From Verrucomicrobiia bacterium (GTDB taxonomy: Bacteria; Verrucomicrobiota; Verrucomicrobiia; Limisphaerales; CAIMTB01): DNA of 64,000 nt. This document shows positions 1 through 64,000 of this stretch, one piece after another (the stretch's first letter is position 1; every line of letters starts with the position of its first letter). A program made the position numbers and the translations under genes. The DNA is taken from positions 3,283 through 67,282 of the forward strand of contig JAHCBA010000028.1 of the NCBI GenBank assembly GCA_019634625.1, given 5' to 3'. The notes beneath the pieces are model-generated. The model was not told the origin of the DNA and did no database searches. It saw only the letters and a program-made list of their open reading frames with translations.

Positions 1-349
1 GCACCGGGGCGATGCCCTGCACCTCCACCGACACCGCCCGCGCCAGCGTCGCGCGCCGGGCCACGATCCGCGCCTGCTCGAGGGTGATCTCGCGCCGGTT
101 GCGGCTCTGTCGCCAGTCCTCCTGGCTGCTCAGCCAGGCGTGCCGCTGGATGAACAGCACGTCCGCCCCGATGAAGGAAAAGCTCCGGTGAAACGCCCGG
201 TTCAACCCATCGATCGCCGTCGCCATCAGCGTCACGGTGACGATCCCCACCACAATCCCCAATGTCGTGAGCCCCGACCGCAGCGTGTTGGCGCCCAGGG
301 CGGACCCGGCCATCCGAACGGCTTCCATCCACTCCTCGCGCGACTTCAT
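1..349 (-). CDS. ABC transporter permease, MacB/FtsX type (N-terminal part; gene continues past the left edge)
   Basis: Absent from the ORF track because there is no stop in the window. The minus-strand ATG at 349-347 overlaps the TGA of the upstream ATPase gene (ATGA). Hand translation [57 protein letters not shown]... shows the LRSxLTxLGIxxG first-TM motif of MacB/LolC-type permeases. It is the third gene of an adaptor-ATPase-permease operon. Confidence 0.75.
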
Positions 350-1059
350 GGCTTCGTCGCCTCCACCGCGGGGGCGCCCCGGACCCGCTCGTCACTCGCC
401 AGGGTGCCATCCCGCAACCGCAGGATCCGCCGCGCCTTGCGGGCCACCTCCTCCTCGTGGGTCACCACCAGGATGGTGTGGCCCTGGTCCGACAGGTCTT
501 CGAACAGTGCGAGGATCTCCTCGCCGGTCCGGGAATCCAGATTGCCGGTCGGCTCGTCGGCCAGCAGCAACGACGGACGGTTCACCAGAGCCCGGGCGAT
601 GGCCACCCGTTGCCGCTGCCCGCCGGAGAGTTCATTCGGACGATGCTGCATCCGGTCCTCGAGGCGCACGCGGCACAGGGCCTCGCGTGCCCGTTCGCGC
701 CGCTCCCCCACCGGCAACCCGGCATAGATCAGCGGCAGTTCGACATTCCGCAGCGCGTCCGCCCGGGGCAGCAGGTGGAAACTCTGGAAGACGAACCCGA
801 TCTCCCGGTTGCGGATCTCGGCGAGCGCGTTGTCGTCCAGGTCGGCCACGTCCACCCCGTTCAATTCGTACCGCCCCTCGCTCGGGGAATCGAGGCAGCC
901 GAGGAGATTCATCAGGGTGGACTTGCCGGAACCGGACGGCCCCATGATGGCCACATACTCGCCCGCCTCGATGTCCAGCGTCAGCGCGCGCAGGGCATGC
1001 ACCGTCTCGGCGCCCATCGCGTACCGCCTCGCCAGGCCGACCACGCGGATCAGGCTCAC
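346..1059 (-). CDS. ABC transporter ATP-binding protein, MacB/LolD-like
   Basis: Lies within ORF 346..1176. Walker [10 protein letters not shown], signature [15 protein letters not shown], Walker [14 protein letters not shown]-loop VVTHE. The likely true start is the GTG at 1059-1057 (VSLIRVV...), which overlaps the adaptor gene stop as GTGA. The 40 residues upstream in the ORF are Gly/Arg-rich and not protein-like. Confidence 0.9.
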
Positions 1060-2396
1060 GGCGCCCTCGCTTCGGAGCCCCGCCCGACCGCGGTCGGACG
1101 ATTGTTCACCCGCACCGCCTTGCCGTCCTCCAGTTCGCGGTGGATGGCACGGTACCCGCCCGACACCACGTCCCATCCCTCCTCCAACCCCTCCTCAATT
1201 TCGGTGTGTTCGTCGTCGGCAATCCCCCGCTTCACCGGGTGCCATTCGACCCTTCCCTCCCGCACCACGAAGACCCCCTCGACGGCTCGGGCCGTGTCGT
1301 CCGGCCGCCTTCGCACGGCGACGCCGTCCCGTTCCGCCGCCAGGTCATCTTCAGCCGTCTGTGCCCGTCCCGGACCGGCCTCGCGACGTTCCCCGTCCCC
1401 GCTCCCCTTGGGCAATCGCGTGGTCACGCTCTGGAGCGGAACCGCCAGGACGTTCGTCCGGTACCGCGTCTCGATCTCCGCGGTGACCGTCATCCCCGGC
1501 CGGAACGCCTCCTTCTCGGCAATCCGGATCCGGACTTCAAACCGGGTCGCCTCCTGGGCGGTGCCGGCGGCCGAGGTCCTGGCGGCGTTGGCAATCTCGG
1601 TGACCACGCCGGTGAACCGCCGGTCCCGAAAGGCATCGGCCTCCAGCACCGCCCGCTGGCCCAGGCGGATCAGCACCACATCGATTTCCCCCACATCGAC
1701 CCGCGCCTCCATCTCACTCAGATCCGCCAGCGTCATGATCTCCGTCCCCGCCATCATCGCCGTCCCCACCACCCGTTCGCCGCGTTCCGACCGCAGGCTG
1801 GTCACCGTCCCGCCGATGGGCGCCACGATGGTCGTCTTGGCCAGATCCTCCTCCGCCCGCGCCAGCGCCGCCCGCGCCTGATCCGCCTGGTGCGTCGCCG
1901 TCTCGTACCGCGCCTGAGCCACCTGCATCATCGTCTGGGCCGCCACGTGATCCGAGTCCGACACCAGCCCCCCCCGGCGCAGCGACTCGATCCGTTCGAA
2001 CTCGATCCGGGCTTTCGCCAGCTCCGCGCGCGCGAGTTCGATATGGGCCAGGGCCGACCGGTGCGTGGCCTCCGCCGAATGCCGGCCCGCGAGGTACGGG
2101 TCCGGACGAATCCGCACCAGCAGGTCACCCGGGGCCACCCGCTGCCCTTCGCGCACCGGCAACTCGACAATCTCGCCGCTGACCTCCGGATTGATCACCA
2201 CCCGCGTCACCGCCTGGATCCGCCCGTTGGCCACCACGCGCTCCGTCAGCGAACGCCTCGTGACCGGTTCGGTCTGCACCTCCTGCGGCGGTTCCCGCCG
2301 GCTCCACCACGCCCAACCGCCCAAGGCCGCCAGACCCAGGGCCATCGCGGACAGAATCAGAAGTTTGCGGGCACGCCCGCGCCGTGGCTGGGTCAT
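1056..2396 (-). CDS. Efflux transporter periplasmic adaptor subunit (HlyD/MacA family)
   Basis: 446 aa. It has an N-terminal signal anchor ([20 protein letters not shown]), a lipoyl-like motif ([25 protein letters not shown]), a long coiled coil and a second half-barrel ([10 protein letters not shown]...[19 protein letters not shown]). It sits directly upstream of the ABC ATPase. Confidence 0.85.
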
Positions 2397-2687
2397 AGGC
2401 GGATCCCTGCTTACCAGCCATCGCCCCGGGAGAAAAGATCGGCCTGCCGCATCCTGCCGGAGCGCGGGAGCAGGGCGCGGCTAAGCCGTATCCATTCAGT
2501 AAGGTGGAAAGCGATGGCGCCGCAGCGTTTCGGACACGACGAGGAGTGAGCGGGGCGCGTGTGGGAACCGCGATACGGAAATGGGGTCAAATCGATATTT
2601 TGACATTTCGAGCCCCGAACGGTCTTAGTCGTCCCAGGGACGGCGCCCGGGATCCGTGAATCCCCGGCCACCGAATCCTTCCTGCTC

Positions 2688-4847
2688 ATGCATTCGCTCC
2701 CCTGCCTCCGCTATCTGATCGGGCATGCGGACGCGATCCGCGCGGTGGCGTCAAGTCGCGCGACGATCCCCACCGGACTGCTTCTGGTTCTCCTGACCTC
2801 GATTGCCCGGAACTACGATCAGAGCTGGATCGGCGAGCATCCGTTTCTATGGATCTTCGGACCGCTTCTGTTCTCCCTGGTTTCCGGGACCTGGATCTTC
2901 CTCGTCACCTACGCCGGCTGGATCCGCAGGGGCTGGACCTCCGACACGCGAGCGACGTCCGTCTGGAGGGACTGGCCGACCTTCATGGGGCTGTTCTGGC
3001 TTACCGCGCCGGTGGCGTGGTTGTACGCCATTCCCGTGGAACGATTCCTCGATCCGGTGGGCGCCGCGCGGGCAAACGTCACCCTGCTGTCGCTCGTATC
3101 CCTGTGGCGCGTGCTCTTGTTCGCCCGGGTCATCCAGGTCGTTTCCGGAGTTCGATACTGGACTGCGCTCGTCTGGGTGCTGGTGCCCGTCTCGATTGAA
3201 GCAGTGGCCGTGCTGGTCCCCCTGGGCATGGGGCCGGCCATCGCCCGCGGAATGGGAGGTCTGCGCCACTCTCCAGCGGAAACCGTCATTCTCGAAGCGG
3301 TCAGTGTGGCCACGTTGGTCGCCATGATCACCGCCGGAATCTCCCTGGTGACGGCTTTCGTGCTCCCCCGCCCGACACGCACCGAACGTCTCCCCGCGCC
3401 CATGGCCGACCGGCTTCCCGGCACCTTCCTCGCCGGCGCGACGGCATTCTGGTTGGCCGCAGCCGTCCTGGTTCAACCCTCCGCCCGCCGCAGTGCCCAG
3501 GTGGAGGAACGGGTTCGTACGGAACGGTACGCGGATGCCCTCGCCTTCCTTCGCAACCATCGACCCGGCGACTTCGCCCCGGCCCGACCGCTGCCGCCCA
3601 AGCCGTACGAACATGCGACCTTCCAGCACCAGGCGGGGCTCCTCGCGGAGGCGCGGGAAGACGAACCCCGCTGGATTCAGGAACACCTGATTCGCCGCCT
3701 CGACGATCTCGTGGACAGCACACGGCCCATCCGCAGGCGCGCGGCTGGGACTGCCGGCGATCCCGCCCCGGCCACCTTTACCCCCATCCAACCGCACCAC
3801 GGGTACTGGCAGAAGCCCGAGGATCTCCACCGGCTCGTCACCCGGGGCGTCGGACGGCTCTCCTGGCTGGCTGCATGGCGTCAGCAGAACCGCGAGTGGC
3901 TCGAGGCCTGGGCCGCCCTGGTGAACGACGCCGCCCGCGGAAGGCTTCGGAGACGCTACGATGGGGCCGTCACCCGCCTGTTCGACACGCCTTCGACGGC
4001 CCTGCCTCGCTTCGACCTCCTCGCCGGCCGCCCGTACAACCGCCTCACCGTCCAGACGTCCCGGGGTTGCCCGCGTCATTGTGAATTCTGCGCCGCCAGC
4101 CTCCGCATCACCCGGGGCTATCAGCAGAAACCCGTGCCTCGCGTCCTTCAAGAAATCCGCGAGGCCCGCCGCCATGTCCCGATCCCGTTCCTCGAACTGG
4201 CGGACGACAACACCTTCCTGAATCCGGACTGGTCCCGGACGTTCCTTCGGGCCATGGTCGAAGAGAACCTCCACTGGTTTACAGAAACCGACCTGTCGGT
4301 GGCCGAAGATCCGGACCTGTGCGATCTCCTCGCCGCCTCAGGGTGCCGGCAACTGCTCATTGGATTGGAAAGTCCCGACGGCGAGGCCCTTGCCGGCATG
4401 GATCCCACGGATTGGAAACGGAGACGGGCCCCGGCGGCGCTGCGGGCCATCGATGCCCTGCAATCCCGCGGAGTCAGCGTCAACGGTTGCTTCATCCTCG
4501 GACTGGATTCGCACACCCCGGATGTCTTTCCGAGGATTCTCCAGTTCGTCCGGTCCTCCGGCCTGGCCGAAGTTCAGGTCACTGTCCTGACGCCGTTCCC
4601 CGGCACGCCCCTCCATGACCGCCTGCGTCGCACGGGGCGGCTCCTGGCTCCGCGCTTCTGGGACCGCTGCACCTTGTTTGATGTCGTCTACCGGCCGGCA
4701 CGAATGACGGTCACGGAACTGGAGTCGGGCCTCCGCTGGCTGATGAAGGAACTCTACTCGCGACGGGAAACGGACGATCGTCGCCGTGCCTTCACCCGGC
4801 AGCGGAGGCCCTCCGGCTTTCCAGTGGCGGATGATGCACCGGCGTGA
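2688..4847 (+). CDS. Radical SAM protein with an N-terminal polytopic membrane region (possible fusion)
   Basis: 719-aa ORF. The C-terminal half has QTSRGCPRHCEFCA (CxxxCxxC), LIGLESP and FPGTPL, as in class-B-like radical SAM enzymes. The N-terminal ~235 aa contain at least 5 long hydrophobic segments. There is no in-frame stop between the two parts, but an internal non-ATG start cannot be excluded. Confidence 0.7.
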   Translation: MHSLPCLRYLIGHADAIRAVASSRATIPTGLLLVLLTSIARNYDQSWIGEHPFLWIFGPLLFSLVSGTWIFLVTYAGWIRRGWTSDTRATSVWRDWPTFMGLFWLTAPVAWLYAIPVERFLDPVGAARANVTLLSLVSLWRVLLFARVIQVVSGVRYWTALVWVLVPVSIEAVAVLVPLGMGPAIARGMGGLRHSPAETVILEAVSVATLVAMITAGISLVTAFVLPRPTRTERLPAPMADRLPGTFLAGATAFWLAAAVLVQPSARRSAQVEERVRTERYADALAFLRNHRPGDFAPARPLPPKPYEHATFQHQAGLLAEAREDEPRWIQEHLIRRLDDLVDSTRPIRRRAAGTAGDPAPATFTPIQPHHGYWQKPEDLHRLVTRGVGRLSWLAAWRQQNREWLEAWAALVNDAARGRLRRRYDGAVTRLFDTPSTALPRFDLLAGRPYNRLTVQTSRGCPRHCEFCAASLRITRGYQQKPVPRVLQEIREARRHVPIPFLELADDNTFLNPDWSRTFLRAMVEENLHWFTETDLSVAEDPDLCDLLAASGCRQLLIGLESPDGEALAGMDPTDWKRRRAPAALRAIDALQSRGVSVNGCFILGLDSHTPDVFPRILQFVRSSGLAEVQVTVLTPFPGTPLHDRLRRTGRLLAPRFWDRCTLFDVVYRPARMTVTELESGLRWLMKELYSRRETDDRRRAFTRQRRPSGFPVADDAPA

Positions 4848-4856
4848 ACCCGCCGG

Positions 4857-5609
4857 TCACAACGCGAACTGCACCCAGCCCAGGATCACCGCCACGCCCT
4901 TGTAGCCCGCCCACAATCCGGCCAGCACCAGCGCCACCGGCAGAAAAGCCCGCTGGATGAGCCGGGAGACCCCGAACGCCACCAGCGCGAGCTGCCACAG
5001 GGTGAACAGGTTGATGGCCCCCAGGGTGAGGTGCAGGCGGTTGCCGATGTCGAAATCCGGCACCAGCAATCCCAGGTGCGGCCCGGCCATGAGCCGGCCC
5101 AGGCCGACCGCCAGAAACAACCCCACCAGCGTCCCCAGCCCCGCCACCAGACTGGCCAACCCGGCCACCTCCACGGTTCGCAGGTACCTCACCGGCGCCC
5201 GGAACACCCAGCGCCCGACCAGCCAGCCGAGGAAACCCCACCACAGCGGTGTCAGCACCGCCGCCACCGCCGCCCCCACTCCGCCGGCCACCTTGGCCAC
5301 CGCCATTCCCAAACCTTGCGCGGCCTCACGCACCCGCGGCGCATCCTCCGCCCGGATCCGGCCCCGCTCGACCGCACGATCGATCTCCCGGTCCTGCATC
5401 GCCACGATCTGCTGCACCAGGGCCGGCTGACTGAACACAACCAGATTGGCGAACAGGCCAATGGCCGCCACCAGGGCCGCGGGCACCAGCCAGTTGGCCA
5501 CCGAGAACGGCGCCGCGGCCACCGCCGCAAACAACTCGCCGGGCGCGGCAAAGACATTCATCAGGCGCGAACCCAGTGACATCGGGCCCGTCGATTCGGC
5601 GGATTCCAT
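4857..5609 (-). CDS. Yip1-domain-like integral membrane protein
   Basis: Lies within ORF 4857..5753. The start is taken at ATG 5609 (MESAESTGPMSLGSRLMNVFAAPGELF...). The N-terminal motif, an amphipathic insertion and 4-5 TM helices resemble Yip1/DUF1282-type proteins. The gene is convergent with the radical SAM ORF. Confidence 0.55.
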   Translation of the reverse strand: MESAESTGPMSLGSRLMNVFAAPGELFAAVAAAPFSVANWLVPAALVAAIGLFANLVVFSQPALVQQIVAMQDREIDRAVERGRIRAEDAPRVREAAQGLGMAVAKVAGGVGAAVAAVLTPLWWGFLGWLVGRWVFRAPVRYLRTVEVAGLASLVAGLGTLVGLFLAVGLGRLMAGPHLGLLVPDFDIGNRLHLTLGAINLFTLWQLALVAFGVSRLIQRAFLPVALVLAGLWAGYKGVAVILGWVQFAL

Positions 5610-5745
5610 GCCCGCCCTTTCTCCTCCCCCTTGCGGCGAATGCCAGCCCGAAATGCATGGACCCGACCCCATACGGCCTCCCTTGAATGACTTTGACTGA
5701 CCCCTCCCCTCCCGTATGCTCGTCGCCCCTGAGCCGTTCAGGACT

Positions 5746-6999
5746 ATGGCCAAACTCTCCGTTCAAGACATCGAAGTGCAAGGCAAACGCGTTCTCGTCC
5801 GCGTGGATTTCAATGTTCCCGTCGAGGACAGGGATGGCCGGATGGTCATCACCGACGACACGCGCATCCGGGAGACGCTTCCCACGCTGACCCTCCTGAC
5901 CTCCCGTGGCGCCAGGGTGATCCTCGTTTCCCACCTCGGCCGCCCGGACGGCCAGGTCGTGCCCTCGATGTCCCTTGCCCCGGTGGCCGCCCGTCTGGGC
6001 GAACTGCTCGCAAGCCCCGTCCGGTTCGTCGATCAAACCATCGGCCCCGCCGTGGCGGAGGCGGCCGCAGCCTTGAAGGACGGCGAGGTTCTCCTCCTCG
6101 AGAATGTCCGCTTCCATCCCGGCGAGGAACAGAACGATCCCGCCTTCGCCGAGCAACTGGCCGCGGTGGCCGACATCTACGTCAATGACGCCTTCGGCAC
6201 CGCGCATCGCGCACACGCCTCGACCGAGGGAGTCGCCCACGTCGTCGCCCGCCGCGGTGGCCGCCGCGCCTGCGGGCTTCTCATCGCCAAGGAACTCCGC
6301 TTCCTCGGCGAGGAACTCGACAACCCCGCCCGCCCGTTCGTCGTCATCCTCGGCGGCGCCAAGGTCTCGGGCAAAATCCTTGTCATCGACCGCCTGATCG
6401 AGAAGGCCGACGCCATCCTCATCGGCGGCGCCATGTCGTACACCTTCAAGCTCGCCCTCGGTGCCACTGTGGGGCGGTCCCTGGTCGAACCCGACCGCAC
6501 CCAGACCGCCCTCGATGCCCTCGAAAAGGCCAGGGCCCGCGGCATCCAGTTCCTTCTGCCCAAGGACAATATCGCCGTCACCCCCGTGGATACCGGCAAG
6601 AAGGACAAGAAAGGCCGGCCCAAACTGGAACTGACCCAGCCGCGGGTGAATTCCGGCGACACCATCCCGGATGCCGAGGAAGGCGTGGACATCGGACCCG
6701 AGACGGCCCGGGCGTATGCCGGGGTGATCGCCTCCGCCCGGACCATCCTGTGGAACGGCCCGATGGGCATCTTCGAAGATCCCCGCTTCGCCGGGGGAAC
6801 CGTTGCCGTGGCCCGCGCCGTCGCCGACGCCACGCGCCGGGGCGCCAAGTCCATCATCGGCGGCGGCGACAGCGTCAAGGCCATCAACCAGGCCGGTCTC
6901 CAGGATCAGGTCACCTTCATGAGCACCGGCGGCGGGGCCAGCCTTGAGTTCCTCGAGGGCAAGGTCCTCCCGGGTGTCGCCGCGCTCGAAGACAAGTAG
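5746..6999 (+). CDS. pgk: Phosphoglycerate kinase
   Basis: [25 protein letters not shown]..., [20 protein letters not shown] and [13 protein letters not shown] are canonical Pgk motifs. The start is taken at ATG 5746, inside ORF 5716..6999. Confidence 0.95.
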
Positions 7000-7030
7000 C
7001 CCCCCCACCTCCTCTCCCGCAGAACACACT

Positions 7031-7795
<765 letters not shown>

Positions 7796-7831
7796 TCCGT
7801 TCCCGCCCCGTCTCCTCAACCCGTTCCCCCT

Positions 7832-8308
7832 ATGTCCATCTTCATCGGTCTCCTCACCTTCGTACTGATGGTGATCGCCCTGTTCCTGATCCTTCTGGTG
7901 CTCGTCCAGCTCCCCAAGAAGGACGCTGGCGTCGGCATGGCGTTCGGCGCCGGCATGAGCGAGATGCTCCTTGGTGCCGGCTCGGGCAATGTCCTGACCC
8001 GCATCACCAAGTACACCGTCGGCATCTTCCTGGGCCTTTCGCTCCTGCTCTCGGTTCTCATCTCCAGCGAGGCCCGCAAGGGCGAGACGGGCGTCGCCCG
8101 GGCCATCGAGGAGCAGGCCCGCTCGTTGCCCGCCACCCCGGCCACCCCGGCGCCCACCCAACCCACCGGCGCCTCCGGACTCCAATCCCTCAGGGCTGTC
8201 CCGACCGATCCCGCCGCCGGCGCCGAAGGCACCCTTCCCCTGCAACTGACCCCGGGCCCCGCGGAATCCGCTCCCACCCAGGCCATCCCACCCGCGCCCC
8301 CCGAGTGA
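7832..8308 (+). CDS. secG: Preprotein translocase subunit SecG (with Pro/Ala-rich C-terminal extension)
   Basis: MSIFIGLLTFVLMVIALFLILLVLVQLPKKDAGVGMAFGAGMSEMLLGAGSGNVLTRITKYTVGIFLGLSLLLSVL is the two-TM SecG pattern. It shows the conserved pgk-tpiA-secG order. Confidence 0.8.
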   Translation: MSIFIGLLTFVLMVIALFLILLVLVQLPKKDAGVGMAFGAGMSEMLLGAGSGNVLTRITKYTVGIFLGLSLLLSVLISSEARKGETGVARAIEEQARSLPATPATPAPTQPTGASGLQSLRAVPTDPAAGAEGTLPLQLTPGPAESAPTQAIPPAPPE

Positions 8309-8339
8309 TCGGGCTCTCCCGCGACGCACCCCGCACGGA

Positions 8340-10076
8340 TTGGGAGGCATCGCCGTGTGGCACCCCGCCTCGCTCCTGACGGGCCACGGGGCCAGACGAT
8401 CCCCCCAAGTACGTCGTTCGCCGCCCGCCCTGGCCGGCCTGCGGATCCCTCTTCCCCGTCAAGACCGCCGTTCGCTGACCCCGCACTGGGCCCGGGCGGC
8501 TCTGGCCTTCCTCTGTGGCCTGGCGCTCCTGGGCTGCCGCCCCCTCCCGCCCGCCGACCTCACCGTTCTCAACGGCTCCGAACCCAGTTCGCTCGACCCC
8601 CTCCTCGTCACCGGCGTCGAGGAACTCCGGGCCGTCCTTCCCCTCTTCGAAGGTCTCACCCGACCCGACCCGGTCACCTCCCTCGCCCAACCGGGTCTCG
8701 CCCAAAGCTGGGACCGTTCCCCGGACGGACTCCGCTACACCTTCCACCTCCGCCCAGGCCTGGTCTGGTCCACCGGCCAACGCCTCACCGCCGACGACGT
8801 CGTCTATTCCTGGCGCCGTGTGCTCGAACCGACCAACGCCTGCCAGTACGCCAACCTCCTCTTCCCCGTCCGGCATGCCGAGGACTTCCATCTCGGCCGG
8901 CTCACCGACTTTTCCCAGGTCGGCGTGCGCGCCCCGGACCCGGCGACCGTCGAGGTCCGACTCGCCCATCCGTGCGCCTACTTCCTCGACCTCTGCGCCT
9001 TCCAGACCCTCGCCATCGTCCCCCGCCACGCCATCGAACGTCATGGCGACCGCTGGATCATGGCGGCCCGCCCCCTCCCCTCCAGCGGACCCTACCAGCT
9101 CGACTTCTGGCGCCTCAACGACCGCATCCGTCTCCGCCGGAATCCAGCCTACTGGGACGCCCTCAACACCTTCAGCGAAGTGGTCGATCTCCTGCCGGTG
9201 ACCGCCCCCAACACCGCCCTCAACCTCTACCTCAAAGGCCAGGCCGATGTCATCTGGGACAAACCCCTTGTCCCCACCGAACTCATGCCGGCCCTCCGCG
9301 ACCGCCCCGACTTCCACTCCTTTCCCGTCCTCGGAACGTTCTTCCTCCGCCTCAACGTCACCCGCCCCCCGTTCGATGATGTCCGTGTCCGTCGCGCCTT
9401 CGCCCTCGCCACCGACAAGCCCTTCCTGACCCGGCGCATCACCGCCATGGGCGAGGAACCCGCCACCCACTTCGTCCCCACCGTCACCGCCAATTACCGG
9501 CGCGGCGACGGCCAGCCCTACGATCCCGACGCCGCCCGCGCCGCCCTCGCCGGGGCGGGCTTCCCCGACGGACGCGGCTTCCCCGAGGTGGACTTCCTCA
9601 TCGACAGCGCGGCCGGTGGAGCGGCGCGTGTCACCGAACGCGCCGGCATCGAACTCCAGGCCATGTGGCAGCGCGAACTCGGGGTCCGGGTGACCCTGCG
9701 GCGCATGGAGAAAAAGGCCTTCCTCGTCGCCCAGCGCGCCCTCGACTACGCCATCAGCCGTTCCAGCTGGATCGGCGATTACAACGATCCCAACACGTTC
9801 CTCGACCTCTTCATGACCGGCAGCGGCAACAATCGCACCGGCTGGTCCCACGAACGCTACGACCAGCTCCTCCGCGCCGCCGCCGCGGAATCGGACCCGG
9901 ACCGCCGCGCCACCCTCATGGCCGAGGCCGAAACCCTGCTCGTCCGCGACGGGATCCCCGTGATCCCCCTATGGTTCGAGGTCGGCTTCAGCCTCTATCG
10001 TCCCGACCGCCTCGCCGGCATCCACCCCAACGCCCTCGACGTCCACCCGCTCAACGCCATCCGGCGACTTCCCTGA
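8340..10076 (+). CDS. Peptide/nickel ABC transporter substrate-binding protein (family 5, OppA/DppA-like lipoprotein)
   Basis: Lipobox LALLGC. LNGSEPSSLDPL, LFEGLTR, GLAQSWDRSPDGLRYTFHLRPGLVWSTGQRLTADDVVYSW and NPAYWD are typical of SBP_bac_5. The exact start is uncertain because the first ~50 residues of the ORF are not signal-peptide-like. Confidence 0.85.
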   Translation: MGGIAVWHPASLLTGHGARRSPQVRRSPPALAGLRIPLPRQDRRSLTPHWARAALAFLCGLALLGCRPLPPADLTVLNGSEPSSLDPLLVTGVEELRAVLPLFEGLTRPDPVTSLAQPGLAQSWDRSPDGLRYTFHLRPGLVWSTGQRLTADDVVYSWRRVLEPTNACQYANLLFPVRHAEDFHLGRLTDFSQVGVRAPDPATVEVRLAHPCAYFLDLCAFQTLAIVPRHAIERHGDRWIMAARPLPSSGPYQLDFWRLNDRIRLRRNPAYWDALNTFSEVVDLLPVTAPNTALNLYLKGQADVIWDKPLVPTELMPALRDRPDFHSFPVLGTFFLRLNVTRPPFDDVRVRRAFALATDKPFLTRRITAMGEEPATHFVPTVTANYRRGDGQPYDPDAARAALAGAGFPDGRGFPEVDFLIDSAAGGAARVTERAGIELQAMWQRELGVRVTLRRMEKKAFLVAQRALDYAISRSSWIGDYNDPNTFLDLFMTGSGNNRTGWSHERYDQLLRAAAAESDPDRRATLMAEAETLLVRDGIPVIPLWFEVGFSLYRPDRLAGIHPNALDVHPLNAIRRLP

Positions 10077-10077
10077 G

Positions 10078-11409
<1,332 letters not shown>

Positions 11410-11512
11410 TCAACTCCGTACATTGTACAATTGCCCTAAATTGTAAAAGTACCGATTTGACCCCATTGCCTTCGCTCTGGCCTTGGATCGCGTTCTCTGA
11501 CATAGCGTCCGC

Positions 11513-12799
11513 ATGCACCGCCTGCTGCCCCTGCTTGTCGGCCTCGTTCTGTCCGGATCCGGCCACGCCGGGGACTGGCCCGCCTTTCGTGGCCCCACCG
11601 GTCAGGGCCACTCCCCGGAACGAAACCTCCCCATCTCGTGGTCCGTTGACCAGGGCATCCGATGGAAAATACCCGTCCCCGGCGAAGGCTGGTCCTCGCC
11701 CATCGTCCAGGGCGATCGCGTCTTCCTGACCACGGTGACCGAGGGCCAGACCCAATGCCGCATTCTTGCCTTCGACCGGCTCTCAGGCCGGATGCTCTGG
11801 AACGTGGTGGTCAGTGAAATGATTCCGCTCCGCAAGGAATCCAAGAACTCCTACGCCTCGCCCACTCCCATCGCCCACGGCGACCGCGTCTTCGCCGTCT
11901 TCGGCGATGGCACCATGGTCGCCGTCGAGGCGGCAACCGGCGCCCTGCTCTGGAAGAACGCCGAGGTCCGGTTCTACAGCCGTCACGGTCTGGGCGCGTC
12001 GCCCATCCTCCATGCGGGACGCCTCATCATGCCGTTCGATGGCAGCAACCGTGTCGAAAAGGCCGGCGACTGGCCCAACAACACCGAGGAGGAGCAACTC
12101 GGATGGCGCATCCCCTGGGATCGTGCCGAGATCGTGGCCCTCGACATCGAAACCGGCCGGCGCGTCTGGACCGCCCGGCGCGGTCGCTCGCGCATCGCCC
12201 ATGTGACCCCGACCATCCTGGCGGTGGGCGGTCAGCCCCAGTTGATCAGTCCCGCGGGCGACGCCATCCAGGGCTTCAACCCCAGGACCGGCGAACTTCT
12301 CTGGACGGTCTATTCCCAGGGCGAAGGCGTGACCCCCAGTGTCGTCACCGGCAACGGCCTCGTCTTCACCGCCTCGGGCTTCGAGCGGACCACGCTCCGG
12401 ACCGTTCGCCCGGACGGGCGCGGCGACGTCACGTCCACCCACATCGCCTGGGAACAGCGTCGCGGAGCCCCGACGCAGCCTTCGCCGATCTTCGTCCATC
12501 CGCACCTTCACACCATCACCGACGGCGGCGTCGCCCACGGCTACGACGCCGCCACCGGGGATGTCCTGTACTCCGAACGGGTCGGCGGCAACCACTCCGC
12601 CTCCCCGGTGCACGCCGACGGCCATCTTTACTTCCTCTCCGAAAACGGGGTCGCCACCGTGATCAGGACCGGACCGGAGTTTGTCGTGGTGTCCCGAAAC
12701 GCCCTCGACGACAACGAGCGGTTCCAGGCCTCGATGGCGGTGTCGCAGGGCCACCTCTTCATCCGCTCCGATCGTCACCTGTACTGCATTGGGCGATGA
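11513..12799 (+). CDS. PQQ-like (BamB-type) beta-propeller repeat protein, secreted
   Basis: Signal peptide MHRLLPLLVGLVLSGSGHAGDWPAFRGP, then repeated W...SSP.V.GDRVF... blades (GWSSPIVQGDRVFL, GASPILHAGRLIM, PSVVTGNGLVFT, ASPVHADGHLYFL). Confidence 0.8.
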   Translation: MHRLLPLLVGLVLSGSGHAGDWPAFRGPTGQGHSPERNLPISWSVDQGIRWKIPVPGEGWSSPIVQGDRVFLTTVTEGQTQCRILAFDRLSGRMLWNVVVSEMIPLRKESKNSYASPTPIAHGDRVFAVFGDGTMVAVEAATGALLWKNAEVRFYSRHGLGASPILHAGRLIMPFDGSNRVEKAGDWPNNTEEEQLGWRIPWDRAEIVALDIETGRRVWTARRGRSRIAHVTPTILAVGGQPQLISPAGDAIQGFNPRTGELLWTVYSQGEGVTPSVVTGNGLVFTASGFERTTLRTVRPDGRGDVTSTHIAWEQRRGAPTQPSPIFVHPHLHTITDGGVAHGYDAATGDVLYSERVGGNHSASPVHADGHLYFLSENGVATVIRTGPEFVVVSRNALDDNERFQASMAVSQGHLFIRSDRHLYCIGR

Positions 12800-13392
12800 C
12801 CGCCTCCCGGACACCCACCGATGAGGTCGAGATCCGTCGGGCCGGACCGGACGACTTCGCAATCGTCGCAGAACTGGCTCGAACGACCTGGCGCGCCCAT
12901 TTCCCCGGGATCATCACTCCGGCCCAGATCGAGTACATGCTCGATCGGCGCTACACGCCGGAAGCCCTCGACCGTGCTGTTCGGGACGAGGAACTCCTGT
13001 TCGAAGTGCTGAGGCGCGAGGGCCTTCCCTGCGCGTTTGCCGCCCACGCCGCCACCGAGGAGCCCGACGCCTGGAAACTGCATCAGCTCTATGTGCTCCC
13101 GGACTGGCAGCGCCACGGTCTCGGCGGAAGGCTCATGGCGCACGTCGAGCATTGGGCCCTCGCCCACGGCCGGCGCCGGCTCCTCCTCACCGTCAATCGC
13201 CGCAATCTCCCCGCCATCCTCGCCTACCAGCGCCGGGGCTTTCACATCCGCGAGGAGGCCGTGTTCGACATCGGCAACGGGTTCGTCATGGACGACTTCA
13301 TCATGGAGAAGCCCTTGGTCATGACCCCGCCAGGGGGCGCAGACCCTCGGTGCATGGACCGGGCAGGCGACGCGTCGAGTGCGAAGGGCTGA
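12796..13392 (+). CDS. GNAT family N-acetyltransferase
   Basis: ATG 12796 overlaps the upstream stop (ATGA). The acetyl-CoA motif LYVLPDWQRHGLGGRLMAHVEHWA is followed by RRLLLTVNRRNLPAILAYQRRGF. This is the tail of ORF 12103..13392. Confidence 0.85.
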   Translation: MTASRTPTDEVEIRRAGPDDFAIVAELARTTWRAHFPGIITPAQIEYMLDRRYTPEALDRAVRDEELLFEVLRREGLPCAFAAHAATEEPDAWKLHQLYVLPDWQRHGLGGRLMAHVEHWALAHGRRRLLLTVNRRNLPAILAYQRRGFHIREEAVFDIGNGFVMDDFIMEKPLVMTPPGGADPRCMDRAGDASSAKG

Positions 13393-13449
13393 ACTCGGCC
13401 CTCCGATTGCACCCCCCCGCTTCACCCTTCGGAGGGACGAGCTCCGCGA
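13391..13449 (+). repeat. Solo fragment of the MITE core (unit-unit junction type)
   Basis: gaactcggccctccgattgcacccccccgcttcacccttcggagggacgagctccgcga closely matches the internal junction of copy A (…ctcggccctccgattccaccaccacgcttcacccttcggagggacgagctccgcga…, 19726-19780). It begins at the GNAT stop codon. Confidence 0.7.
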
Positions 13450-13513
13450 ATGGTGCGCCGCATTCAAGGCTGGATGATCTCCCGGATTTCCTCCACGCTT
13501 CCGGCCTCACACC

Positions 13514-14878
13514 ATGACCTGTCGCACCGCACCCCCCACGGCCCTTTCAAGGGGCATTTCACGTCTGGTCTGGCTCGTTGCGCTCGCCGGCCTGACCGCC
13601 AGTGCCGTCGCCGCACCGAAGTCCATCCTCGTCGTGACCGTGACCAAGGGCTTCCGCCATTCGTCCATCCCCACCGCCGAGAAGGTGCTCGCCGACCTCG
13701 CCCAGCGGGATGGCAGCTTTACGGTGGACTATGCCCGAACCGATGATGACCTGGCCCGCAAGATGACGCTGCAGGCGCTCGAACGCTACGACGGCGTCAT
13801 TTTCGCCAACACCACCGGCAACCTGCCCCTCCCCGACGTGGCCGGCTTTCTCAAGTGGATTGAGAACGGCAAGGGCTTCATCGGCATGCATTCCGCCACC
13901 GACACGTTCGGCGGCCACAAGCCCCTTCATCCCTACACCGAGATGATCAACGGGGAGTTCAAGTACCACCGCGAGCAGGCCGAGGTCGAGGCGGTCAACA
14001 GCGACCCCGCCTTCCCCTCCAACCGCCATTTCGGACCGACCTACAAGGTCTTCGACGAGATCTACATTCTGAACGGCTACAACCGGAAGGCCGTGCGCGC
14101 CCTGCTCGACCTCGATCAGCATCCCAATTCCCGGCTCCCCGGCCATTACCCGATCAGCTGGGCGCGCACCTATGGCCATGGGCGTGTCTGGTACACGTCG
14201 CTCGGCCACCGCGAGGACGTCTGGGAAAGCAGCGATTACCAGAAACACATCCTGGGCGGCATCCGCTGGGCAGTCGGTCTCGAGTCCGGCGACGCCACCC
14301 CGCAGTCCCTTCGCCTCGAACTAAGCGCCGCCGAAAAGGCCGAGGGATTCCGCCCCCTCTTCAATGGCGAAGATCTCGCCGGCTGGCGCCTCCGCAATGC
14401 CGACGGTCACTTCAGCTGGAGCGCCCAGAATGGCATGCTCGTCAATCGCATGTCCGCCAACAACCAGGGCACGGACCTTGTCTCCGAGGAACGCTTCGGC
14501 GACTTCGTGGTCCGCTACGAGTACATGGTCCCCAAGGGCTCCAATTCCGGCTTCTACCTCCGCGGCCGGTACGAGATCCAGATCCTTGACGACCATGGCA
14601 ATCCCCCCGCCGACGGCGGCAACGGCGGCCTCTACAGCATCAAGGCCCCGGCCCGCAATGTCTCCAAACCCGCCGGCCAATGGCAGCAGGTCGAGGCCAC
14701 CCTCAAGGGCAATCGCGTCACCGTCGTTCTCAATGGCGTCAAGATCCATGACGACGTCGAACTGACCCGGGCCACCGGCGGCCAGCTCGACAACAACCTC
14801 GATCAGCCCGGTCCGTTCATGCTCCAGGGCGACCACGGGGCCGTCGCGTTCCGGAACATGCGCATCCGCCCGCTCTGA
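13514..14878 (+). CDS. ThuA-domain / DUF1080 (3-keto-disaccharide hydrolase-like) fusion protein, secreted
   Basis: Signal peptide, then ILVVTVTKGFRHSSIPTAEKVL...GFIGMHSATDTF...WYTSLGH (ThuA-like). The C-terminal part is FRPLFNGEDLAGWR...GFYLRGRYEIQILDD...GGLYS...GPFMLQGDHGAVAFRNMRIRPL (DUF1080 / LamG-like). Confidence 0.8.
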   Translation: MTCRTAPPTALSRGISRLVWLVALAGLTASAVAAPKSILVVTVTKGFRHSSIPTAEKVLADLAQRDGSFTVDYARTDDDLARKMTLQALERYDGVIFANTTGNLPLPDVAGFLKWIENGKGFIGMHSATDTFGGHKPLHPYTEMINGEFKYHREQAEVEAVNSDPAFPSNRHFGPTYKVFDEIYILNGYNRKAVRALLDLDQHPNSRLPGHYPISWARTYGHGRVWYTSLGHREDVWESSDYQKHILGGIRWAVGLESGDATPQSLRLELSAAEKAEGFRPLFNGEDLAGWRLRNADGHFSWSAQNGMLVNRMSANNQGTDLVSEERFGDFVVRYEYMVPKGSNSGFYLRGRYEIQILDDHGNPPADGGNGGLYSIKAPARNVSKPAGQWQQVEATLKGNRVTVVLNGVKIHDDVELTRATGGQLDNNLDQPGPFMLQGDHGAVAFRNMRIRPL

Positions 14879-14906
14879 CCTCCGTCGGCTCTCCCACGCC
14901 CCCCCG

Positions 14907-15608
14907 ATGGCGATCCCCGTGCCGGGAACGACGCCCCGGCAAATCCTCATCACCGGCACCGGCACCGGCGTTGGCAAAACCGTCCTCACCGCCCTGCTGG
15001 CCCGCCGGGCCGTGGAACAGGGGCTTCGCGTGGCCGCCTTCAAACCCCTCGCCTCGGGAAGCCGCGCCGATGCACGTCTTCTTCGCAGGGCGTCCGACAC
15101 CAAGCTCCCCCTCGAGATCCTCAATCCCTGGTCGTTCCGCCGCCCTCTGGCACCGCTCCTCGCCGCCCGTGCCGAGGGCCGGACCGTCCGCCGCGCCGAC
15201 CTGCTCCGCCACCTGGAAATTCATGGCGCAGGTCATGATTGCATCCTGATGGAGGGAGCCGGCGGATTGCGCACGCCGTTGGGCGAAGACTTCGACGCCC
15301 TCGACCTTCTCGGTGCCTGGCGGGCCCAACCCGTCCTGGTCGCCGTCAACCGCCTCGGGGTCCTGCACGAGGTCCTCCTCGCCTGGGACGCCCTCCCGGC
15401 GGGCGCCCGCCGCCTCGGGCGGGTCGTTCTCATGGCTCCGTCGCGGCGCGATCCGTCGTGCCGGACCAACCCGCTCTATCTCCGCGAACGACTCGGCGTG
15501 GATCGGATCGTCGAGGTTCCCCGGCTGCCCCAGTGGCCCGGCCTGCTCAGACGTCCCCTGACACCCGGGCTCCGGCGGACGTTGGATTTCCTGCTGGCGG
15601 GCCGCTGA
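14907..15608 (+). CDS. bioD: Dethiobiotin synthase
   Basis: ILITGTGTGVGKTVLTALLARRA P-loop, FKPLASG and ILMEGAGGLRTPL match the BioD pattern. Confidence 0.8.
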   Translation: MAIPVPGTTPRQILITGTGTGVGKTVLTALLARRAVEQGLRVAAFKPLASGSRADARLLRRASDTKLPLEILNPWSFRRPLAPLLAARAEGRTVRRADLLRHLEIHGAGHDCILMEGAGGLRTPLGEDFDALDLLGAWRAQPVLVAVNRLGVLHEVLLAWDALPAGARRLGRVVLMAPSRRDPSCRTNPLYLRERLGVDRIVEVPRLPQWPGLLRRPLTPGLRRTLDFLLAGR

Positions 15609-15689
15609 CGGCGCGAGTGCGGATCGCGCGTTGCCGCCCCGCCGTATCCATGCAGTCAGAACGAAGGCGATGGTGCCGCCGATGACGGC

Positions 15690-16505
15690 TCAGGGCTTGT
15701 TTCCGGGCGCCGCAGTCTCCTGGTACATCTTCTTCTCCCACCGCGCCTGCTTGCCCTTCGCCTCCCGGATGAAGGGCGCCAGGGTGGCCATGTTGAGCAC
15801 CCGATCGTTCAGCCAGGCGTAGGGCTGCCGCATCGGCCGGGCGAAATCGACGAACAACACCACCCTGTAGCCCTCGGTGTCGTTCCACACCTCGTGATTA
15901 TAGGTGTCGTCGAACACCAGACACCGGCCCTCCTCCCAATGGCAGATCTGGTCCGCAATCCGGATCCGCACCTGGTCCCGCGGTTCCGGCACCATCAGAC
16001 CGAGGTGCAACCGCAGCACTCCGACATACGGACCCCGGTGCGGCGGAATGTGTTTGTGGGGCGAAAGAATCGAGAAGAACGCCGTCTTCACCCCGGGGAT
16101 CCTGCGCAGCACCCGCATCGTTTCCGGGCAGCGCCGCGCGTTCTCCTCGCAGTCCATCCCGATGCCCGTCAGGAAGAAAGTCTTCCACTGGTCGTCCTTC
16201 TGGATCAGCCCGACCTCCTTCACGATGTCCTGAAACGAGGGCATCCGGTCCCGGAACTGCATCACCGCATCCAGCTCGGCGCGGACAGCCTTCCACTCCG
16301 ACTCGACCTCGCCAATCCAGGGGAACTGCTCGGGACGGTACACCGGCACATCCGGCACCAGCGAAGCCTTGGCCAGCCGCGCCTCGATGGCGTCACCCGT
16401 GCGGGCCAGCAGCTTCCGAACTGGCGTCTTCGGCGGCTTCAGCCGGAAGGTCCGATCAAGGATGTTGGCAGGAATGTTCGGGCCCGAAAACGAAACGTCC
16501 TTCAT
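15690..16505 (-). CDS. Aspartyl/asparaginyl beta-hydroxylase family (2OG-Fe(II) dioxygenase, LpxO-like)
   Basis: The start is taken at ATG 16505 (MKDVSFSG...). KTAFFSILSPHKHIPPHRGPYVGVLRLHLGLMVP and CHWEEGRCLVFDDTYNHEVWNDT are family hallmarks. The upstream 180 residues of ORF 15690..17048 are not protein-like. Confidence 0.85.
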   Translation of the reverse strand: MKDVSFSGPNIPANILDRTFRLKPPKTPVRKLLARTGDAIEARLAKASLVPDVPVYRPEQFPWIGEVESEWKAVRAELDAVMQFRDRMPSFQDIVKEVGLIQKDDQWKTFFLTGIGMDCEENARRCPETMRVLRRIPGVKTAFFSILSPHKHIPPHRGPYVGVLRLHLGLMVPEPRDQVRIRIADQICHWEEGRCLVFDDTYNHEVWNDTEGYRVVLFVDFARPMRQPYAWLNDRVLNMATLAPFIREAKGKQARWEKKMYQETAAPGNKP

Positions 16506-16566
16506 GAAGTGAACGGCCCCGAAGCTGCCGCCCCCCCACCCCCCTGCCAATCCCAATTTGCAATGA

Positions 16567-16610
16567 AATGGCCTGAAACTCCGTGCATATGCACGGAGTT
16601 TCAGGCCATT
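16567..16610. repeat. Perfect 44-bp palindrome (palindromic element family, copy 1)
   Basis: aatggcctgaaactccgtgcat|atgcacggagtttcaggccatt has 22-nt arms with no mismatch. It is related to the 46-bp palindrome at 40490-40535. Confidence 0.9.
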
Positions 16611-16818
16611 GGTGCCGGTTCGGCCACAGCTCAGATTCCTGGAACTCGCCCATGCCATTCCTCGTGGGGTCTCGTACTCAGCCCGAAGGGCGGTGCTCCT
16701 CCTCGTCCTCGAATCACGATCCCAAGTACGAGGCCTCCTGCAACAAACCGGGATTCGCCCTTCCGGATCGGCCGCGTTCCGCCCGCCCTCCCGATCCCGG
16801 CCCCGCTCTCCCCCTCCT

Positions 16819-17403
16819 TCATGGCGTCGTCCGCCGGCGCAGGATCCGAAACACGGAATCCCCGTGCGCCAGTTCCCGCGCCTCCTCCCAGCCGGGCGGA
16901 ATGCGGATCTCGTCCCGCCGCGCATGACCCAGGGCCACGATGCCACCCGGCGCCAGCACCTGCGCGGTTTCCTCCGCGTCCACCAGCCGCTGCGACCAGG
17001 ATTCGGAAGGCTTGCCGCGGGTCGGAGTTCCAAACGGCGGATCCGCAAGAATCAGATCGAATCGACGTCCGGCCTGCACCAACTGCCGCAACCCCGTCAG
17101 CGCATCCTGCACGCGGAGTTCGTGCCGTTCGGCCGGCAACCCCAGCCTTGCGGCGTTGTCCCGGATGCAGCGGGCATGCTTGGCCGAAAGCTCCACGCTC
17201 ACCACCTCGCGCGCACCGCGGCTCAGACATTCCAGCCCCAACGCGCCCGTCCCCGAAAACAGGTCCAGCACCGCGGCCCCGTCCGGAATGGTCCCGAGAC
17301 TGTTGAACAGCGCCTGCCGGACCAGGTCCGGCGTCGGCCGCACCGCCCAGCCCTTGGGCACCGTCAACAACCGGCCCCCGACACTCCCGCCAATGATGCG
17401 CAC
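16819..17403 (-). CDS. rsmD: 16S rRNA (guanine966-N2)-methyltransferase RsmD
   Basis: [56 protein letters not shown] and ILADPPFG. The likely GTG start is at 17403. The N-terminal 30 residues of ORF 16819..17493 are read out of a repeat fragment. Confidence 0.85.
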
Positions 17404-17476
17404 CCCGCATGGTGGGGACAGCTCCGTGCCGGTTTCCAAGCGCCAATCCGGCCTTTCCTGTCCACCGCTCCACTCC

Positions 17477-17567
17477 GGAGGGACGAGTTCCACGAGTCCT
17501 CATCCCATCGCACCCCTTCCCTGCAGCCTCGTGCAACCCGGCCCTCCGATGCCACCCCTCCACCACG
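17477..17567 (+). repeat. Diverged solo copy of the MITE core unit
   Basis: ggagggacgagttccacgagtcctcatccc...cctcgtgcaacccggccctccgatgccacccctccaccacg aligns at roughly 70% (by eye) with core unit 1 of copy A (19661-19757). No terminal inverted repeats are present. Confidence 0.55.
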
Positions 17568-17613
17568 TTTTTGATCGAACGCCACCCCCGCCCCGCCGAT
17601 CCTCGCGCCCGCC

Positions 17614-18648
17614 ATGCCGGGCGAACCGTCGCCAGTCCCCAACCTTCTCGAAATCCGCGGCCTCAGCATCGGCTTCCGCCTGGAGCGGTCCCGCACGGTT
17701 CGTGTCGTCGAGGACGTCTGCCTCTCCCTCCGTCGCGGGGAAACCCTGGGGTTGGTCGGCGAGAGCGGATGTGGCAAGAGCCTGACCGCGCTGTCCATCG
17801 CCCGCCTCCTCCCGTCGCCCCCCGCCGAAATCGCCTCCGGCGAGATCCTGATCGAAGGTCGCAACGTGCTTGCCATGTCCCGGTCCGAACTCCGGACGGT
17901 CCGCGGCGGCGTGGTGAGTTATGTCTTCCAGGATGCCGGCGCCTCGCTCAATCCGGTGCAACGCATCGGTACTCAGATCCGGGAATGCCTCCGGATCCAC
18001 CGTCCCGAAGCGGCCGGGGAGGAGGAAGTGCTGCGTCTTCTGCGACGGGTGGGCATTCCCGCGGCCGGGGAGCGGATGCGCAGTTTTCCACACGAGTTGT
18101 CCGGCGGCATGCAGCAGCGCGTGATGCTGGCCCTGGCGATCGCGCCCCGCCCAAAACTCCTGATCGCCGACGAACCGACCACCGCGCTCGACGTCACCCT
18201 CCAGGCCCAGATCATCGACCTGCTTCGGGAACTCCAGGGCGAACTCGGCATGAGCATCCTCCTCATCACCCACAACCTCGGCATCGTCGGCGATCTCGCC
18301 GATCACATCGCCGTGATGTACGCCGGTCAGATCGTCGAGACCGGTCCCACCCGCGCGGTCCTGCAATCCCCCGCCCATCCCTACACGCAGGCCCTCATGG
18401 ATTCCGTGCCCGCCTCGGGCGCCCCGGTGGAACGTCTCCGCACCATTCCCGGCATCGTTCCACCCCCTGGCGCGTGGCCAACCGGCTGCCGCTTCCATCC
18501 CCGTTGCCCTGTCCGTCAGGACGACTGCGCCAGCCACGATCCCATGCTCTCCCCGCGGGTCCCGACGGATTCGCAATCGCGCCTCGTCCGTTGCCCCCAT
18601 GCGCCCGGCGTGCTCGCGCCGACTTCCACCCGGACCATGCCTTCATGA
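17614..18648 (+). CDS. Oligopeptide/dipeptide ABC transporter ATP-binding protein (OppD/DppD type)
   Basis: GESGCGKS Walker [28 protein letters not shown], and the C-terminal oligopeptide-ABC extension [12 protein letters not shown]...CRFHPRCP. Confidence 0.9.
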
Positions 18649-19646
18649 GCCTCCTCGACGCCCGCCACCTTTCCGTCCGCTTCCCCCTGCGCCGCGGGCT
18701 GTGGCGCCGGCCGGTCGGGTGGGTTCACGCCGTCAACGACGTCAGCTTCGCCATCGACGACGGGGAAACGGTCGGACTGGTCGGGGAAAGCGGATGCGGC
18801 AAGTCCACGCTCGCCCGCGCCGTCGCCCGGCTGCTTCCCGTCTCCGGAGGTTCCATCCATTTCGAAGGCGGGGACATCACCCGCCTCACCGGCCGCGCCC
18901 TGCGGGAACACCGCCGCCACCTTCAGATGATCTTCCAGGATCCCTACGGATCCCTGAATCCCCGCCTCTCCATCGAGGCCATCGTCGGTGAGGCCCTCGA
19001 CATCCATGGTCTCGCCCGCCATCCCAGGGAACGCCGGTCCCGGATCGAACGTCTCCTCGCCGACGTCGGACTCGATGCCACTCATGCCCGGCGTTACCCG
19101 CATGAACTCAGCGGCGGCCAACGCCAGCGCGTCGGCATCGCGCGCTCCCTGGCCGTGGAACCCCGCCTGCTCGTCTGTGACGAACCGGTGAGCGCCCTCG
19201 ACGTCTCGATCCAGGCCCAGATCGTCAACCTCCTGCAGGACCTCCAGCAGCAACGCCGCCTCGCCTACCTCTTCATCGCCCATGACCTCGCAGTGGTCGA
19301 ACACATCAGCCGGCGCATCCTCGTGATGTACCTCGGCCGCGTCGTCGAGACCGCTCCCGCCCGCGCCCTGTGCGCCCATCCCCTCCATCCCTACACCCAG
19401 GCCCTGCTCTCCGCCGTTCCCGTGGTCGATCCCGACCGCAAACGGCGCCGCATCCTCCTGAACGGCGACCTTCCCTCCCCCATCCACCCCCCCTCCGGCT
19501 GCCCGTTCCATCCCCGCTGCCCGCTCGCTGAAGACCGTTGCCGCACCGAGTTGCCCGCCCTCCGCGAGCATCGCCCGGGACATCTCGCCGCCTGCCACCT
19601 CCTCCCGACTGCCCCAGAACCCCTTGCATCCCGGAGTTGTGGGTGA
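18645..19646 (+). CDS. Oligopeptide/dipeptide ABC transporter ATP-binding protein (OppF/DppF type)
   Basis: ATG 18645 overlaps the OppD-like stop (ATGA). [36 protein letters not shown] and [12 protein letters not shown]...CPFHPRCP. The last 7 codons plus the TGA (19623-19646) lie inside MITE copy A. This is the tail of ORF 17409..19646. Confidence 0.9.
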
Positions 19647-19879
19647 GGAGGCAACGAATCGGAGGGACGAGCTCCGCGAGTCCTCAACTCAATGCTCCAC
19701 ACCGCTGCGGCCTCCCAGAGCTCGGCCCTCCGATTCCACCACCACGCTTCACCCTTCGGAGGGACGAGCTCCGCGAGTCCTCAATCCAACGCTCCACACC
19801 GCTGCGGCCTCGTGGAACTCGGCCCTCCGAAACGACGCTTCGCGAAATTCGCACCTCTCCCCACAACTCCGGGATGCAC
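19624..19879 (+). mobile_element. MITE-like element, copy A (256 bp, with internal ~97-bp tandem duplication of the core)
   Basis: Termini are ttgcatcccggagttgtggg ... cccacaactccgggatgcac. The core ggagggacgagctccgcgagtcc...ctcggccctccga is present twice (19661-19757 and 19758-~19850). Confidence 0.8.
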
Positions 19880-19949
19880 CGGGTGAAACCCGCCCGTCAC
19901 ACCGGCGCTTGACCCCCGCCCCCCGTGGTTCCGACCATGCGCCCAGCGC

Positions 19950-20969
19950 ATGAAGCTCTTCCCGATCCAGATTCTGGTTGGCGCGACGGCCTCGCTCTGC
20001 CTGCTCGCCGCCCCTGCCGCGCGGGCCCAGGGCATGGAGACGGTCAACGGCATCGCCGCCCTGGTGGGCAGTTCCGTGATCACCCGGGAGCAGGTCGAAC
20101 GGACCGCCTTCCGGGCCATTCAGGCCTATCGCGACCAGTTCGCCGCGCAACCCCTCCTCTTCCGCCAAAGGGTCGATACCGCCCTTCGCGAAAGCCTGGA
20201 CCGCCTGGTCGAGCGACGCCTCATCCTCCAGGAAGCCGAAAACCTCATGCTCAACATCCCCGAGTCCATCATCGAGGACCGGGTCCAGGCGGAGATCAAA
20301 CAGATCTACACCGACCGTGCCACCCTCACCCGGTCGCTCCAGGAACAGGGCCTGACCTTCGAAGGCTTCCGCCGCGAAATCCGCGAGCAGTTCATCGAAG
20401 CGGTCATGCGCAACCGCCATGTTCCCCGCGACATCCTCATCTCCCCCGGCCGGATCGAACGGTACTACCGCGACAACGAGGAACGGTTCCGCGTCCTCGA
20501 CCAGGTCCGACTCCGCATGATCGTCCTCGACCGGACCCGCAACCCCGTCGATGCCGTGGTCCTCGGCCGGGAAATCCTCGCCAAACTCGATGAAGGAGCG
20601 GAGTTCAGCGAGATGGCCGCCGTCTATTCCGACGGTTCCCAGGCGCGCGAAGGGGGTCTCTGGGGCTGGGTCGATCGCAACGTCCTCCGCGAGGACCTCG
20701 CCGAACTCGCCTTTCAACTTCCCGCCGGACGCCGCAGCGACCTCATCGAGAAACCCGAGGCGGTCTACATCATGTTCGTCGAAGAGGTCCGCACAGCCCA
20801 CATCCGCCCCATCACCGAAGTCCGTGCCGAAATCGAGCGCACCCTCATCGACACCGAACGCGATCGCCTCGCCCAGCAGTGGCTGGATCGGCTCCGCAAA
20901 AAAGCCTTCGTCCGCTACTTCTGGATCATCCCCACTTCTCAACCCGCAACTGCTCCTTTGGGATCATGA
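19950..20969 (+). CDS. SurA-like periplasmic chaperone / PpiC-type peptidyl-prolyl isomerase
   Basis: Signal peptide (LCLLAAPAARAQG), a SurA N-terminal-like helical region (IAALVGSSVITREQVER...) and a parvulin-like segment (LDEGAEFSEMAAVYSDGSQAREGGLWGWV). Confidence 0.75.
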   Translation: MKLFPIQILVGATASLCLLAAPAARAQGMETVNGIAALVGSSVITREQVERTAFRAIQAYRDQFAAQPLLFRQRVDTALRESLDRLVERRLILQEAENLMLNIPESIIEDRVQAEIKQIYTDRATLTRSLQEQGLTFEGFRREIREQFIEAVMRNRHVPRDILISPGRIERYYRDNEERFRVLDQVRLRMIVLDRTRNPVDAVVLGREILAKLDEGAEFSEMAAVYSDGSQAREGGLWGWVDRNVLREDLAELAFQLPAGRRSDLIEKPEAVYIMFVEEVRTAHIRPITEVRAEIERTLIDTERDRLAQQWLDRLRKKAFVRYFWIIPTSQPATAPLGS

Positions 20970-21642
20970 GATCCTCCAGGACCAGTCGCTCGGCAAACTC
21001 CACCAGCGCGTTCGGGCCGCACGCATAAAAGGTCGTCCGCGCCGGGTCCCCAAGGTGCTGCCGCACCCAATGCCCCGTCACCCGCCCGTGGTGTCCCGCC
21101 CATCCGTCGTCCGCCGTCGCCCGGGTACACGTGACATGAAACTCGAAATGCGGGTTCTCCCGCGCCAGGGCCTCGAACTCCTCCCGAAAGATGATGTCCA
21201 CCGGCCGGCGCACACTGTAGAGAATCGTAATCCGCGTCGGGAGCTGGCGCCGCGTCGCCTCCCGCACAAACCCCCGGAACGGCGTCACCCCGGACCCGCC
21301 CGCAATGCAGATCAAATGCCGGTCCGGCTCGAACACCGGCAGAAACCTTCCCGCCGGCGGCAGCACCCCCATCCGATGCCCCTCCCGCACCCAGTCCACA
21401 ATCCGCGTCCCCATCTTCCCCTCCCGCTTCACGGTCACCTCGAAATACCCTCGGTCGAGCGCGCACGATGAGAGCGAATACGCCCGCTTGTATTGCGGCG
21501 TATCGGGCCAGAACAACGTCACGAACTGCCCCGTCTTGAACTCGATGTCGTACCCGTCCGGCCACCGGAGCAGCAGCGTCTTCACGTCCGCCGCCTCCGC
21601 CGTCACCTTCTCCACCGGCATCTCCGCAATGATCTTCGCCAT
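20926..21642 (-). CDS. Ferredoxin-NADP reductase-like FAD/NAD(P)-binding oxidoreductase
   Basis: FAD-binding RAYSLSS, GKMGTRIVDW, the NAD-binding ICIAGGSGVTPF, and the C-terminal YACGPNALV. Confidence 0.85.
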   Translation of the reverse strand: MAKIIAEMPVEKVTAEAADVKTLLLRWPDGYDIEFKTGQFVTLFWPDTPQYKRAYSLSSCALDRGYFEVTVKREGKMGTRIVDWVREGHRMGVLPPAGRFLPVFEPDRHLICIAGGSGVTPFRGFVREATRRQLPTRITILYSVRRPVDIIFREEFEALARENPHFEFHVTCTRATADDGWAGHHGRVTGHWVRQHLGDPARTTFYACGPNALVEFAERLVLEDLMIPKEQLRVEKWG

Positions 21643-21695
21643 ATCGCATTCTCCCTGACCGCCCGCTCAACGCGTTCCCTGCCCAAACCGCTCCA

Positions 21696-22685
21696 TCACG
21701 ACGCACCCAGCGTCGCCCGGTCGTCCTCCTCCTGGTCCGGCGCGTCCGTCATCGCCGCTCCCTCCGGTGTCGCCCCGCCACCCGCCGCCTCTTCTCCCGC
21801 CATCGCGACGTCCGCAGGAGCCTCCTCCGGCGCCGCCTCATCCCCCTCTTCGGCATCCTCCTGCCCCAACGTTTCCTCCGGTGGCGGCGCTTCCGCGTCC
21901 GCCGCTCTCCCGCCCGGCTCCAGCACCCGAACGATCACCGGGCGCAACAACTGCCCCTGATACTGGAACCCAGGCGCCACCGTCTCGTCCACCCTCACCC
22001 CCTCCTCCGGCCGCGGCCCGTCCGCCACCTGGTGCCGGCGCGGATCGAACAACTCATCCGGCGTCGCCACCACCGTGACAAACCCGACCCGCCGTAACGC
22101 CTCCCGGCAGGCCCCATGGAACCGGTCCAGTTGCTGGACCACCGAGGTCTGGCCCGACCGCACCGCCGCCGCATGCAGCGCAAACACATGGTCCATCACC
22201 CGCCCCACCGCCTGCAGCCATTCCCCTTCGCCCCGCCGCAGCTTCTCCACCTCCAACTTGAGGGTCTGTTTCTCCGACTCGGCCGTGCGCGATACCGTGC
22301 TCGCCAGGGACTCCGCCTCCCGGCTGATCCGGTCCACCACCCCCTGCGACGCTTCAACCGTCCGCCGTGCATGGTCCTGCACCACCTGCCACTGGCTGGT
22401 GGCCCCGGCAATTCGCTCCGAAATCCCTTCGAGCTGCGACAACCGGGCCGCGGTGCGATCCAGCCGGGCCGTCTCCGTCAATTGCAGTTCCGCCGCATAC
22501 TCCCTCAGGTACGGCAGCACCCCAAACCATGCCCCCAACGCCACACACACCACCACCGCCACCATCTCCCCCAGACCCAGCGGCCTGCCTCCCAACGCCA
22601 CCAACGTTCCGGCCGCCACCAGCAGCAGCGCATCCGCGCCCCAGAAAGGCAGCTTCTTCATCCGCGGGGGATTCGTGTCCGACAT
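21696..22685 (-). CDS. Membrane-anchored GrpE-domain-like protein with acidic tail
   Basis: Two N-terminal hydrophobic helices are followed by a coiled coil. The segment ALRRVGFVTVVATPDELFDPRRHQVAD...VDETVAPGFQYQGQLLRPVIVRV mirrors the GrpE C-terminal pattern (G.e.i...FDP..H.A......V..v...GY.l.g.llRPa.V.V). The assignment is from pattern memory only. Confidence 0.5.
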   Translation of the reverse strand: MSDTNPPRMKKLPFWGADALLLVAAGTLVALGGRPLGLGEMVAVVVCVALGAWFGVLPYLREYAAELQLTETARLDRTAARLSQLEGISERIAGATSQWQVVQDHARRTVEASQGVVDRISREAESLASTVSRTAESEKQTLKLEVEKLRRGEGEWLQAVGRVMDHVFALHAAAVRSGQTSVVQQLDRFHGACREALRRVGFVTVVATPDELFDPRRHQVADGPRPEEGVRVDETVAPGFQYQGQLLRPVIVRVLEPGGRAADAEAPPPEETLGQEDAEEGDEAAPEEAPADVAMAGEEAAGGGATPEGAAMTDAPDQEEDDRATLGAS

Positions 22686-22874
22686 GCTGGGGAAACCCTA
22701 CCGAAACCCCGGCCCAACAGGCCAAGCCGATATTTTTTCGGCTCCGAACAACGCCTTCCCCGATCCAGCCCCCGCCTTGGCCATCATCAGAGCACATTGG
22801 GTTCGCCCAAAACCGGGCGGAATTCCCGTCACCCGGTTCGCCATTCGCCATTCGCCATTCCCGAGTCCCACCCC

Positions 22875-23756
22875 TCACGTCGCCGGTGCCCACCGCTGCA
22901 ACACCAGCGCCGCTCCGAACAGTCCCAGGAAAACCGCCCCCCAGGGAAGCGCCCCCGGCAGGACCGCCATCATGTCCACCAACACGATCCCCGCCAGCAG
23001 ACCCGACACCGCCCCCCGCGCGCCATCGGGGGTCGGACGCCGGAGCAGCAGCAGCGATCGCGCCGTCCACACCGCCCATATCGCCACCGGCGCCGCCACC
23101 TCCGCCCGACCCCACACCGAGGGCGGATTCGTCAATGCCGCCAGCGCCAGTGGCAGCAGCAATCCCCCCAGCGGCCACCAACGTTCCAGTCCCCCTTTGC
23201 CTTCCGTCCGCGCAATCGTGCTGAGCCCCACCACGTAACCTCCCAGCGCCAGGCCGCTCCACACGATCTCACCCGTCACCCCGTTCGCCGTCGCGGATCC
23301 CGCCACCAGGAACAGCAGGAACCGGCAAAGGGCCATCAGCAGGGTCGAAAAAGGCACCAGCTTGTGAACCGCGTTGTAGATCACCACCGAGACCGCCAGA
23401 AGAAATCCCAGGTGCAGCGTCGCCCCGCCCAGACTCGCCAGCAGCGCCCCGCCCCCCAGCAGAAGCAGCACTCCGGCGGCCCACACCCAGCCCGCCCTCA
23501 CCTGTCCCGAAGGAATCGGCCTTTCCCGACGATGCTCCCGGTCATGCGCCACATCGAACGCGTCGTTGAGCAGCATCCCCGCCACATACACCGCGCTCGC
23601 GCCCATCATCAGCACCCCTAGACGATGCCCCGCCCCACCCCCTCCCAACATCCACGCCGCCAGACAATTCGACCATACCGTCGGCAGGTTGGAAACCCGC
23701 CCGAGCACCAGCCACGGGCGCCACGCACCCCATCGCAGGGAAACGGCGGACGACAT
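22875..23756 (-). CDS. UbiA-family aromatic prenyltransferase (integral membrane)
   Basis: RVSNLPTVWSN, the Asp-rich motif NDAFDVAHDREHRRERPIPSG, and about 8 hydrophobic helices. Confidence 0.8.
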   Translation of the reverse strand: MSSAVSLRWGAWRPWLVLGRVSNLPTVWSNCLAAWMLGGGGAGHRLGVLMMGASAVYVAGMLLNDAFDVAHDREHRRERPIPSGQVRAGWVWAAGVLLLLGGGALLASLGGATLHLGFLLAVSVVIYNAVHKLVPFSTLLMALCRFLLFLVAGSATANGVTGEIVWSGLALGGYVVGLSTIARTEGKGGLERWWPLGGLLLPLALAALTNPPSVWGRAEVAAPVAIWAVWTARSLLLLRRPTPDGARGAVSGLLAGIVLVDMMAVLPGALPWGAVFLGLFGAALVLQRWAPAT

Positions 23757-23921
23757 CGCCGCGGATCAAACCCGTCCCCACCCCCCGACGTCCACGCCGA
23801 AGTACTCCCGCGATCTCCCCGACCTGACCCCCGTGATCCGGTTCCCCACCCACCTGGACGCTCGAACCACAGCGCCATCGCCGCCAGGAACTGTCCCACG
23901 AATGGCTTCAAAAAGAATGGC

Positions 23922-24332
23922 TCAGCGTCTCGGGAACAGGTGGTTGGCAATGATGCCAGCAAGTCCGGCAACCGCGGTTCCGGCAATCAATGCGAGCAGG
24001 ACCGCATCGGAAAGGAGGAAACGTAACTCGAACTCCAGACCCCCTGCCGAGAGCATTCGCCCCTCGCCAAGTGCACCGTTCAGGATCAGCACGACGTAGA
24101 GGGCGATCACCCACCATTTCGCAAGTCGGAAGATCTTGTCGGCATACACCCTGCGAAGCTCGATCAGCTCATTGAATTCTGTCAGTTGAGCGGCCCGTTC
24201 ATCCAAACTCAATCGCTCTTTCAGGGCCTCCTCTTCTCTCGGGCCAAACCGGCTTGCAAGGGCCTGATCGGGATCAGGCTCGTGAATTTCCCGCAGCAGT
24301 CGTTTCGGATCGGTGCCGCTTTCCTTTGGCAT
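23922..24332 (-). CDS. Hypothetical 136-aa protein, charged N-terminal half plus two C-terminal TM helices (candidate toxin partner of the Panacea gene)
   Basis: The ATG at 24332 is 3 nt after the upstream gene's stop (TGA-ccc-ATG). The sequence is MPKESGTDPKRLLREIHEPDPDQ...KIFRLAKWWVIALYVVLILNGAL...AVLLALIAGTAVAGLAGIIANHLFPRR. It lies in a visibly lower-GC segment. I recognise no family. Confidence 0.5.
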   Translation of the reverse strand: MPKESGTDPKRLLREIHEPDPDQALASRFGPREEEALKERLSLDERAAQLTEFNELIELRRVYADKIFRLAKWWVIALYVVLILNGALGEGRMLSAGGLEFELRFLLSDAVLLALIAGTAVAGLAGIIANHLFPRR

Positions 24333-24335
24333 GGG

Positions 24336-24893
24336 TCAGACATGGGCCGGCAATTTCGCCTTGAAGAAGTTTCTGATTTCTTCCTGCGGTATGTCGGTTC
24401 CAGAAATGTCCTGCCCCTTCAGTTCTACCCAGGCGTGCTTCCAAGGCGTGCCATCCTGGTGGGTCAAGGCAGACAGTTCGCCTGCGGTGAACCTGCCGTA
24501 AATGCTCCAGATCTGCTCTAACAGAGCGACGGCAAAATCGTCGTCGGGAATATCCGGTGATGATGAAACGATCCGGTACTTTCCACCCGAACCGCTGAGG
24601 ACCACACGCTCGACCGGGCGCTTGATCGGATCGCGACCGTATCGCTTGAAGGCATGATACACTTCTGGAAAGACAGGTCCGAACTTCCAGGCTTCCGGGC
24701 GTTCATTGACGAGCGGTGCGTCTGTGATCGCAAGGTGCCAACCATGTGCGAAGTACATGAGCTTGAGGAGCTTCATCAAGGTAAGCTCCTTCCCGTGCTC
24801 CTCCGCAATCCGGAGGAGTCGGTTTGCGACTGCTAGAGACGGGTGTGCCATGTCAAGTGCAACTTGCGCTTGTGATTCATATGACGTCAACAT
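24336..24893 (-). CDS. DUF4065 / Panacea-domain protein (SocA/GepA-like, PanA-type antitoxin)
   Basis: LTLMKLLKLMYFAHGWHLAITDAPLVNERPEAWKFGPVFPEVYHAFKRYG matches the T.MKLQKL.Y..Q.W.L......PLF.E..EAW..GPV....Y pattern of DUF4065. The start is taken at ATG 24893, with ATG 24851 as an alternative. The upstream 124 residues of ORF 24336..25265 are not protein-like. Confidence 0.8.
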   Translation of the reverse strand: MLTSYESQAQVALDMAHPSLAVANRLLRIAEEHGKELTLMKLLKLMYFAHGWHLAITDAPLVNERPEAWKFGPVFPEVYHAFKRYGRDPIKRPVERVVLSGSGGKYRIVSSSPDIPDDDFAVALLEQIWSIYGRFTAGELSALTHQDGTPWKHAWVELKGQDISGTDIPQEEIRNFFKAKLPAHV

Positions 24894-25263
24894 CCAACCC
24901 TGCTTGCTCTGCCGATGGGTGGAATTGCCCAACGACAAGATCTGCGCTTCGGCGCCAGGTGCCAGAATCGTTCCGCGTCTTGCTTCCGCACAAGCTCCCG
25001 GGACTGCCTCAGCAGCACCCCAGCCGAATTCCCCAACTCCGAAGCCACGCGCCCGGCGTCCTGCCACTGGGCCATGAGGTGCGAGGCGCAGGGGTGGCGA
25101 AGGCGGACATTCCTCTGCGTCGCCGCACCGTGGAGGCCGCCGCGTCCCCCGTGACGATGCCGGCATCGAGGTGGACGGCGTCCCGGGACAGCCGTCCGAT
25201 AAACTTACGGGATGACCCTGGACGGCACGGGCAAGCGGCGGGCGCAACCGCTGCCCGGGCCGC

Positions 25264-25294
25264 AAAAAACCCCGGAATCACTCGGATTTCGGGG
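25264..25294 (-). terminator. Rho-independent terminator downstream of tRNA-Ala (hairpin usable on both strands)
   Basis: On the + strand: aaaaaa-ccccggaatc-actcg-gatttcgggg-tttt. On the minus-strand transcript this gives a 10-bp stem (one mismatch) followed by U6, 18 nt after the tRNA 3' end. Confidence 0.6.
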
Positions 25295-25312
25295 TTTTCT
25301 GCCGGAGCGCGA

Positions 25313-25388
25313 TGGTGGAGCCGAGGGGACTCGAACCCCTGACCCCCACAATGCCATTGTGGTGCTCTACCAACTGAGCTACGACCCC
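25313..25388 (-). tRNA. tRNA-Ala (anticodon GGC), CCA encoded
   Basis: The reverse complement is GGGGTCG-TA-GCTC-AGTTGGTA-GAGC-A-CCACA-ATGGCAT-TGTGG-GGGTC-AGGGG-TTCGAGT-CCCCT-CGGCTCC-A-CCA. This is a 76-nt cloverleaf with the G3:U70 alanine identity pair and anticodon GGC in a 7-nt loop. Confidence 0.92.
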
Positions 25389-25571
25389 ATGCGCTCGGCC
25401 GGGGAAAACGCTAGGGGGTCCGCACCCTTCCTGTCAAAGCGTATCCTGTGCCTGCCGTTCCCTCGATTCGTGGTGCGCCCAGGGCGTGGAGCCGATGTTC
25501 GCACCCTCCCGCCGGGAAGCTCTCCCCCCGCGTTGACAGGCTGGGCACCTCAACCCTTTACTCGCCCGACC

Positions 25572-25979
25572 ATGCGTCGCACCCTCGTCGTGTCCGCCCT
25601 GATTCTGGCGCTCGGACCCGGCTGCCGATCCCCCGATCGTTCCCCGGATGCCCGCCCCATTCCCGCCGGCACCAAGGGCGGAGGTTTGGCCACACCCGCC
25701 TTCCCTTCGTCCGCAGGCCGCTCCGACACAGGACCCCTGGCCCCTGTGCTCATGCCTCCCAGTGGTCGCGTCCACGCCGTCCGCGCCGATCTCCGGTTCG
25801 TCGTTCTCGACTACACGCTGGGAGGACTCCCCGCCGAAGGTGCCATCCTCAGTGTCTATCGAAACGACCAGAAGGTCGGCGAACTACGCCTCTCGGGCCC
25901 CCCGGAACGCAGCGGATTTGTCACGGCCGACATCCTCGAAGGGTTCATTCAGGTGGACGATGAGGTTCGGATGCAATGA
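25572..25979 (+). CDS. Hypothetical lipoprotein
   Basis: MRRTLVVSALILALGPGC has a lipobox. The C-terminal half (RVHAVRADLRFVVLDYTLGGLPAEGAILSVYRNDQKVGELRL...) looks like a small beta domain. No family is recognised. Confidence 0.5.
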   Translation: MRRTLVVSALILALGPGCRSPDRSPDARPIPAGTKGGGLATPAFPSSAGRSDTGPLAPVLMPPSGRVHAVRADLRFVVLDYTLGGLPAEGAILSVYRNDQKVGELRLSGPPERSGFVTADILEGFIQVDDEVRMQ

Positions 25980-26074
25980 ACCCAGGTCCCCCGGAAGGGC
26001 TCGCTGCCTGGCTCGCTGCCCCGGGCCTGCCGCCCGCCACCGCCCCCAGGCATACCACGACCGCCCGCCAACCC

Positions 26075-26383
26075 CTAAACTTCCTCCCGCGTCTTCGATA
26101 CCTTGGAGGATCGCTGACGATGATACGGACTCGACAGGTTGAAGTAGATCCCGCACAGCGGCCGCTCCGTGTCCGTCTGGCTCAGGATCACGGTGACCTG
26201 CCGGTCCAAGGCAATGCCATGCCGCAAGCCCGGCCCCCGGCTCTGAAATGCCTTGATCGCCTTGTCCACCAGCGATCGCAACGCCGCCTCCATGTCGTCC
26301 GGTGGCTTCTCCAGGCAGACCACATACCTGTCAAAGGCACGCATGGCCTCCGCGATCTCCCCTTTGAACGTCTCGGCCGTCAC
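26075..26383 (-). CDS. Hypothetical 102-aa protein
   Basis: The composition is plausible for a real protein (MTAETFKGEIAEAMRAFDRYVVCLEKPPDDMEAALRSLVDKAIKAFQSRG...) and the local GC is somewhat lower. No recognisable motif. Confidence 0.4.
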   Translation of the reverse strand: MTAETFKGEIAEAMRAFDRYVVCLEKPPDDMEAALRSLVDKAIKAFQSRGPGLRHGIALDRQVTVILSQTDTERPLCGIYFNLSSPYHRQRSSKVSKTREEV

Positions 26384-26520
26384 GCCGCGAAGTTAGAAAG
26401 CCCGCCCAGCAAAGCAAAACCAGAAATGCAGTCCGTCACCCCGCGCCTCTCCCGCTGGCAGCCATCGAAAGGAAGGACAGCTCATGGACGCCATCCCGCA
26501 CCCAACACCCCCGTGCCGGG

Positions 26521-27951
26521 ATGATCCTCCCGCTTCCCGCTGATCTGGCGCGTCTGCTCCGCGAACTTCCCGTCCTGCGGCGTGCCTACCTCGTCGGTGG
26601 CTGTGTCCGGGATGCCATCCTGGGACGCCCCCTGAAGGACTTCGATGTCGAGGTCTTTGGCGCCTCCTACGAGGCCCTCGCCGAGGCCCTCCGCCCCTGG
26701 GGCCGTACCGATTTCGTCGGCCGCTCCTTCGGTGTCATCAAGCTCTCCCTCGGCAATGCCGTCCACGACTTCAGCATCCCCCGCCGCGATTCCAAAGTCG
26801 GCCCCGGCCACCGCGGCTTCGACATCCACCTCGATCCCCACATCACCCCGCCCGAGGCAGCCGCCCGACGTGACTTCACCCTCAACGCCCTCATGTGGGA
26901 CCCCAGGTCCGGTGAGGTCCTCGACTTCTTCGGCGGTCGCGATGATATCGAGCGCCGGATCCTGCGCCACATCGGCGAAGCGTTCCGCGATGATCCCCTG
27001 CGCGTCCTCCGCGGCATGCAGCTCGCCGGGCGCTTTCACCTGACCGGCGCGCCCGAAACCCTGGCCTGCTGCCGCGAACTGGTCGGCACCTTTCATGAAC
27101 TCGCCTTCGAACGCGTCCGCGACGAATGGTTCAAATGGGCCGCATCGAGCACGGTCCCTTCCGCCGGCCTTCGCTGGATCGAGGCCGCCGGCTGGCTCTC
27201 CCATTTTCCCGAACTCGATGCCCTCCGAGGCGTGCCCCAGGAACCCGAATGGCACCCGGAAGGCGACGTCTTCCAACACACCTGCCACGCCCTCGACGCC
27301 CTCCCCGATCTCCCGGCCTGGCGCGATGCCGACGAACCCACCCGCATCGTCGTCTCCCTCGCCGTCCTGACCCACGACTTCGGCAAGGCCACCTGCACCC
27401 ATACCGTCCTGCGCGATGGACGTTCCCGAATCGTTTCTCCCGGCCATGAGAACGACAGCGCCCGGCTCGCCGCCGCGTTCCTTGAACGGCTCCGCATACC
27501 GCGGGCCATTGCCGAACGCGTCGTCCCGCTCGTCCTTCAGCACATGGCCCATTTCCAGGAACCCGGCGAACGTGCCGTCCGCCGCCTGGCCCGCCGCCTC
27601 GCCCCCGAGACGGTAGAGCACCTCTGCCTGGTGATGACCGCCGACGCTTTCGGACGCCCCCCGCGCCCACGTCAGACCCCGTCCGCCGTCGAGGCCATCC
27701 GGCGCATCGCCAATCGACTCGATCTGGCTCGCTCCGCCCCGCAACCCCTGCTCCTCGGACGCCACCTCCTTGCCCTCGGCCTGTCCCCAGGAAAGGAGAT
27801 CGGACGATGGACCCATGCCGCCTTCGAAGCCCAGCTCGACGGGCGCTTCCATGACCTCAACGGAGCCCATGCCTGGCTGGCCGGACATCCCGATTTCCCC
27901 CCGGCTGCCGCCGCTCGCGCCGCGGAAACCACCTCTGAGGAAAGGGGCTAA
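26521..27951 (+). CDS. cca: CCA tRNA nucleotidyltransferase (poly(A) polymerase head plus HD domain)
   Basis: [50 protein letters not shown], and HD-domain motifs [10 protein letters not shown]...LTHDFGK. Confidence 0.85.
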
Positions 27952-28952
27952 CCGCCGCCCAGAATTCCGCCGTAGAAACCCATCCAGAACGACACGATCT
28001 GCCAGGCGACGATCAACAGCACGGCGCCATACACCACGCCGGTCAGCGTGCCACTGGCAAGGGTCATCCAGCGCAGCCCTTCGTCCTGGTAATGCTCGGT
28101 CAGGCGGGCCAGCGCCTCATCCGTTCGTCCCGACATCTCGCCTCCGGCGTAGATCGCCGAGAAATGCTGCGGAAAAAAGGAGCGCTCCGGGAGGATGTCC
28201 CCCGCGGATTCCCCCTCCCCCAACCGCGGCAGCCACGCCTGCACCTCCCGCTCCAACGCGGGCGAACCGCTGGCCGCCGCCGCCATCGGCCACGCCCGCG
28301 TCGCCGTCATCCCTGAATTCAGCAGCGCATCCAACGCCATGCTCAACCGCGCCAGCACCAGCGCCCGCCGCGCCCGCCCCAGACCCGGAATCAGCCCCGC
28401 CACGGCTTCCAGTCCCGACCGCCAGGCCCGCCCATGGGTCCCCTGCGACGCATACACGAGAAAGGCCGTTGCGACGTAAAAGGGCAGAAAGAAGAGCGCC
28501 TTCCCCAGCAGGAACCCGCCCACACTCCCGCCGTGGAACAACGTCACCAAATCCCCGATCGGCAGGATCAGAAACGCAACGTGAAAAACCAGCACCGGGT
28601 ACGCCAACCCCAGGATGAGTTTGCGGGACAGCGCCGCCCGCTCGCGGTACGCCTTCGACAACACCCGGCATGTGGCATCCAACCGTCCGCTCTGCTCCCC
28701 CGCCTCCAGCAGCGCGATGTCGAAGTCCGGGGCCCATCGGCCCAGGGATCGAAGTGCCTCCCCGAACGTGGCCCCCTCCTCCAGTCGATCCCCCACCCGC
28801 GTCAAGGGTCGCGCCAGCCCCCACGCCGGAGGGCTGCCTGCCAGCATCCGCAGGGTCCGGATCAGCGGCAGACCCGCGCCGATCGAGCTCGCAAGCTGAT
28901 GGAATACGTCGGCCCGCGCCGAGAGTTGGGCCGGTGTCACCAGGAAGGCCAT
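27948..28952 (-). CDS. Type II secretion system F-family (GspF/PilC-like) inner-membrane protein, stand-alone
   Basis: Start at ATG 28952 ([34 protein letters not shown]...). There are two T2SSF-like repeats ([20 protein letters not shown]... and [22 protein letters not shown]...) with TM segments. Confidence 0.7.
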
Positions 28953-29015
28953 GACCTTTGGACAGGTGCTCCCCAAACAGGCGCCCCCCACGGGCCCCAG
29001 CCCCAGGCCGGATGC

Positions 29016-29345
29016 CTAGAGGTACGGCTCGACCGTGTCGCGGATGGCGCGCTTGCCCTTGGCACCCCGCATCTGGTCCACAATCTGACCCCCTTTGAAC
29101 ACCAGCAGCGTGGGAATCGCCGTGATGCCGTATTGCGTGGCCAGACCCGCCTCCGCATCGACATCGACTTTGGCGACCTTGAGCTGGCCGTCCAGTTCCG
29201 TGGCCAACTCCTCGAGCACCGGGGCGATCATCTTGCAGGGGCCGCACCATTCCGCCCAGAAATCCACCAGCACAGGCGTCGCCGATTGGAGCACCTCCGC
29301 GTTGAAGGTCGCCTCGGTGACGTTTTTAATGAGGTTCGATGCCAT
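29016..29345 (-). CDS. trxA: Thioredoxin
   Basis: VLVDFWAEWCGPCKMIAP active site, 109 aa, canonical length and pattern. Confidence 0.95.
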   Translation of the reverse strand: MASNLIKNVTEATFNAEVLQSATPVLVDFWAEWCGPCKMIAPVLEELATELDGQLKVAKVDVDAEAGLATQYGITAIPTLLVFKGGQIVDQMRGAKGKRAIRDTVEPYL

Positions 29346-29387
29346 GATTCTTAGAATAACCGCCTCGGACGCGACCTGGATGGCCTT

Positions 29388-29810
29388 TCAATCGATCTGA
29401 ATCCCCAGCGCGATCAGCACCACATGCACCAGGAAGGCCAGCCCCAGAACCGCGGCCGCCACCGCCAATCCCTTGTCCAACCCGCTGATCCCGCCACCAG
29501 ACGAAATCGGCGCCATCATCGGCCGCCCCATCGGCGCGGGAGCCGCCGCTCCCGAAGCCACCGGAGCCGAGGCCATCGGCTTGGGCGCAGCCGGCGCCGG
29601 CGCTGCCCCAGCCGCAGGGGCTGCTTTGGCCGCCCCAGGAACCCCGGCCGCTGGAGCGCCTCCAGGCGGTGGCGACGGAAGGCGCACCGTCGGAGCCGCC
29701 GTCGGCTTCGGAGGGAGCGCAATCCGGACGGTCTCCTTCTTGGGCTGCACTTTTGCGGCCTCACCGGGATTCGGGGGCACCGGGGGTGTGCTGGGGGAGT
29801 TTTCCGACAT
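29388..29810 (-). CDS. Hypothetical Pro/Ala-rich protein with C-terminal membrane anchor
   Basis: A low-complexity P/A-rich body ends in LAVAAAVLGLAFLVHVVLIALGI. The coding status rests on the TM tail and its position upstream of trxA. Confidence 0.4.
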   Translation of the reverse strand: MSENSPSTPPVPPNPGEAAKVQPKKETVRIALPPKPTAAPTVRLPSPPPGGAPAAGVPGAAKAAPAAGAAPAPAAPKPMASAPVASGAAAPAPMGRPMMAPISSGGGISGLDKGLAVAAAVLGLAFLVHVVLIALGIQID

Positions 29811-29881
29811 AGAACGTTCGCGAAGCTAGGTAGCCGGTCAGAAGAGTGTCAAACTTTTTGGCCGTCCAGTCCGGCCCCGCG

Positions 29882-30050
29882 GTGCATCCCGGAGTTGTGG
29901 GAGTGGAGGCGGCGAATCGGAGGGACGAGCTCCGCGAGTCCTCCACCGTCCTCCACCCAACGCTCCACACCGTTGCGGCCTCGTGGAACTCGGCCCTCCG
30001 AAGCGACGCTTCGCGTTGTTCGCGCCTCAACCCACAACTCCGGGATGTAC
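29882..30050 (+). mobile_element. MITE-like element, copy B (169 bp)
   Basis: gtgcatcccggagttgtggg ... cccacaactccgggatgtac. It has a single core with a 10-nt insertion (caccgtcctc) relative to copies C and D. Flanking 11-mers tccggccccgc / gccggtcccgc match 9/11. Confidence 0.8.
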
Positions 30051-30298
30051 GGCCGGTCCCGCGATGGCTGATCCGCCTCGGAAACAACCGGCGACTTCCA
30101 GGCAACGAAGGCGCTTCCAGACCCGTTACGAATTCGCTGTCCCCCCGGTTGGCCCTGCCCGGTGTCCCGCCTTCAGCCGGCCATCCCCATCCCCCAGCAG
30201 GCTCTTAAGACGGCAGGCCCTGCCCGAGTGCCCCCTCGCCAAACCCGGCCGACCGAGCCGGGGACGAGGGGGCCGTGAAGCCCGTCGCCCGCTTCCCC

Positions 30299-30691
30299 TC
30301 AACGACGGTTGTACGATCCGCGGTCCTCCCAGTCGTTGCCCCCGCCCCCGCCGCCACGCCGTCCCCCACGACCGCCCCCTCCCCCACCGCCGCGCCGGCC
30401 ATAGCCCCCTCCGCCCCCTCCCTCCCGCGGCGGACGCTCCTCCTTCGGACGCGCCACATTGACGGTCAGATTGCGCCCCTGAAGTTCCTGGTCATGCAGA
30501 AGCTCCACCGCCTTCTCGGCCTCCTCGGCACTCCCCATCTCGACAAAGGCGAACCCGCGCGAACGACCCGTGAACTTGTCCATCACCACGTCCACGGCCC
30601 GCACCATTCCGGCCTGCGTGAAATGGTCGAACAGATCATTCTCGCCCGTCGTGTACGACAGGTTCCCAACAAACAACCTCGCTGCATTCAT
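30299..30691 (-). CDS. RRM-type RNA-binding protein with Gly/Arg-rich tail
   Basis: RNP2 LFVGNLSY, RNP1 RGFAFVEM, and a C-terminal GGGGGYGRRGGGGGGGRGGRRGGGGGG. Confidence 0.9.
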   Translation of the reverse strand: MNAARLFVGNLSYTTGENDLFDHFTQAGMVRAVDVVMDKFTGRSRGFAFVEMGSAEEAEKAVELLHDQELQGRNLTVNVARPKEERPPREGGGGGGYGRRGGGGGGGRGGRRGGGGGGNDWEDRGSYNRR

Positions 30692-30848
30692 GTTAGGAGT
30701 GTCCAGCCCAGGAACTCAGTGGAGGGGACCTGCACACGCAGCATCACGAAGGTTCGCCGAGAAGACTCAACCGACCCGCTGTCATCCGACACCATCACCG
30801 TTTGTTCTTGGATCGACGGCGCGACCGTCGCACCCACCCCGCCCGTCG

Positions 30849-31877
30849 TCAACCTCCCCCGTCCTCATCCCGCTTCCCCGCCTCCCCCCGCGCCCGCGGA
30901 TGCGCCGCATCGTACGACCGCCGCAACCGCTCCGTGGTGACATGCGTGTACACCTGCGTCGTCGCCAACTGCGCGTGGCCCAGCATCTCCTGCACCGACC
31001 TCAAATCCGCCCCCGCATCCAGCAGGTGCGTCGCGAAACTGTGGCGCAGCTTGTGCGGGGTCAGACCCGGATCCAGCCCCGCCGCCAGCAAGTGGCCCTT
31101 CAACCGATGCTGCAACGTCCGCGCCGGCACCGCCCGTCCATCGCCCCGCCCGCGCTGAAACATCGGCTCCCGTCCCTCCGGAACCCGCCCCATCCGCCCC
31201 CAGTAGGCCTCCACCGCCCGCACCGCATGGCCCCCGACCGGCACCACCCGCTCCTTCTTCCCCTTGCCCCGCACCCGCAGCAATCCCTCACGAACATCCA
31301 GATCCTCCATCCGCAACCCGCACAACTCCCCGATCCGCAGCCCGCAGGAGTAGATCACTTCAATGATCGCCGTGTCCCGTGCCGGCACCGTGTCGTCCAC
31401 CGGACGCCCCACCCCGCCCCCTTCCTCCCTCCCGCCTTCAACCCGGCCCGGAGCCTCCAGCAACGCCCGCATCTGGTCCACCGACAGGAACCGCACCAAT
31501 CGCTTCGGCGCCCGCGGCAACGCAAGATCCTTGAGCGGCACCGTCGCCACCCGGCCTCGCCGCACCAGGTGCCGGTAGAACGTCCGCAAGGCCGCGAACC
31601 GCAACCGCACCGCCGCGGCACTCAATCCCTGCCGCCCCAAATGGCGCAGATAGAACCGGAACTCCTCCCTCGGGAGCGTCGCCCAGTCCGGCTCCGCCCC
31701 GCGCATCCCCCGGTACCACCCCCGGAATTCCCGCAACGCCTGCCCGTAGTTCCGCAGGGTGTATTCCGAAGCCGCCCGCTCCCCGGCCAACGCCTCGAGA
31801 AACTCCGCCACCCGCAGATCCTCCCCGCCATCCCCCGACGTCCCCCCGGCCGGGCTGGCTGAACTCCCCGCGTTCAT
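30849..31877 (-). CDS. Tyrosine site-specific recombinase, XerC/XerD family
   Basis: ATG 31877 overlaps the upstream GT4 stop (ATGA). N-terminal SAM-like domain (TLRNYGQALREF...LRTFYRHL). Catalytic residues are in RDTAIIEVIYSCGLRIGEL, HKLRHSFATHLL and LGHAQLATTQVYTHV. This is the tail of ORF 30849..32309. Confidence 0.85.
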   Translation of the reverse strand: MNAGSSASPAGGTSGDGGEDLRVAEFLEALAGERAASEYTLRNYGQALREFRGWYRGMRGAEPDWATLPREEFRFYLRHLGRQGLSAAAVRLRFAALRTFYRHLVRRGRVATVPLKDLALPRAPKRLVRFLSVDQMRALLEAPGRVEGGREEGGGVGRPVDDTVPARDTAIIEVIYSCGLRIGELCGLRMEDLDVREGLLRVRGKGKKERVVPVGGHAVRAVEAYWGRMGRVPEGREPMFQRGRGDGRAVPARTLQHRLKGHLLAAGLDPGLTPHKLRHSFATHLLDAGADLRSVQEMLGHAQLATTQVYTHVTTERLRRSYDAAHPRARGEAGKRDEDGGG

Positions 31878-33139
31878 CCCCCTCCCGTCTCCATCGCCAC
31901 CCGGTACGCCCGCAGCAGCTCCTCCACCGACCGCTCCCAGTTGAGTTCCCTCCGCACCCGCTCCCGCCCAAGGGCCCCCATCCGTTCCCGTGCCTCCGGA
32001 TCGTCCAGCAAGGCGAGGATGGCATCTCCCAGCCCCTCGGCCGACAACCCCTCCACGTACCGGGCCGATTCCCCGGCGGAGTAACGTCCTTCCGTCACGT
32101 CGAACATCACCTGGGGCTTCCCAAACGCCATGTACTCGAGCGTCTTGTTCATCGTGCAATGGTCGTTGTACGGATTCGGCGGATCGCAGGCGACTCCCAG
32201 ATCGATCGTCTGCAACGCCGCAAACAACTCCGCATTGCTCACCCGCCCCGGCAGATCCACGTACTCCCCCAACCCCCACGCCTCCCGCTCCTTCACCAAT
32301 CGCTCCCACTCCGGTCCCGTCCCCATCAGCAGGAATTGCACGTCCCGGCGACCCCGCTCCCGGACGATGTGCCGCGCCGCCTCGATGAGATGAATCACCC
32401 CGTCCGCGTTCCCCATCACCCCGACATAACCCACCAGGTATCGCCTGCCTTTCCGCAACCCGTCATCCGGTGACACCTCCCCGGTCGCGATCTTCGGCGC
32501 GGTCCGCACCACAAACACCTCCCACGGCAGCTTTCGCCCCCGCTCCAGGGCCACCTCCCGCACCGACCGGTTGGTGGCCAGCACCACGTCCGCACACGCA
32601 TAGGTCAACCGCTCCGCCACCCGCACCGCCCAGTAGAACGGCCCGCGCCGTCCGAACTTCGCCTCGAAGAACTCCGGCCACACGTCATGCACGTCGTACA
32701 CCACCCGCACCCCCGCCAGCCACCGGTACGGCAGCGCCACCAGAAACAGCAGGTCCGGCGGATTGCACAAATGCAGGATTCGGAACCGGTGCCGCCGCCA
32801 CACCTTCCAAGCCAGCCACATCTCGCCCGCCAACGCCGACGCATACTCCCGGAAAAACCCCCACCATCCCCCGGCCTCCTCGCTGATCCAGTGCCGGTAA
32901 ATGTGAATCCCCTCCAGACATTCATACGAGGCCGTGTACCCCCGCATCTTCGGACAAATCACCGCCACCTCGTACCCCGCGTCCCGCAACGCGCACGACT
33001 CCTGCCAAACCCGCCGGTCCAGCGGCACCGGCAGATTCTCGACCAGGATCAGCACCGCCGGTCGCCGTTGCTGTGTTGCCTTGGCATTCACCGGCCCGAT
33101 TGACGCCGATGCCGCCCCCGGAACCAAGCCGGGATGCAC
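31874..33139 (-). CDS. Glycosyltransferase family 4
   Basis: AVLILVENLPVPLDRRVWQE, GYVGVMGNADGV, and the C-terminal E-x7-E-like region NKTLEYMAFGKPQV. The start is uncertain: GTG 33139 is the longest option and GTG 33091 is an alternative. Confidence 0.85.
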   Translation of the reverse strand: MHPGLVPGAASASIGPVNAKATQQRRPAVLILVENLPVPLDRRVWQESCALRDAGYEVAVICPKMRGYTASYECLEGIHIYRHWISEEAGGWWGFFREYASALAGEMWLAWKVWRRHRFRILHLCNPPDLLFLVALPYRWLAGVRVVYDVHDVWPEFFEAKFGRRGPFYWAVRVAERLTYACADVVLATNRSVREVALERGRKLPWEVFVVRTAPKIATGEVSPDDGLRKGRRYLVGYVGVMGNADGVIHLIEAARHIVRERGRRDVQFLLMGTGPEWERLVKEREAWGLGEYVDLPGRVSNAELFAALQTIDLGVACDPPNPYNDHCTMNKTLEYMAFGKPQVMFDVTEGRYSAGESARYVEGLSAEGLGDAILALLDDPEARERMGALGRERVRRELNWERSVEELLRAYRVAMETGGG

Positions 33140-33160
33140 CGGCGCAATCCCCGCATGGCC

Positions 33161-34459
33161 TCACCAGCAGAACCCCACATACCGCCCCGCCAACGGCTCC
33201 AGTTCGGCCCAGCCGTTGATGTCCAGAATCGTGTGCTCCGTCGTCACCCGGGCCGCCAGTTCCTCGATCCCGGCCACCCGCTGCGCCGCCAGGATCAGCC
33301 CGCTCCGCCCCAGCGCCTCCCCCAGATCCGCACGCAGCAGTTGCGCCAGGTGCGGCATCCGCGTGTCGATGGCCCGCTTGTTCGCCCCCACCAGCGCCGC
33401 CAGGTTCAACTGCGGATCGTAAATCCGCACCGTGTACCCCCGCCCCAGACAATGCTGCGCCACCTCCACCATGGCGCTCTCGCGCAGGTCGTCAGTCTGC
33501 GACTTGAACGACAGACCCAGCACCACCACCTCCCGGTGCCCCGACGCTTCCACCAACTCCAGCAGGCTCTGCAGGTGCCGCTCGTTGCTCGGCAGCAGGC
33601 TCTCCAGCACCGGAACGCCTACCCCCGACTGGCGCGCTTGTTGCACCAGGGCCCGCACATCCTTCGGCAGACACGACCCCCCGAACGGATTCCCGGGACG
33701 CAGATAGTACGGCGACAGGTTCAACCGCGTGTCCTCGCACAACAGTTCCATCACCGCCCGCGCATCCACCCCAAGCCCCTTGCCCAGCCGGCCAATCTCG
33801 TTGGCAAACGCCACCTTCGTCGCGTGAAAGGCGTTGCATGCGTACTTCACCAGTTCCGCCGTCTCCCAGCCCACCACCCGCCCTGCCTCCCCCACCAACC
33901 CCTTCCATGCCCCCCGCAACGGCGCCCCGTCCCGGGTTCCCAGCACCGTCAGGGACGGTCGCTCGAAATCCGCCACCGCCGACCCTTCGCGCAGAAACTC
34001 GGGGTAGTACACCACCTCCAGTCCGCCCTCCTGGACCAGCCCTTCCAGTCCCTCTTCCACCAAAGCCCGGGTGCTCCCCGGCAGCATCGTGCTGCGAAAC
34101 ACCAGCGCGTGCTCTCCTCCCTTCGCCCTCACCGCGTCCCCAATCTCCCCCGTCACCTGCCGGACGAACCGCAGATCCAATCCACCCCCCGCCCGCGACG
34201 GCGTCCCCACACACACCAGCGACACCTCCGTCGCCAGCACCGCCGCCCGCGCGTCGGTGGTCGCACTCAGTCGTCCCGCCTTCAGCCCCGCCGCCAAGTG
34301 CTCCTCCAGTCCCGGCTCAATGATCGGCGGTCGCCCCTGCCCCAGTTCCTCCACCTTCCCCGCCGCCACATCCACCCCCACCACCCGGTGCCCGCGGGCC
34401 ACCAGGCAGCCCGCCGTCACCGCTCCCACATAGCCCAGCCCGAACACCGAGACATTCAT
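33161..34459 (-). CDS. Nucleotide-sugar 6-dehydrogenase (UDP-glucose/GDP-mannose dehydrogenase family)
   Basis: MNVSVFGLGYVGAVTAGCL Rossmann start, YYPEFLREGSAVADF, the catalytic-Cys region FGGSCLPKDV, and the C-terminal domain GLSFKSQTDDLRES. Confidence 0.9.
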   Translation of the reverse strand: MNVSVFGLGYVGAVTAGCLVARGHRVVGVDVAAGKVEELGQGRPPIIEPGLEEHLAAGLKAGRLSATTDARAAVLATEVSLVCVGTPSRAGGGLDLRFVRQVTGEIGDAVRAKGGEHALVFRSTMLPGSTRALVEEGLEGLVQEGGLEVVYYPEFLREGSAVADFERPSLTVLGTRDGAPLRGAWKGLVGEAGRVVGWETAELVKYACNAFHATKVAFANEIGRLGKGLGVDARAVMELLCEDTRLNLSPYYLRPGNPFGGSCLPKDVRALVQQARQSGVGVPVLESLLPSNERHLQSLLELVEASGHREVVVLGLSFKSQTDDLRESAMVEVAQHCLGRGYTVRIYDPQLNLAALVGANKRAIDTRMPHLAQLLRADLGEALGRSGLILAAQRVAGIEELAARVTTEHTILDINGWAELEPLAGRYVGFCW

Positions 34460-34602
34460 CGTCCAGCCACCCTACCAGTCCAGGCTCCCGGGTGGACAGC
34501 CCACACAGGAGGGTTCCAAGGCCCGAAGGCCCCAAAGCCACGCCCCCCCAACCTTCGCGCTCCGCCTCAGTCCATGATCCCGATGACCGCCGCTCCCGCC
34601 GC

Positions 34603-34763
34603 AGTGCATCCCGGAGTTGTCGGTAGAGGTGCGAACTCCGCCAAGCGGCGCTTCGGAGGGCCGAGTTCCACGAGGCCGCAACGGTGTGGAGCGTTGGGTT
34701 GTGGACTCGCAGAGCTCGTCCCTCCGGTTCGCTGGCTCGTTACCGACAACTTGGGGATGCACT
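34603..34763 (-). mobile_element. MITE-like element, copy C (161 bp) with perfect 11-bp flanking direct repeat
   Basis: agtgcatcccggagttgtcggta ... taccgacaacttggggatgcact (terminal inverted repeats match 21/23). It is flanked by gctcccgccgc at 34592-34602 and again at 34764-34774. The core is in reverse orientation relative to copies A and B. Confidence 0.85.
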
Positions 34764-35065
34764 GCTCCCGCCGCCACCCGGCACTCGGCCGAACTGACCG
34801 GCGACAAGCTCATCCGCCGCAACCTGATGGAGCGCTCCGGCCGGAATTCAGCTGGAGGGCAGGAAGCGCAGAGTCAACAAGAATATGTCAGGTTTGCTAT
34901 TGGACTGCGGTCAACAATAGCGGGTCTGACTTATTATTATGTCAACTGTATGTCTCCTGCCCTTTGTTGGATGGCCGGTCAATAACACTGCGCCTGGCTG
35001 TATAATTCATCGGATCCGCGTTTTCAGTTGTACCCGAACACCCCTCCCGCGAAAGCATTGCACCC

Positions 35066-38000
35066 ATGTCCCGTTGTTCGTTCGCCAGTTGGGTCGGCCT
35101 TGCGATGGCGACCTCCTCGCTCCTATCGGTCGGGGCCGCCGATTATCGTCCGCCCCGCAAGGACCTCGGCTTCCCGATCTACACCAACATGCCCCCGGGA
35201 CGTCAGGTCGGCGGACAGCATGCCCCCGCCTCCACCCCAGCCCTCTCCCCCGAAGCCGCCCAAGCCCGCTTCACCACCCCCGAAGGCTTCGAAGTCCGCC
35301 TCTTCGCCAGCGAACCTGAGGTCGTCAATCCAGTCGCCATGACCTGGGACGAACGCGGCCGCCTCTGGGTCGTCGAGCTGTACGAATATCCCATGGGCGC
35401 CAAGGAGGGGCAGCGCCCGCGCGACCGCATCAAGATCCTCGAGGACACCGACGGCGACGGTCGTGCCGACAAGGTCCATGTCTGGGCCGACGGCCTCAAT
35501 CTCGCCACGGGCATCCTCCTCGGCAACGGCGGCGCCTACGTCGGGGTGGCGCCGCATCTCCTCTTCATGCAGGACACCACTGGCGATGACCGCGCGGACA
35601 AGTCCACCGTCCAGTTGGCCGGCTTCGGCCTGCAGGATCGCCACGAACTCCTGAATGGCTTCGCCTGGGGCCCCGACGGCCAGCTCTATATGACCCACGG
35701 CGTCTTCACCCGGTCGGAGGTGGTGGACCCCGCCGATCCTCAGTCCGAACCCGTCCTCCTCACCGCCGGACTCGCCCGGTTCGATCCTCGCCGGCAGCGC
35801 TTCGAGGTCTTCGCCGAAGGCACCAGCAATCCGTGGGGCGTCGATTTCGACCGCTATGGCAATGCCTACGTCAGTGCCTGCGTCATCGAACACCTCTTCC
35901 ACCTCGCCCCCGGAGGCATCTACGACCGCCAGGCCGGCAGCGAACCCCATCCCTTCGCCTACCAGCGCCTCCCCTCGATCAACGATCACCGCCACCACAT
36001 GGCGGCCTACGCCGGTGTGCAGGTGTATCAGGGCGACCAGTATCCGGACGAAAACCTCGGCTCCATCCTCCAGGGCAACATCCACGACCACTCGGTCCAC
36101 CAGGACGTCCTCCGCCCCAATGGCTCCAGCGCCATCGCCTCGGCCTGGCGCGATCTCGTTCGCGCCAACGACGGCTGGTTCATGCCGGTCAGCGTTCAGG
36201 TCGGCCCCGACGGCGCCGTGTGGATCATGGACTGGTACGACCGCTACCCGTGCTACCAGAACGCCAACGCCGACCCCGATGGCGTGGATCGCGAACACGG
36301 CCGCATCTGGCGCGTCGTGTACACCGGCAACGAGAAGGGCAGACCCGTCCCCTCCCGGCCCCAACGCGACATGGACCTCGGCCGCCTCTCCACCGCAGAA
36401 CTCGTCCGCCTCCTCGAACACCCCAATGTCTGGCACCGCCGCACGGCCCAGCGTCTCCTCGACGACCGTCGCGATCCTGCCATGCTGCCCCCGCTGCACA
36501 CCCTGTTCCGCACCGGTGGCTCCGTTCCCGCCGCCCGCCGCCTCGACACCCGGCTCGCCGCCTTCTGGACCCTGTCGGCTTCCGACACCCTCGCCGAGGA
36601 TCTCCTCGCCGCCGCCATTGGGGACTCCGAACCCGCCGTCCGCACCTGGGCAGCCCGATACATCGGCGAGCGTCAACTCGCCTCCCCTCGTCACCTCGCG
36701 GCCCTCACCCGCCTGGCCGCCGATCCCGACCCCGCCGTCCGCCTCGCCGTCGCCGTCGCCTGCCGCCAGTTCACCTCCGGCCAGCTCACCGTCAACCGCC
36801 CGCCCGCCACGCCGGATGTCGATGTCGGGCCGATCCTTGCCGCCCTCGTCGCCGCGTCAGCCGACGGCCGGGATCCCGTCCTGCCCTTCATGATCTGGCA
36901 CGCCGGCGAACCCCGCCTGGCGGAACATCCCTCTCTCGCCCTCGCCTGGCTCGCCGAGCACGGCCCCCGGCATCGCCCCCTCACCGACGCCCTCGCCTCA
37001 AAGGCCATGCGGCGCCTCTGCGACCTCGGCGACCCCTCGTCCATCGACCTCGCCGTCGCCTTCATCGAGCAGATCCTCCCATCGAGCGTCCCCTTCGCCA
37101 TCGCCGCCCTCGAAGGGCTCCTCCAGGGACAACAGGCCCGCGCCCTCCTGCCAACCCGCCCGGTCACCCCTCTGATCGCCAGTCTGATCCGCCATTCCGA
37201 CGCCCGGGTGGCCGCGCTCGGACAACGTCTCGGAGCCCGCTGGGGCGACAACGACGCCCTGCGCGCCGTCCGCGCCACCCTCGCCGATGCCTCCGCCACT
37301 CCCGACGCGCGCGTGCAGGCCATTCGCACGGCGCGCTTCGACCGTTCCGACATCACCCGCAACGCCCTTCTGGATCTCCTCGCCTCGCCCGCCCCGGAGG
37401 TCGTCCAGATCGAGGCCGTCGCCGCCCTTGGCGAACTCGGCGGGGACGCCATCGCTGATCAGCTCCTCGATCGCTGGCCCCGCCTCTCCCCGGCCGCGCA
37501 ACGCGCCGCCGCCGCCGCCTTCGCCACCCGGCCACGCTGGGCCATGCCCCTCCTCGCCCGGGTCCGTACCGGCGCCATTTCCGCCAGCGACTTCGGCGCC
37601 CCCACCCTCCGCGCCCTCCTCCAGAACCGCGACCCGGCAGTCCGCCGCGAAGCCCAGGCCGCCATCGGTCGCTTTCGCGAAAGCCCCGCCGACAAGGCCA
37701 GGCTCGTCGCCGAAAAGCGTGCCGTCGTCCTCGAAGGCATTCCCGACCTCGCCGCCGGCCGGGAGATCACCCGCCAGGCCTGCCTTGTCTGCCACCAGTT
37801 CCTCGGCGAAGGCGCCGACATCGGACCCGATCTCACCGGGGTCGGCCGTGCCTCCCTCGATGCCCTCCTCTGGAACATCATCGATCCCAACCAGGTCATC
37901 GGCGCCGGCTACGAACAGGTCGAAGTCGAAACCCGCGACGACCGCGTCATCTCAGGCCGCCTCGTGGAAGACACCGACGTCCGTGTGCGCCTTCTCCTCC

Positions 38001-38191
38001 AGGGCCCAAAGGAGGAAATCGTTGCCCGCGCCGACATCGTCAGCCAGCGCACCCTCGAAACCTCGGTCATGCCCGAAGGTCTCGAACAGATGTCCGACGC
38101 CGATTTCCGGGACATGGTCTGGTACATCCTCGCCCCGCCGGAGGAAGGCCCCCTTACCCCGGAAAAACGCGACGCCCTGATCGGACGTTGA
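35066..38191 (+). CDS. PVC-type heme-binding CxxCH protein (membrane-bound-dehydrogenase-like beta-propeller plus HEAT repeats plus C-terminal cytochrome c domain)
   Basis: FEVRLFASEPEVVNPVAMTWDERGRLWVVE, EDTDGDGRADK and SNPWGVDFD, followed by HEAT-like repeats (DPAVRLAVAVA..., EPAVRTWAARY...). The C-terminus has CLVCHQFLGEGADIGPDLTGVG. This architecture is typical of Planctomycetes/Verrucomicrobia. Confidence 0.85.
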   Translation: MSRCSFASWVGLAMATSSLLSVGAADYRPPRKDLGFPIYTNMPPGRQVGGQHAPASTPALSPEAAQARFTTPEGFEVRLFASEPEVVNPVAMTWDERGRLWVVELYEYPMGAKEGQRPRDRIKILEDTDGDGRADKVHVWADGLNLATGILLGNGGAYVGVAPHLLFMQDTTGDDRADKSTVQLAGFGLQDRHELLNGFAWGPDGQLYMTHGVFTRSEVVDPADPQSEPVLLTAGLARFDPRRQRFEVFAEGTSNPWGVDFDRYGNAYVSACVIEHLFHLAPGGIYDRQAGSEPHPFAYQRLPSINDHRHHMAAYAGVQVYQGDQYPDENLGSILQGNIHDHSVHQDVLRPNGSSAIASAWRDLVRANDGWFMPVSVQVGPDGAVWIMDWYDRYPCYQNANADPDGVDREHGRIWRVVYTGNEKGRPVPSRPQRDMDLGRLSTAELVRLLEHPNVWHRRTAQRLLDDRRDPAMLPPLHTLFRTGGSVPAARRLDTRLAAFWTLSASDTLAEDLLAAAIGDSEPAVRTWAARYIGERQLASPRHLAALTRLAADPDPAVRLAVAVACRQFTSGQLTVNRPPATPDVDVGPILAALVAASADGRDPVLPFMIWHAGEPRLAEHPSLALAWLAEHGPRHRPLTDALASKAMRRLCDLGDPSSIDLAVAFIEQILPSSVPFAIAALEGLLQGQQARALLPTRPVTPLIASLIRHSDARVAALGQRLGARWGDNDALRAVRATLADASATPDARVQAIRTARFDRSDITRNALLDLLASPAPEVVQIEAVAALGELGGDAIADQLLDRWPRLSPAAQRAAAAAFATRPRWAMPLLARVRTGAISASDFGAPTLRALLQNRDPAVRREAQAAIGRFRESPADKARLVAEKRAVVLEGIPDLAAGREITRQACLVCHQFLGEGADIGPDLTGVGRASLDALLWNIIDPNQVIGAGYEQVEVETRDDRVISGRLVEDTDVRVRLLLQGPKEEIVARADIVSQRTLETSVMPEGLEQMSDADFRDMVWYILAPPEEGPLTPEKRDALIGR

Positions 38192-38250
38192 ACCCACCCC
38201 CACACGTTTCCGCGTGACCGGCAGGCGGTGACCCTGGAGCCTCGCCTGCC

Positions 38251-39024
38251 GTGACATCGGACCAAGCCAGGGCCCTGCTCGTGGCCGTGAAGGCAGGGCA
38301 CACCTCCGTGGACGAAGCCCTCCGTGCCTTCGCCGCCCCGCCCGTCGAGACGCTTCCCTTCGCCAGCGTGGACACCCATCGCACGCTCCGACAGGGCTTC
38401 CCCGAGGTCATCTTCGGCGCCGGCAAGACCGCTCCCCAGATGGTGGCCATCGCCCGCAAGATCCTTCGCGCCGACGGGCAACTCCTCGCCACGCGCGTCA
38501 CTCCGGCCCAGGCCACCCAGCTCCGGCGCGCCTTTCCCAAGGCCGTCCATCATCCCGTCGCCCGCTGCGTCACCGTCGAACAGCCCCCCCTTCCCCGCCG
38601 CCCCGGCCACATCGCCGTCGTCGCCGCCGGGACCAGCGACCTGCCCGTCGCCGAGGAGGCCGCCGTCACCGCCGAGGTCATGGGAAACCGTGTCGAACGC
38701 ATCTACGATGTCGGCGTCGCCGGCATCCATCGTCTCTTCGCCCGCCTGGAGGCCATCCAGTCCGCCCAGGTCATCATCACCGTCGCCGGCATGGAGGGCG
38801 CCCTGCCCAGCGTCCTCGGGGGATTGGTGCGGCGCCCCCTCATCGCCGTCCCCACCAGCGTCGGCTACGGCGCCCAGTTCGGCGGCCTCGCCGCCCTCCT
38901 CACCGCCCTCAATTCCTGTGCCAGCGGCCTCACCGTGGTGAACATCGACAACGGCTTCGGCGCCGCCTGCGCCGCCAGCCGCATCAACGCCCTGGTCGCC
39001 GAAGCCGGCCACAACCCCGCCTGA
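38251..39024 (+). CDS. larB: Nickel-pincer cofactor biosynthesis protein LarB (AIR-carboxylase-like)
   Basis: GFPEVIFGAGKT, VVAAGTSDLPVAEEAAVTAEVMG, VAGMEGALPSVLGGLV and PVIAVPTSVGYG-type motifs. GTG start. It sits directly upstream of larC. Confidence 0.8.
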   Translation: MTSDQARALLVAVKAGHTSVDEALRAFAAPPVETLPFASVDTHRTLRQGFPEVIFGAGKTAPQMVAIARKILRADGQLLATRVTPAQATQLRRAFPKAVHHPVARCVTVEQPPLPRRPGHIAVVAAGTSDLPVAEEAAVTAEVMGNRVERIYDVGVAGIHRLFARLEAIQSAQVIITVAGMEGALPSVLGGLVRRPLIAVPTSVGYGAQFGGLAALLTALNSCASGLTVVNIDNGFGAACAASRINALVAEAGHNPA

Positions 39025-39062
39025 TTCCACATCGCCCCGTTCCCAACCCCCGCCTTCCATCC

Positions 39063-40460
<1,398 letters not shown>

Positions 40461-40489
40461 CCCCCCTGCCATCTCCCGTTCACACCCTC

Positions 40490-40535
40490 AAATGGCCGTA
40501 AACTTCGTGCATATGCACGAAGTTTACGGCCATTT
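40490..40535. repeat. Perfect 46-bp palindrome (palindromic element family, copy 2)
   Basis: aaatggccgtaaacttcgtgcat|atgcacgaagtttacggccattt. It has the same architecture and centre (cgtgcatatgcacg) as 16567-16610, and the arm differences are mirrored on both arms. Confidence 0.9.
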
Positions 40536-40615
40536 CCACAGGCGTCGTCCACCTTGGGGGGACGCCTGAACGAATTCCTGTTCCTTCGGCCCGGGACCAC
40601 CGACCAGCCCTCCTG

Positions 40616-41743
40616 ATGATGGCCCACACGATTCGGTCTCCTCGCGCGGACAGGATGACGCAACAATGCGTCAATCCACCGAAAGCCCTCCGCCAGACCA
40701 CCCCGTACGGTGGCGGTGTCATGTCGCTGTCTGCACCCGCTCCCTCCGCGCTCCGGCACCTTCCCTCATCACCGTGCCACGAAGACCCGGACCCGGCCTC
40801 ACTGGCCGCCTGGACCGACGCCGTTGCCCCTGAATGCCGGAACCTGGATCCCGATGGATCCATTCGAGTGGCCCTCCATGCCGGGCCCTCCGCCTGGTTC
40901 GACCTCCTCGCCGCCCTGGGAGACCTCACGTTTGTCACCCATGTTTCAGGCGCCACGCTGGGCTGGTGCGGCGACGCACCGCGCTTCGACCATACCGACT
41001 GGCCGGTCCTGCCGGCGTCCCGCACCTGGCCCTATGCCCCGAACCTCGCCGAGTTCGCACGCCTGTGGGCGCTCCGTGAAATCGACGCCACCGGAGTCAG
41101 ACACCTCCTCGCCGTCCAGAACACGCCCGGCGCCGTATTTCATCGGATCATCGTCCCGCCCGGCCCGGGCAGCGACCGCCTCCTGGCCTTCATCGAACGT
41201 CACCAGTTGCCCCCGGATCGAACGCGTCCGTGGTTCCCGCCAAACCATGCCCGTGCCGCAGAACGTCACGCCTGTGTCCATCAGCGCATCCCCTGGCTCC
41301 AATCCCGCTGGGCTGCCCGCTCGCCCCGCATCCGCCGCCTGTCCCTCGTCCAGACTCTCGACCTCCTCGCAGCCGCGGTTTCCCACGCCCAACCGCTGCG
41401 CACCATGCTCTACAGCGAACCGCTGATCTGCGGGACGGCCTGGATCCCCGAACGGATCGTCGCCGAACCGCGCCCCGCTTCCCCCCTCCCGCCGTCTCCG
41501 CACGCCAGCCGCAAACTGCCCTGGCGCCTCCGCCTCTTTGGCGGTGCCTCCGGACTCGAACTTCTGCCCCACCTCATCGGCTCCGCCTGGCTCTGGATGG
41601 ACCAGTGCGCCTGCTGCCAACGCTCCCGCTGGGCTGTCGAGATCGGCGGCATCGATGACCGCCTGATCCTTGCCCTGCTCGCCACCCATGACACCACCGA
41701 ACCCGCCTGGCGCAGATTCCTCCGCACCACGCTGGACGGCTGA
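40616..41743 (+). CDS. Hypothetical protein with weak two-repeat HemS/ChuS-like (hemin-degrading factor) resemblance
   Basis: Two halves show similar patterns: FDLLAALGDLTFVTHVSGATLGWCG...LAEFARLWALREIDATGVRHLLAVQNTPGAVFHRII and LDLLAAAVSHAQPLRTMLYSEPLICGTAW...LIGSAWLWMD...RWAVEIGGIDDRLILALLA. These recall ChuS (ILAALESVGETKCICRNEYAVHEQVG...; ...SLELFAHDGTQIAQLYG). The comparison is from memory only and the start is uncertain. Confidence 0.4.
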   Translation: MMAHTIRSPRADRMTQQCVNPPKALRQTTPYGGGVMSLSAPAPSALRHLPSSPCHEDPDPASLAAWTDAVAPECRNLDPDGSIRVALHAGPSAWFDLLAALGDLTFVTHVSGATLGWCGDAPRFDHTDWPVLPASRTWPYAPNLAEFARLWALREIDATGVRHLLAVQNTPGAVFHRIIVPPGPGSDRLLAFIERHQLPPDRTRPWFPPNHARAAERHACVHQRIPWLQSRWAARSPRIRRLSLVQTLDLLAAAVSHAQPLRTMLYSEPLICGTAWIPERIVAEPRPASPLPPSPHASRKLPWRLRLFGGASGLELLPHLIGSAWLWMDQCACCQRSRWAVEIGGIDDRLILALLATHDTTEPAWRRFLRTTLDG

Positions 41744-41752
41744 TCCCTCCCG

Positions 41753-44164
41753 TCATGCCATGGCCCGGGCGATGGCGTTCCACCACCCGTCGTGCAACTC
41801 CGCCACCGGCGCTGAGACTTCCCCCGCGGTCGTCCGGATCGCCAACCGGTCCCCACCCACCGTCCCGATCCGGACCGCAGGCACGCCAAGCAACCGGGCC
41901 CGCTCCATCAACCCGCCCGCATCCACCGCCCGGCAGCTCACCACCACCCGCGACTGCGTCTCCCCGAACAACAGCGCGTCCAGGCGAACCCTGGACCCGG
42001 CCACCGGGGATGGACCTATTTCATGCCCTGCATCGGTCGGATCCGTCGGATCGGTCGGATAAGCCCGATCCGCCCCCTCGCCCCCCATCCCGCCCTCCAG
42101 CCCCGTCAGGTCCACCGTGGCCCCCAGAAACACCGGCGTGTGCCGCGCGTCGTACCGGCTGAAGCACGCCTCCGCCAGCGCCACCGCCAGCCCCCCCTCG
42201 CTGCAATCGTGCGCGCTCCTCACGGTCCCTGTCCGGATCAACCCCACCAGCGCCGTGTGCAACGTGCGCGCCACGTCGAGGTCGCAGCGCGGTGGCAACC
42301 CGGTCTTCCTCCCGTGCCGCACCTGCAGGTAAGCGCTGCCCCCCAGTCCCTGAAGCGGATCGTCTTCATCCACCACCGCCCCCAGCAGCACGATCGCGTC
42401 CCCCTCTTCCTTGAACCACTGCGTCGTCACGTGCTCCGGTCGCTCGATCAATCCCACCATCGCCACCGTGGGCGTGGGATCGATCGCCCCCAGCGCGCCG
42501 CGCTGGTTGTACAGGCTCACGTTCCCGCCCGTGACGGGTGCCTGGAAGGCCCGGCAGGCGTCCGCCAGTCCCCGCACGCTCTCCCGTAATTGCCAGAAAA
42601 TCTCCGGGTTGTGTGGATTCCCGTAGTTCAGGTTGTCGGTCGCACCCAGTGGCACCGCCCCGGAACACGCCAGGTTCCGCGCCGCCTCCGTCACCGCGAT
42701 CTTCCCGCCTTCATAGGGATCGAGGTACACGTAGGTCCCGTTCCCATCCACCGTGAACGCCACCAGCTTTTCGGCCACCGGCGCCGCCCCCCGCTCGGCC
42801 CCGCCGGGCACCGAGTCGCCCTTGATCCGGATCACCGCCGCGTCGCTCCCCGGGCACACCACCGTCCCGTTCCGCACCATGTGGTCGTACTGCCGGTACA
42901 CCCAGTTCTTCGAGGCCAGGGTCGGCCACGCCAGCAGGGATCGCAGATCCGCCATCGGATCCGTGGTGTCGGCCAGCCCCTCCAGCCGGAAGGCCCGGAC
43001 CCCTTCGAGATACGCCGGCTCCCGCGCCTCGCGTTCGTACACCGGCGCCTCGTCGGCCAGCGCCGCCGCCGGCAGATCCGCTATCACCCGGCCGCCGTGC
43101 TTCACCACCATCCGCCCCGTGTCCGTCACCGTCCCGATCTCCGACCACGGAAGATCCCACTTGTCGAACACCCGCTTCACCTCCTCCTCCCGTCCCCGCT
43201 GGACCACCACCAGCATCCGTTCCTGCGACTCGCTGAGCATGATCTCGTAAGGCGTCATGTTCGGCGCCCGCTGCGGCACCCGGTCGAGTTCGATCTCGAT
43301 GCCCGTCCCCGCCCGCGCCGCTGTCTCGCACGTGGAACAGGTCAGCCCCGCCGCCCCCATGTCCTGCATACCCGCCACCGCCCCCGTTGCCAGCAGTTCG
43401 AGGCACGCCTCGCACACCAGCTTCTCCATGAAGGGATCCCCCACCTGCACCGCCCCGCGCTGCTTCTCCGCGCTCTCCTCCGTCAGGTCCTGCGACGCAA
43501 ACGCCGCCCCCGCCAGCCCGTCACGTCCGGTGGCCGGCCCGACATAGAACACCGGGTTTCCAATCCCCCGCGCCGCCCCCCGGGTGATCTGGTCATGCCG
43601 CAGCACCCCCAGGCAAAAAGCGTTCACCAGCGGATTGCCCTCATAACTTGGATCGAAACAGACCTCCCCGGCCACCGTCGGGATTCCGAAACAATTCCCG
43701 TAATGCGCGATCCCGCCCACGACCCCGGCAAACAACCGCCGCACTTCCGGACGGCTCAGTTCCCCGAACCGCAACGAGTTCAGCGCCGCCACCGGACGCG
43801 CCCCCATCGTGAAGATGTCCCGGATGATGCCCCCCACCCCCGTGGCCGCCCCCTGGAACGGTTCCACCGCGCTCGGGTGATTGTGCGACTCGATCTTGAA
43901 GGCGATGGCCAGACCGTCCCCAACGTCCACGATCCCCGCGTTCTCCTCCCCCGCCCCCACCAGGATCCGCGCCGACCGCGTCGGAAAGGTCCGCAGCAGC
44001 GGCCGCGTGTTCTTGTACGAGCAGTGCTCGCTCCACATCACCGAGAAAATCCCCAGCTCGGTGTAACTCGGCTCACGCCCCAGGATCCCCTGAATGCGCG
44101 CGTATTCGTCCGGCGTGATCTGGTGACGGGCAACCAGCTCCGGAGTGATGGCGGGTTCGGTCAT
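41753..44164 (-). CDS. purL: Phosphoribosylformylglycinamidine synthase subunit PurL
   Basis: Start at ATG 44164 ([24 protein letters not shown]...). [42 protein letters not shown] and GDPFMEK. Contains a low-complexity insertion near the C-terminus. Confidence 0.95.
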
Positions 44165-44251
44165 CGTAAAGCCCCCCGGCAAGGGGCCCGGAATCTTGCC
44201 CGCCCCAACCGCCCCACACAATCCCAACCCCGATAAGGTCCTCACCCTTCC

Positions 44252-44293
44252 GGTTTCAGGTTTCAGGTTTCAGGTTTCCGGTTTCAGGTCTCA
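44252..44293 (+). repeat. Six tandem heptamers GGTTTCA (4 perfect, 2 with one change) in the purL / M14 divergent intergenic region
   Basis: ggtttca ggtttca ggtttca ggtttcc ggtttca ggtctca, ending 19 nt before ATG 44312. Confidence 0.9.
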
Positions 44294-44311
44294 CCCCCCA
44301 CCCTCCACCCC

Positions 44312-45133
44312 ATGCAACGGCTGGGACGCAATCACAGGCGCTACCTGGGCGATACCCTCGACGTGCCGCGGATTCTCGCGGAACTCCGCACCGAGGCCGT
44401 CCGCAACGGCTGGACCCTCGGCTCCCTCACCACGGATTCCGGGACGGAACTTCCCGTCCTCACCCGCGCCCCGCGCCATGCAGGCCTCTGCGCCCCCCGG
44501 CTCTACTTCTCCGCCGGGATCCACGGCGACGAACCCGCCGGTCCGCTCGCCGTCCTGGAACTGCTCCGCCAGGCCATCTTTCCCGAGGATGCCTGGGGCT
44601 GGTGCTGTCCCTGCCTCAACCCCACCGGTCTGGCCCTCAACACCCGGGAATCCGCCGCCGGCATCGACCTGAACCGCGACTACCGCGAAGCCCATGCCCC
44701 CGAGGTGCGCGCCCACATCGAGTGGCTTCGTCGCCAGCCCCTCTTCGACCTCGCCCTCTGCCTCCACGAAGACTGGGAGGCCGCCGGCTTCTACGTGTAC
44801 GAGGTCAATTCCGCCAACCAACCCTCCCTCGCCCCCGCCATGGTCGAGGCCGTCCGACCCGTCTGTCCCATCGACCTCTCGCCGGTCATCGATGGGCGCG
44901 ACGCCCATCAAGGGATCATCCGGCCCACCCTCGACCCGGCCATGCGCCCCGAATGGCCCGAGGCCTTCTATCTCCTCCAGAACAAGACCCGCCTCAGCTA
45001 CACCCTCGAAGCGCCCTCGGACTACCCCCTCGACACCCGCGTGGCCGCCCTCGTCGCCGGTGTCCGCGCCGCCTTCGACACCTTCACCCGGACGCCTCCG
45101 CCACGCGACGACACCTCACCGCCTCCGCCCTGA
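44312..45133 (+). CDS. M14-family zinc carboxypeptidase-like protein (succinylglutamate desuccinylase/aspartoacylase superfamily)
   Basis: Zinc-ligand motif SAGIHGDEPAG, IDLNRDY and LCLHEDWE. Confidence 0.65.
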   Translation: MQRLGRNHRRYLGDTLDVPRILAELRTEAVRNGWTLGSLTTDSGTELPVLTRAPRHAGLCAPRLYFSAGIHGDEPAGPLAVLELLRQAIFPEDAWGWCCPCLNPTGLALNTRESAAGIDLNRDYREAHAPEVRAHIEWLRRQPLFDLALCLHEDWEAAGFYVYEVNSANQPSLAPAMVEAVRPVCPIDLSPVIDGRDAHQGIIRPTLDPAMRPEWPEAFYLLQNKTRLSYTLEAPSDYPLDTRVAALVAGVRAAFDTFTRTPPPRDDTSPPPP

Positions 45134-45219
45134 CGCCTCCCCCGGCCGGCCTCGCCGTCCGGCCGCTGCGGGACCAAAACCCCTCGTCGCAGGGCCTCTT
45201 CCAGTTTTCAGACAGGCTC

Positions 45220-46584
45220 TCAAGCCCTCGGGTACCGCCATGGACCCCGGTAGTCCCGGCGCAGCAACCGGTTCGCCTCCCGGTCCCCAACCACCCGCTC
45301 CCGCGCGCCGTCCCACTCGATGCTCCGACCCAGCTTCAGGGCGAGCATCCCCAGCAGCGAGACGTTCGTGGAGTAATGGCACGCCTCGATGTCGCTCACC
45401 GGCCGCCCCCCGGTGCGGATGGCCTCGAGCAGATCCGCCCACAACTCCCGGATGTTCTGCTGGTCCGGCGTGTGCAACTGGGCCGGCTCCTCGATGACGG
45501 GCTTGCGGCTGTCCGACGGATAGAACTTCCACCCGCCAATCCACCCCATGTGGAACGTCCCTTCCGTCCCGTAGAAATAGCAGCCGACGTTCTCCCCCTT
45601 CTCCGCGTTGTTGCCCGCAAACTGACGGTGCTCCCAGGACAGCGTGAAGGACTCGAAATCGAATACCGCAACCTGGTGATCGGGCGCGTCGCTGCTCTGT
45701 TCGGCCGCATTGTACACCGCCGGTCCCTTGATCGGCCGGCCCCCCGACGAGGCGATCCGTCGCGGCCACTTCTCCTCCAGGATCCACAACACCTGGTCCA
45801 TCCAGTGGATGCCCCAGTCCCCCAGCGTGCCATTGGCATAGTCGAGGTAATTGCGGAACCCGCGCGGATGGATCCCCCCCCGCCAGGGATTCGAGAGATC
45901 TCCCGTCGGCCCGTTGTAGTGCCGCAACGGCGCCGGTCCGCACCACAAGTCCCAATCCAGTTCCTTCGGCGGCTCGGAGTTCGCCAGCGGACGCTCCGGC
46001 CCCCCGCCATAATGCACAAACGCCCGCACCATCCCGATCTTCCCCGCCTTCCCCGATCGAAGGAACTCCCGTCCCGACACGTTGTGCGGCGACACCCGCC
46101 GGTGCGTGCCGACCTGCACCACCCGGTCGTGCCGCCGCGCCGCGTTCACCATGGCCCGCCCCTCCAGAATGGTGTGCCCGATCGGCTTCTCGACGAACAC
46201 ATGCGCCCCCGCCTCCACCGCGGCGATGGTTTGCAGCGGATGCCAGTGGTCCGGCGTCGCCACAATCACAATCTCCGGCTTCTCCCGCTCCAGCATCTCC
46301 CGGTAGTCCCGATAGGCCTTCGGATCGTCGCTCGTCTCCCGCCGCACCCGCTCCATCGTCGGATTCAGCAGCCGCGTGTCCACGTCGCACAGCCCCACCA
46401 CCCGGCAGGCCCCCGATGCCATCGCCTCGCCCAGTATGTTGTTCCCCCACCATCCCGTCCCGATCAGGGCCGTCCGGTAACGGCGGGTCGGCGAATCCGC
46501 ACCCACCAATCGCAGCGCCGGCAGGGTCGCGGCCGTCAGGGCGGTGGTTCGAAGAAAGGAGCGTCGTGTCAGTTGCATGGTCAT
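45220..46584 (-). CDS. Gfo/Idh/MocA family oxidoreductase with twin-arginine signal
   Basis: Start at ATG 46584 (MTMQLTRRSFLRTTALTAATLPAL). Rossmann IGTGWWGNNILGEA, VATPDHWH, and EKPIGHT with catalytic Lys. The N-terminal 98 residues of ORF 45220..46878 are read through MITE copy D. Confidence 0.9.
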   Translation of the reverse strand: MTMQLTRRSFLRTTALTAATLPALRLVGADSPTRRYRTALIGTGWWGNNILGEAMASGACRVVGLCDVDTRLLNPTMERVRRETSDDPKAYRDYREMLEREKPEIVIVATPDHWHPLQTIAAVEAGAHVFVEKPIGHTILEGRAMVNAARRHDRVVQVGTHRRVSPHNVSGREFLRSGKAGKIGMVRAFVHYGGGPERPLANSEPPKELDWDLWCGPAPLRHYNGPTGDLSNPWRGGIHPRGFRNYLDYANGTLGDWGIHWMDQVLWILEEKWPRRIASSGGRPIKGPAVYNAAEQSSDAPDHQVAVFDFESFTLSWEHRQFAGNNAEKGENVGCYFYGTEGTFHMGWIGGWKFYPSDSRKPVIEEPAQLHTPDQQNIRELWADLLEAIRTGGRPVSDIEACHYSTNVSLLGMLALKLGRSIEWDGARERVVGDREANRLLRRDYRGPWRYPRA

Positions 46585-46689
46585 CCGGGGTCCCGGTCCA
46601 CGATCGTCGCGGACCCGCTGTGGAAGGCCGCAGACTGAACTCCCGCACCCGCCCCTGGCAAGCCGGCGAAATCCCCCGCCCGTTGCCGC

Positions 46690-46850
46690 AGTGCATCCCG
46701 GAGTTGTCGGTAGAGGTGCGAACTTCGCGAAGCGTCGCTTCGGAGGGCCGAGTTCCACGAGGCCGCAACGGTGTGGAGCGTTGGGTTGAGGACTCGCGGA
46801 ACTCGTCCCTCCGAGTCGCTGGCTCGGTACCGACAACTTGGGGATGCACC
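46690..46850 (-). mobile_element. MITE-like element, copy D (161 bp)
   Basis: gtgcatcccggagttgtcggta ... taccgacaacttggggatgcac is nearly identical to copy C. Flanking 11-mers cccgttgccgc (46679-46689) and gccgttgccgc (46851-46861) match 10/11. Confidence 0.85.
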
Positions 46851-47046
46851 GCCGTTGCCGCCAACCAAGCAATGGCAAGGGAATCCCAAGAAACGGCCAG
46901 ATCGCCCCTCCGTCCGCAGGTATTCACAAGGTCATTCGCTACTGGCCCTCCAAAGAGTCTCCTCTTTCCAGCGCCAGACCAAGGAGAGCCGCCATCCCTT
47001 TCGCCATCCCCGTTCGCATCCCCAGCACCGCCAGCATCCAGGCCCC

Positions 47047-50000
47047 ATGAAGAAATCCAAGCCCCCCTCCGGCACCCCCCGCCATCGGGCCAAAACCGGC
47101 GCCGCATCCCGCTCCAGCCTTCCCTCCCCGCCCGCCCCCCATTTCATCGTCGGCGTCGGCGCCTCCGCCGGCGGACTCGAAGCCCTCGGCAAACTCTTCG
47201 TCAACATGCCCGCGGATAGCGACCTCTCCTTCGTCGTCGTCCAGCACCTCTCCCCGGACTACAAGAGCTTCATGGTGGAACTGCTCTCCAAACGCACCGT
47301 CATCCCCGTCCTGCGCGCGGAGGATGGCATCGAGGTCAAGCCCAACCACATCTACCTCATCCCGCCCAAGAAGAATCTCAAGATCTTTCAAGGCCGGCTC
47401 CTCCTGGTCGACCCGGACCTCACCCGCGGTGTCAACCTCCCCATCGATGTCTTCTTCCGTTCCCTTGCCGAGGAAAAACAGCACCAGGCCATCGGCATCG
47501 TCCTCAGTGGCACCGGCAGCGATGGCACCATGGGCATCCGCGCCATCAAGGACGCCGGCGGCATGGTCATGGTCCAAAGCGAGGCCACCGCCCAGTTCGA
47601 CGGTATGCCCCGAAGCGCCATCGGCACCGGCCTCGCCGACTCCATCCTGCCCCCCGAGGAAATGCCCCGCCAGCTCCTCACCTATCTCCAGCATCCCTTC
47701 GTCGCCAATCGGCAGACGCTGATGCGCAACCAGACGTCCACCGATACCCTGATGCACAAGATCTTCGCCCTCCTGCGGGATCAGTGCGGCGTGGACTTCT
47801 CCTTCTACAAACCCTCCACCATCGACCGCCGCATCGAACGCCGCATCAGCATCAATCAACTCCACAGCCTCGACGAATACTTCCAGTACCTCCACAGCTC
47901 CCCCCGCGAGGCCGGCCTCCTCTTTCAGGAACTCCTCATCTGTGTCACCCGCTTCTTCCGGGACCGCGAGGCCTTCGAGCACCTCGAAAAGGACGTCATC
48001 CCCGACCTCTGCCAACGCGCCCCGGCCAACGAGACCCTCCGCATCTGGGTCGCCAGTTGCTCCACCGGCGAGGAGGCCTACTCCCTCGCCATGTTGTTCG
48101 CCGACGAAATGCGCCGCCAGGGAAGAATCTGGCCGGTCAAAATCTTCGCGACGGACATTTCCAAGAACGCCATCGAAATCGCCAGCCACGGCCTCTACTC
48201 CGAAAGCGAGGTCGCCGATGTCCCACCCGACAAACTCAAACGCTTCTTCACCCGGAAGGCCGACGGCTGGCAGGTCAGCCCCGCCCTCCGCCAGATGGTC
48301 GTCTTCGCCAAACACGATCTCCTCAAGGATCCCCCCTTCACCAAACTCGACTTCGTCAGTTGCCGCAATGTCCTCATCTACTTCCAGTCCGCCCTCCAGT
48401 CCCGGGTGGTCAATGTCTTCCACTTCGCCCTCAAACCCGGCGGCATTCTCTTCCTCGGAAGCAGCGAAACCATCGGCGACCACACCGAAAAGTTCAATAC
48501 CCTCAATACCCGCCACAAACTCTACCAGACCCGCCCCGGTGCCTATGTGCACGCCGGCTCCGCCCAGTCCCCCGTCCCCGAACGCTCCTGGCAACCCGAT
48601 CCCATCCGCCTCGCCCGCCACCAGCCCGCCGCCGACCTCCGTCTCCTCGAAACCGTCTATCAGCAGATCCTCACCGACTACGGTCCCGCCTGCATCGTGG
48701 TCGATGACAACAACGAGATCACTCATGTGCTCGGCAAGGCCGGCGACTACCTCCACGCCCCCCCCGGAGCCTTCACCCGAAACATTCTCAAACTCACCAG
48801 CCACAACCTCTCCGTCACCCTCGCCACCATGCTCCATCGCGTGAATCGCGATGGTCGCGCCCATGCCATCGACAACGTCCGGTTTCACCAGGGACGGAAG
48901 GTCAGGTCCGTCCGCCTGCGCGTGAAACCCGTCCATCCCGAAAACCGCGCCGCCTCCGGCATCCGCCTGATCTTCATCGAACCCAAGGACTCCAGCCCGG
49001 CAACCCCACGCGTCCTCAAGGAGTTCAAGGCCGACCACACCGCCCGGCAGCGCATCAAGGACCTCGAACAGGAACTCGTGTACAGCAAGGAAACCCTCCA
49101 GGCGACCATCGAGGAACTCGAAACCTCCAACGAGGAACTCCAAGCCGCCAATGAGGAACTCCTCGCCGCCAATGAGGAACTCCAAAGCACCAACGAGGAA
49201 CTCCAGTCCGTCAACGAGGAACTCCATACCGTCAACACCGAAAACCAAAACCGCATCGAGGAACTCACCGCACTCGGCAACGACATCAACAACCTCCTCG
49301 CCTCCACCCGCGTCGGCACCATGCTCGTGGACCCCGACCTCCGCATCCGCCGCATGTCCACGGCGCTGCAGTCCCTCACCCATCTTACCTCCGGCGACAT
49401 CGGCGCCCCCCTCGAAGTCCTCAGCCGCGAACTCCAGTCCCCCGAAATCATCGATCTCGCCCGGCAGGTCTCACGCGAGTGCCAGACGCTCGAACACCTC
49501 GTCTCCGAACAGGGCGGACGCACCCTCCTGGTCCGCCTCGCACCCTACCGAACCGAAACCAACGCCATCAGCGGACTCGTGCTCACCGTCATCGACCTCA
49601 CCGAAAACAGGCGGAAGGAGGCCCTCGTCCAGGGAGTCGTCGATGCCATGCCCGCTCATGTCGCCGTGGTGGACGATCTGGGACGGATCCTCCTCGTGAA
49701 CCAGGCCTGGCGACGGTTCGCCCAGTCCGGTGAAAACCTCCCGGGAACAGGCGATGTGGGGAGCAACTACTTCGAGGTCTGCCGCGCCGCGCAGGATCGC
49801 GACCCGGCCGCCCGACGGTGCCTGGAAGGACTCGAATCCCTGCTGCGCGACGGGAACGCTCACTTCGAAACCGAGTATCCCTGCCACACCGGCGGCTCAA
49901 CCCGCTGGTTCCTCGTGCATGCCAGCCGCCTCCCCGGCAACAACGGCCTGGTCATCGCCCACGTCGAAATCACCCGGCGCAAGGAGCAGGAGGCACGCAT

Positions 50001-50436
50001 GGAACAGATGGCCCTGTGGTTCCAATCCACCCGCCATGCCGTCGTCGGCTGCGATCGGAACGGGCGCGTCGTGGTCTGGAACAGCGGTGCCGACCGATTG
50101 CTCGGATGGACCGCCGACCATGCAGAGGGCCGCAACATCACCGATTTCACACCCCCGGACGCCAGGGCGGAACAGCGCGCCCTCCATGCCCGGGTCCTCG
50201 GCGGCGAGGAACTCCCCTGCCAGCCCGCCCGACGCCTCTCCCGGGACCACGGAATCGTTCATGTGGGCATCGTCACCTCCCCGGCCAGGAATGCCGATGG
50301 GCTGACCACCGGCATCATCGAGTCGTTCTGCCATTGCTCCTCCAAGCAACTCCCCGGCTCCTGCTCCACCTCCGCCTGCCCCCTCCCCCAACCCCTCCGC
50401 AGAAAGCCCCATGCCAAGCCCACGAAAGCGCCCTGA
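47047..50436 (+). CDS. CheB-methylesterase / CheR-methyltransferase fusion protein with coiled coil and PAS domains
   Basis: Start at ATG 47047 (MKKSKPP...). CheB-like VGVGASAGGLEAL...VVQHLSPD...SGTGSDGT. CheR-like FFRD...IWVASCSTGEEAYSLAMLF...CRNVLIYF. Heptad-rich LQATIEELETSNEELQAANEELLAANEELQSTNEELQSVNEEL, then PAS-like modules. Confidence 0.9.
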   Translation: MKKSKPPSGTPRHRAKTGAASRSSLPSPPAPHFIVGVGASAGGLEALGKLFVNMPADSDLSFVVVQHLSPDYKSFMVELLSKRTVIPVLRAEDGIEVKPNHIYLIPPKKNLKIFQGRLLLVDPDLTRGVNLPIDVFFRSLAEEKQHQAIGIVLSGTGSDGTMGIRAIKDAGGMVMVQSEATAQFDGMPRSAIGTGLADSILPPEEMPRQLLTYLQHPFVANRQTLMRNQTSTDTLMHKIFALLRDQCGVDFSFYKPSTIDRRIERRISINQLHSLDEYFQYLHSSPREAGLLFQELLICVTRFFRDREAFEHLEKDVIPDLCQRAPANETLRIWVASCSTGEEAYSLAMLFADEMRRQGRIWPVKIFATDISKNAIEIASHGLYSESEVADVPPDKLKRFFTRKADGWQVSPALRQMVVFAKHDLLKDPPFTKLDFVSCRNVLIYFQSALQSRVVNVFHFALKPGGILFLGSSETIGDHTEKFNTLNTRHKLYQTRPGAYVHAGSAQSPVPERSWQPDPIRLARHQPAADLRLLETVYQQILTDYGPACIVVDDNNEITHVLGKAGDYLHAPPGAFTRNILKLTSHNLSVTLATMLHRVNRDGRAHAIDNVRFHQGRKVRSVRLRVKPVHPENRAASGIRLIFIEPKDSSPATPRVLKEFKADHTARQRIKDLEQELVYSKETLQATIEELETSNEELQAANEELLAANEELQSTNEELQSVNEELHTVNTENQNRIEELTALGNDINNLLASTRVGTMLVDPDLRIRRMSTALQSLTHLTSGDIGAPLEVLSRELQSPEIIDLARQVSRECQTLEHLVSEQGGRTLLVRLAPYRTETNAISGLVLTVIDLTENRRKEALVQGVVDAMPAHVAVVDDLGRILLVNQAWRRFAQSGENLPGTGDVGSNYFEVCRAAQDRDPAARRCLEGLESLLRDGNAHFETEYPCHTGGSTRWFLVHASRLPGNNGLVIAHVEITRRKEQEARMEQMALWFQSTRHAVVGCDRNGRVVVWNSGADRLLGWTADHAEGRNITDFTPPDARAEQRALHARVLGGEELPCQPARRLSRDHGIVHVGIVTSPARNADGLTTGIIESFCHCSSKQLPGSCSTSACPLPQPLRRKPHAKPTKAP

Positions 50437-52561
50437 AAAAACCCAGGCTCCTTCCCTGCGGGAGCAGGCCGAGGCGCGACTGACACCCACGAAGCCCTCC
50501 GTCAACAGGGAGGACGTTTCCGCCATTCTCCACGAACTGCGCGTGCACCAGACGGAGCTGGAAATGCAGAACCAGGAACTGCGTCGCGCCCAGCAGGACC
50601 TCGAAGCCAGCCGCAACCAGTACTTCACCCTCTTCGACCTCGCCCCGCTCCCCTACCTCGTCCTCGATCCCAAACATCAACTGCTCGACCTCAACCTCGC
50701 CGCCGCCGAACTGGTGGGCGTGCCCCGCAACCGCCTCAAAGGCCGGCCGTTCTTTCCCTGCGTCGCCGACTCCCACCGCGAGGCCTTTCACCAGCACCTG
50801 AACCAGGTCTTCGGTGACGCCCGCCCCACGGTCGGCGAGTGCCGCCTCCAGCGTCCCGATGGCGAGTTGCGCTGGGTCCGGCTCCATTCCCAGCCGATGC
50901 ACGCCCAACCCTCGGCCACCCCGCTCTGCCTCACCTCCGCAGTCGATTTCACCCAACAGCGCGACGCCGAGGAGGCCCTGCGCCGCAGTGAGGTGGAACT
51001 GGAGGCCATCTACGACAACGCACCGATCATGATGTGCCTGGTCAATGAACATCGGCAGATCGAACGGATGAATCGCGCCATGGCCGCCCTGATCGGTCGC
51101 GCCAACTCCGACCCGGGCACCCGCAACGTCCATTCCTCCATCGCAGCTCACCTCGGCTGCTACAACGCCCTCCGCCGGGAGGAGGGCTGCGGCGCAGGCC
51201 CCCAGTGCGAACGCTGCCCCCTCCGCGAGGCCCTCATCGACACCTGCTCCACCGGCCGTCCCTGCCGCCAGATCGAAGGCCCGCTCTGGTACCGCCGTGA
51301 CGGCGTCTGGTCCTCCATCGACGTGGCCGCTTCAACCACCCTCATCCCGCTCGAAGGAAAGTCCCACGTCCTCGTCTGCCTCGAGGACATCACCGGCCGC
51401 AGACAACTCCAGGCGCAGTTGCTCCAGGCCCAGAAAATGGAGGCCATCGGTCAGTTGGCCGGCGGAGTCGCCCATGACTTCAACAACATCCTCGCGGCCA
51501 CCATGATGAACCTCTCCATGCTCCGCTCCGCCGCCACCGTCCCCTCCGCCGCCCAACCCTTCCTCAGGGAACTCGAACGCGGCGCCGAACGGGCCGCCAG
51601 CCTCACCCGCCAACTCCTGCTCTTCGGTCGGCGTCAGCACATGCAGACCAGACCCCTCGACCTCAACAAGGTCGTCGCCAGCATGCTCGACCTGCTCCGC
51701 CGCGTGCTCGGCGAACATATCCAAATCCACTGGACCCCGGCTGACGTTCCGGTGTGGGTCGAGGGCGACTCCGGAATGCTCGAGCAGATCGTCATGAACC
51801 TCTGCGTCAATGCCCGCGATGCCATGCCCGCCGGCGGCGGAATCACCCTCCTGGCCGATCGCATCCCGCTGACCCACCAGCAGACCGGTTCCCATGAGGA
51901 CGCCCGCCCCGGTTCCTTCATCCGCCTGACCGTCTCCGATGCCGGCACCGGCATGGACGCCGCCACCCTCAGGCGGATCTTTGAACCCTTCTTCACCACC
52001 AAGGAACCCGGCAAGGGCACCGGCCTCGGACTCGCCACCGTCTATGGCATCGTCAAACAACACCACGGATGGATCGAGGTCCAAAGCCAGCCCGGAGACG
52101 GCACCACCTTCCGCGTCTTCCTGCCGGAGATCTCCGCCCCCCGCGAAACCCCCGCCCCCGAACCTGCCGGAGTCGTCCGCGGCCGCGGCGAACGCATCCT
52201 CCTGGTCGAGGATGACGAGGCCCTTCGCTCCCTCCTCGCAATGACCCTGCGCCGATACGGTTACCGCGTCGTGGAGGCCGACGACGGTCCCGATGCCGTC
52301 CGACATTGGGATCTCCACGCCGGCGCCTTCGACCTGGTCTTCACCGACATGGTCATGCCCGGCGGCATGACCGGACTCGACATCGTCAAGGAACTGCGCC
52401 AGCTCAAACCCCGGCTCCGCTGCGTCATCTCCAGCGGCTACAGCCTCGACCTGGTTCACCCGGACGGCATCGGCAACCCGGGCATGCGGTTCCTCCCGAA
52501 ACCCTATCAGCCCTCCGCCCTGGTCACCCTCATCCGCGAGTGCCTTGATCAGCCCCATTGA
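50411..52561 (+). CDS. PAS-domain hybrid sensor histidine kinase / response regulator
   Basis: [20 protein letters not shown] lead-in, PAS regions, the H-box [20 protein letters not shown], HATPase N/G boxes ([29 protein letters not shown]), and a receiver ([11 protein letters not shown]...[15 protein letters not shown]...K). It overlaps the upstream gene by 26 nt. Confidence 0.9.
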
Positions 52562-52597
52562 GCCGGGCACAGTGGCCCCCGCCACGCCCCCGCCTCC

Positions 52598-53884
52598 ATG
52601 AATGCCTTCGCCCCCCTGATTGCCGCCGTCCTGTTCGCCGCCTTCACCACCCACTCCCACGCCGATCAGGCCGGACGCCAGTATCCCGAAAACGAACTCC
52701 ATGCCCGCCCCGCCGTCCGCGTCACCGTCGGCCATCGCAATGCCGATATCGTCGGCCACGACAACCGGGCCCTTCAGGCCGCCGTCGATTACGTCGGCAA
52801 CCTCGGCGGCGGCCTCGTCGAAATCGGTCCCGGTGAGTTCCTCATGCGCGATTCCCTCCACCTGCGCAGCCGCGTCACCGTGCGCGGCGCCGGCGAACTC
52901 ACCATCCTCAGGAAAGACCGCGAATACCGCTCCCCCCTCGCCGCCGACTCCGACTTCGGCGAGGCCGCCATCACCCTGACCCATACCAACGGCTTCGCCA
53001 TCGGTCGCGGCGTCTATGTCGCCTCCAAGTCCCAACGCTATTTCCACGGCGTCTGTGCCACCCTCCTCAATGCCCACGGCAACTACTTCACTCTCACCCG
53101 GCCCATGAACGCCGACATCATGGTCCACGATGATGCCTTCGCCGCCACCGTCTTCCCCGTCATCAGCGGCTACCATATCCAGGACGCGCGCGTCGAACTC
53201 CTCACCGTCGATGGCAACCGCACCGAAAATCCCACCCTCGTCGATGGCTGCCGCGCCGCCGGCATCTTCCTCTACCGCGGCGACCATTGCGTCATCAGCC
53301 AGTGCGTCGTGCGGGATTACAACGGCGACGGCATCAGCTTCCAGCAGTCCAACGACGTCACCGTCGATCGCTGTGTCATCGAACGCTGCGCCGGACTCGG
53401 CCTCCACCCCGGCAGCGGCTCCCAGCGGCCCTCCGTCACCCACTGCCGTGCCGTGGACAACGGCGACGACGGTCTCTTCTTCTGCTGGCGTGTCCGCGGA
53501 GGTGTCGCCGAGGGTAACTGGCTCGAAAACAACCGCGGCTACGGAATCTCCATCGGTCACAAGGACACCGACAACCTCGTCCGCGGAAACACCATCCTCG
53601 GCAATCACCGCGGCGGCGTCTATTGGCGCGCCGAAACCGAACCCATGGCCGCCCACCGGATCACCTTCGAGGAAAACCTCGTCCGCGATAACGAAGGCTG
53701 GGGACTCTTCATCGATGGCGTCACCCACGACACCGTCATCCGCCGCAATACCATCGAGGACTCCGGCAGCGGTCGCCAGAAAATCGGCATCCGCATCGGC
53801 AGAAACGCCGGGCGCGTCACCCTCGAGGGCAATACCATCCGCGCCGCCACCGTGCTCCAGGACGACCGCCCCACCCAACCGTAG
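52598..53884 (+). CDS. Secreted right-handed parallel beta-helix repeat protein
   Basis: Signal peptide MNAFAPLIAAVLFAAFTTHSHA, a pectate-lyase-like start (NRALQAAVDYVGNLGGGLVEIGPGEF), then repeated ...N.I..N.G.GI... coils. Confidence 0.75.
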   Translation: MNAFAPLIAAVLFAAFTTHSHADQAGRQYPENELHARPAVRVTVGHRNADIVGHDNRALQAAVDYVGNLGGGLVEIGPGEFLMRDSLHLRSRVTVRGAGELTILRKDREYRSPLAADSDFGEAAITLTHTNGFAIGRGVYVASKSQRYFHGVCATLLNAHGNYFTLTRPMNADIMVHDDAFAATVFPVISGYHIQDARVELLTVDGNRTENPTLVDGCRAAGIFLYRGDHCVISQCVVRDYNGDGISFQQSNDVTVDRCVIERCAGLGLHPGSGSQRPSVTHCRAVDNGDDGLFFCWRVRGGVAEGNWLENNRGYGISIGHKDTDNLVRGNTILGNHRGGVYWRAETEPMAAHRITFEENLVRDNEGWGLFIDGVTHDTVIRRNTIEDSGSGRQKIGIRIGRNAGRVTLEGNTIRAATVLQDDRPTQP

Positions 53885-54042
53885 TCCCCGGAAACGCCGC
53901 CGGCATCTCCCGCCCTTCGCCCGCACCCCGGCCCCGCCCCTTGCAGACCGGTCGCCAAGGACCGGCGATCCTCGCACCCAACCCAGGGCATTTCGCCACA
54001 GGCCGATGGACGGACCCTTGCCGGACTTTAGGCTTCCAACTC

Positions 54043-56001
54043 ATGGAAGACACCGGCCGCCGCCTGTCAGGGCCCCACGGGCATTCTGCGATCCGGACGC
54101 CCCGGCGTGAGATTCGCCCGCGCTCCCGACACCTCCTCGCCGCCGCGCTCGCCGCCGCCTCCCTGATCGTCCTGCCGCCCGGTTCCGCCACCCCTTCCCC
54201 CTCGCCCGACTGGCTCTCCCCATCGTCCCTCGCCGTGACCGCCGACGGACGGACCCTCTACGTCGGCTGCGCCACCGCCGCCAGCGTCGCCTTCTTCCAA
54301 ACCGGCTCCCGCTCCGTCTCCCAATCCGTCTCCGTCCCCGGCGCACCCCTCGGACTCGTCCTCTCCCCGGACCAGCAGACACTCTACGTCGCCGCCGCCG
54401 CCCCACAGAGCGTCCTCGTCCTCATCGACACCCGCCGCGCCGAAATCACCGCCCGCATCCCCGTCGGCCACACCGCCATGTCCCCGGTGCTCAGCCCCGA
54501 CGGTCGCACGCTCTACCTCTGCCATCGCTTCAACGACGAAATCGCCTTCGTCGATCTTCCCACCCAGTCGATCTCCCGCCGGGTCCAGGTCCCCCGGGAA
54601 CCGGTCTCCGCCGCACTCACCCCGGACGGACGTCTCCTCTTCGTCGCCAATCACCTCCCCGCCGGTCCCGCCGATGCCGATGTCGTCGCCGCCAGCCTCT
54701 CGGTCATCGATACCGCCCTCGGCCGCGTCATTCGCGACCTCCGCCTCCCCAACGGCAGCGGTCTGGTCCGCGACGTCCGCGTCTCACCCGATGGCCGCCA
54801 TGTCGTCGTGGTCCATCAGATCTCCCGCTTCCACCTGCCCACCACCCAGGTCGAACGCGGCTGGATCAACACCAGCGCCGCCACCCTCGTCGATGTCGCC
54901 TCCCTTCAGCCGGTCAACTCCTTCCTGCTCGACAATATCGACGCCGGCGCCGCCAACCCATGGGCCCTCGCCTGGTCGGCCGACGGACGTTCCCTCGCCA
55001 TCACCCACGCCGGAACCCACGAACTCAGCGTCCTCGATGTTCCCTCCCTCCTCGCCCGCCTTCATTCCCTGCCCCCCGCTCCCGATCCCTCCCGCAACCC
55101 GGACCCCGCCCGCGCCTCCCGGTCCGCCGCCGATGTCCCCAACGACCTCTCCTTCCTCGTCGGCCTCCGCCAACGTCTCCGGCTCGATCCCGCCCATCAG
55201 GGCGCTCGCGCCCTCGTCCTCCACGGTTCCCGCGCCTGGATCGCCAACTACTTCGCCGATTCCCTTACCACCCTCGACCTGGCCCGCCCCAGCGCCCCGC
55301 CCGAAACAATCCCCCTCGCCCAATCGCCCCCTCCCGACCCGGTCCGCCTCGGCGAACAACTCTTCAACGACGCCACCCTCTGCTTCCAAGGCTGGCAAAG
55401 CTGCACCAGTTGCCATTCCTCCGACGCCCGCGTGGACGGCTTCAACTGGGATCTCCTCAACGACGGCATCGGAAATCCCAAGAACTCCAAGAGCCTCCTC
55501 CTCTCCCACGCCACCCCCCCGGCCATGGCCCTCGGCGTCCGCGCCGATGCCTACGTCGCCGTCCGCGCCGGCATCCGCTTCAGCTTCTTCCTCACCCACC
55601 CCCCCCAGGTCGCCGAGGCCATCGACGCCTACCTCAAATCCCTCCAGCCTGTTCCCAGTCCCGCCCTCCTCGACGGCCAGCTCTCCCCCGCCGCCCAACG
55701 CGGTCGCGCCGTGTTCCTGAATCCCGACGTCGGCTGCGCCCACTGCCATCGGGGCCCCTACTACACCGACCTCCAGTTCCACGACGTCGGAACGGCAGGC
55801 CCGCGCGATCTCCCCGCCACCCGGTTCGACACCCCCACCCTCATCGAGATCTGGCGCACCGCCCCCTACCTCCATGACGGCCGCTCCGCCTCCCTCAAGG
55901 ATATGCTGACCCTCCACAACCCCGGCGATCGTCACGGCGTCACGTCCCACCTCACCCCCGACCAAATCGACGATCTCGTCGAGTTCCTTCGCTCGCTCTG
56001 A
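54043..56001 (+). CDS. YVTN-type beta-propeller fused to a di-heme cytochrome c peroxidase (CCP/MauG)-like domain
   Basis: Repeated SPDG(R/Q)TLY(V/L) blades. The C-terminus has CTSCH and CAHCH heme motifs, with FDTPTLIEIWRTAPYLHDG typical of the CCP family. The start is taken at ATG 54043, inside ORF 53941..56001. Confidence 0.8.
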   Translation: MEDTGRRLSGPHGHSAIRTPRREIRPRSRHLLAAALAAASLIVLPPGSATPSPSPDWLSPSSLAVTADGRTLYVGCATAASVAFFQTGSRSVSQSVSVPGAPLGLVLSPDQQTLYVAAAAPQSVLVLIDTRRAEITARIPVGHTAMSPVLSPDGRTLYLCHRFNDEIAFVDLPTQSISRRVQVPREPVSAALTPDGRLLFVANHLPAGPADADVVAASLSVIDTALGRVIRDLRLPNGSGLVRDVRVSPDGRHVVVVHQISRFHLPTTQVERGWINTSAATLVDVASLQPVNSFLLDNIDAGAANPWALAWSADGRSLAITHAGTHELSVLDVPSLLARLHSLPPAPDPSRNPDPARASRSAADVPNDLSFLVGLRQRLRLDPAHQGARALVLHGSRAWIANYFADSLTTLDLARPSAPPETIPLAQSPPPDPVRLGEQLFNDATLCFQGWQSCTSCHSSDARVDGFNWDLLNDGIGNPKNSKSLLLSHATPPAMALGVRADAYVAVRAGIRFSFFLTHPPQVAEAIDAYLKSLQPVPSPALLDGQLSPAAQRGRAVFLNPDVGCAHCHRGPYYTDLQFHDVGTAGPRDLPATRFDTPTLIEIWRTAPYLHDGRSASLKDMLTLHNPGDRHGVTSHLTPDQIDDLVEFLRSL

Positions 56002-56029
56002 ACCCATCCCACTCCACCCCGCCCGCCCC

Positions 56030-57205
56030 ATGACCTCCCTCGCCCCCGGCACACGTCCCCCCACCCCCCTCCATCGCACCGAATCGCCCGGACTCCGCCA
56101 CGTCGTGGTCCATCGCGAATCCCTCATCGAACATCACCTGACTTTCTGCCCCCTCCCCCAGGAGTCCCCGGAGGCCCTCGCCCGGCGGGTGACCCGCTGG
56201 CTCCACGACCTCGACGCCATCCCCGTCCGCCTCCAGGCCTTCGGTCCCCTTCGTGCCTTCCCTGGATTCCAGTCCAATCTCCCGCCTCTCTCCCCCAACT
56301 GGCCTGCCCCACTGACCTGGCTCGAAGGATTCCCCTGCCCGCCCCACCCCCAGGCCGGCCTCGCCGGCCTCCATGCCATGGCTGTCTCGGACACCGCCGT
56401 CTCGCCCGTCCTCGCCGCCGGAAACATCCTGGGCGCCTCCTTCTCCGACGGACACCTCGATCACGTCCTCCTCGGCAATGTGATCCCCCCCGATCCCGCC
56501 GCCCCCACCGCCACCCAGGCCCGCCACACCTTCGAACGCCTCCAGGCCGCCCTCCAGACCGCCGGCCTCAACTTCACCCAGGTGGCCCGTACCTGGCTCT
56601 TCCTCGACGATATCCTCGCCTGGTACCCGTCCTTCAACCGCGTCCGCCGCGACTTCTTCCAGCAATGCCGCGTCGGCCCCCCCCTCGTCCCCGCCAGCAC
56701 CGGCATCGGCGCCCGTAATCCCGCCGGCGCCCCGCTCGTCGCCGAAGCCTGGGCCGCCCAACCCCTCCACCCCAACGCCCGCATCGCCGAAATCCCCTCC
56801 CCCCTCCAGTGCCCCGCCCCCGCCTACGGCAGCAGCTTCAGCCGCGCCGTCGAAATGCTCACCCCCGATCTCCGCCGCATCCTCGTCTCCGGCACCGCCA
56901 GCATCGATGCCAGGGGAGCCAGCCTCGGCCTCGACGATGTCCGTGCCCAGGTCCAACACACCCTCCATGTCCTCCAGACCCTCCTCGCCTCCCGCGGCCT
57001 CGACTTCTCCGACGTCTCCCGCGCCACCGCCTACCTCCGCCACGCCGCCGATGCCCCCGCCGTCCATCAGGCGCTCGCCCGCGCCGGCCTCGCCCTCGCC
57101 CCGCTCGTCATGACCCAGGCCGTGGTCTGCCGGGATGAACTCCGCTTCGAACTCGAACTCGATGCCCTCGCCCCCACTCCCGGTTCCCTCAATCCCCTCC
57201 CATGA
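56030..57205 (+). CDS. Tandem RidA/YjgF-like domain protein (FkbO/Hyg5-chorismatase-like architecture)
   Basis: Two RidA-like modules: FERLQAALQTAGLNFTQVARTWLFLDDILAWYPSFNRVRRDFF...PASTGIG, and VQHTLHVLQTLLASRGLDFSDVSRATAYL...RDELRFELELDA. The chorismatase assignment is tentative. Confidence 0.55.
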   Translation: MTSLAPGTRPPTPLHRTESPGLRHVVVHRESLIEHHLTFCPLPQESPEALARRVTRWLHDLDAIPVRLQAFGPLRAFPGFQSNLPPLSPNWPAPLTWLEGFPCPPHPQAGLAGLHAMAVSDTAVSPVLAAGNILGASFSDGHLDHVLLGNVIPPDPAAPTATQARHTFERLQAALQTAGLNFTQVARTWLFLDDILAWYPSFNRVRRDFFQQCRVGPPLVPASTGIGARNPAGAPLVAEAWAAQPLHPNARIAEIPSPLQCPAPAYGSSFSRAVEMLTPDLRRILVSGTASIDARGASLGLDDVRAQVQHTLHVLQTLLASRGLDFSDVSRATAYLRHAADAPAVHQALARAGLALAPLVMTQAVVCRDELRFELELDALAPTPGSLNPLP

Positions 57206-58218
57206 ACACCCGCCCCCTCGGACCTTCCCCCCTCCACGCCTCCGTCATCGGCCTCGGCACCTGGGTCACCGGCGGCGGCATACCCTGGGGACCCAACCCG
57301 GACGACGCCGAATCCATCCGCACCATCCACGCCGCCCTCGACGCCGGCATCAACCTCATCGATACCGCCCCCGCCTACGGCTGGGGCCGCTCCGAACAGA
57401 TCGTCGGCCAGGCCATCCGCGGCCGACGCAACCAGGTCATCCTCGCCACCAAGTGCGGCCTGTGGACCGATGATGACCGCGGTTCCTTCTTCACCGAACT
57501 CGACGGCCGCGTCGTCCGCCGATCCCTCCGCCCCGACACCATCCGCCTCGAAGTCGAACGAAGCCTCCAACGCCTCGGTGTCGATTGCATCGATCTCTAC
57601 CAAACCCACTGGCCTTCCGTTCCCCCCGACGCCACCCCCGTCGCCGATACCATCGCCTGCCTCCTCGAACTTCGCGATGCCGGCAAGATCCGTGCCCTCG
57701 GCGTCTGCAATGTCTCCCCCCCCGAACTCATCGAAAACCTGCGCCACGCCGGACCCGCCCTCGTCTCCCATCAGTTGCGCTACTCCATGCTCGCCCGCGA
57801 TGCCGAGTCCGAATCCCTCCCCCTCGCCGCCCAACACGGCCTCGCCACCCTCACCTACATGTCCCTCGAACAGGGCCTCCTCACCGGCAAGGTCTCCATG
57901 GACCGCGTCTTCCGCCCCGATGAGTTCCGCAGCAACGCATCCTGGAACCCCTGGTTCCTGCCCGCCAACCGCCAACGCATCCTCAATCTCCTCGCCCGCT
58001 GGTCCGATCTCGCCGAACGCTGCCACGCCACCCTCGCCCAGCTCGTCCTCGCCTGGACCCTCGCCCAACCCGGCGTCACCCACGTCCTCGTCGGTGCCCG
58101 CACCACCGCCCAGCTCCTCGACAACGCCGCTGCCGGCTCCCTCACCCTCGATCCCGCCGACCTCCAACGCATGCGCCAGGACGTCCTCAACCTCGGTGAC
58201 CCATCCCCCAGCCCATGA
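57202..58218 (+). CDS. Aldo/keto reductase
   Basis: LGTW, FDTAPAYG-like IDTAPAYGWGRSEQIVGQAI, ILATKCG, DLYQTHWP and LGVCNV. The ATGA overlap with the upstream gene is at 57202-57205. Confidence 0.9.
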   Translation: MNTRPLGPSPLHASVIGLGTWVTGGGIPWGPNPDDAESIRTIHAALDAGINLIDTAPAYGWGRSEQIVGQAIRGRRNQVILATKCGLWTDDDRGSFFTELDGRVVRRSLRPDTIRLEVERSLQRLGVDCIDLYQTHWPSVPPDATPVADTIACLLELRDAGKIRALGVCNVSPPELIENLRHAGPALVSHQLRYSMLARDAESESLPLAAQHGLATLTYMSLEQGLLTGKVSMDRVFRPDEFRSNASWNPWFLPANRQRILNLLARWSDLAERCHATLAQLVLAWTLAQPGVTHVLVGARTTAQLLDNAAAGSLTLDPADLQRMRQDVLNLGDPSPSP

Positions 58219-61200
58219 AGACACCGCCCCCCGCCAGGTTCCCGCCCGCCCTCGCCGGCACCCTGATTCTCCTCCTCCTCCTCTTCACCCCCTCCCTCCT
58301 CCCGGCCACCCCCCAACCCGCGCCCCCCAGCCCCCAGCCCACCACCATCCAGCCCGCCAATCTGCGCCTCGCCATCGAGGACCTCATCCGTACCTTCGGC
58401 CCCGCCTACCCGGGCGGCCCCGCCCACCTCCAACGCCTCGGCCAGCTCGAGATCGCCCTCGCCGGTGGCACCCCCCAGGCCACCCTCCAACCCGCGCTGC
58501 AAACCCTCGCCCGCCTCGCCCTCCTCGAGAATCCCCTCCTCGACTTCGATCGGATCCTCGTCCTCCACCGAATCCCCCGTGCCAACCCACGCCAGGCCGA
58601 AGGCGGCAACCTCGGCGTCGGTACCTCCAACTGGTCCACCTCCGATACCCTCCCCCGCCACGGCGAATTCCGCGATACCCTCGCCCTCCTCGCCGACTTC
58701 CGTACCCGGCCCCGCCTCATCCCCCTCTTCCAACCCGACAACGGCGACACCCTCATCGACCCCGTTCTCCATTTCGACGCCAACCGCCTCCTCTTCGCCC
58801 GCAACGGTCAGCGCCAGAACAACTGGCGCCTCTGGGAACTGCGCCTCGGCGATTCCACCCCCGCCCAGATCTCCCCGGACCACGGCGAAGACGTCGCCCA
58901 CTTCGATGCCTGCTACCTCCCCGACGACCGCATCATCCTCGCCTCCACCGCATCCTATCAGGGCCTCCCCTGCCTCTTCGGCTCCGACGCCATGACCTGC
59001 CTCTTCCTCTTCGATCCCAGCTCCGGCTCCATGCGCCAGCTCACCTTCGAGCAGGACAGCAACTGGTCCCCCACCCTCCTCCCCAACGGTCGCGTCCTCT
59101 ACCAGCGCTGGGAATACACCGATCAGTCCCATGCCAATTCCCGCCTCCTCTTCCACATGAACCCCGATGGCACCGACCAGCGCGAGTTCCGCGGCCGCGG
59201 TTCCTGGTTCCCAGGCTCCTTCTTCTACGCCAAACCCGTCCCCGGCTCCGTCACCCAGGTCGTCGGCATCGCCGGAGGTCATCACGATGTCCCCCGCGCC
59301 GGACGCCTCCTCCTCCTCGATGTCTCCGTCGGCCGCCGTGACGCCCTCGGCGTCCTCCATGAATTCCCGCGCCGCGGTCAGCCCGTCGATCCCGTCGTTC
59401 GTGATGCCCTCATCCGCGAAACCTTCCCCTTCCCCCAGTTCCTCATGCCCGCCCCCCTCCACCCCCGCTACCACCTCGTCGCCGCCAAACCCCGCCCGGA
59501 TGCCCTCTGGGGACTCTACCTCGTCGATGCCTTCGACAACCTCGTCCTGATCCACGAGGAGGAAGGCGCCGCCCTCCTCTGGCCCTCCCCCTTCAAACCC
59601 CAGCCCCGACCCCAGGTCCTCGAAGACCGCATCAACCCCCACACCGACCAGGCCACCGCCTTCGTCGCCGATGTCCATGCCGGCACCGGCCTCGACGGCG
59701 TCCCCCGTGGCACCGTTCACCACCTCCGGGTCGTGGAATACTACTTCAGCCGCCGCGGCGTCGGCGGCCTCTACGGTTCCCTCGGAGCCGACGGCCCCTG
59801 GGACATCAAACGCATCCTCGGTACCGTCCCCGTCCACCCCGACGGCTCCGCCTGGTTCACCCTCCCCGCCAATACCCCCGTCTGCCTCCAACCCCTCGAC
59901 GCCGACGGTCAGGCCCTCCAGCTCGAACGTTCCTGGTTCGTCGCCATGCCCGGCGAACGCGTCTCCTGCATCGGCTGCCACGAGGATTCCCAGTCCGTCG
60001 CCCTCAGCCGCCCCACCCTCGCCCTCCTTCATCCCCCAGCCCCCATCCAGCCCTGGTTCGGTCCACCCCGCGGCTTCGCCTTCGAACGCGAAGTCCAACC
60101 CGTCCTCGACCGTCACTGCGTCTCCTGTCACGACGGTCGCCCCGCCCCCAACCCCCTCGCCCCAGGCCAGGAATTCCCCGACCTCCGCGGCGGACGTCCC
60201 CTCTCCGACTGGTCCTCCCAGATGCCCGGCCATTGGCCCGGCGGCGGTCAGTTCTCCACCAGCTACTGGGAACTCCATCGATTCCTTCGCCGACCCGGCA
60301 TCGAAGGCGACCGACGCATGTTCACCCCCCTCGATTACCACTTCTCCACCACCGAACTCGGTCAGCTCCTCCGTAAAGGACACCACGGCGTCCACCTCGA
60401 ACCCGAGGCCCGCCAGCGCCTCGCCGCCTGGCATGACCTCAATGCCCCGTTCTTCGGCACCTGGGGCGAAATCCCCGAGTTCACCACCGGCTACGGTCCC
60501 CTCCGCCACGACCAGATCGCCGCCGCCAACCGCCGCGCCCTCGAACTCCGCCGCCAGTTCGTCCCCATGGGTCCCTTCCCCGATTACGAACACATCCCCG
60601 ACACCCCGCCCTACCCCGCCCAACCCGTCCCCCCCAATCCCGCACCCCCCTCTCCCCCCTGCGACCCCGCCCCCGAAGGCTGGCCGTTCCCCCCCGACAC
60701 CGCCCTCGCCCGCCAGCACGAACACCTGACCCGCTCCCGCACCCTGTCCCTCGCCCCGGATGTCACCCTCGAACTCGTCCGCATCCCCGGCGGTCGCTTC
60801 CTCATGGGTTCACCCGACGGGCACCCCGACGAACGCCCCCGTGCCGCCGTCGCCGTCCGCCCCTTCTGGATGGCCCGCTTCGAAACCAGCAACCGCCAGT
60901 TCCGTACCTTCCACCCCTCCCACGAAAGCCGTACCGAAGATCGCCACGGCTACCAGTTCGGCATCACCGGCCACGACCAGGATCACCCCGATCAACCCGC
61001 CGTCCGCGTCTCCTGGAACGATGCCCTCGCCTTCACCCAGTGGCTCTCCCATCGCACCGGCCTCCCCCTCCACCTCCCCACCGAAGCCCAGTGGGAATGG
61101 GCCGCCCGCGCCGGCTCGGATCAGCCCTTCTGGTTCGGACCGCTCCATGCCGACTTCTCCCCCCACGCCAACCTCGGCGATGCCATGCTCGCCCAGTTCG

Positions 61201-61601
61201 CCGGCGATCCCTACGTCCAGGACCGCGCCAAAGCCGCCTTCCTCAACCCCAACCGCTACGACAACTGGATCCCCCAGGACGCCCGCTTCAACGACGGCGG
61301 CTTCGTAACCGAACCCGTCGGCCGCTACCTCCCCAATCCCTGGGGCCTCCACGACCTCCACGGCAATGCCGCCGAATGGACCCGCTCCGCCTACCGCCCC
61401 TACCCCTACCGCGACGACGACGGCCGTAACGCCCCCGACGCCCCACCCCATACCGAACGCGTCACCCGCGGCGGCTCCTGGCGCGACCGCCCCTTCCGCG
61501 CCACCGCCGCCGCACGCCTCCCCTACCCCCAGTTCCAACGCGTCTTCAACGTCGGCTTCCGCATCGTCGCCGAAGACACCCCCGAAACCGCCCTCCGATG
61601 A
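58215..61601 (+). CDS. Large secreted multidomain protein: TolB-like beta-propeller region, two CxxCH motifs, and a C-terminal formylglycine-generating-enzyme (SUMF1/FGE-sulfatase) domain
   Basis: Signal/anchor LILLLLLF. Propeller-like segments (PNGRVLYQRWEYTD, MNPDGTDQREF). CIGCHE and VQPVLDRHCVSCHDG. The FGE domain has LVRIPGGRFLMGS, WMARFETSNRQF, VRVSWNDALAFTQWLS, LPTEAQWEWAARAG, HGNAAEWT and RGGSW. The ATGA overlap with the upstream gene is at 58215-58218. Confidence 0.8.
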   Translation: MKTPPPARFPPALAGTLILLLLLFTPSLLPATPQPAPPSPQPTTIQPANLRLAIEDLIRTFGPAYPGGPAHLQRLGQLEIALAGGTPQATLQPALQTLARLALLENPLLDFDRILVLHRIPRANPRQAEGGNLGVGTSNWSTSDTLPRHGEFRDTLALLADFRTRPRLIPLFQPDNGDTLIDPVLHFDANRLLFARNGQRQNNWRLWELRLGDSTPAQISPDHGEDVAHFDACYLPDDRIILASTASYQGLPCLFGSDAMTCLFLFDPSSGSMRQLTFEQDSNWSPTLLPNGRVLYQRWEYTDQSHANSRLLFHMNPDGTDQREFRGRGSWFPGSFFYAKPVPGSVTQVVGIAGGHHDVPRAGRLLLLDVSVGRRDALGVLHEFPRRGQPVDPVVRDALIRETFPFPQFLMPAPLHPRYHLVAAKPRPDALWGLYLVDAFDNLVLIHEEEGAALLWPSPFKPQPRPQVLEDRINPHTDQATAFVADVHAGTGLDGVPRGTVHHLRVVEYYFSRRGVGGLYGSLGADGPWDIKRILGTVPVHPDGSAWFTLPANTPVCLQPLDADGQALQLERSWFVAMPGERVSCIGCHEDSQSVALSRPTLALLHPPAPIQPWFGPPRGFAFEREVQPVLDRHCVSCHDGRPAPNPLAPGQEFPDLRGGRPLSDWSSQMPGHWPGGGQFSTSYWELHRFLRRPGIEGDRRMFTPLDYHFSTTELGQLLRKGHHGVHLEPEARQRLAAWHDLNAPFFGTWGEIPEFTTGYGPLRHDQIAAANRRALELRRQFVPMGPFPDYEHIPDTPPYPAQPVPPNPAPPSPPCDPAPEGWPFPPDTALARQHEHLTRSRTLSLAPDVTLELVRIPGGRFLMGSPDGHPDERPRAAVAVRPFWMARFETSNRQFRTFHPSHESRTEDRHGYQFGITGHDQDHPDQPAVRVSWNDALAFTQWLSHRTGLPLHLPTEAQWEWAARAGSDQPFWFGPLHADFSPHANLGDAMLAQFAGDPYVQDRAKAAFLNPNRYDNWIPQDARFNDGGFVTEPVGRYLPNPWGLHDLHGNAAEWTRSAYRPYPYRDDDGRNAPDAPPHTERVTRGGSWRDRPFRATAAARLPYPQFQRVFNVGFRIVAEDTPETALR

Positions 61602-61631
61602 AGTCCTGTCTCCCAACCCTCGAAGGACGGC

Positions 61632-62048
61632 TCACACCCGTCCCTTCAGAGGCAGAATTCCGAGACGCATCCAGGACTGCCTCGCGTTCATGGCAATTTC
61701 CCGATTCATCTTCAGTCGAACCACAGTCGCCCTCCCCACCATTGTGATCCCTTCGATGCCACCGCTTGCCCCACACAACCGGAAATGGTCCTCCCACCGG
61801 TCCACGCGCGGATGAAACAGTCGCGAAAAGGAACCCGTGTGCTCATCCCACCCCTCCACGGCATCACCCTTCGCGAGATTGCACGCGCGACACGCCAAGG
61901 CGAGGTTGTCGTCCTCGTCCCCACCCCCACGTCGTCTGGGAACGATGTGCTCCACCTCGAAGGCCAGATTGAAGAGCACCTCCGGTGCACCGCAGTACTC
62001 ACAGTGATGCCCAGCCCGGGCCGCCACTCGAGGGTAGCGGGGGTTCAT
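61632..62048 (-). CDS. HNH endonuclease (small stand-alone type)
   Basis: Start at ATG 62048 (MNPRYPRVAARAGHHCEYCG...). CEYC...CRAC zinc pairs, and the HNH core FEVEHIVPRRRGGGDEDDNLALACRACNLAKG. The C-terminal LFHPRVDRWEDHF...GRATVVRLKMNR is typical of this subfamily. Confidence 0.85.
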   Translation of the reverse strand: MNPRYPRVAARAGHHCEYCGAPEVLFNLAFEVEHIVPRRRGGGDEDDNLALACRACNLAKGDAVEGWDEHTGSFSRLFHPRVDRWEDHFRLCGASGGIEGITMVGRATVVRLKMNREIAMNARQSWMRLGILPLKGRV

Positions 62049-62407
62049 GCACCCAGCTCGCCAGACAATCTGTTCGCTCGCTCTCCCGATGCCTTCAGCT
62101 CCTCGTCCACAAGGCCCTCCAATTCGCACTGCTCGACCTCCGAAAGCCCGCCTCCATCAGCCCTCGCCCTCCTCCAGACATCCATCAGGTCCTTCAGGCG
62201 CCGCTGCCTGTCCTCCCCAAAGAAGGCGTCAGGCCGCTGGCTCTGGATAACCACCAGCAGATCGGATTCCTCCGGAGAAAGTTGCAGGGTCAGTGCATCC
62301 AGTGCCGCCCCTGCACTCTCGCCACAGGTCTGGCGATCACCCGCGACCGCCCTGAAGGCCGGTAGCCCATCAGCGCGCTTCTCCGGTATGATTGAGATGG
62401 CCTTCAT
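62045..62407 (-). CDS. Hypothetical 120-aa acidic protein, translationally coupled to the HNH gene
   Basis: Start at ATG 62407, preceded by GGGAGAGGA (SD-like). MKAISIIPEKRADGLPAFRAVAGDRQTCGESAGAALDALTLQLSPEESDLLVVIQSQRPDAFFGEDRQRRLKDLMDVWRRARADGGGLSEVEQCELEGLVDEELKASGERA... Its stop overlaps the HNH ATG (ATGA, 62045-62048). Only this tail of ORF 62045..63925 looks real. Confidence 0.55.
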   Translation of the reverse strand: MKAISIIPEKRADGLPAFRAVAGDRQTCGESAGAALDALTLQLSPEESDLLVVIQSQRPDAFFGEDRQRRLKDLMDVWRRARADGGGLSEVEQCELEGLVDEELKASGERANRLSGELGA

Positions 62408-62482
62408 GACACCTGTCCTCTCCCAAGCCTCGGTCCGTTCATTCTCCCGGGAATCGCAACATTTCGCAACCCCCAAGCCCTC

Positions 62483-64000
62483 ATGAAGACGCTCTGCCTC
62501 CACGTCGCCCTGGTGCTCACCCTCCCCGTCGCCGCCGCCGCAACGCCCCTCCCCGCCGATGCCTGGCAGGACCTTCTCCACCAGGAATGGATCCAGGAGG
62601 CTCGCGCCCTCGCCGAAGCCCCCCTCTCCCATCCCCCCACCCCACCCGACGATGCCGCCGGCGGCTGCGATGGCATCACCACCGGCGGCTACGGCTTCCA
62701 TACCGACCTCGATGACACCCCCTGGTGGCAGGTGGACCTCGGACAGATCGAACCAATCCGCGATGTCCGCCTCTGGAACCGCACCGATTCCGAGGACATG
62801 GCCCGCCGCGCCGCCCGCTTCCAGATCCTCCTCTCCCACGACGGCACAACCTGGACCTCCCACTATCAGCACCCCGATCGCCTCTTCTACGGCTATCGCA
62901 TGCCCGACCGCTCCCCGCTCGTGATCCCCCTCACCAACGCCCTCGCCCGCTTCGTCCGCATCCAGCTCCCCGAACGCACCTTCCTCCACCTCGACGAAAT
63001 CGAGATCCATGGCGCCCGACGCGGTTCCGGCAACCTCGCCCTGCACCGCCCCGCCACCCAGTCCAGCGTCAGCGAATGGTCCACCCACCACCCCAGAACC
63101 GGCATCGAACCGGACTGGTCCCAGCTCACCCGTGATATCCTCGATCGCCTCGCCACCGCCGATCCCTCCCTCGTCCCACCCGCCGAACTCCAATCCCTCC
63201 GCCATCGCCTCGCCCACCCCACCCCGCAGGCCTCCGCCCAATCCCTCTATCTCGACGCCCGCGCCCTCCAGCGCCGCGTCTCCCTCGCCAGCCCGCTCCT
63301 CGATTTCGAGACCATCCTCTTCACCCAGCGCGTCCCCGGCAGCTACAGCCACATGAGCGACCAGTACTACGGCTGGTGGTCCCGCCCCGGCGGCGGCCTC
63401 TTCCTCCTCCGCAACTTCAAGCAAGGCCCCCCAACCCTCCAAGACCTCACCGGGTCCCTCTTCCCCCATCCCGGCAGCTTCCTTCGACCCGACCTCTCCT
63501 TCGACGCCCGGCGCGTCCTCTTCGCCTGGTGCCGCCATTATCCCCACCTCGCCGCCGAAAAGGATAAACTCAACAAGGCCAACATCCCCGAGGACGCCTT
63601 CTATCACCTCTTCGAAATGAACCTCGATGGCTCCGGCCTCCGCCAGCTCACCCGCGGCAAATACGACAACTTCGACGGTCGCTACCTCCCCGATGGCCGC
63701 ATCGTCTTCCTCTCCACCCGCCGCGGTCAGGCCGTCCAGGTCGGCCCCGCTTCCGCCGCCGCCTCCCTCGCCTCCCCCGACCTCCCCGACTGCTACGTCC
63801 GCTGCGGTGGCGATGAATCCCGCCCCGTCGCCGTGTACACCCTCCATACCATCAACCCCGATGGCTCCGGCCTCCTCCCCATCTCCCCCTTCGAAATGTT
63901 CGAATGGGAACCCTCCGTCGCCCACGACGGCTCCATCCTCTACTCCCGCTGGGATTACGTGGACCGCGACAACATGCCCTACATGAGCCTCTGGTCGATC
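62483..64000 (+). CDS. Secreted F5/8 type C (discoidin) domain plus TolB-like propeller protein (5' part; runs off the right edge)
   Basis: Not in the ORF track because there is no stop. I translated it by hand in frame from ATG 62483 to 64000 without a stop. Signal MKTLCLHVALVLTLPVAAAA. Discoidin pattern TPWWQVDLGQIEPIRDVRLWNR...FQILLSHDGTTW...ARFVRIQL...LHLDEIEIHG. The later LPDGRIVFLST / INPDGSGL / HDGSILYSRWDY is paralogous to 58215..61601. Confidence 0.75.
   Translation, partial: MKTLCLHVALVLTLPVAAAATPLPADAWQDLLHQEWIQEARALAEAPLSHPPTPPDDAAGGCDGITTGGYGFHTDLDDTPWWQVDLGQIEPIRDVRLWNRTDSEDMARRAARFQILLSHDGTTWTSHYQHPDRLFYGYRMPDRSPLVIPLTNALARFVRIQLPERTFLHLDEIEIHGARRGSGNLALHRPATQSSVSEWSTHHPRTGIEPDWSQLTRDILDRLATADPSLVPPAELQSLRHRLAHPTPQASAQSLYLDARALQRRVSLASPLLDFETILFTQRVPGSYSHMSDQYYGWWSRPGGGLFLLRNFKQGPPTLQDLTGSLFPHPGSFLRPDLSFDARRVLFAWCRHYPHLAAEKDKLNKANIPEDAFYHLFEMNLDGSGLRQLTRGKYDNFDGRYLPDGRIVFLSTRRGQAVQVGPASAAASLASPDLPDCYVRCGGDESRPVAVYTLHTINPDGSGLLPISPFEMFEWEPSVAHDGSILYSRWDYVDRDNMPYMSLWSI

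Follow-up and report, generated by a model that had tools for sequence, protein, structure and literature searches.

A probable PanAT toxin-antitoxin cassette with a T3-type membrane toxin in a Verrucomicrobiae genome

Two adjacent genes in a 64,000-nt stretch of Verrucomicrobiae DNA (hereafter, the window) most probably constitute a horizontally acquired type II toxin-antitoxin (TA) cassette of the PanAT class, in which a membrane toxin of the PanT T3 family would be neutralized by the Panacea-domain protein PanA. For the locus itself, the analysis covers the domain carried by PanA, the family to which the toxin belongs, the recurrent pairing of the two genes, the predicted membrane topology, and a base composition that looks foreign. 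The cassette is real but ordinary, its sole oddity being a 2-residue deletion in the second transmembrane (TM) helix of the toxin, accompanied by a change of the GGTT motif to AGTA.

Gene layout, the antitoxin, and the genomic surroundings

Both genes are located on the minus strand. The panA open reading frame (ORF; 24336-24893) encodes 185 aa when read from the first in-frame ATG (24893) to the TGA stop codon at 24336-24338. The true start is likely the ATG at 24851, which gives a 171-aa product beginning with MAHPSLAVAN; this choice is based on the alignment, in which the N-termini of the homologs share the M-x5-AVAN pattern. [quoted passage not shown] Direct reading of the sequence shows that the two genes are joined by the junction TGA-ccc-ATG (24330-24338, minus strand), with a 3-nt spacer, an arrangement consistent with translational coupling. 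The identical 3-nt gap separates the antitoxin and toxin genes in the homologous loci L077-L083. An earlier note, made from the DNA sequence alone, had described two ORFs at these positions, with the downstream gene starting 3 nt after the stop codon of a PanA-like gene, and this description was accurate, down to the peptide strings it quoted, all of which were found.

The same note had recognized a DUF4065 signature in the upstream gene and proposed a search with PF13274 as a check. In this search, PanA matched the Panacea profile with 72.9 bits (cutoff, 25.7; E = 5.3e-20), covering profile positions 1-113 of 113, and the domain (SocA_Panacea, DUF4065) maps to residues 42-152 of the 185-aa product (24438-24770, minus strand). 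The best NCBIfam match of PanA is SocA_antitoxin (NF047745; 118 bits, E = 3.5e-34), which does not reach the equivalog cutoff of 190, and in PHROGs, PanA matches phrog_1281 (E = 4e-41). Panacea is the only Pfam domain of PanA, with no match to Peptidase_M78. No PADLOC model matches PanA or its 136-aa partner, and a sequence search of the PDB returned nothing for either protein. A scan of genome contigs with PanA alone as the query retrieved 2 loci.

The span of panA and panT coincides with a low-GC islet of about 1 kb (~23900-24900, no strand), in which the composition profile drops to ~56% GC vs ~65-70% in the flanks. This dip points to horizontal acquisition of the gene pair. A tRNA-Ala(GGC) gene detected with ARAGORN (25313-25388, minus strand) lies 420 nt upstream of panA, so that the islet context previously suggested for the pair is real, and this tRNA gene is a plausible former integration site of the cassette. 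As a candidate att site, the 3' end of the tRNA-Ala was rejected because it has no second copy anywhere in the window, and a 19-nt match between the T-arm of the tRNA and the toxin ORF was discarded as a chance similarity, given that it does not extend further and sits inside conserved coding sequence. An integrase-like sequence adjoining the cassette gives the impression of being degraded; a Pfam search of the neighboring sequence gave no support for an integrase remnant. A scan limited to sigma-70-type consensus detected no promoter-like or terminator-like sites. The neighbors of the cassette in the window are housekeeping genes, including those for UbiA, CCA/polyA polymerase, and an oxidoreductase, rather than a defense island.

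The partner of PanA as a member of the PanT T3 family

The 136-aa partner yielded nothing significant in searches of Pfam, NCBIfam, PADLOC, and PHROGs, and the lack of a family model in these collections accounts for its orphan appearance. A word-indexed homology search with this single sequence as the query returned only the self-match. The same type of search with an 80-sequence profile produced 10 matches, being swamped by TM words, and exhaustive searches and a tighter profile were used instead. Exhaustive HMMER searching with the partner identified 174 cluster representatives at E <= 1e-3, which provides the conserved homologs sought by the remote-homology check proposed in the earlier note, and the profile search with the tighter profile identified 566 clusters. 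The window protein reached 110 bits on a family HMM from whose construction it had been left out; none of 500 shuffled sequences exceeded 8. In plasmids and phages, tblastn found no match to the window PanT or to the family member P0038, and a fold search of BFVD yielded nothing below an E of 1.

The family could be anchored in the literature through P0205, which is encoded in GCA_003022385.1 behind a PanA gene, at a distance of 81 nt, and exactly matches the Dataset S1 entry for the filamentous cyanobacterium CCP3 (cluster T3, order A|T, gap 81) of Kurata et al. (2022). The window PanT is 41% identical to P0205 over 82 aa (BLASTP, E = 5e-15), and on the family HMM each of the two proteins exceeds 110 bits (shuffle maximum, 8). 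Three more NCBI-derived members, traced with a view to a second cross-match to Dataset S1, all come from assemblies newer than the paper. Cluster T3 includes PanT(Esc. col.), which is toxic, is neutralized by its own PanA, and both depolarizes and permeabilizes membranes (PMC8832971); the link of the window protein to this toxin runs through the clustering of Kurata et al. and the single exact cross-match (CCP3) rather than through direct alignment. A charged N-terminus followed by C-terminal TM helices is the architecture stated for T3 and T12 (PMC8832971), and the window protein combines a charged region, aa 1-66, with two hydrophobic helices, as judged from hydropathy and the AlphaFold2 (AF2) model. 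Judging from sequence similarity, then, the window PanT is a member of the already catalogued PanT T3 family. The earlier statement that the partner could be assigned to no family holds for the curated HMM libraries but not for the literature (PMC8832971), and its description as uncharacterized, and of the pair as possibly new, is not supported, the family having been catalogued as T3 in the same paper and also having remote kin in RmrT(D5).

Composition, hydropathy, and the AF2 model agree with the previously noted layout of 136 aa, in which the N-terminal half is charged and the C-terminal part forms two TM helices. The N-terminal region (aa 1-66; 24135-24332, minus strand), predicted to be cytoplasmic, contains 12 K+R and 16 D+E residues, and in the AF2 model is mostly one long helix running into TM1. 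It is followed by TM helix 1 (aa ~67-88, IFRLAKWWVIALYVVLILNGAL; 24069-24134, minus strand; from hydropathy and AF2), with a Trp, W74, that is invariant across the family alignment A1, and by a short periplasmic loop (aa 89-109; 24006-24068, minus strand) that is predicted to form a beta-hairpin (AF2 strands 93-96 and 99-102) and differs in length between family members in the alignments. TM helix 2 (aa 110-133; 23934-24005, minus strand) is, per the consensus, the most conserved segment of the family, SDxVLLALIGGTTxxVxGLFxIVANYLFPKR. The overall pLDDT of the AF2 model is 85.5, with helices at residues 23-87 (pLDDT 85-97) and 109-132.

It is in TM2 that the window PanT departs from its relatives. 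The spacing from SDxV to N[YH]LF is 22 residues, compared with 24 in 153 of the 158 members, and the short form is found in 3 of the 158, that is, in two members besides the window copy. Moreover, the site occupied by GGTT or close variants in most of the family reads AGTA, which is unique to the window PanT. The other conserved positions R60, Y63, W74, G86, F105, L107, V111, T119, G123, and F133 are retained. The GGTT/24-residue criterion for TM2 was derived in the present analysis and is not a published one, so the window PanT still counts as a member, albeit an atypical one; the toxicity of this copy could be altered or lost as a result of the shortened TM2 and the AGTA sequence.

Conserved pairing with Panacea and relationship to known toxins

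The neighborhood survey suggested by the earlier note showed that the association with Panacea is recurrent. Among 68 metagenomic loci retrieved by toxin motifs only, 59 were assessable, and in 50 of these, a Panacea gene lies directly upstream of the toxin gene on the same strand; Pfam's own model confirmed 49 of 51 upstream ORFs as Panacea. Look-ups of gene calls likewise placed PF13274 upstream of the toxin in all 8 contigs with sufficient room. The pair is found in metagenome-assembled genomes (MAGs) of Planctomycetota, Cyanobacteria, Desulfovibrionaceae, and others. In six of the remaining loci, a diverged copy of the toxin is preceded by an ImmA/Peptidase_M78 gene, and such swapping of one TM domain between PanA and ImmA partners is a signature of a TA toxin. 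Some of the family loci adjoin defense-type genes, encoding GmrSD_N, AAA_15/21, and Methylase_S (L086), HsdM (L083), BilD_N (L077), and a KAP NTPase (L007).

[quoted passage not shown] Comparison of alignment A1 (the window family) with alignment A3, which includes Kita RmrT(D5), using hhalign gave a probability of 99.0% (E = 7.6e-18, 94 columns), and Kita gp33 itself matched the family HMM weakly, at 23.4 bits; its shuffled versions reached at most 12.0, and reversing the sequence lowered the score to -1.6. The similarity lies in TM-rich sequence, where composition may inflate scores, but the shuffle and reversal controls argue otherwise, and the TM2 motif SDxV...V.V.GL...LF is common to Kita RmrT and the window family. 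We consider the PanT family to be remotely homologous to RmrT(D5), as suggested by these profile matches. The RmrTA (RosmerTA) system of Kita and the window pair also have in common that the antitoxin gene comes first and that the genes are tightly spaced or overlapping. Rosmer antitoxins are ImmA/IrrE (Peptidase_M78) proteins that often carry an HTH. The Kita antitoxin, RmrA(D25) (YP_009301393.1), is an ImmA/M78 metalloprotease, whereas the window antitoxin is a Panacea protein without M78, so the window pair is not a Rosmer system, M78 partners being present at other loci of the wider toxin family. NetFlax D5 would be a direct partner of Panacea, to judge solely by the algorithm and by how its nodes are numbered. 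Given that the partner recurs beside PanA and is homologous to validated membrane toxins, the TA reading put forward in the earlier note is well founded.

Several known systems help to place the cassette. In PanAT of Escherichia coli STEC O31 (PanA, WP_000287252.1; PanT, WP_000019185.1), as in the window, the gene for the Panacea antitoxin precedes that for a small toxin whose N-terminal region is charged and whose TM helices lie toward the C-terminus, and the expected mechanism common to both pairs would be membrane depolarization and permeabilization, neutralized through complex formation. The window copy differs in its origin, a high-GC Verrucomicrobiae genome, and in its atypical TM2 (2 residues shorter, with AGTA). 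PanAT of Bartonella apis/choladocola (T12, equivalent to NetFlax D11; WP_077993242.1) shows the same design, with a membrane-depolarizing toxin neutralized by PanA, although its PanT belongs to a different toxin cluster than the window protein (T12 rather than T3); homology between T3 and T12 was suspected but not established by Kurata et al. (PMC8832971). The model that has Panacea contacting the toxin N-terminal region and the pre-TM helix comes from the Bartonella system (PMC10440598). SocAB of Caulobacter crescentus, the type VI TA system that includes the founding Panacea/DUF4065 protein, has the same antitoxin domain (PF13274) as the window pair. SocB is a soluble toxin targeting DnaN, with SocA acting as a ClpXP adaptor, whereas the window toxin is a membrane protein that matches no soluble toxin family, which places the pair outside SocAB. 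HokB and TisB of type I TA systems are small inner membrane proteins that collapse the membrane potential, an activity that PanT may be expected to share, and HokB served as a phenotypic comparator for PanT membrane toxins (PMC8832971). However, HokB and TisB are ~30-50 aa proteins with a single TM segment and antisense RNA control and lack sequence similarity to the window PanT, which, at 136 aa, has two TM helices, a long cytoplasmic helix, and a protein antitoxin.

Mechanism, alternative readings, and significance

Toxicity, pore formation, neutralization by direct binding, and a role in phage defense or element maintenance are extrapolated from relatives. On this basis, panA would be translated first, with translation of panT probably coupled to it via the 3-nt junction. 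PanT is modeled as a helical hairpin in the inner membrane with an N-in/C-in topology, and each TM helix is bordered by positive residues on the cytoplasmic side. Soluble PanA would bind the cytoplasmic N-terminal helix or the pre-TM segment of PanT and thereby keep it inactive; the N-terminal region is the predicted PanA-binding region by analogy with the PanT(D11):PanA model and mutagenesis (PMC10440598). Free PanT, by contrast, would oligomerize in the membrane, dissipate the membrane potential, and permeabilize the membrane, leading to a shutdown of all macromolecular synthesis.

The module might serve chiefly as an abortive-infection phage defense, with PanA being a sensor or latch that frees the toxin upon a phage cue, so that the cell is killed or arrested. 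This reading concerns the biological role and is compatible with the TA mechanism. In Kita, the homologous toxin domain, together with ImmA/M78 (RmrA), provides anti-phage defense against Bas54 and Bas59, Kita gp32 matches the PADLOC RmrA models, family loci L086, L083, L077, and L007 carry adjacent defense-type genes, and, in the NetFlax study, Panacea is proposed as a sensor. Set against this, a defense phenotype has been reported for no PanA:T3 pair, the window neighbors are housekeeping genes, and neither protein has a PADLOC model, so that we regard a primarily defensive role as possible but, on balance, lean against it. Because the T3/D5 domain alternates between Panacea and ImmA-M78 partners and often occurs among restriction and defense genes, its pairing with PanA could make up an abortive-infection module that phage would trigger and in which PanA would do the sensing. 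The window copy, with its unique, shortened AGTA TM2, could then be a functionally shifted variant with changed oligomerization or pore properties; we offer this combined reading tentatively and consider it rather unlikely.

The TM2 features could instead signify decay, the cassette being a remnant with an attenuated or inactive toxin that persists only through recent acquisition. The 22-residue spacing, the loss of the near-universal GGTT, the degraded look of the adjoining integrase-like sequence, and the absence of an att repeat would fit such a scenario, but neither ORF is interrupted or truncated, the tight 3-nt junction and the ten other conserved PanT positions are kept, two other members share the short TM2, and AF2 still yields a confident hairpin, making decay unlikely. 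Nor does it seem probable that the 136-aa protein is no toxin at all but rather a membrane anchor or signaling partner of a Panacea protein with another function. According to the legend of Fig. S6, some overexpressed PanA proteins are themselves toxic and not every tested PanAT pair acted as a TA pair; nevertheless, homology to two independently validated membrane toxins and the swapping of the TM domain between PanA and ImmA antitoxin-type partners render this possibility very slight. A mode of action like that of type VI SocAB, with PanA serving as a proteolytic adaptor that delivers the toxin to ClpXP instead of blocking it by binding, is suggested by the best NCBIfam match of PanA, SocA_antitoxin (E = 3.5e-34), yet the score of 118 is well under the equivalog cutoff of 190 and the partner is a membrane protein without similarity to SocB, so we find such a mechanism extremely improbable. 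A type II PanAT cassette with a T3 membrane toxin is thus the reading that we favor.

To our knowledge, almost no TA or defense systems have been studied experimentally in the phylum of the Verrucomicrobiae host. The importance of the cassette beyond annotation is small. A curated family HMM would cut many false calls of novel TA partners in later scans. The comparison of the T3 and D5 toxins provides sequence-level support for the notion that PanA-paired T3 and ImmA-paired RmrT(D5) toxins form one superfamily, and the "hypothetical protein" KF833_16100 of a Verrucomicrobiae MAG, along with several hundred unannotated relatives, can now be labeled as PanT T3-type membrane toxins.

A Panacea gene and its membrane-protein partner

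Both open reading frames (ORFs) of the pair, together with all peptide strings quoted for them in the earlier note, were found on the minus strand: panA at 24336-24893, encoding 185 aa from its first ATG, and panT at 23922-24332, encoding 136 aa. The junction reads panA TGA, ccc, and the ATG of the 136-aa ORF, a gap of 3 nt. The start codon of panA is ambiguous: ATG 24893 adds 14 residues not present in homologues, and the alternative ATG at 24851, which yields a 171-aa product with the N-terminus MAHPSLAVAN, agrees with the N-termini of PanA homologues (M-x5-AVAN). Identification of the upstream gene as a PanA was confirmed by a full-length PF13274 domain in its product (72.9 bits versus a cutoff of 25.7; E = 5.3e-20), which also matched phrog_1281 and, at 118 bits and hence under the cutoff of 190, the NCBIfam SocA_antitoxin family.

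The 136-aa protein produced no match in Pfam, NCBIfam, PADLOC or PHROGs, and the sole match of a word-indexed search was the identical KF833_16100 of a Verrucomicrobiae MAG. When 1.84 billion cluster representatives were searched exhaustively with phmmer, 174 relatives were recovered at E<=1e-3 (10 at E<=1e-10), 75-222 aa in length and all aligned across the C-terminal two-thirds. In the alignment of the PanA-paired family, the N-terminus is variable and charged, a conserved QDIxxRKxYAxKIFxLxxxW segment with the invariant W74 leads into the first transmembrane helix (TM1), the inter-TM loop differs in length, and TM2 is strongly conserved (FxLSDxVLLALIGGTTxxVxGLFxIVANYLFPKR). A tighter profile retrieved 566 clusters at 90% identity, none with a Pfam domain. 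The window protein scored 110 bits on a family HMM built without it, versus a maximum of 8 bits for 500 composition-preserving shuffles. Judging from these comparisons, the 136-aa protein is no orphan; the apparent novelty of its family comes solely from the lack of a curated HMM.

To characterize the gene pairing, we surveyed 68 metagenomic loci by ORF-level HMM analysis; because these were picked with the toxin motifs VANYLFPK and V[LI][LIM][AT]LIGGTT alone, the retrieval was blind to the neighboring gene. A Panacea ORF was found directly upstream on the same strand, mostly overlapping or <=12 nt away, in 50 loci; nine loci had no Panacea upstream, the upstream DNA was too short to assess in seven, and the toxin ORF was uncalled in one (L076). 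Of 51 upstream ORFs checked against Pfam's own PF13274 model (those of the 50 Panacea loci plus the Panacea ORF of L076), 49 were confirmed. According to gene calls, PF13274 lies immediately upstream in all eight members on long enough contigs, the gap ranging from -8 to 211 nt. Panacea genes thus recur beside homologues of the 136-aa protein, and the outcome that the earlier note had named as refuting, that the two never co-occur, is clearly contradicted by the survey and the eight look-ups. The 3-nt gap of the window recurs in two complete metagenome-assembled chromosomes, and in a Desulfovibrionaceae MAG, which encodes the nearest PanA relative in the genome collection (42% identity), a toxin-family member overlaps the 3' end of the PanA gene.

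In the same MAG (L001), a 219-nt direct repeat (2389-2607 and 3567-3785; 99% identical) brackets the PanA/PanT cassette and copies the 3' terminal part of the upstream gene, which suggests either that the cassette was inserted, with a long duplication of the target or by recombination, or that the repeat arose in assembly. In Aerophototrophica (L002), the gene of a PanA homologue 37% identical to that of the window overlaps a following gene (3468-4031) for a 187-aa protein whose TM helices are C-terminal; with 2.8 bits on the T3 family HMM, this protein falls outside the family and exemplifies another kind of membrane partner for a closely related PanA.

Relationship to PanT cluster T3 and exchange of partners

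Kurata et al. (2022) sorted PanA partners into 88 T clusters; membrane toxins among them, including one of cluster T3, were shown to stop transcription, translation and replication, with membrane depolarization and entry of SYTOX Green, and to be neutralized by their PanAs (PMC8832971). Dataset S1 of that study lists, for filamentous cyanobacterium CCP3 (GCF_003022385.1), PanA WP_106920960.1 and PanT WP_106920959.1, assigned to cluster T3, in the order A|T with a gap of 81 nt (PMC8832971). Our family member P0205 (PSR18166.1; GCA_003022385.1, 2501-2926) follows a PanA gene (1889-2419) in A|T order with a gap of exactly 81 nt; given the agreement in assembly, order and gap, P0205 is the CCP3 T3 entry. 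Its score on the family HMM is 128 bits, and it is 41% identical to the window protein over 82 residues (E = 5e-15). Thus, the suggestion that the partner was unassigned and possibly new fails, the family containing a listed T3 entry, whereas its reading as a membrane toxin is probably correct, judging by homology to published membrane toxins.

Most of the nine loci without PanA show other partnerships. In six (L065, L067, L069, L073, L074 and L075), the same TM domain, in diverged form (…VVEVIGLAIIVANYLFPK), is encoded by a gene that overlaps and directly follows one with a HEIGH…EFFANEFAGELLMP motif; Pfam confirmed Peptidase_M78 (ImmA/IrrE) in all four of these upstream genes tested and in the corresponding gene of Gordonia phage Kita. 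L052 and L059 have another upstream partner, neither PanA nor M78, and L070 is a fragment. Within L052 (region 1610-2827) and L059 (region 661-1283), the toxins belong to a subgroup (…IGGTTASVLALFTIVAKFLFP); the upstream same-strand gene of L052 encodes a 195-aa multi-TM protein without a match in Pfam or PADLOC, possibly a third kind of partner, and L059 appears frameshifted. In L077-L081, which come from several assemblies of a single lineage, a gene (636-1901) for a 421-aa protein with HTH_3 and Peptidase_M78 domains (ImmA-like) lies immediately upstream of PanA-PanT, placing both antitoxin-type partners of the toxin family in one three-gene array. Hyperpromiscuity and partner swapping have been described for TA systems (PMC10440598), and the exchange of antitoxin-type partners by this toxin domain is such behavior.

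The ImmA-paired branch leads to a validated phage toxin. A tblastn search of phage genomes with the L067 toxin matched Gordonia phages only, namely ThankyouJordi gp34 (E = 4e-7) and Kita gp33 (E = 1e-3). Kita gp32 (annotation, metalloprotease) and gp33 (annotation, hypothetical protein), which overlap by 4 nt, are RmrA(D25)/RmrT(D5) (YP_009301393.1 and YP_009301394.1), a pair validated in the NetFlax study, in which RmrT(D5) caused rapid depolarization and pore formation and the pair protected against coliphages Bas54 and Bas59 (PMC10440598). Kita gp33 scored 23.4 bits on the PanA-paired profile (shuffle maximum, 12.0; reversed sequence, -1.6), and in a profile-profile comparison the PanA-paired and ImmA-paired alignments matched each other across 94 columns that take in the pre-TM helix together with TM1 and TM2 (probability, 99.0%; E = 7.6e-18).

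By sequence, the window pair can be classed as a PanA with a PanT of cluster T3, with the T3 link running through the CCP3 member and TM2 being atypical, and would resemble PanAT membrane-toxin systems in how it works. It is not a Rosmer system, in which the partner is an M78 peptidase rather than a Panacea protein, nor SocAB, given that its PanA scores under the SocA cutoff and its toxin is unrelated.

Predicted anatomy and mode of action

AlphaFold2 modeling of the window PanT with the family alignment was confident (mean pLDDT 85.5) and predicted one long helix (residues 23-87) that extends from the charged cytoplasmic region directly into TM1, followed by a short beta-hairpin loop (93-102) and TM2 (109-132). 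Basic residues preceding TM1 (RR…K…R…K), a PRR C-terminus and a neutral to acidic loop point to an N-in/C-in hairpin, so that PanA, being without a hydrophobic segment, could reach only the cytoplasmic N-terminal helix. This arrangement would agree with the mutagenesis-backed NetFlax model, where the contacts of Panacea on PanT(D11) lie in the N-terminal region and the pre-TM helix (PMC10440598). In the proposed mechanism, PanA would be translated first, with panT translation coupled to it through the 3-nt junction; PanA would bind and sequester PanT, which, upon loss or displacement of PanA, would oligomerize and depolarize the membrane. For the window PanT, toxicity, pore formation and direct PanA binding are inferred from its relatives.

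This copy has its own peculiarities. The spacing from SDxV to N[YH]LF is 22 residues, versus 24 in 153 of 158 members, only two others sharing the shorter spacing, and AGTA replaces GGTT, which is unique in the member set; the remaining conserved positions are kept. The atypical TM2 could have diverged neutrally, could change the pore, or could leave the toxin attenuated.

Genomic setting and significance

Family loci often adjoin restriction or defence genes (flanks of L086, L083, L090 and L007), including GmrSD_N, AAA_15/AAA_21, type I R-M HsdM/HsdS (Methylase_S) and KAP NTPase. Next to the window copy lie housekeeping genes only, encoding a UbiA prenyltransferase, a GrpE-like protein, an FAD/NAD oxidoreductase and a CCA/polyA-polymerase-type nucleotidyltransferase. 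GC content is ~56% over 23900-24900 versus 65-70% in the flanks, the low-GC stretch matching the extent of panA and panT alone. Neither a sigma-70-type promoter nor an intrinsic terminator was detected by a scan that may not suit this phylum.

Conjecturally, an old integration occurred at tRNA-Ala(GGC) (25313-25388), with the TA cassette as sole survivor. Between this tRNA gene and panA, a minus-strand frame (24887-25140; …RLRHPCASHLMAQWQDAGRVASELGNSAGVLLRQSREL… / ...RLRHPCASHLMAQWQDAGRVASELGNSAGVLLRQSRELV...) resembles the C-terminal box II of tyrosine recombinases; a stop codon precedes it, the N-terminal ~300 aa are missing and no Pfam model matches it, and it may be a decayed integrase of the element that brought the cassette. 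The 3' end of the tRNA is not repeated within the window. A 19-nt direct repeat (17/19 identical) links 24026-24044, inside the panT coding sequence, with 25329-25347, in the T-arm region of tRNA-Ala; considered as an att site, it was rejected and is probably due to chance, as it stops short of the tRNA 3' end and sits in conserved coding sequence.

The window pair adds another example to the already described PanAT class, the partner family itself having been published as T3. That the PanA:T3 pairing serves in phage defence, with the window copy as a functionally shifted variant, appears rather unlikely and, if true, would be of modest interest.

Follow-up and report, generated by a model that had tools for sequence, protein, structure and literature searches.

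Among the small mobile repeats of bacteria, Correia/NEMIS (Neisseria), ERIC and RUP are MITEs of 100-160 bp that form long hairpins, lie adjacent to genes and are sometimes co-transcribed with them; their hosts are proteobacterial or firmicute, their RNA effects have been characterised, and the duplications associated with Correia and RUP are short and of the TA type. MITEAba12 of Acinetobacter is 113 bp long, carries 16-bp terminal inverted repeats (TIRs) and a 9-bp target-site duplication (TSD), and is mobilised by ISAba12 (PMC6382973). Verrucomicrobiota are common in soil, water and gut, yet little of their mobile DNA has been catalogued. A full-text search of the literature found no description of the TIR reported here or of MITEs in Verrucomicrobia, and a 2024 survey of prokaryotic MITEs leaves the phylum unmentioned in its main text.

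Here we analyse a repeat family found in a 64,000-nucleotide stretch of verrucomicrobial DNA (the window), to which an earlier note, made from the letters alone, had drawn attention. We argue that the copy at 34602-34764 is very probably a MITE, that is, a non-autonomous DNA transposon remnant without a transposase nearby. The note had called the family undescribed, and this stands uncontradicted, with neither an Rfam match nor a relevant description in the literature.

Results

The copy at 34602-34764 (plus strand) is complete, measures 163 bp and has the ends CA-GTGCAT...ATGCAC-TG. Its left TIR, CAGTGCATCCCGGAGTTGTCGGTA (34602-34625, plus strand), also ends elements at MAG and metagenome loci, and its right TIR, TACCGACAACTTGGGGATGCACTG (34741-34764, plus strand), fails to match the left arm at two neighbouring positions. 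When AGTGCATCCCGGAGTTGTCGGTA (34603-34625) is re-read against TACCGACAACTTGGGGATGCACT (34741-34763), the two form an inverted repeat with 21/23 identical positions, just as the earlier note had described its 23-nt TIRs; the TIR of this copy is 23-25 nt long, or 24 nt with the outer C/G counted in. Both mismatches had been taken for G·U pairs, which holds for one of them, the other being a G opposite a G. The inner arm ggaactcgtccctcc, for which a match of 14/15 had been given, is that of the copy at 46689, and the 34602 copy reads agagctcgtccctcc with a match of 12/15.

The 17-mer end motif GTGCATCCCGGAGTTGT was found 10 times in the window at ≤3 mismatches, against 0.2 matches expected (~50-fold); none of 100 shuffled windows reached this number, and eight of the 10 matches pair up to delimit four elements. 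Between the arms of the 34602 copy lies a 75-bp hairpin core module (34653-34727, plus strand), which has six copies in the window and is specific to this genome. The element as a whole folds into a single long hairpin (-106.4 kcal/mol, z = -9.8), which is predicted for either strand (-106.4 and -97.2 kcal/mol, z about -10); the 23-nt TIR arm alone forms no stem-loop.

The second full copy, 92% identical to the first, occupies 46689-46851 (plus strand) and is flanked by a perfect (9/9) duplication, CCGTTGCCG, at 46680-46688 and 46852-46860. The third (29880-30052, minus strand) has the opposite orientation, two arms of the CCCGGAGTTGTGGG type and an 8/9 duplication, CCGGCCCCG / CCGGTCCCG, at 29871-29879 and 30053-30061, and in the fourth (19622-19881, minus strand) the core is tandemly doubled with a 97-bp period and the flanking repeat is degenerate (4/9). 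All four align end to end once they are oriented by their interiors; the four full copies counted earlier, in two orientations (19622 and 29880 versus 34602 and 46689), are all accounted for. The solo core fragments mentioned alongside them were found as well: one core module without TIRs at 17475-17549 (minus strand, 75% identity to the reference core), and a core-junction hairpin at 13391-13449 (minus strand), in which the 3' half of one core is joined through a linker to the 5' half of another that follows it, and which is 93% identical to the junction within the 19622 copy. The GC-rich hairpin module of the interior is thus local to this genome and can stand by itself or in tandem array.

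The 34602 copy is bracketed by CTCCCGCCG, present at 34593-34601 and, with 9/9 identity, at 34765-34773. The earlier note had proposed that flank duplications be scored systematically, and we did so over 22 complete elements, comprising the four of the window and 18 from MAGs and metagenomes; L039 and L050 are one locus and were counted once, with only L039 among the 22. The conserved ends of these elements read C-N-GTGCAT...ATGCAC-N-G, the middle base being variable, and the outer C on the left and outer G on the right are kept in 20/22. In 14 of the 22, drawn from the window and from other loci, the nine bases outside the ends are identical at 8-9 of nine positions, while 462 mismatched pairs of left and right flanks, serving as a control, reached a maximum of 7/9 with a mode of 2/9. 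Over the nine positions, identity in the 14 duplicated elements amounts to 12-14 of 14 at each position (86-100%); at the first position beyond the nine, on the two sides, it is 8/14 and 6/14 (43-57%), and at the second 3/14 and 6/14. The duplicated 9-mers are all unlike each other (for example CTCCCGCCG, CCGTTGCCG, GACTGTTTC, TGACTGATC and TCCGATGGG). Sharply bounded 9-bp repeats of this kind are what transposition through staggered cuts of 9 bp leaves behind, and the reconstructed empty sites would read ...CCGCCG-CTCCCGCCG-CCACCCGG... for the 34602 copy and ...CCCCGC-CCGTTGCCG-CCAACCA... for the 46689 copy.

A duplication of 11 bp had originally been claimed. The repeat gctcccgccgc is indeed present, 11/11, at 34592-34602 and 34764-34774, and the 11-mer flank matches given for the 46689 copy (10/11) and the 29880 copy (9/11) are correct, the 19622 copy having 5/11. 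The duplication is real and varies from copy to copy, but its true length is 9 bp; the 11/11 match at the 34602 copy arises because the 9-bp duplication is extended by the element's own C/G and by chance identity of the two adjoining flank bases. The suggestion of an IS with long TSDs, which had been built on the 11 bp, falls with it; 9 bp is a common duplication length among DDE transposases.

A recognisable duplication is missing in 8/22 elements, including the 19622 copy (4/9). One of those without it, L038, abuts another element, in L053 and L061 the repeat is shifted by one base, and at L039/L050 recombination between copies may have removed it. The variable second base matches at the two ends in 9/14 elements; we attach no meaning to this, as it is explained by descent within family 1 together with element orientation.

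Species-representative genomes and metagenomes were searched with the exact 19-mer TGCATCCCGGAGTTGTSGG, which matched 14 loci in genomes and 47 in metagenomes; because the query was exact, the conservation of the TIR across genomes is partly given by construction. Nine of the 14 genome matches look like chance, as they lie in non-Verrucomicrobiota genomes or within coding sequence. The genuine elements are those of L003, L005, L006 and L011, from MAGs labelled Verrucomicrobia/Verrucomicrobiota, and of L009, whose label, Akkermansia muciniphila, may be a binning error. The TIR-bounded elements from metagenomes come from soil, sediment and lake, and genes beside them encode the PVC-typical domains PSCyt1/2, PSD1 and N_methyl.

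Complete elements elsewhere are 125-195 bp long and fall into at least five interior families, which share nothing but the ~23-nt TIR. These are a 155-bp family from soil and rhizosphere (L022, L033, L034, L036, L039, L041, L044, L056, L059 and others), a 136-bp family (L027 and L053), and the families of L047 (166 bp), L011 (154 bp) and L005 (~195 bp); to them comes the window's own 159-bp family, and the 75-bp core of the window has no copy in about 70 related loci. As one and the same TIR surrounds unrelated interiors, the window's family is a genome-specific branch of a TIR superfamily, and it is composite, with MITE ends placed around a genome-specific hairpin module. The 34602 copy, which had been presented as an archetype, is thus a member of one subfamily, specific to this genome, within a larger Verrucomicrobiota group that has only the ~23-nt TIR in common. 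A slight asymmetry of the arms (left CCCGGAGTTGT, right ACAACTT[C/G]GGG) recurs across interior families, and descent from a parent element with slightly unlike ends is its simplest explanation. Related elements have themselves been struck by other mobile elements.

In three window copies, the inside of the TIRs is where short-read (Logan) contigs from the same organism end; one of these contigs, L015, extends exactly between the 34602 and 29880 copies, and another, L076, starts within the 46689 copy. Similarly, 13 of the 47 metagenome matches are no more than about 160 nt away from the end of their contig. Many-copy repeats typically break short-read assemblies, and the contig breaks inside the TIRs therefore indicate many copies. 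The gene order UDPGdh-glycosyltransferase-Xer-RRM is retained in L070, a relative with 84% nucleotide identity across 4.1 kb, and on both sides of this syntenic block neither the element nor any TIR-like sequence is present, the flanking intergenic DNA being unalignable and the upstream neighbour a different one. That the block occurs there without an element beside it would show the window copies to be no ancient fixtures. No clean empty site was found among close homologues of three neighbouring proteins, these relatives being diverged or non-syntenic; those of the GFO and DppF neighbours are non-syntenic or too distant.

The window has a GC content of 67% and genes typical of Verrucomicrobiota, such as those for a DUF7133-HEAT-cytochrome c protein, a Tat-signal GFO/IDH/MocA oxidoreductase and a CheB-CheR-PAS protein. 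The 34602 copy sits between the divergent genes for UDP-glucose dehydrogenase (start 34459, minus strand) and the DUF7133 protein (start about 35066), and the 46689 copy between the divergent GFO/IDH/MocA (start 46584, minus strand) and CheB-CheR-PAS (start 47047, plus strand) genes; an RRM-protein gene has the 29880 copy on its downstream side. Between the end of the 19622 copy and the signal-peptide start of a SurA-like gene there are 69 nt, and this copy overlaps the last eight codons and the stop codon of an annotated dppF-like ORF. This ORF extends 25 nt into the TIR (CCC CTT GCA TCC CGG AGT TGT GGG TGA) and takes from it its stop codon, 19644-19646; the NCBI protein, of 333 aa, contains the TIR-derived tail, and DppF homologues are alike up to ...ACHL and then continue into short variable tails. 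The statement that all copies are intergenic is consequently not strictly true.

That window copies are found 70-300 nt ahead of start codons invites the thought that the element is a host-functional structure, whether as RNA hairpin, regulatory palindrome or protein-binding site, whose ends are kept across Verrucomicrobiota by selection and whose mobility is secondary or extinct. As the main explanation we consider this unlikely to a high degree, though the element may have such a role secondarily. The genes beside the copies are unrelated to each other, the elements are missing from the relative at 84% identity, and interiors are unrelated between families, so that any function would have to reside in the ends. 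Stable as the hairpin is on either strand, it is followed by no T-run of the terminator type, the Rfam search of the whole window at the gathering threshold returned only a tRNA elsewhere and nothing over the element, and at E≤1 the element itself yielded only sub-threshold miRNA-precursor hairpins, that is, generic hairpin noise. The arm asymmetry leaves a G·U pair on one strand only and does so across interior families, which might speak for a host function; a parent with unlike left and right ends explains it equally well, however, and the conservation across genomes was itself selected for by the exact-match search.

Scanned against Pfam and NCBIfam, some 55 window ORFs showed no transposase domain, in agreement with the earlier note, to which no transposase was visible. 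The 113 ORFs that flank related elements and 10 ORFs adjoining or overlapping element ends, when compared with Pfam, revealed no parent transposase, and no autonomous element with the same ends was encountered across the flanks of about 60-70 related loci. Partner TIRs were looked for at an IS-like distance of 1-6 kb from every unpaired end, and the three candidate ISs so obtained (L002, L009 and L021) were set aside, as they enclose ordinary genes, namely those for GcvP and a DUF7133 protein and an ECF-sigma fragment. An IS110-family gene in L016 was likewise rejected as the parent; it inserted independently next to a GTAG-REP-like hairpin, and L023 represents the corresponding empty site. 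A scan of viral contigs gave only chance matches in coding sequence, and a plasmid BLAST with the element and the family-1 end gave nothing meaningful. The full-length IS with the same ends that the earlier note had suggested looking for was thus found neither in the window nor in related loci, viral or plasmid collections.

Alternatively, the copies could be REPIN/BIME-like palindromes, their arms being inverted REP-type units that a RAYT/TIRYT tyrosine (HUH) transposase, or processes of the host, would have spread. HUH-mediated insertion (IS200/IS605 family) leaves no target duplication. The interior core is indeed REP/BIME-like in that it is found singly, in junction hairpins and as tandem copies, the GTAG-REP-like hairpin adjoins a related TIR in L016 and L023, and the verrucomicrobium Opitutus terrae is rich in GTAG-tagged REPs (PMC3733652). 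Nonetheless, REPs and REPINs insert without a target-site duplication, whereas a sharply bounded one of 9 bp is present here in 14/22 elements, the 23-nt arm is no stem-loop by itself, and no Y1/HUH transposase domain was detected among the scanned window ORFs; this explanation we hold to be very improbable, and we reject it because of the duplication. The same observation disposes of integron-like or Xer-type recombination sites, a hardly credible proposal in which attC-like palindromes would be used by a tyrosine recombinase such as the Xer-like one encoded at 30849-31877, the sole recombinase in the window: inverted conserved ends around a variable interior give a superficial attC resemblance, and the recombinase gene does lie between two copies, but site-specific recombination leaves no variable 9-bp duplication, the ends as read from the sequence misfit the core motifs RYYYAAC / GTTRRRY, the neighbours are ordinary chromosomal ones, and the Xer-like gene is probably a housekeeping XerC/D, since relatives without the element have it too, within an unchanged gene order.

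Discussion

The reading of the 34602 element as a MITE brings these observations together. It is short and non-coding, the window copies measuring 163-260 bp, inside the span of about 50-800 bp usual for MITEs, and having no capacity to encode a transposase; its TIRs, at 21/23, exceed the 10-15 bp usual as a minimum for MITEs and recur in 22 complete elements; its target-site duplication has a fixed length of 9 bp and a sequence that varies from copy to copy; and its copies are dispersed, with four full ones in 64 kb. We infer a DDE-type transposase whose gene would lie in another part of the genome, and with it a transposase family and any current activity; the enzyme would bind both ~24-bp TIRs, with the consensus C-N-GTGCATCCCGGAGTTGTCGGT, and cut out or copy the element and insert it at 9-bp staggered cuts, the repair of which would generate the 9-bp direct repeats around the copies. 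The interior would be cargo that is dispensable for movement; in other Verrucomicrobiota the sequence between these ends is unrelated.

Each copy could fold as a hairpin of ~160 nt, as RNA or as single-stranded DNA, and the copies, being placed ahead of start codons or at the ends of genes, may have incidental effects on the expression of neighbouring genes. The 19622 copy gives an ABC-transporter gene its stop codon; otherwise, this is ordinary selfish DNA. The TIR consensus and the 9-bp duplication nevertheless provide a signature with which repeats that fragment short-read assemblies and MAGs can be annotated or masked, the TIR offers a handle toward the responsible transposase, and element insertions can be used as strain markers.

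More speculatively, and with the odds clearly against it, the shared ends C-N-GTGCATCCCGGAGTTGTCGGT and the 9-bp duplication might define a MITE superfamily that extends over all Verrucomicrobiota and is served by a transposase lineage that is either uncatalogued or a domesticated chromosomal one; its members would repeatedly acquire hairpin modules and spread them beside genes as structured-RNA or regulatory cassettes.

By duplication length, the closest described analogue is MITEAba12. Like it, the present element is small, non-coding and bounded by TIRs that are slightly unlike each other, makes a 9-bp duplication, is dispersed between genes and is mobilised, here presumably, in trans. In contrast, the TIRs are unrelated (GGCTTTGTTGCACAAA versus CNGTGCATCCCGGAGTTGTCGGT), the host phylum is another one, and the interior is a long perfect-hairpin module unlike that of MITEAba12, which furthermore has a known parent IS, while no parent of our element was found in the loci searched.

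As regards insertion sequences, the IS10/IS50-type members of the IS4 family share with our element the 9-bp duplication, the terminal C (position 1 in 20/22 elements) and the G at position 3. The fit of the 9 bp and the terminal C is a lead toward this group. The IS10 outside end (CTGATGAATCCCC..., confirmed in 2735 plasmids) is loosely like CNGTGCATCCCGG here, a weak match of 12/19 positions with one gap that could be due to chance. The differences are that position 2 is variable in our element, whereas ends of the IS10/IS50 type begin 5'-CT(G), and that no IS4-type transposase was found in our scans. The DDE transposase of the IS4 family carries the YREK signature. Duplications of 8-10 bp are also made by IS1, the IS903 group, ISAs1, IS256 and ISLre2, which are further candidates for the parent family.

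The TIRs of Correia/NEMIS, ERIC and RUP differ from those of the present element. With the REP/REPIN/BIME sequences (PMC3733652) it shares GC-rich hairpins, a mosaic and tandem core, and the abundance of such sequences in a verrucomicrobial genome, that of O. terrae; REPs, however, are linked to RAYT and lack TIRs and duplications, whereas the element described here has TIRs of 24 bp and duplications of 9 bp. Taken as a whole, its architecture and inferred mechanism are those of a standard bacterial MITE, and what our analysis adds to the earlier note are the C-N-G end, the 9-bp length, the occurrence of one TIR around several unrelated interiors in Verrucomicrobiota, and the composite nature of the family.

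TIR-like sequences in the window and beyond

The terminal inverted repeat (TIR) that bounds the MITE also reaches into coding sequence, in that the last 8 codons and the TGA stop of a dppF-like ABC ATPase ORF consist of TIR sequence (19620-19646). The corresponding NCBI protein is 333 aa long, and homologues of this ATPase share a conserved ...ACHL that is followed by short, variable tails at the very end.

Two further matches to the TIR motif (14/17 each), at 33123-33139 and 45441-45457, both on the minus strand, are probably chance occurrences or very old remnants; one of them falls on the GTG start of a glycosyltransferase ORF and the other lies within a GFO gene. Outside the window, a contig from a MAG labelled Akkermansia muciniphila (L009:2770-6349), a label that looks doubtful, carries a solo TIR and, ~500 nt downstream of it, a DUF7133-HEAT-cytochrome c gene, the same kind of gene as the one that follows the MITE copy at 34602. 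Since the DUF7133-HEAT-cytochrome c family is highly paralogous, this shared neighborhood is probably a coincidence.

Other features of the window

Two perfect palindromes of 44-46 nt (AATGGCCTGAAACTCCGTGCAT|ATGCACGGAGTTTCAGGCCATT) occur at 16566-16610 and 40490-40535, each preceded by CCCCCCTGCCA, and the differences in the second copy are mirrored on both arms. Start codons lie ~60-80 nt downstream of them: one palindrome precedes a minus-strand gene of the Asp/Arg-hydroxylase-like kind, and the other precedes an unknown plus-strand ORF at 40616. The pair looks like an operator or a separate hairpin family; its half-site bears a loose resemblance to the TIR of the MITE (xTGCAx...GGAGTT), which may be due to chance.

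A tandem hexamer array, (CACGAG)n, at 39230-39361 encodes a His/Glu-rich tract inside a LarC-like nickel-pincer cofactor gene. The GC content falls to 62% at 24000-26000. A SocA/Panacea antitoxin-like ORF (24336-25265) and a tRNA gene (25316-25388), both on the minus strand, lie in this region, which may be a small acquired island. The GC skew is uniformly and strongly negative over the whole window (-0.08 to -0.39), increasingly so toward the 3' end.

Other mobile elements at related loci

At one locus carrying a related TIR, an IS110-family transposase gene with DEDD_Tnp_IS110 and Transposase_20 domains (L016:669-1958) has inserted ~200 nt inside the TIR, after ...GAAGGTAG, and is adjoined by a GTAG-REP-like hairpin (CCGTGGGCTTCAGCCCACGG). 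A second locus, L023, has the same flanks without the IS110-family gene and therefore represents the empty site for this IS.

Elements of family 1, one of the interior families enclosed by related TIRs, are broken at the loop of a GCGGCC-TTCAG-GCCGC hairpin in L060, L017, L051 and L054. In L060 the interrupting element is another MITE, with ends GAGCCTGTGTGAAAAA and a duplicated TTCAG; the element interrupting L017, L051 and L054 differs from it and starts with (T/G)CGAATGGCACTTAG. The loop of this hairpin appears to act as a hot spot for insertions.
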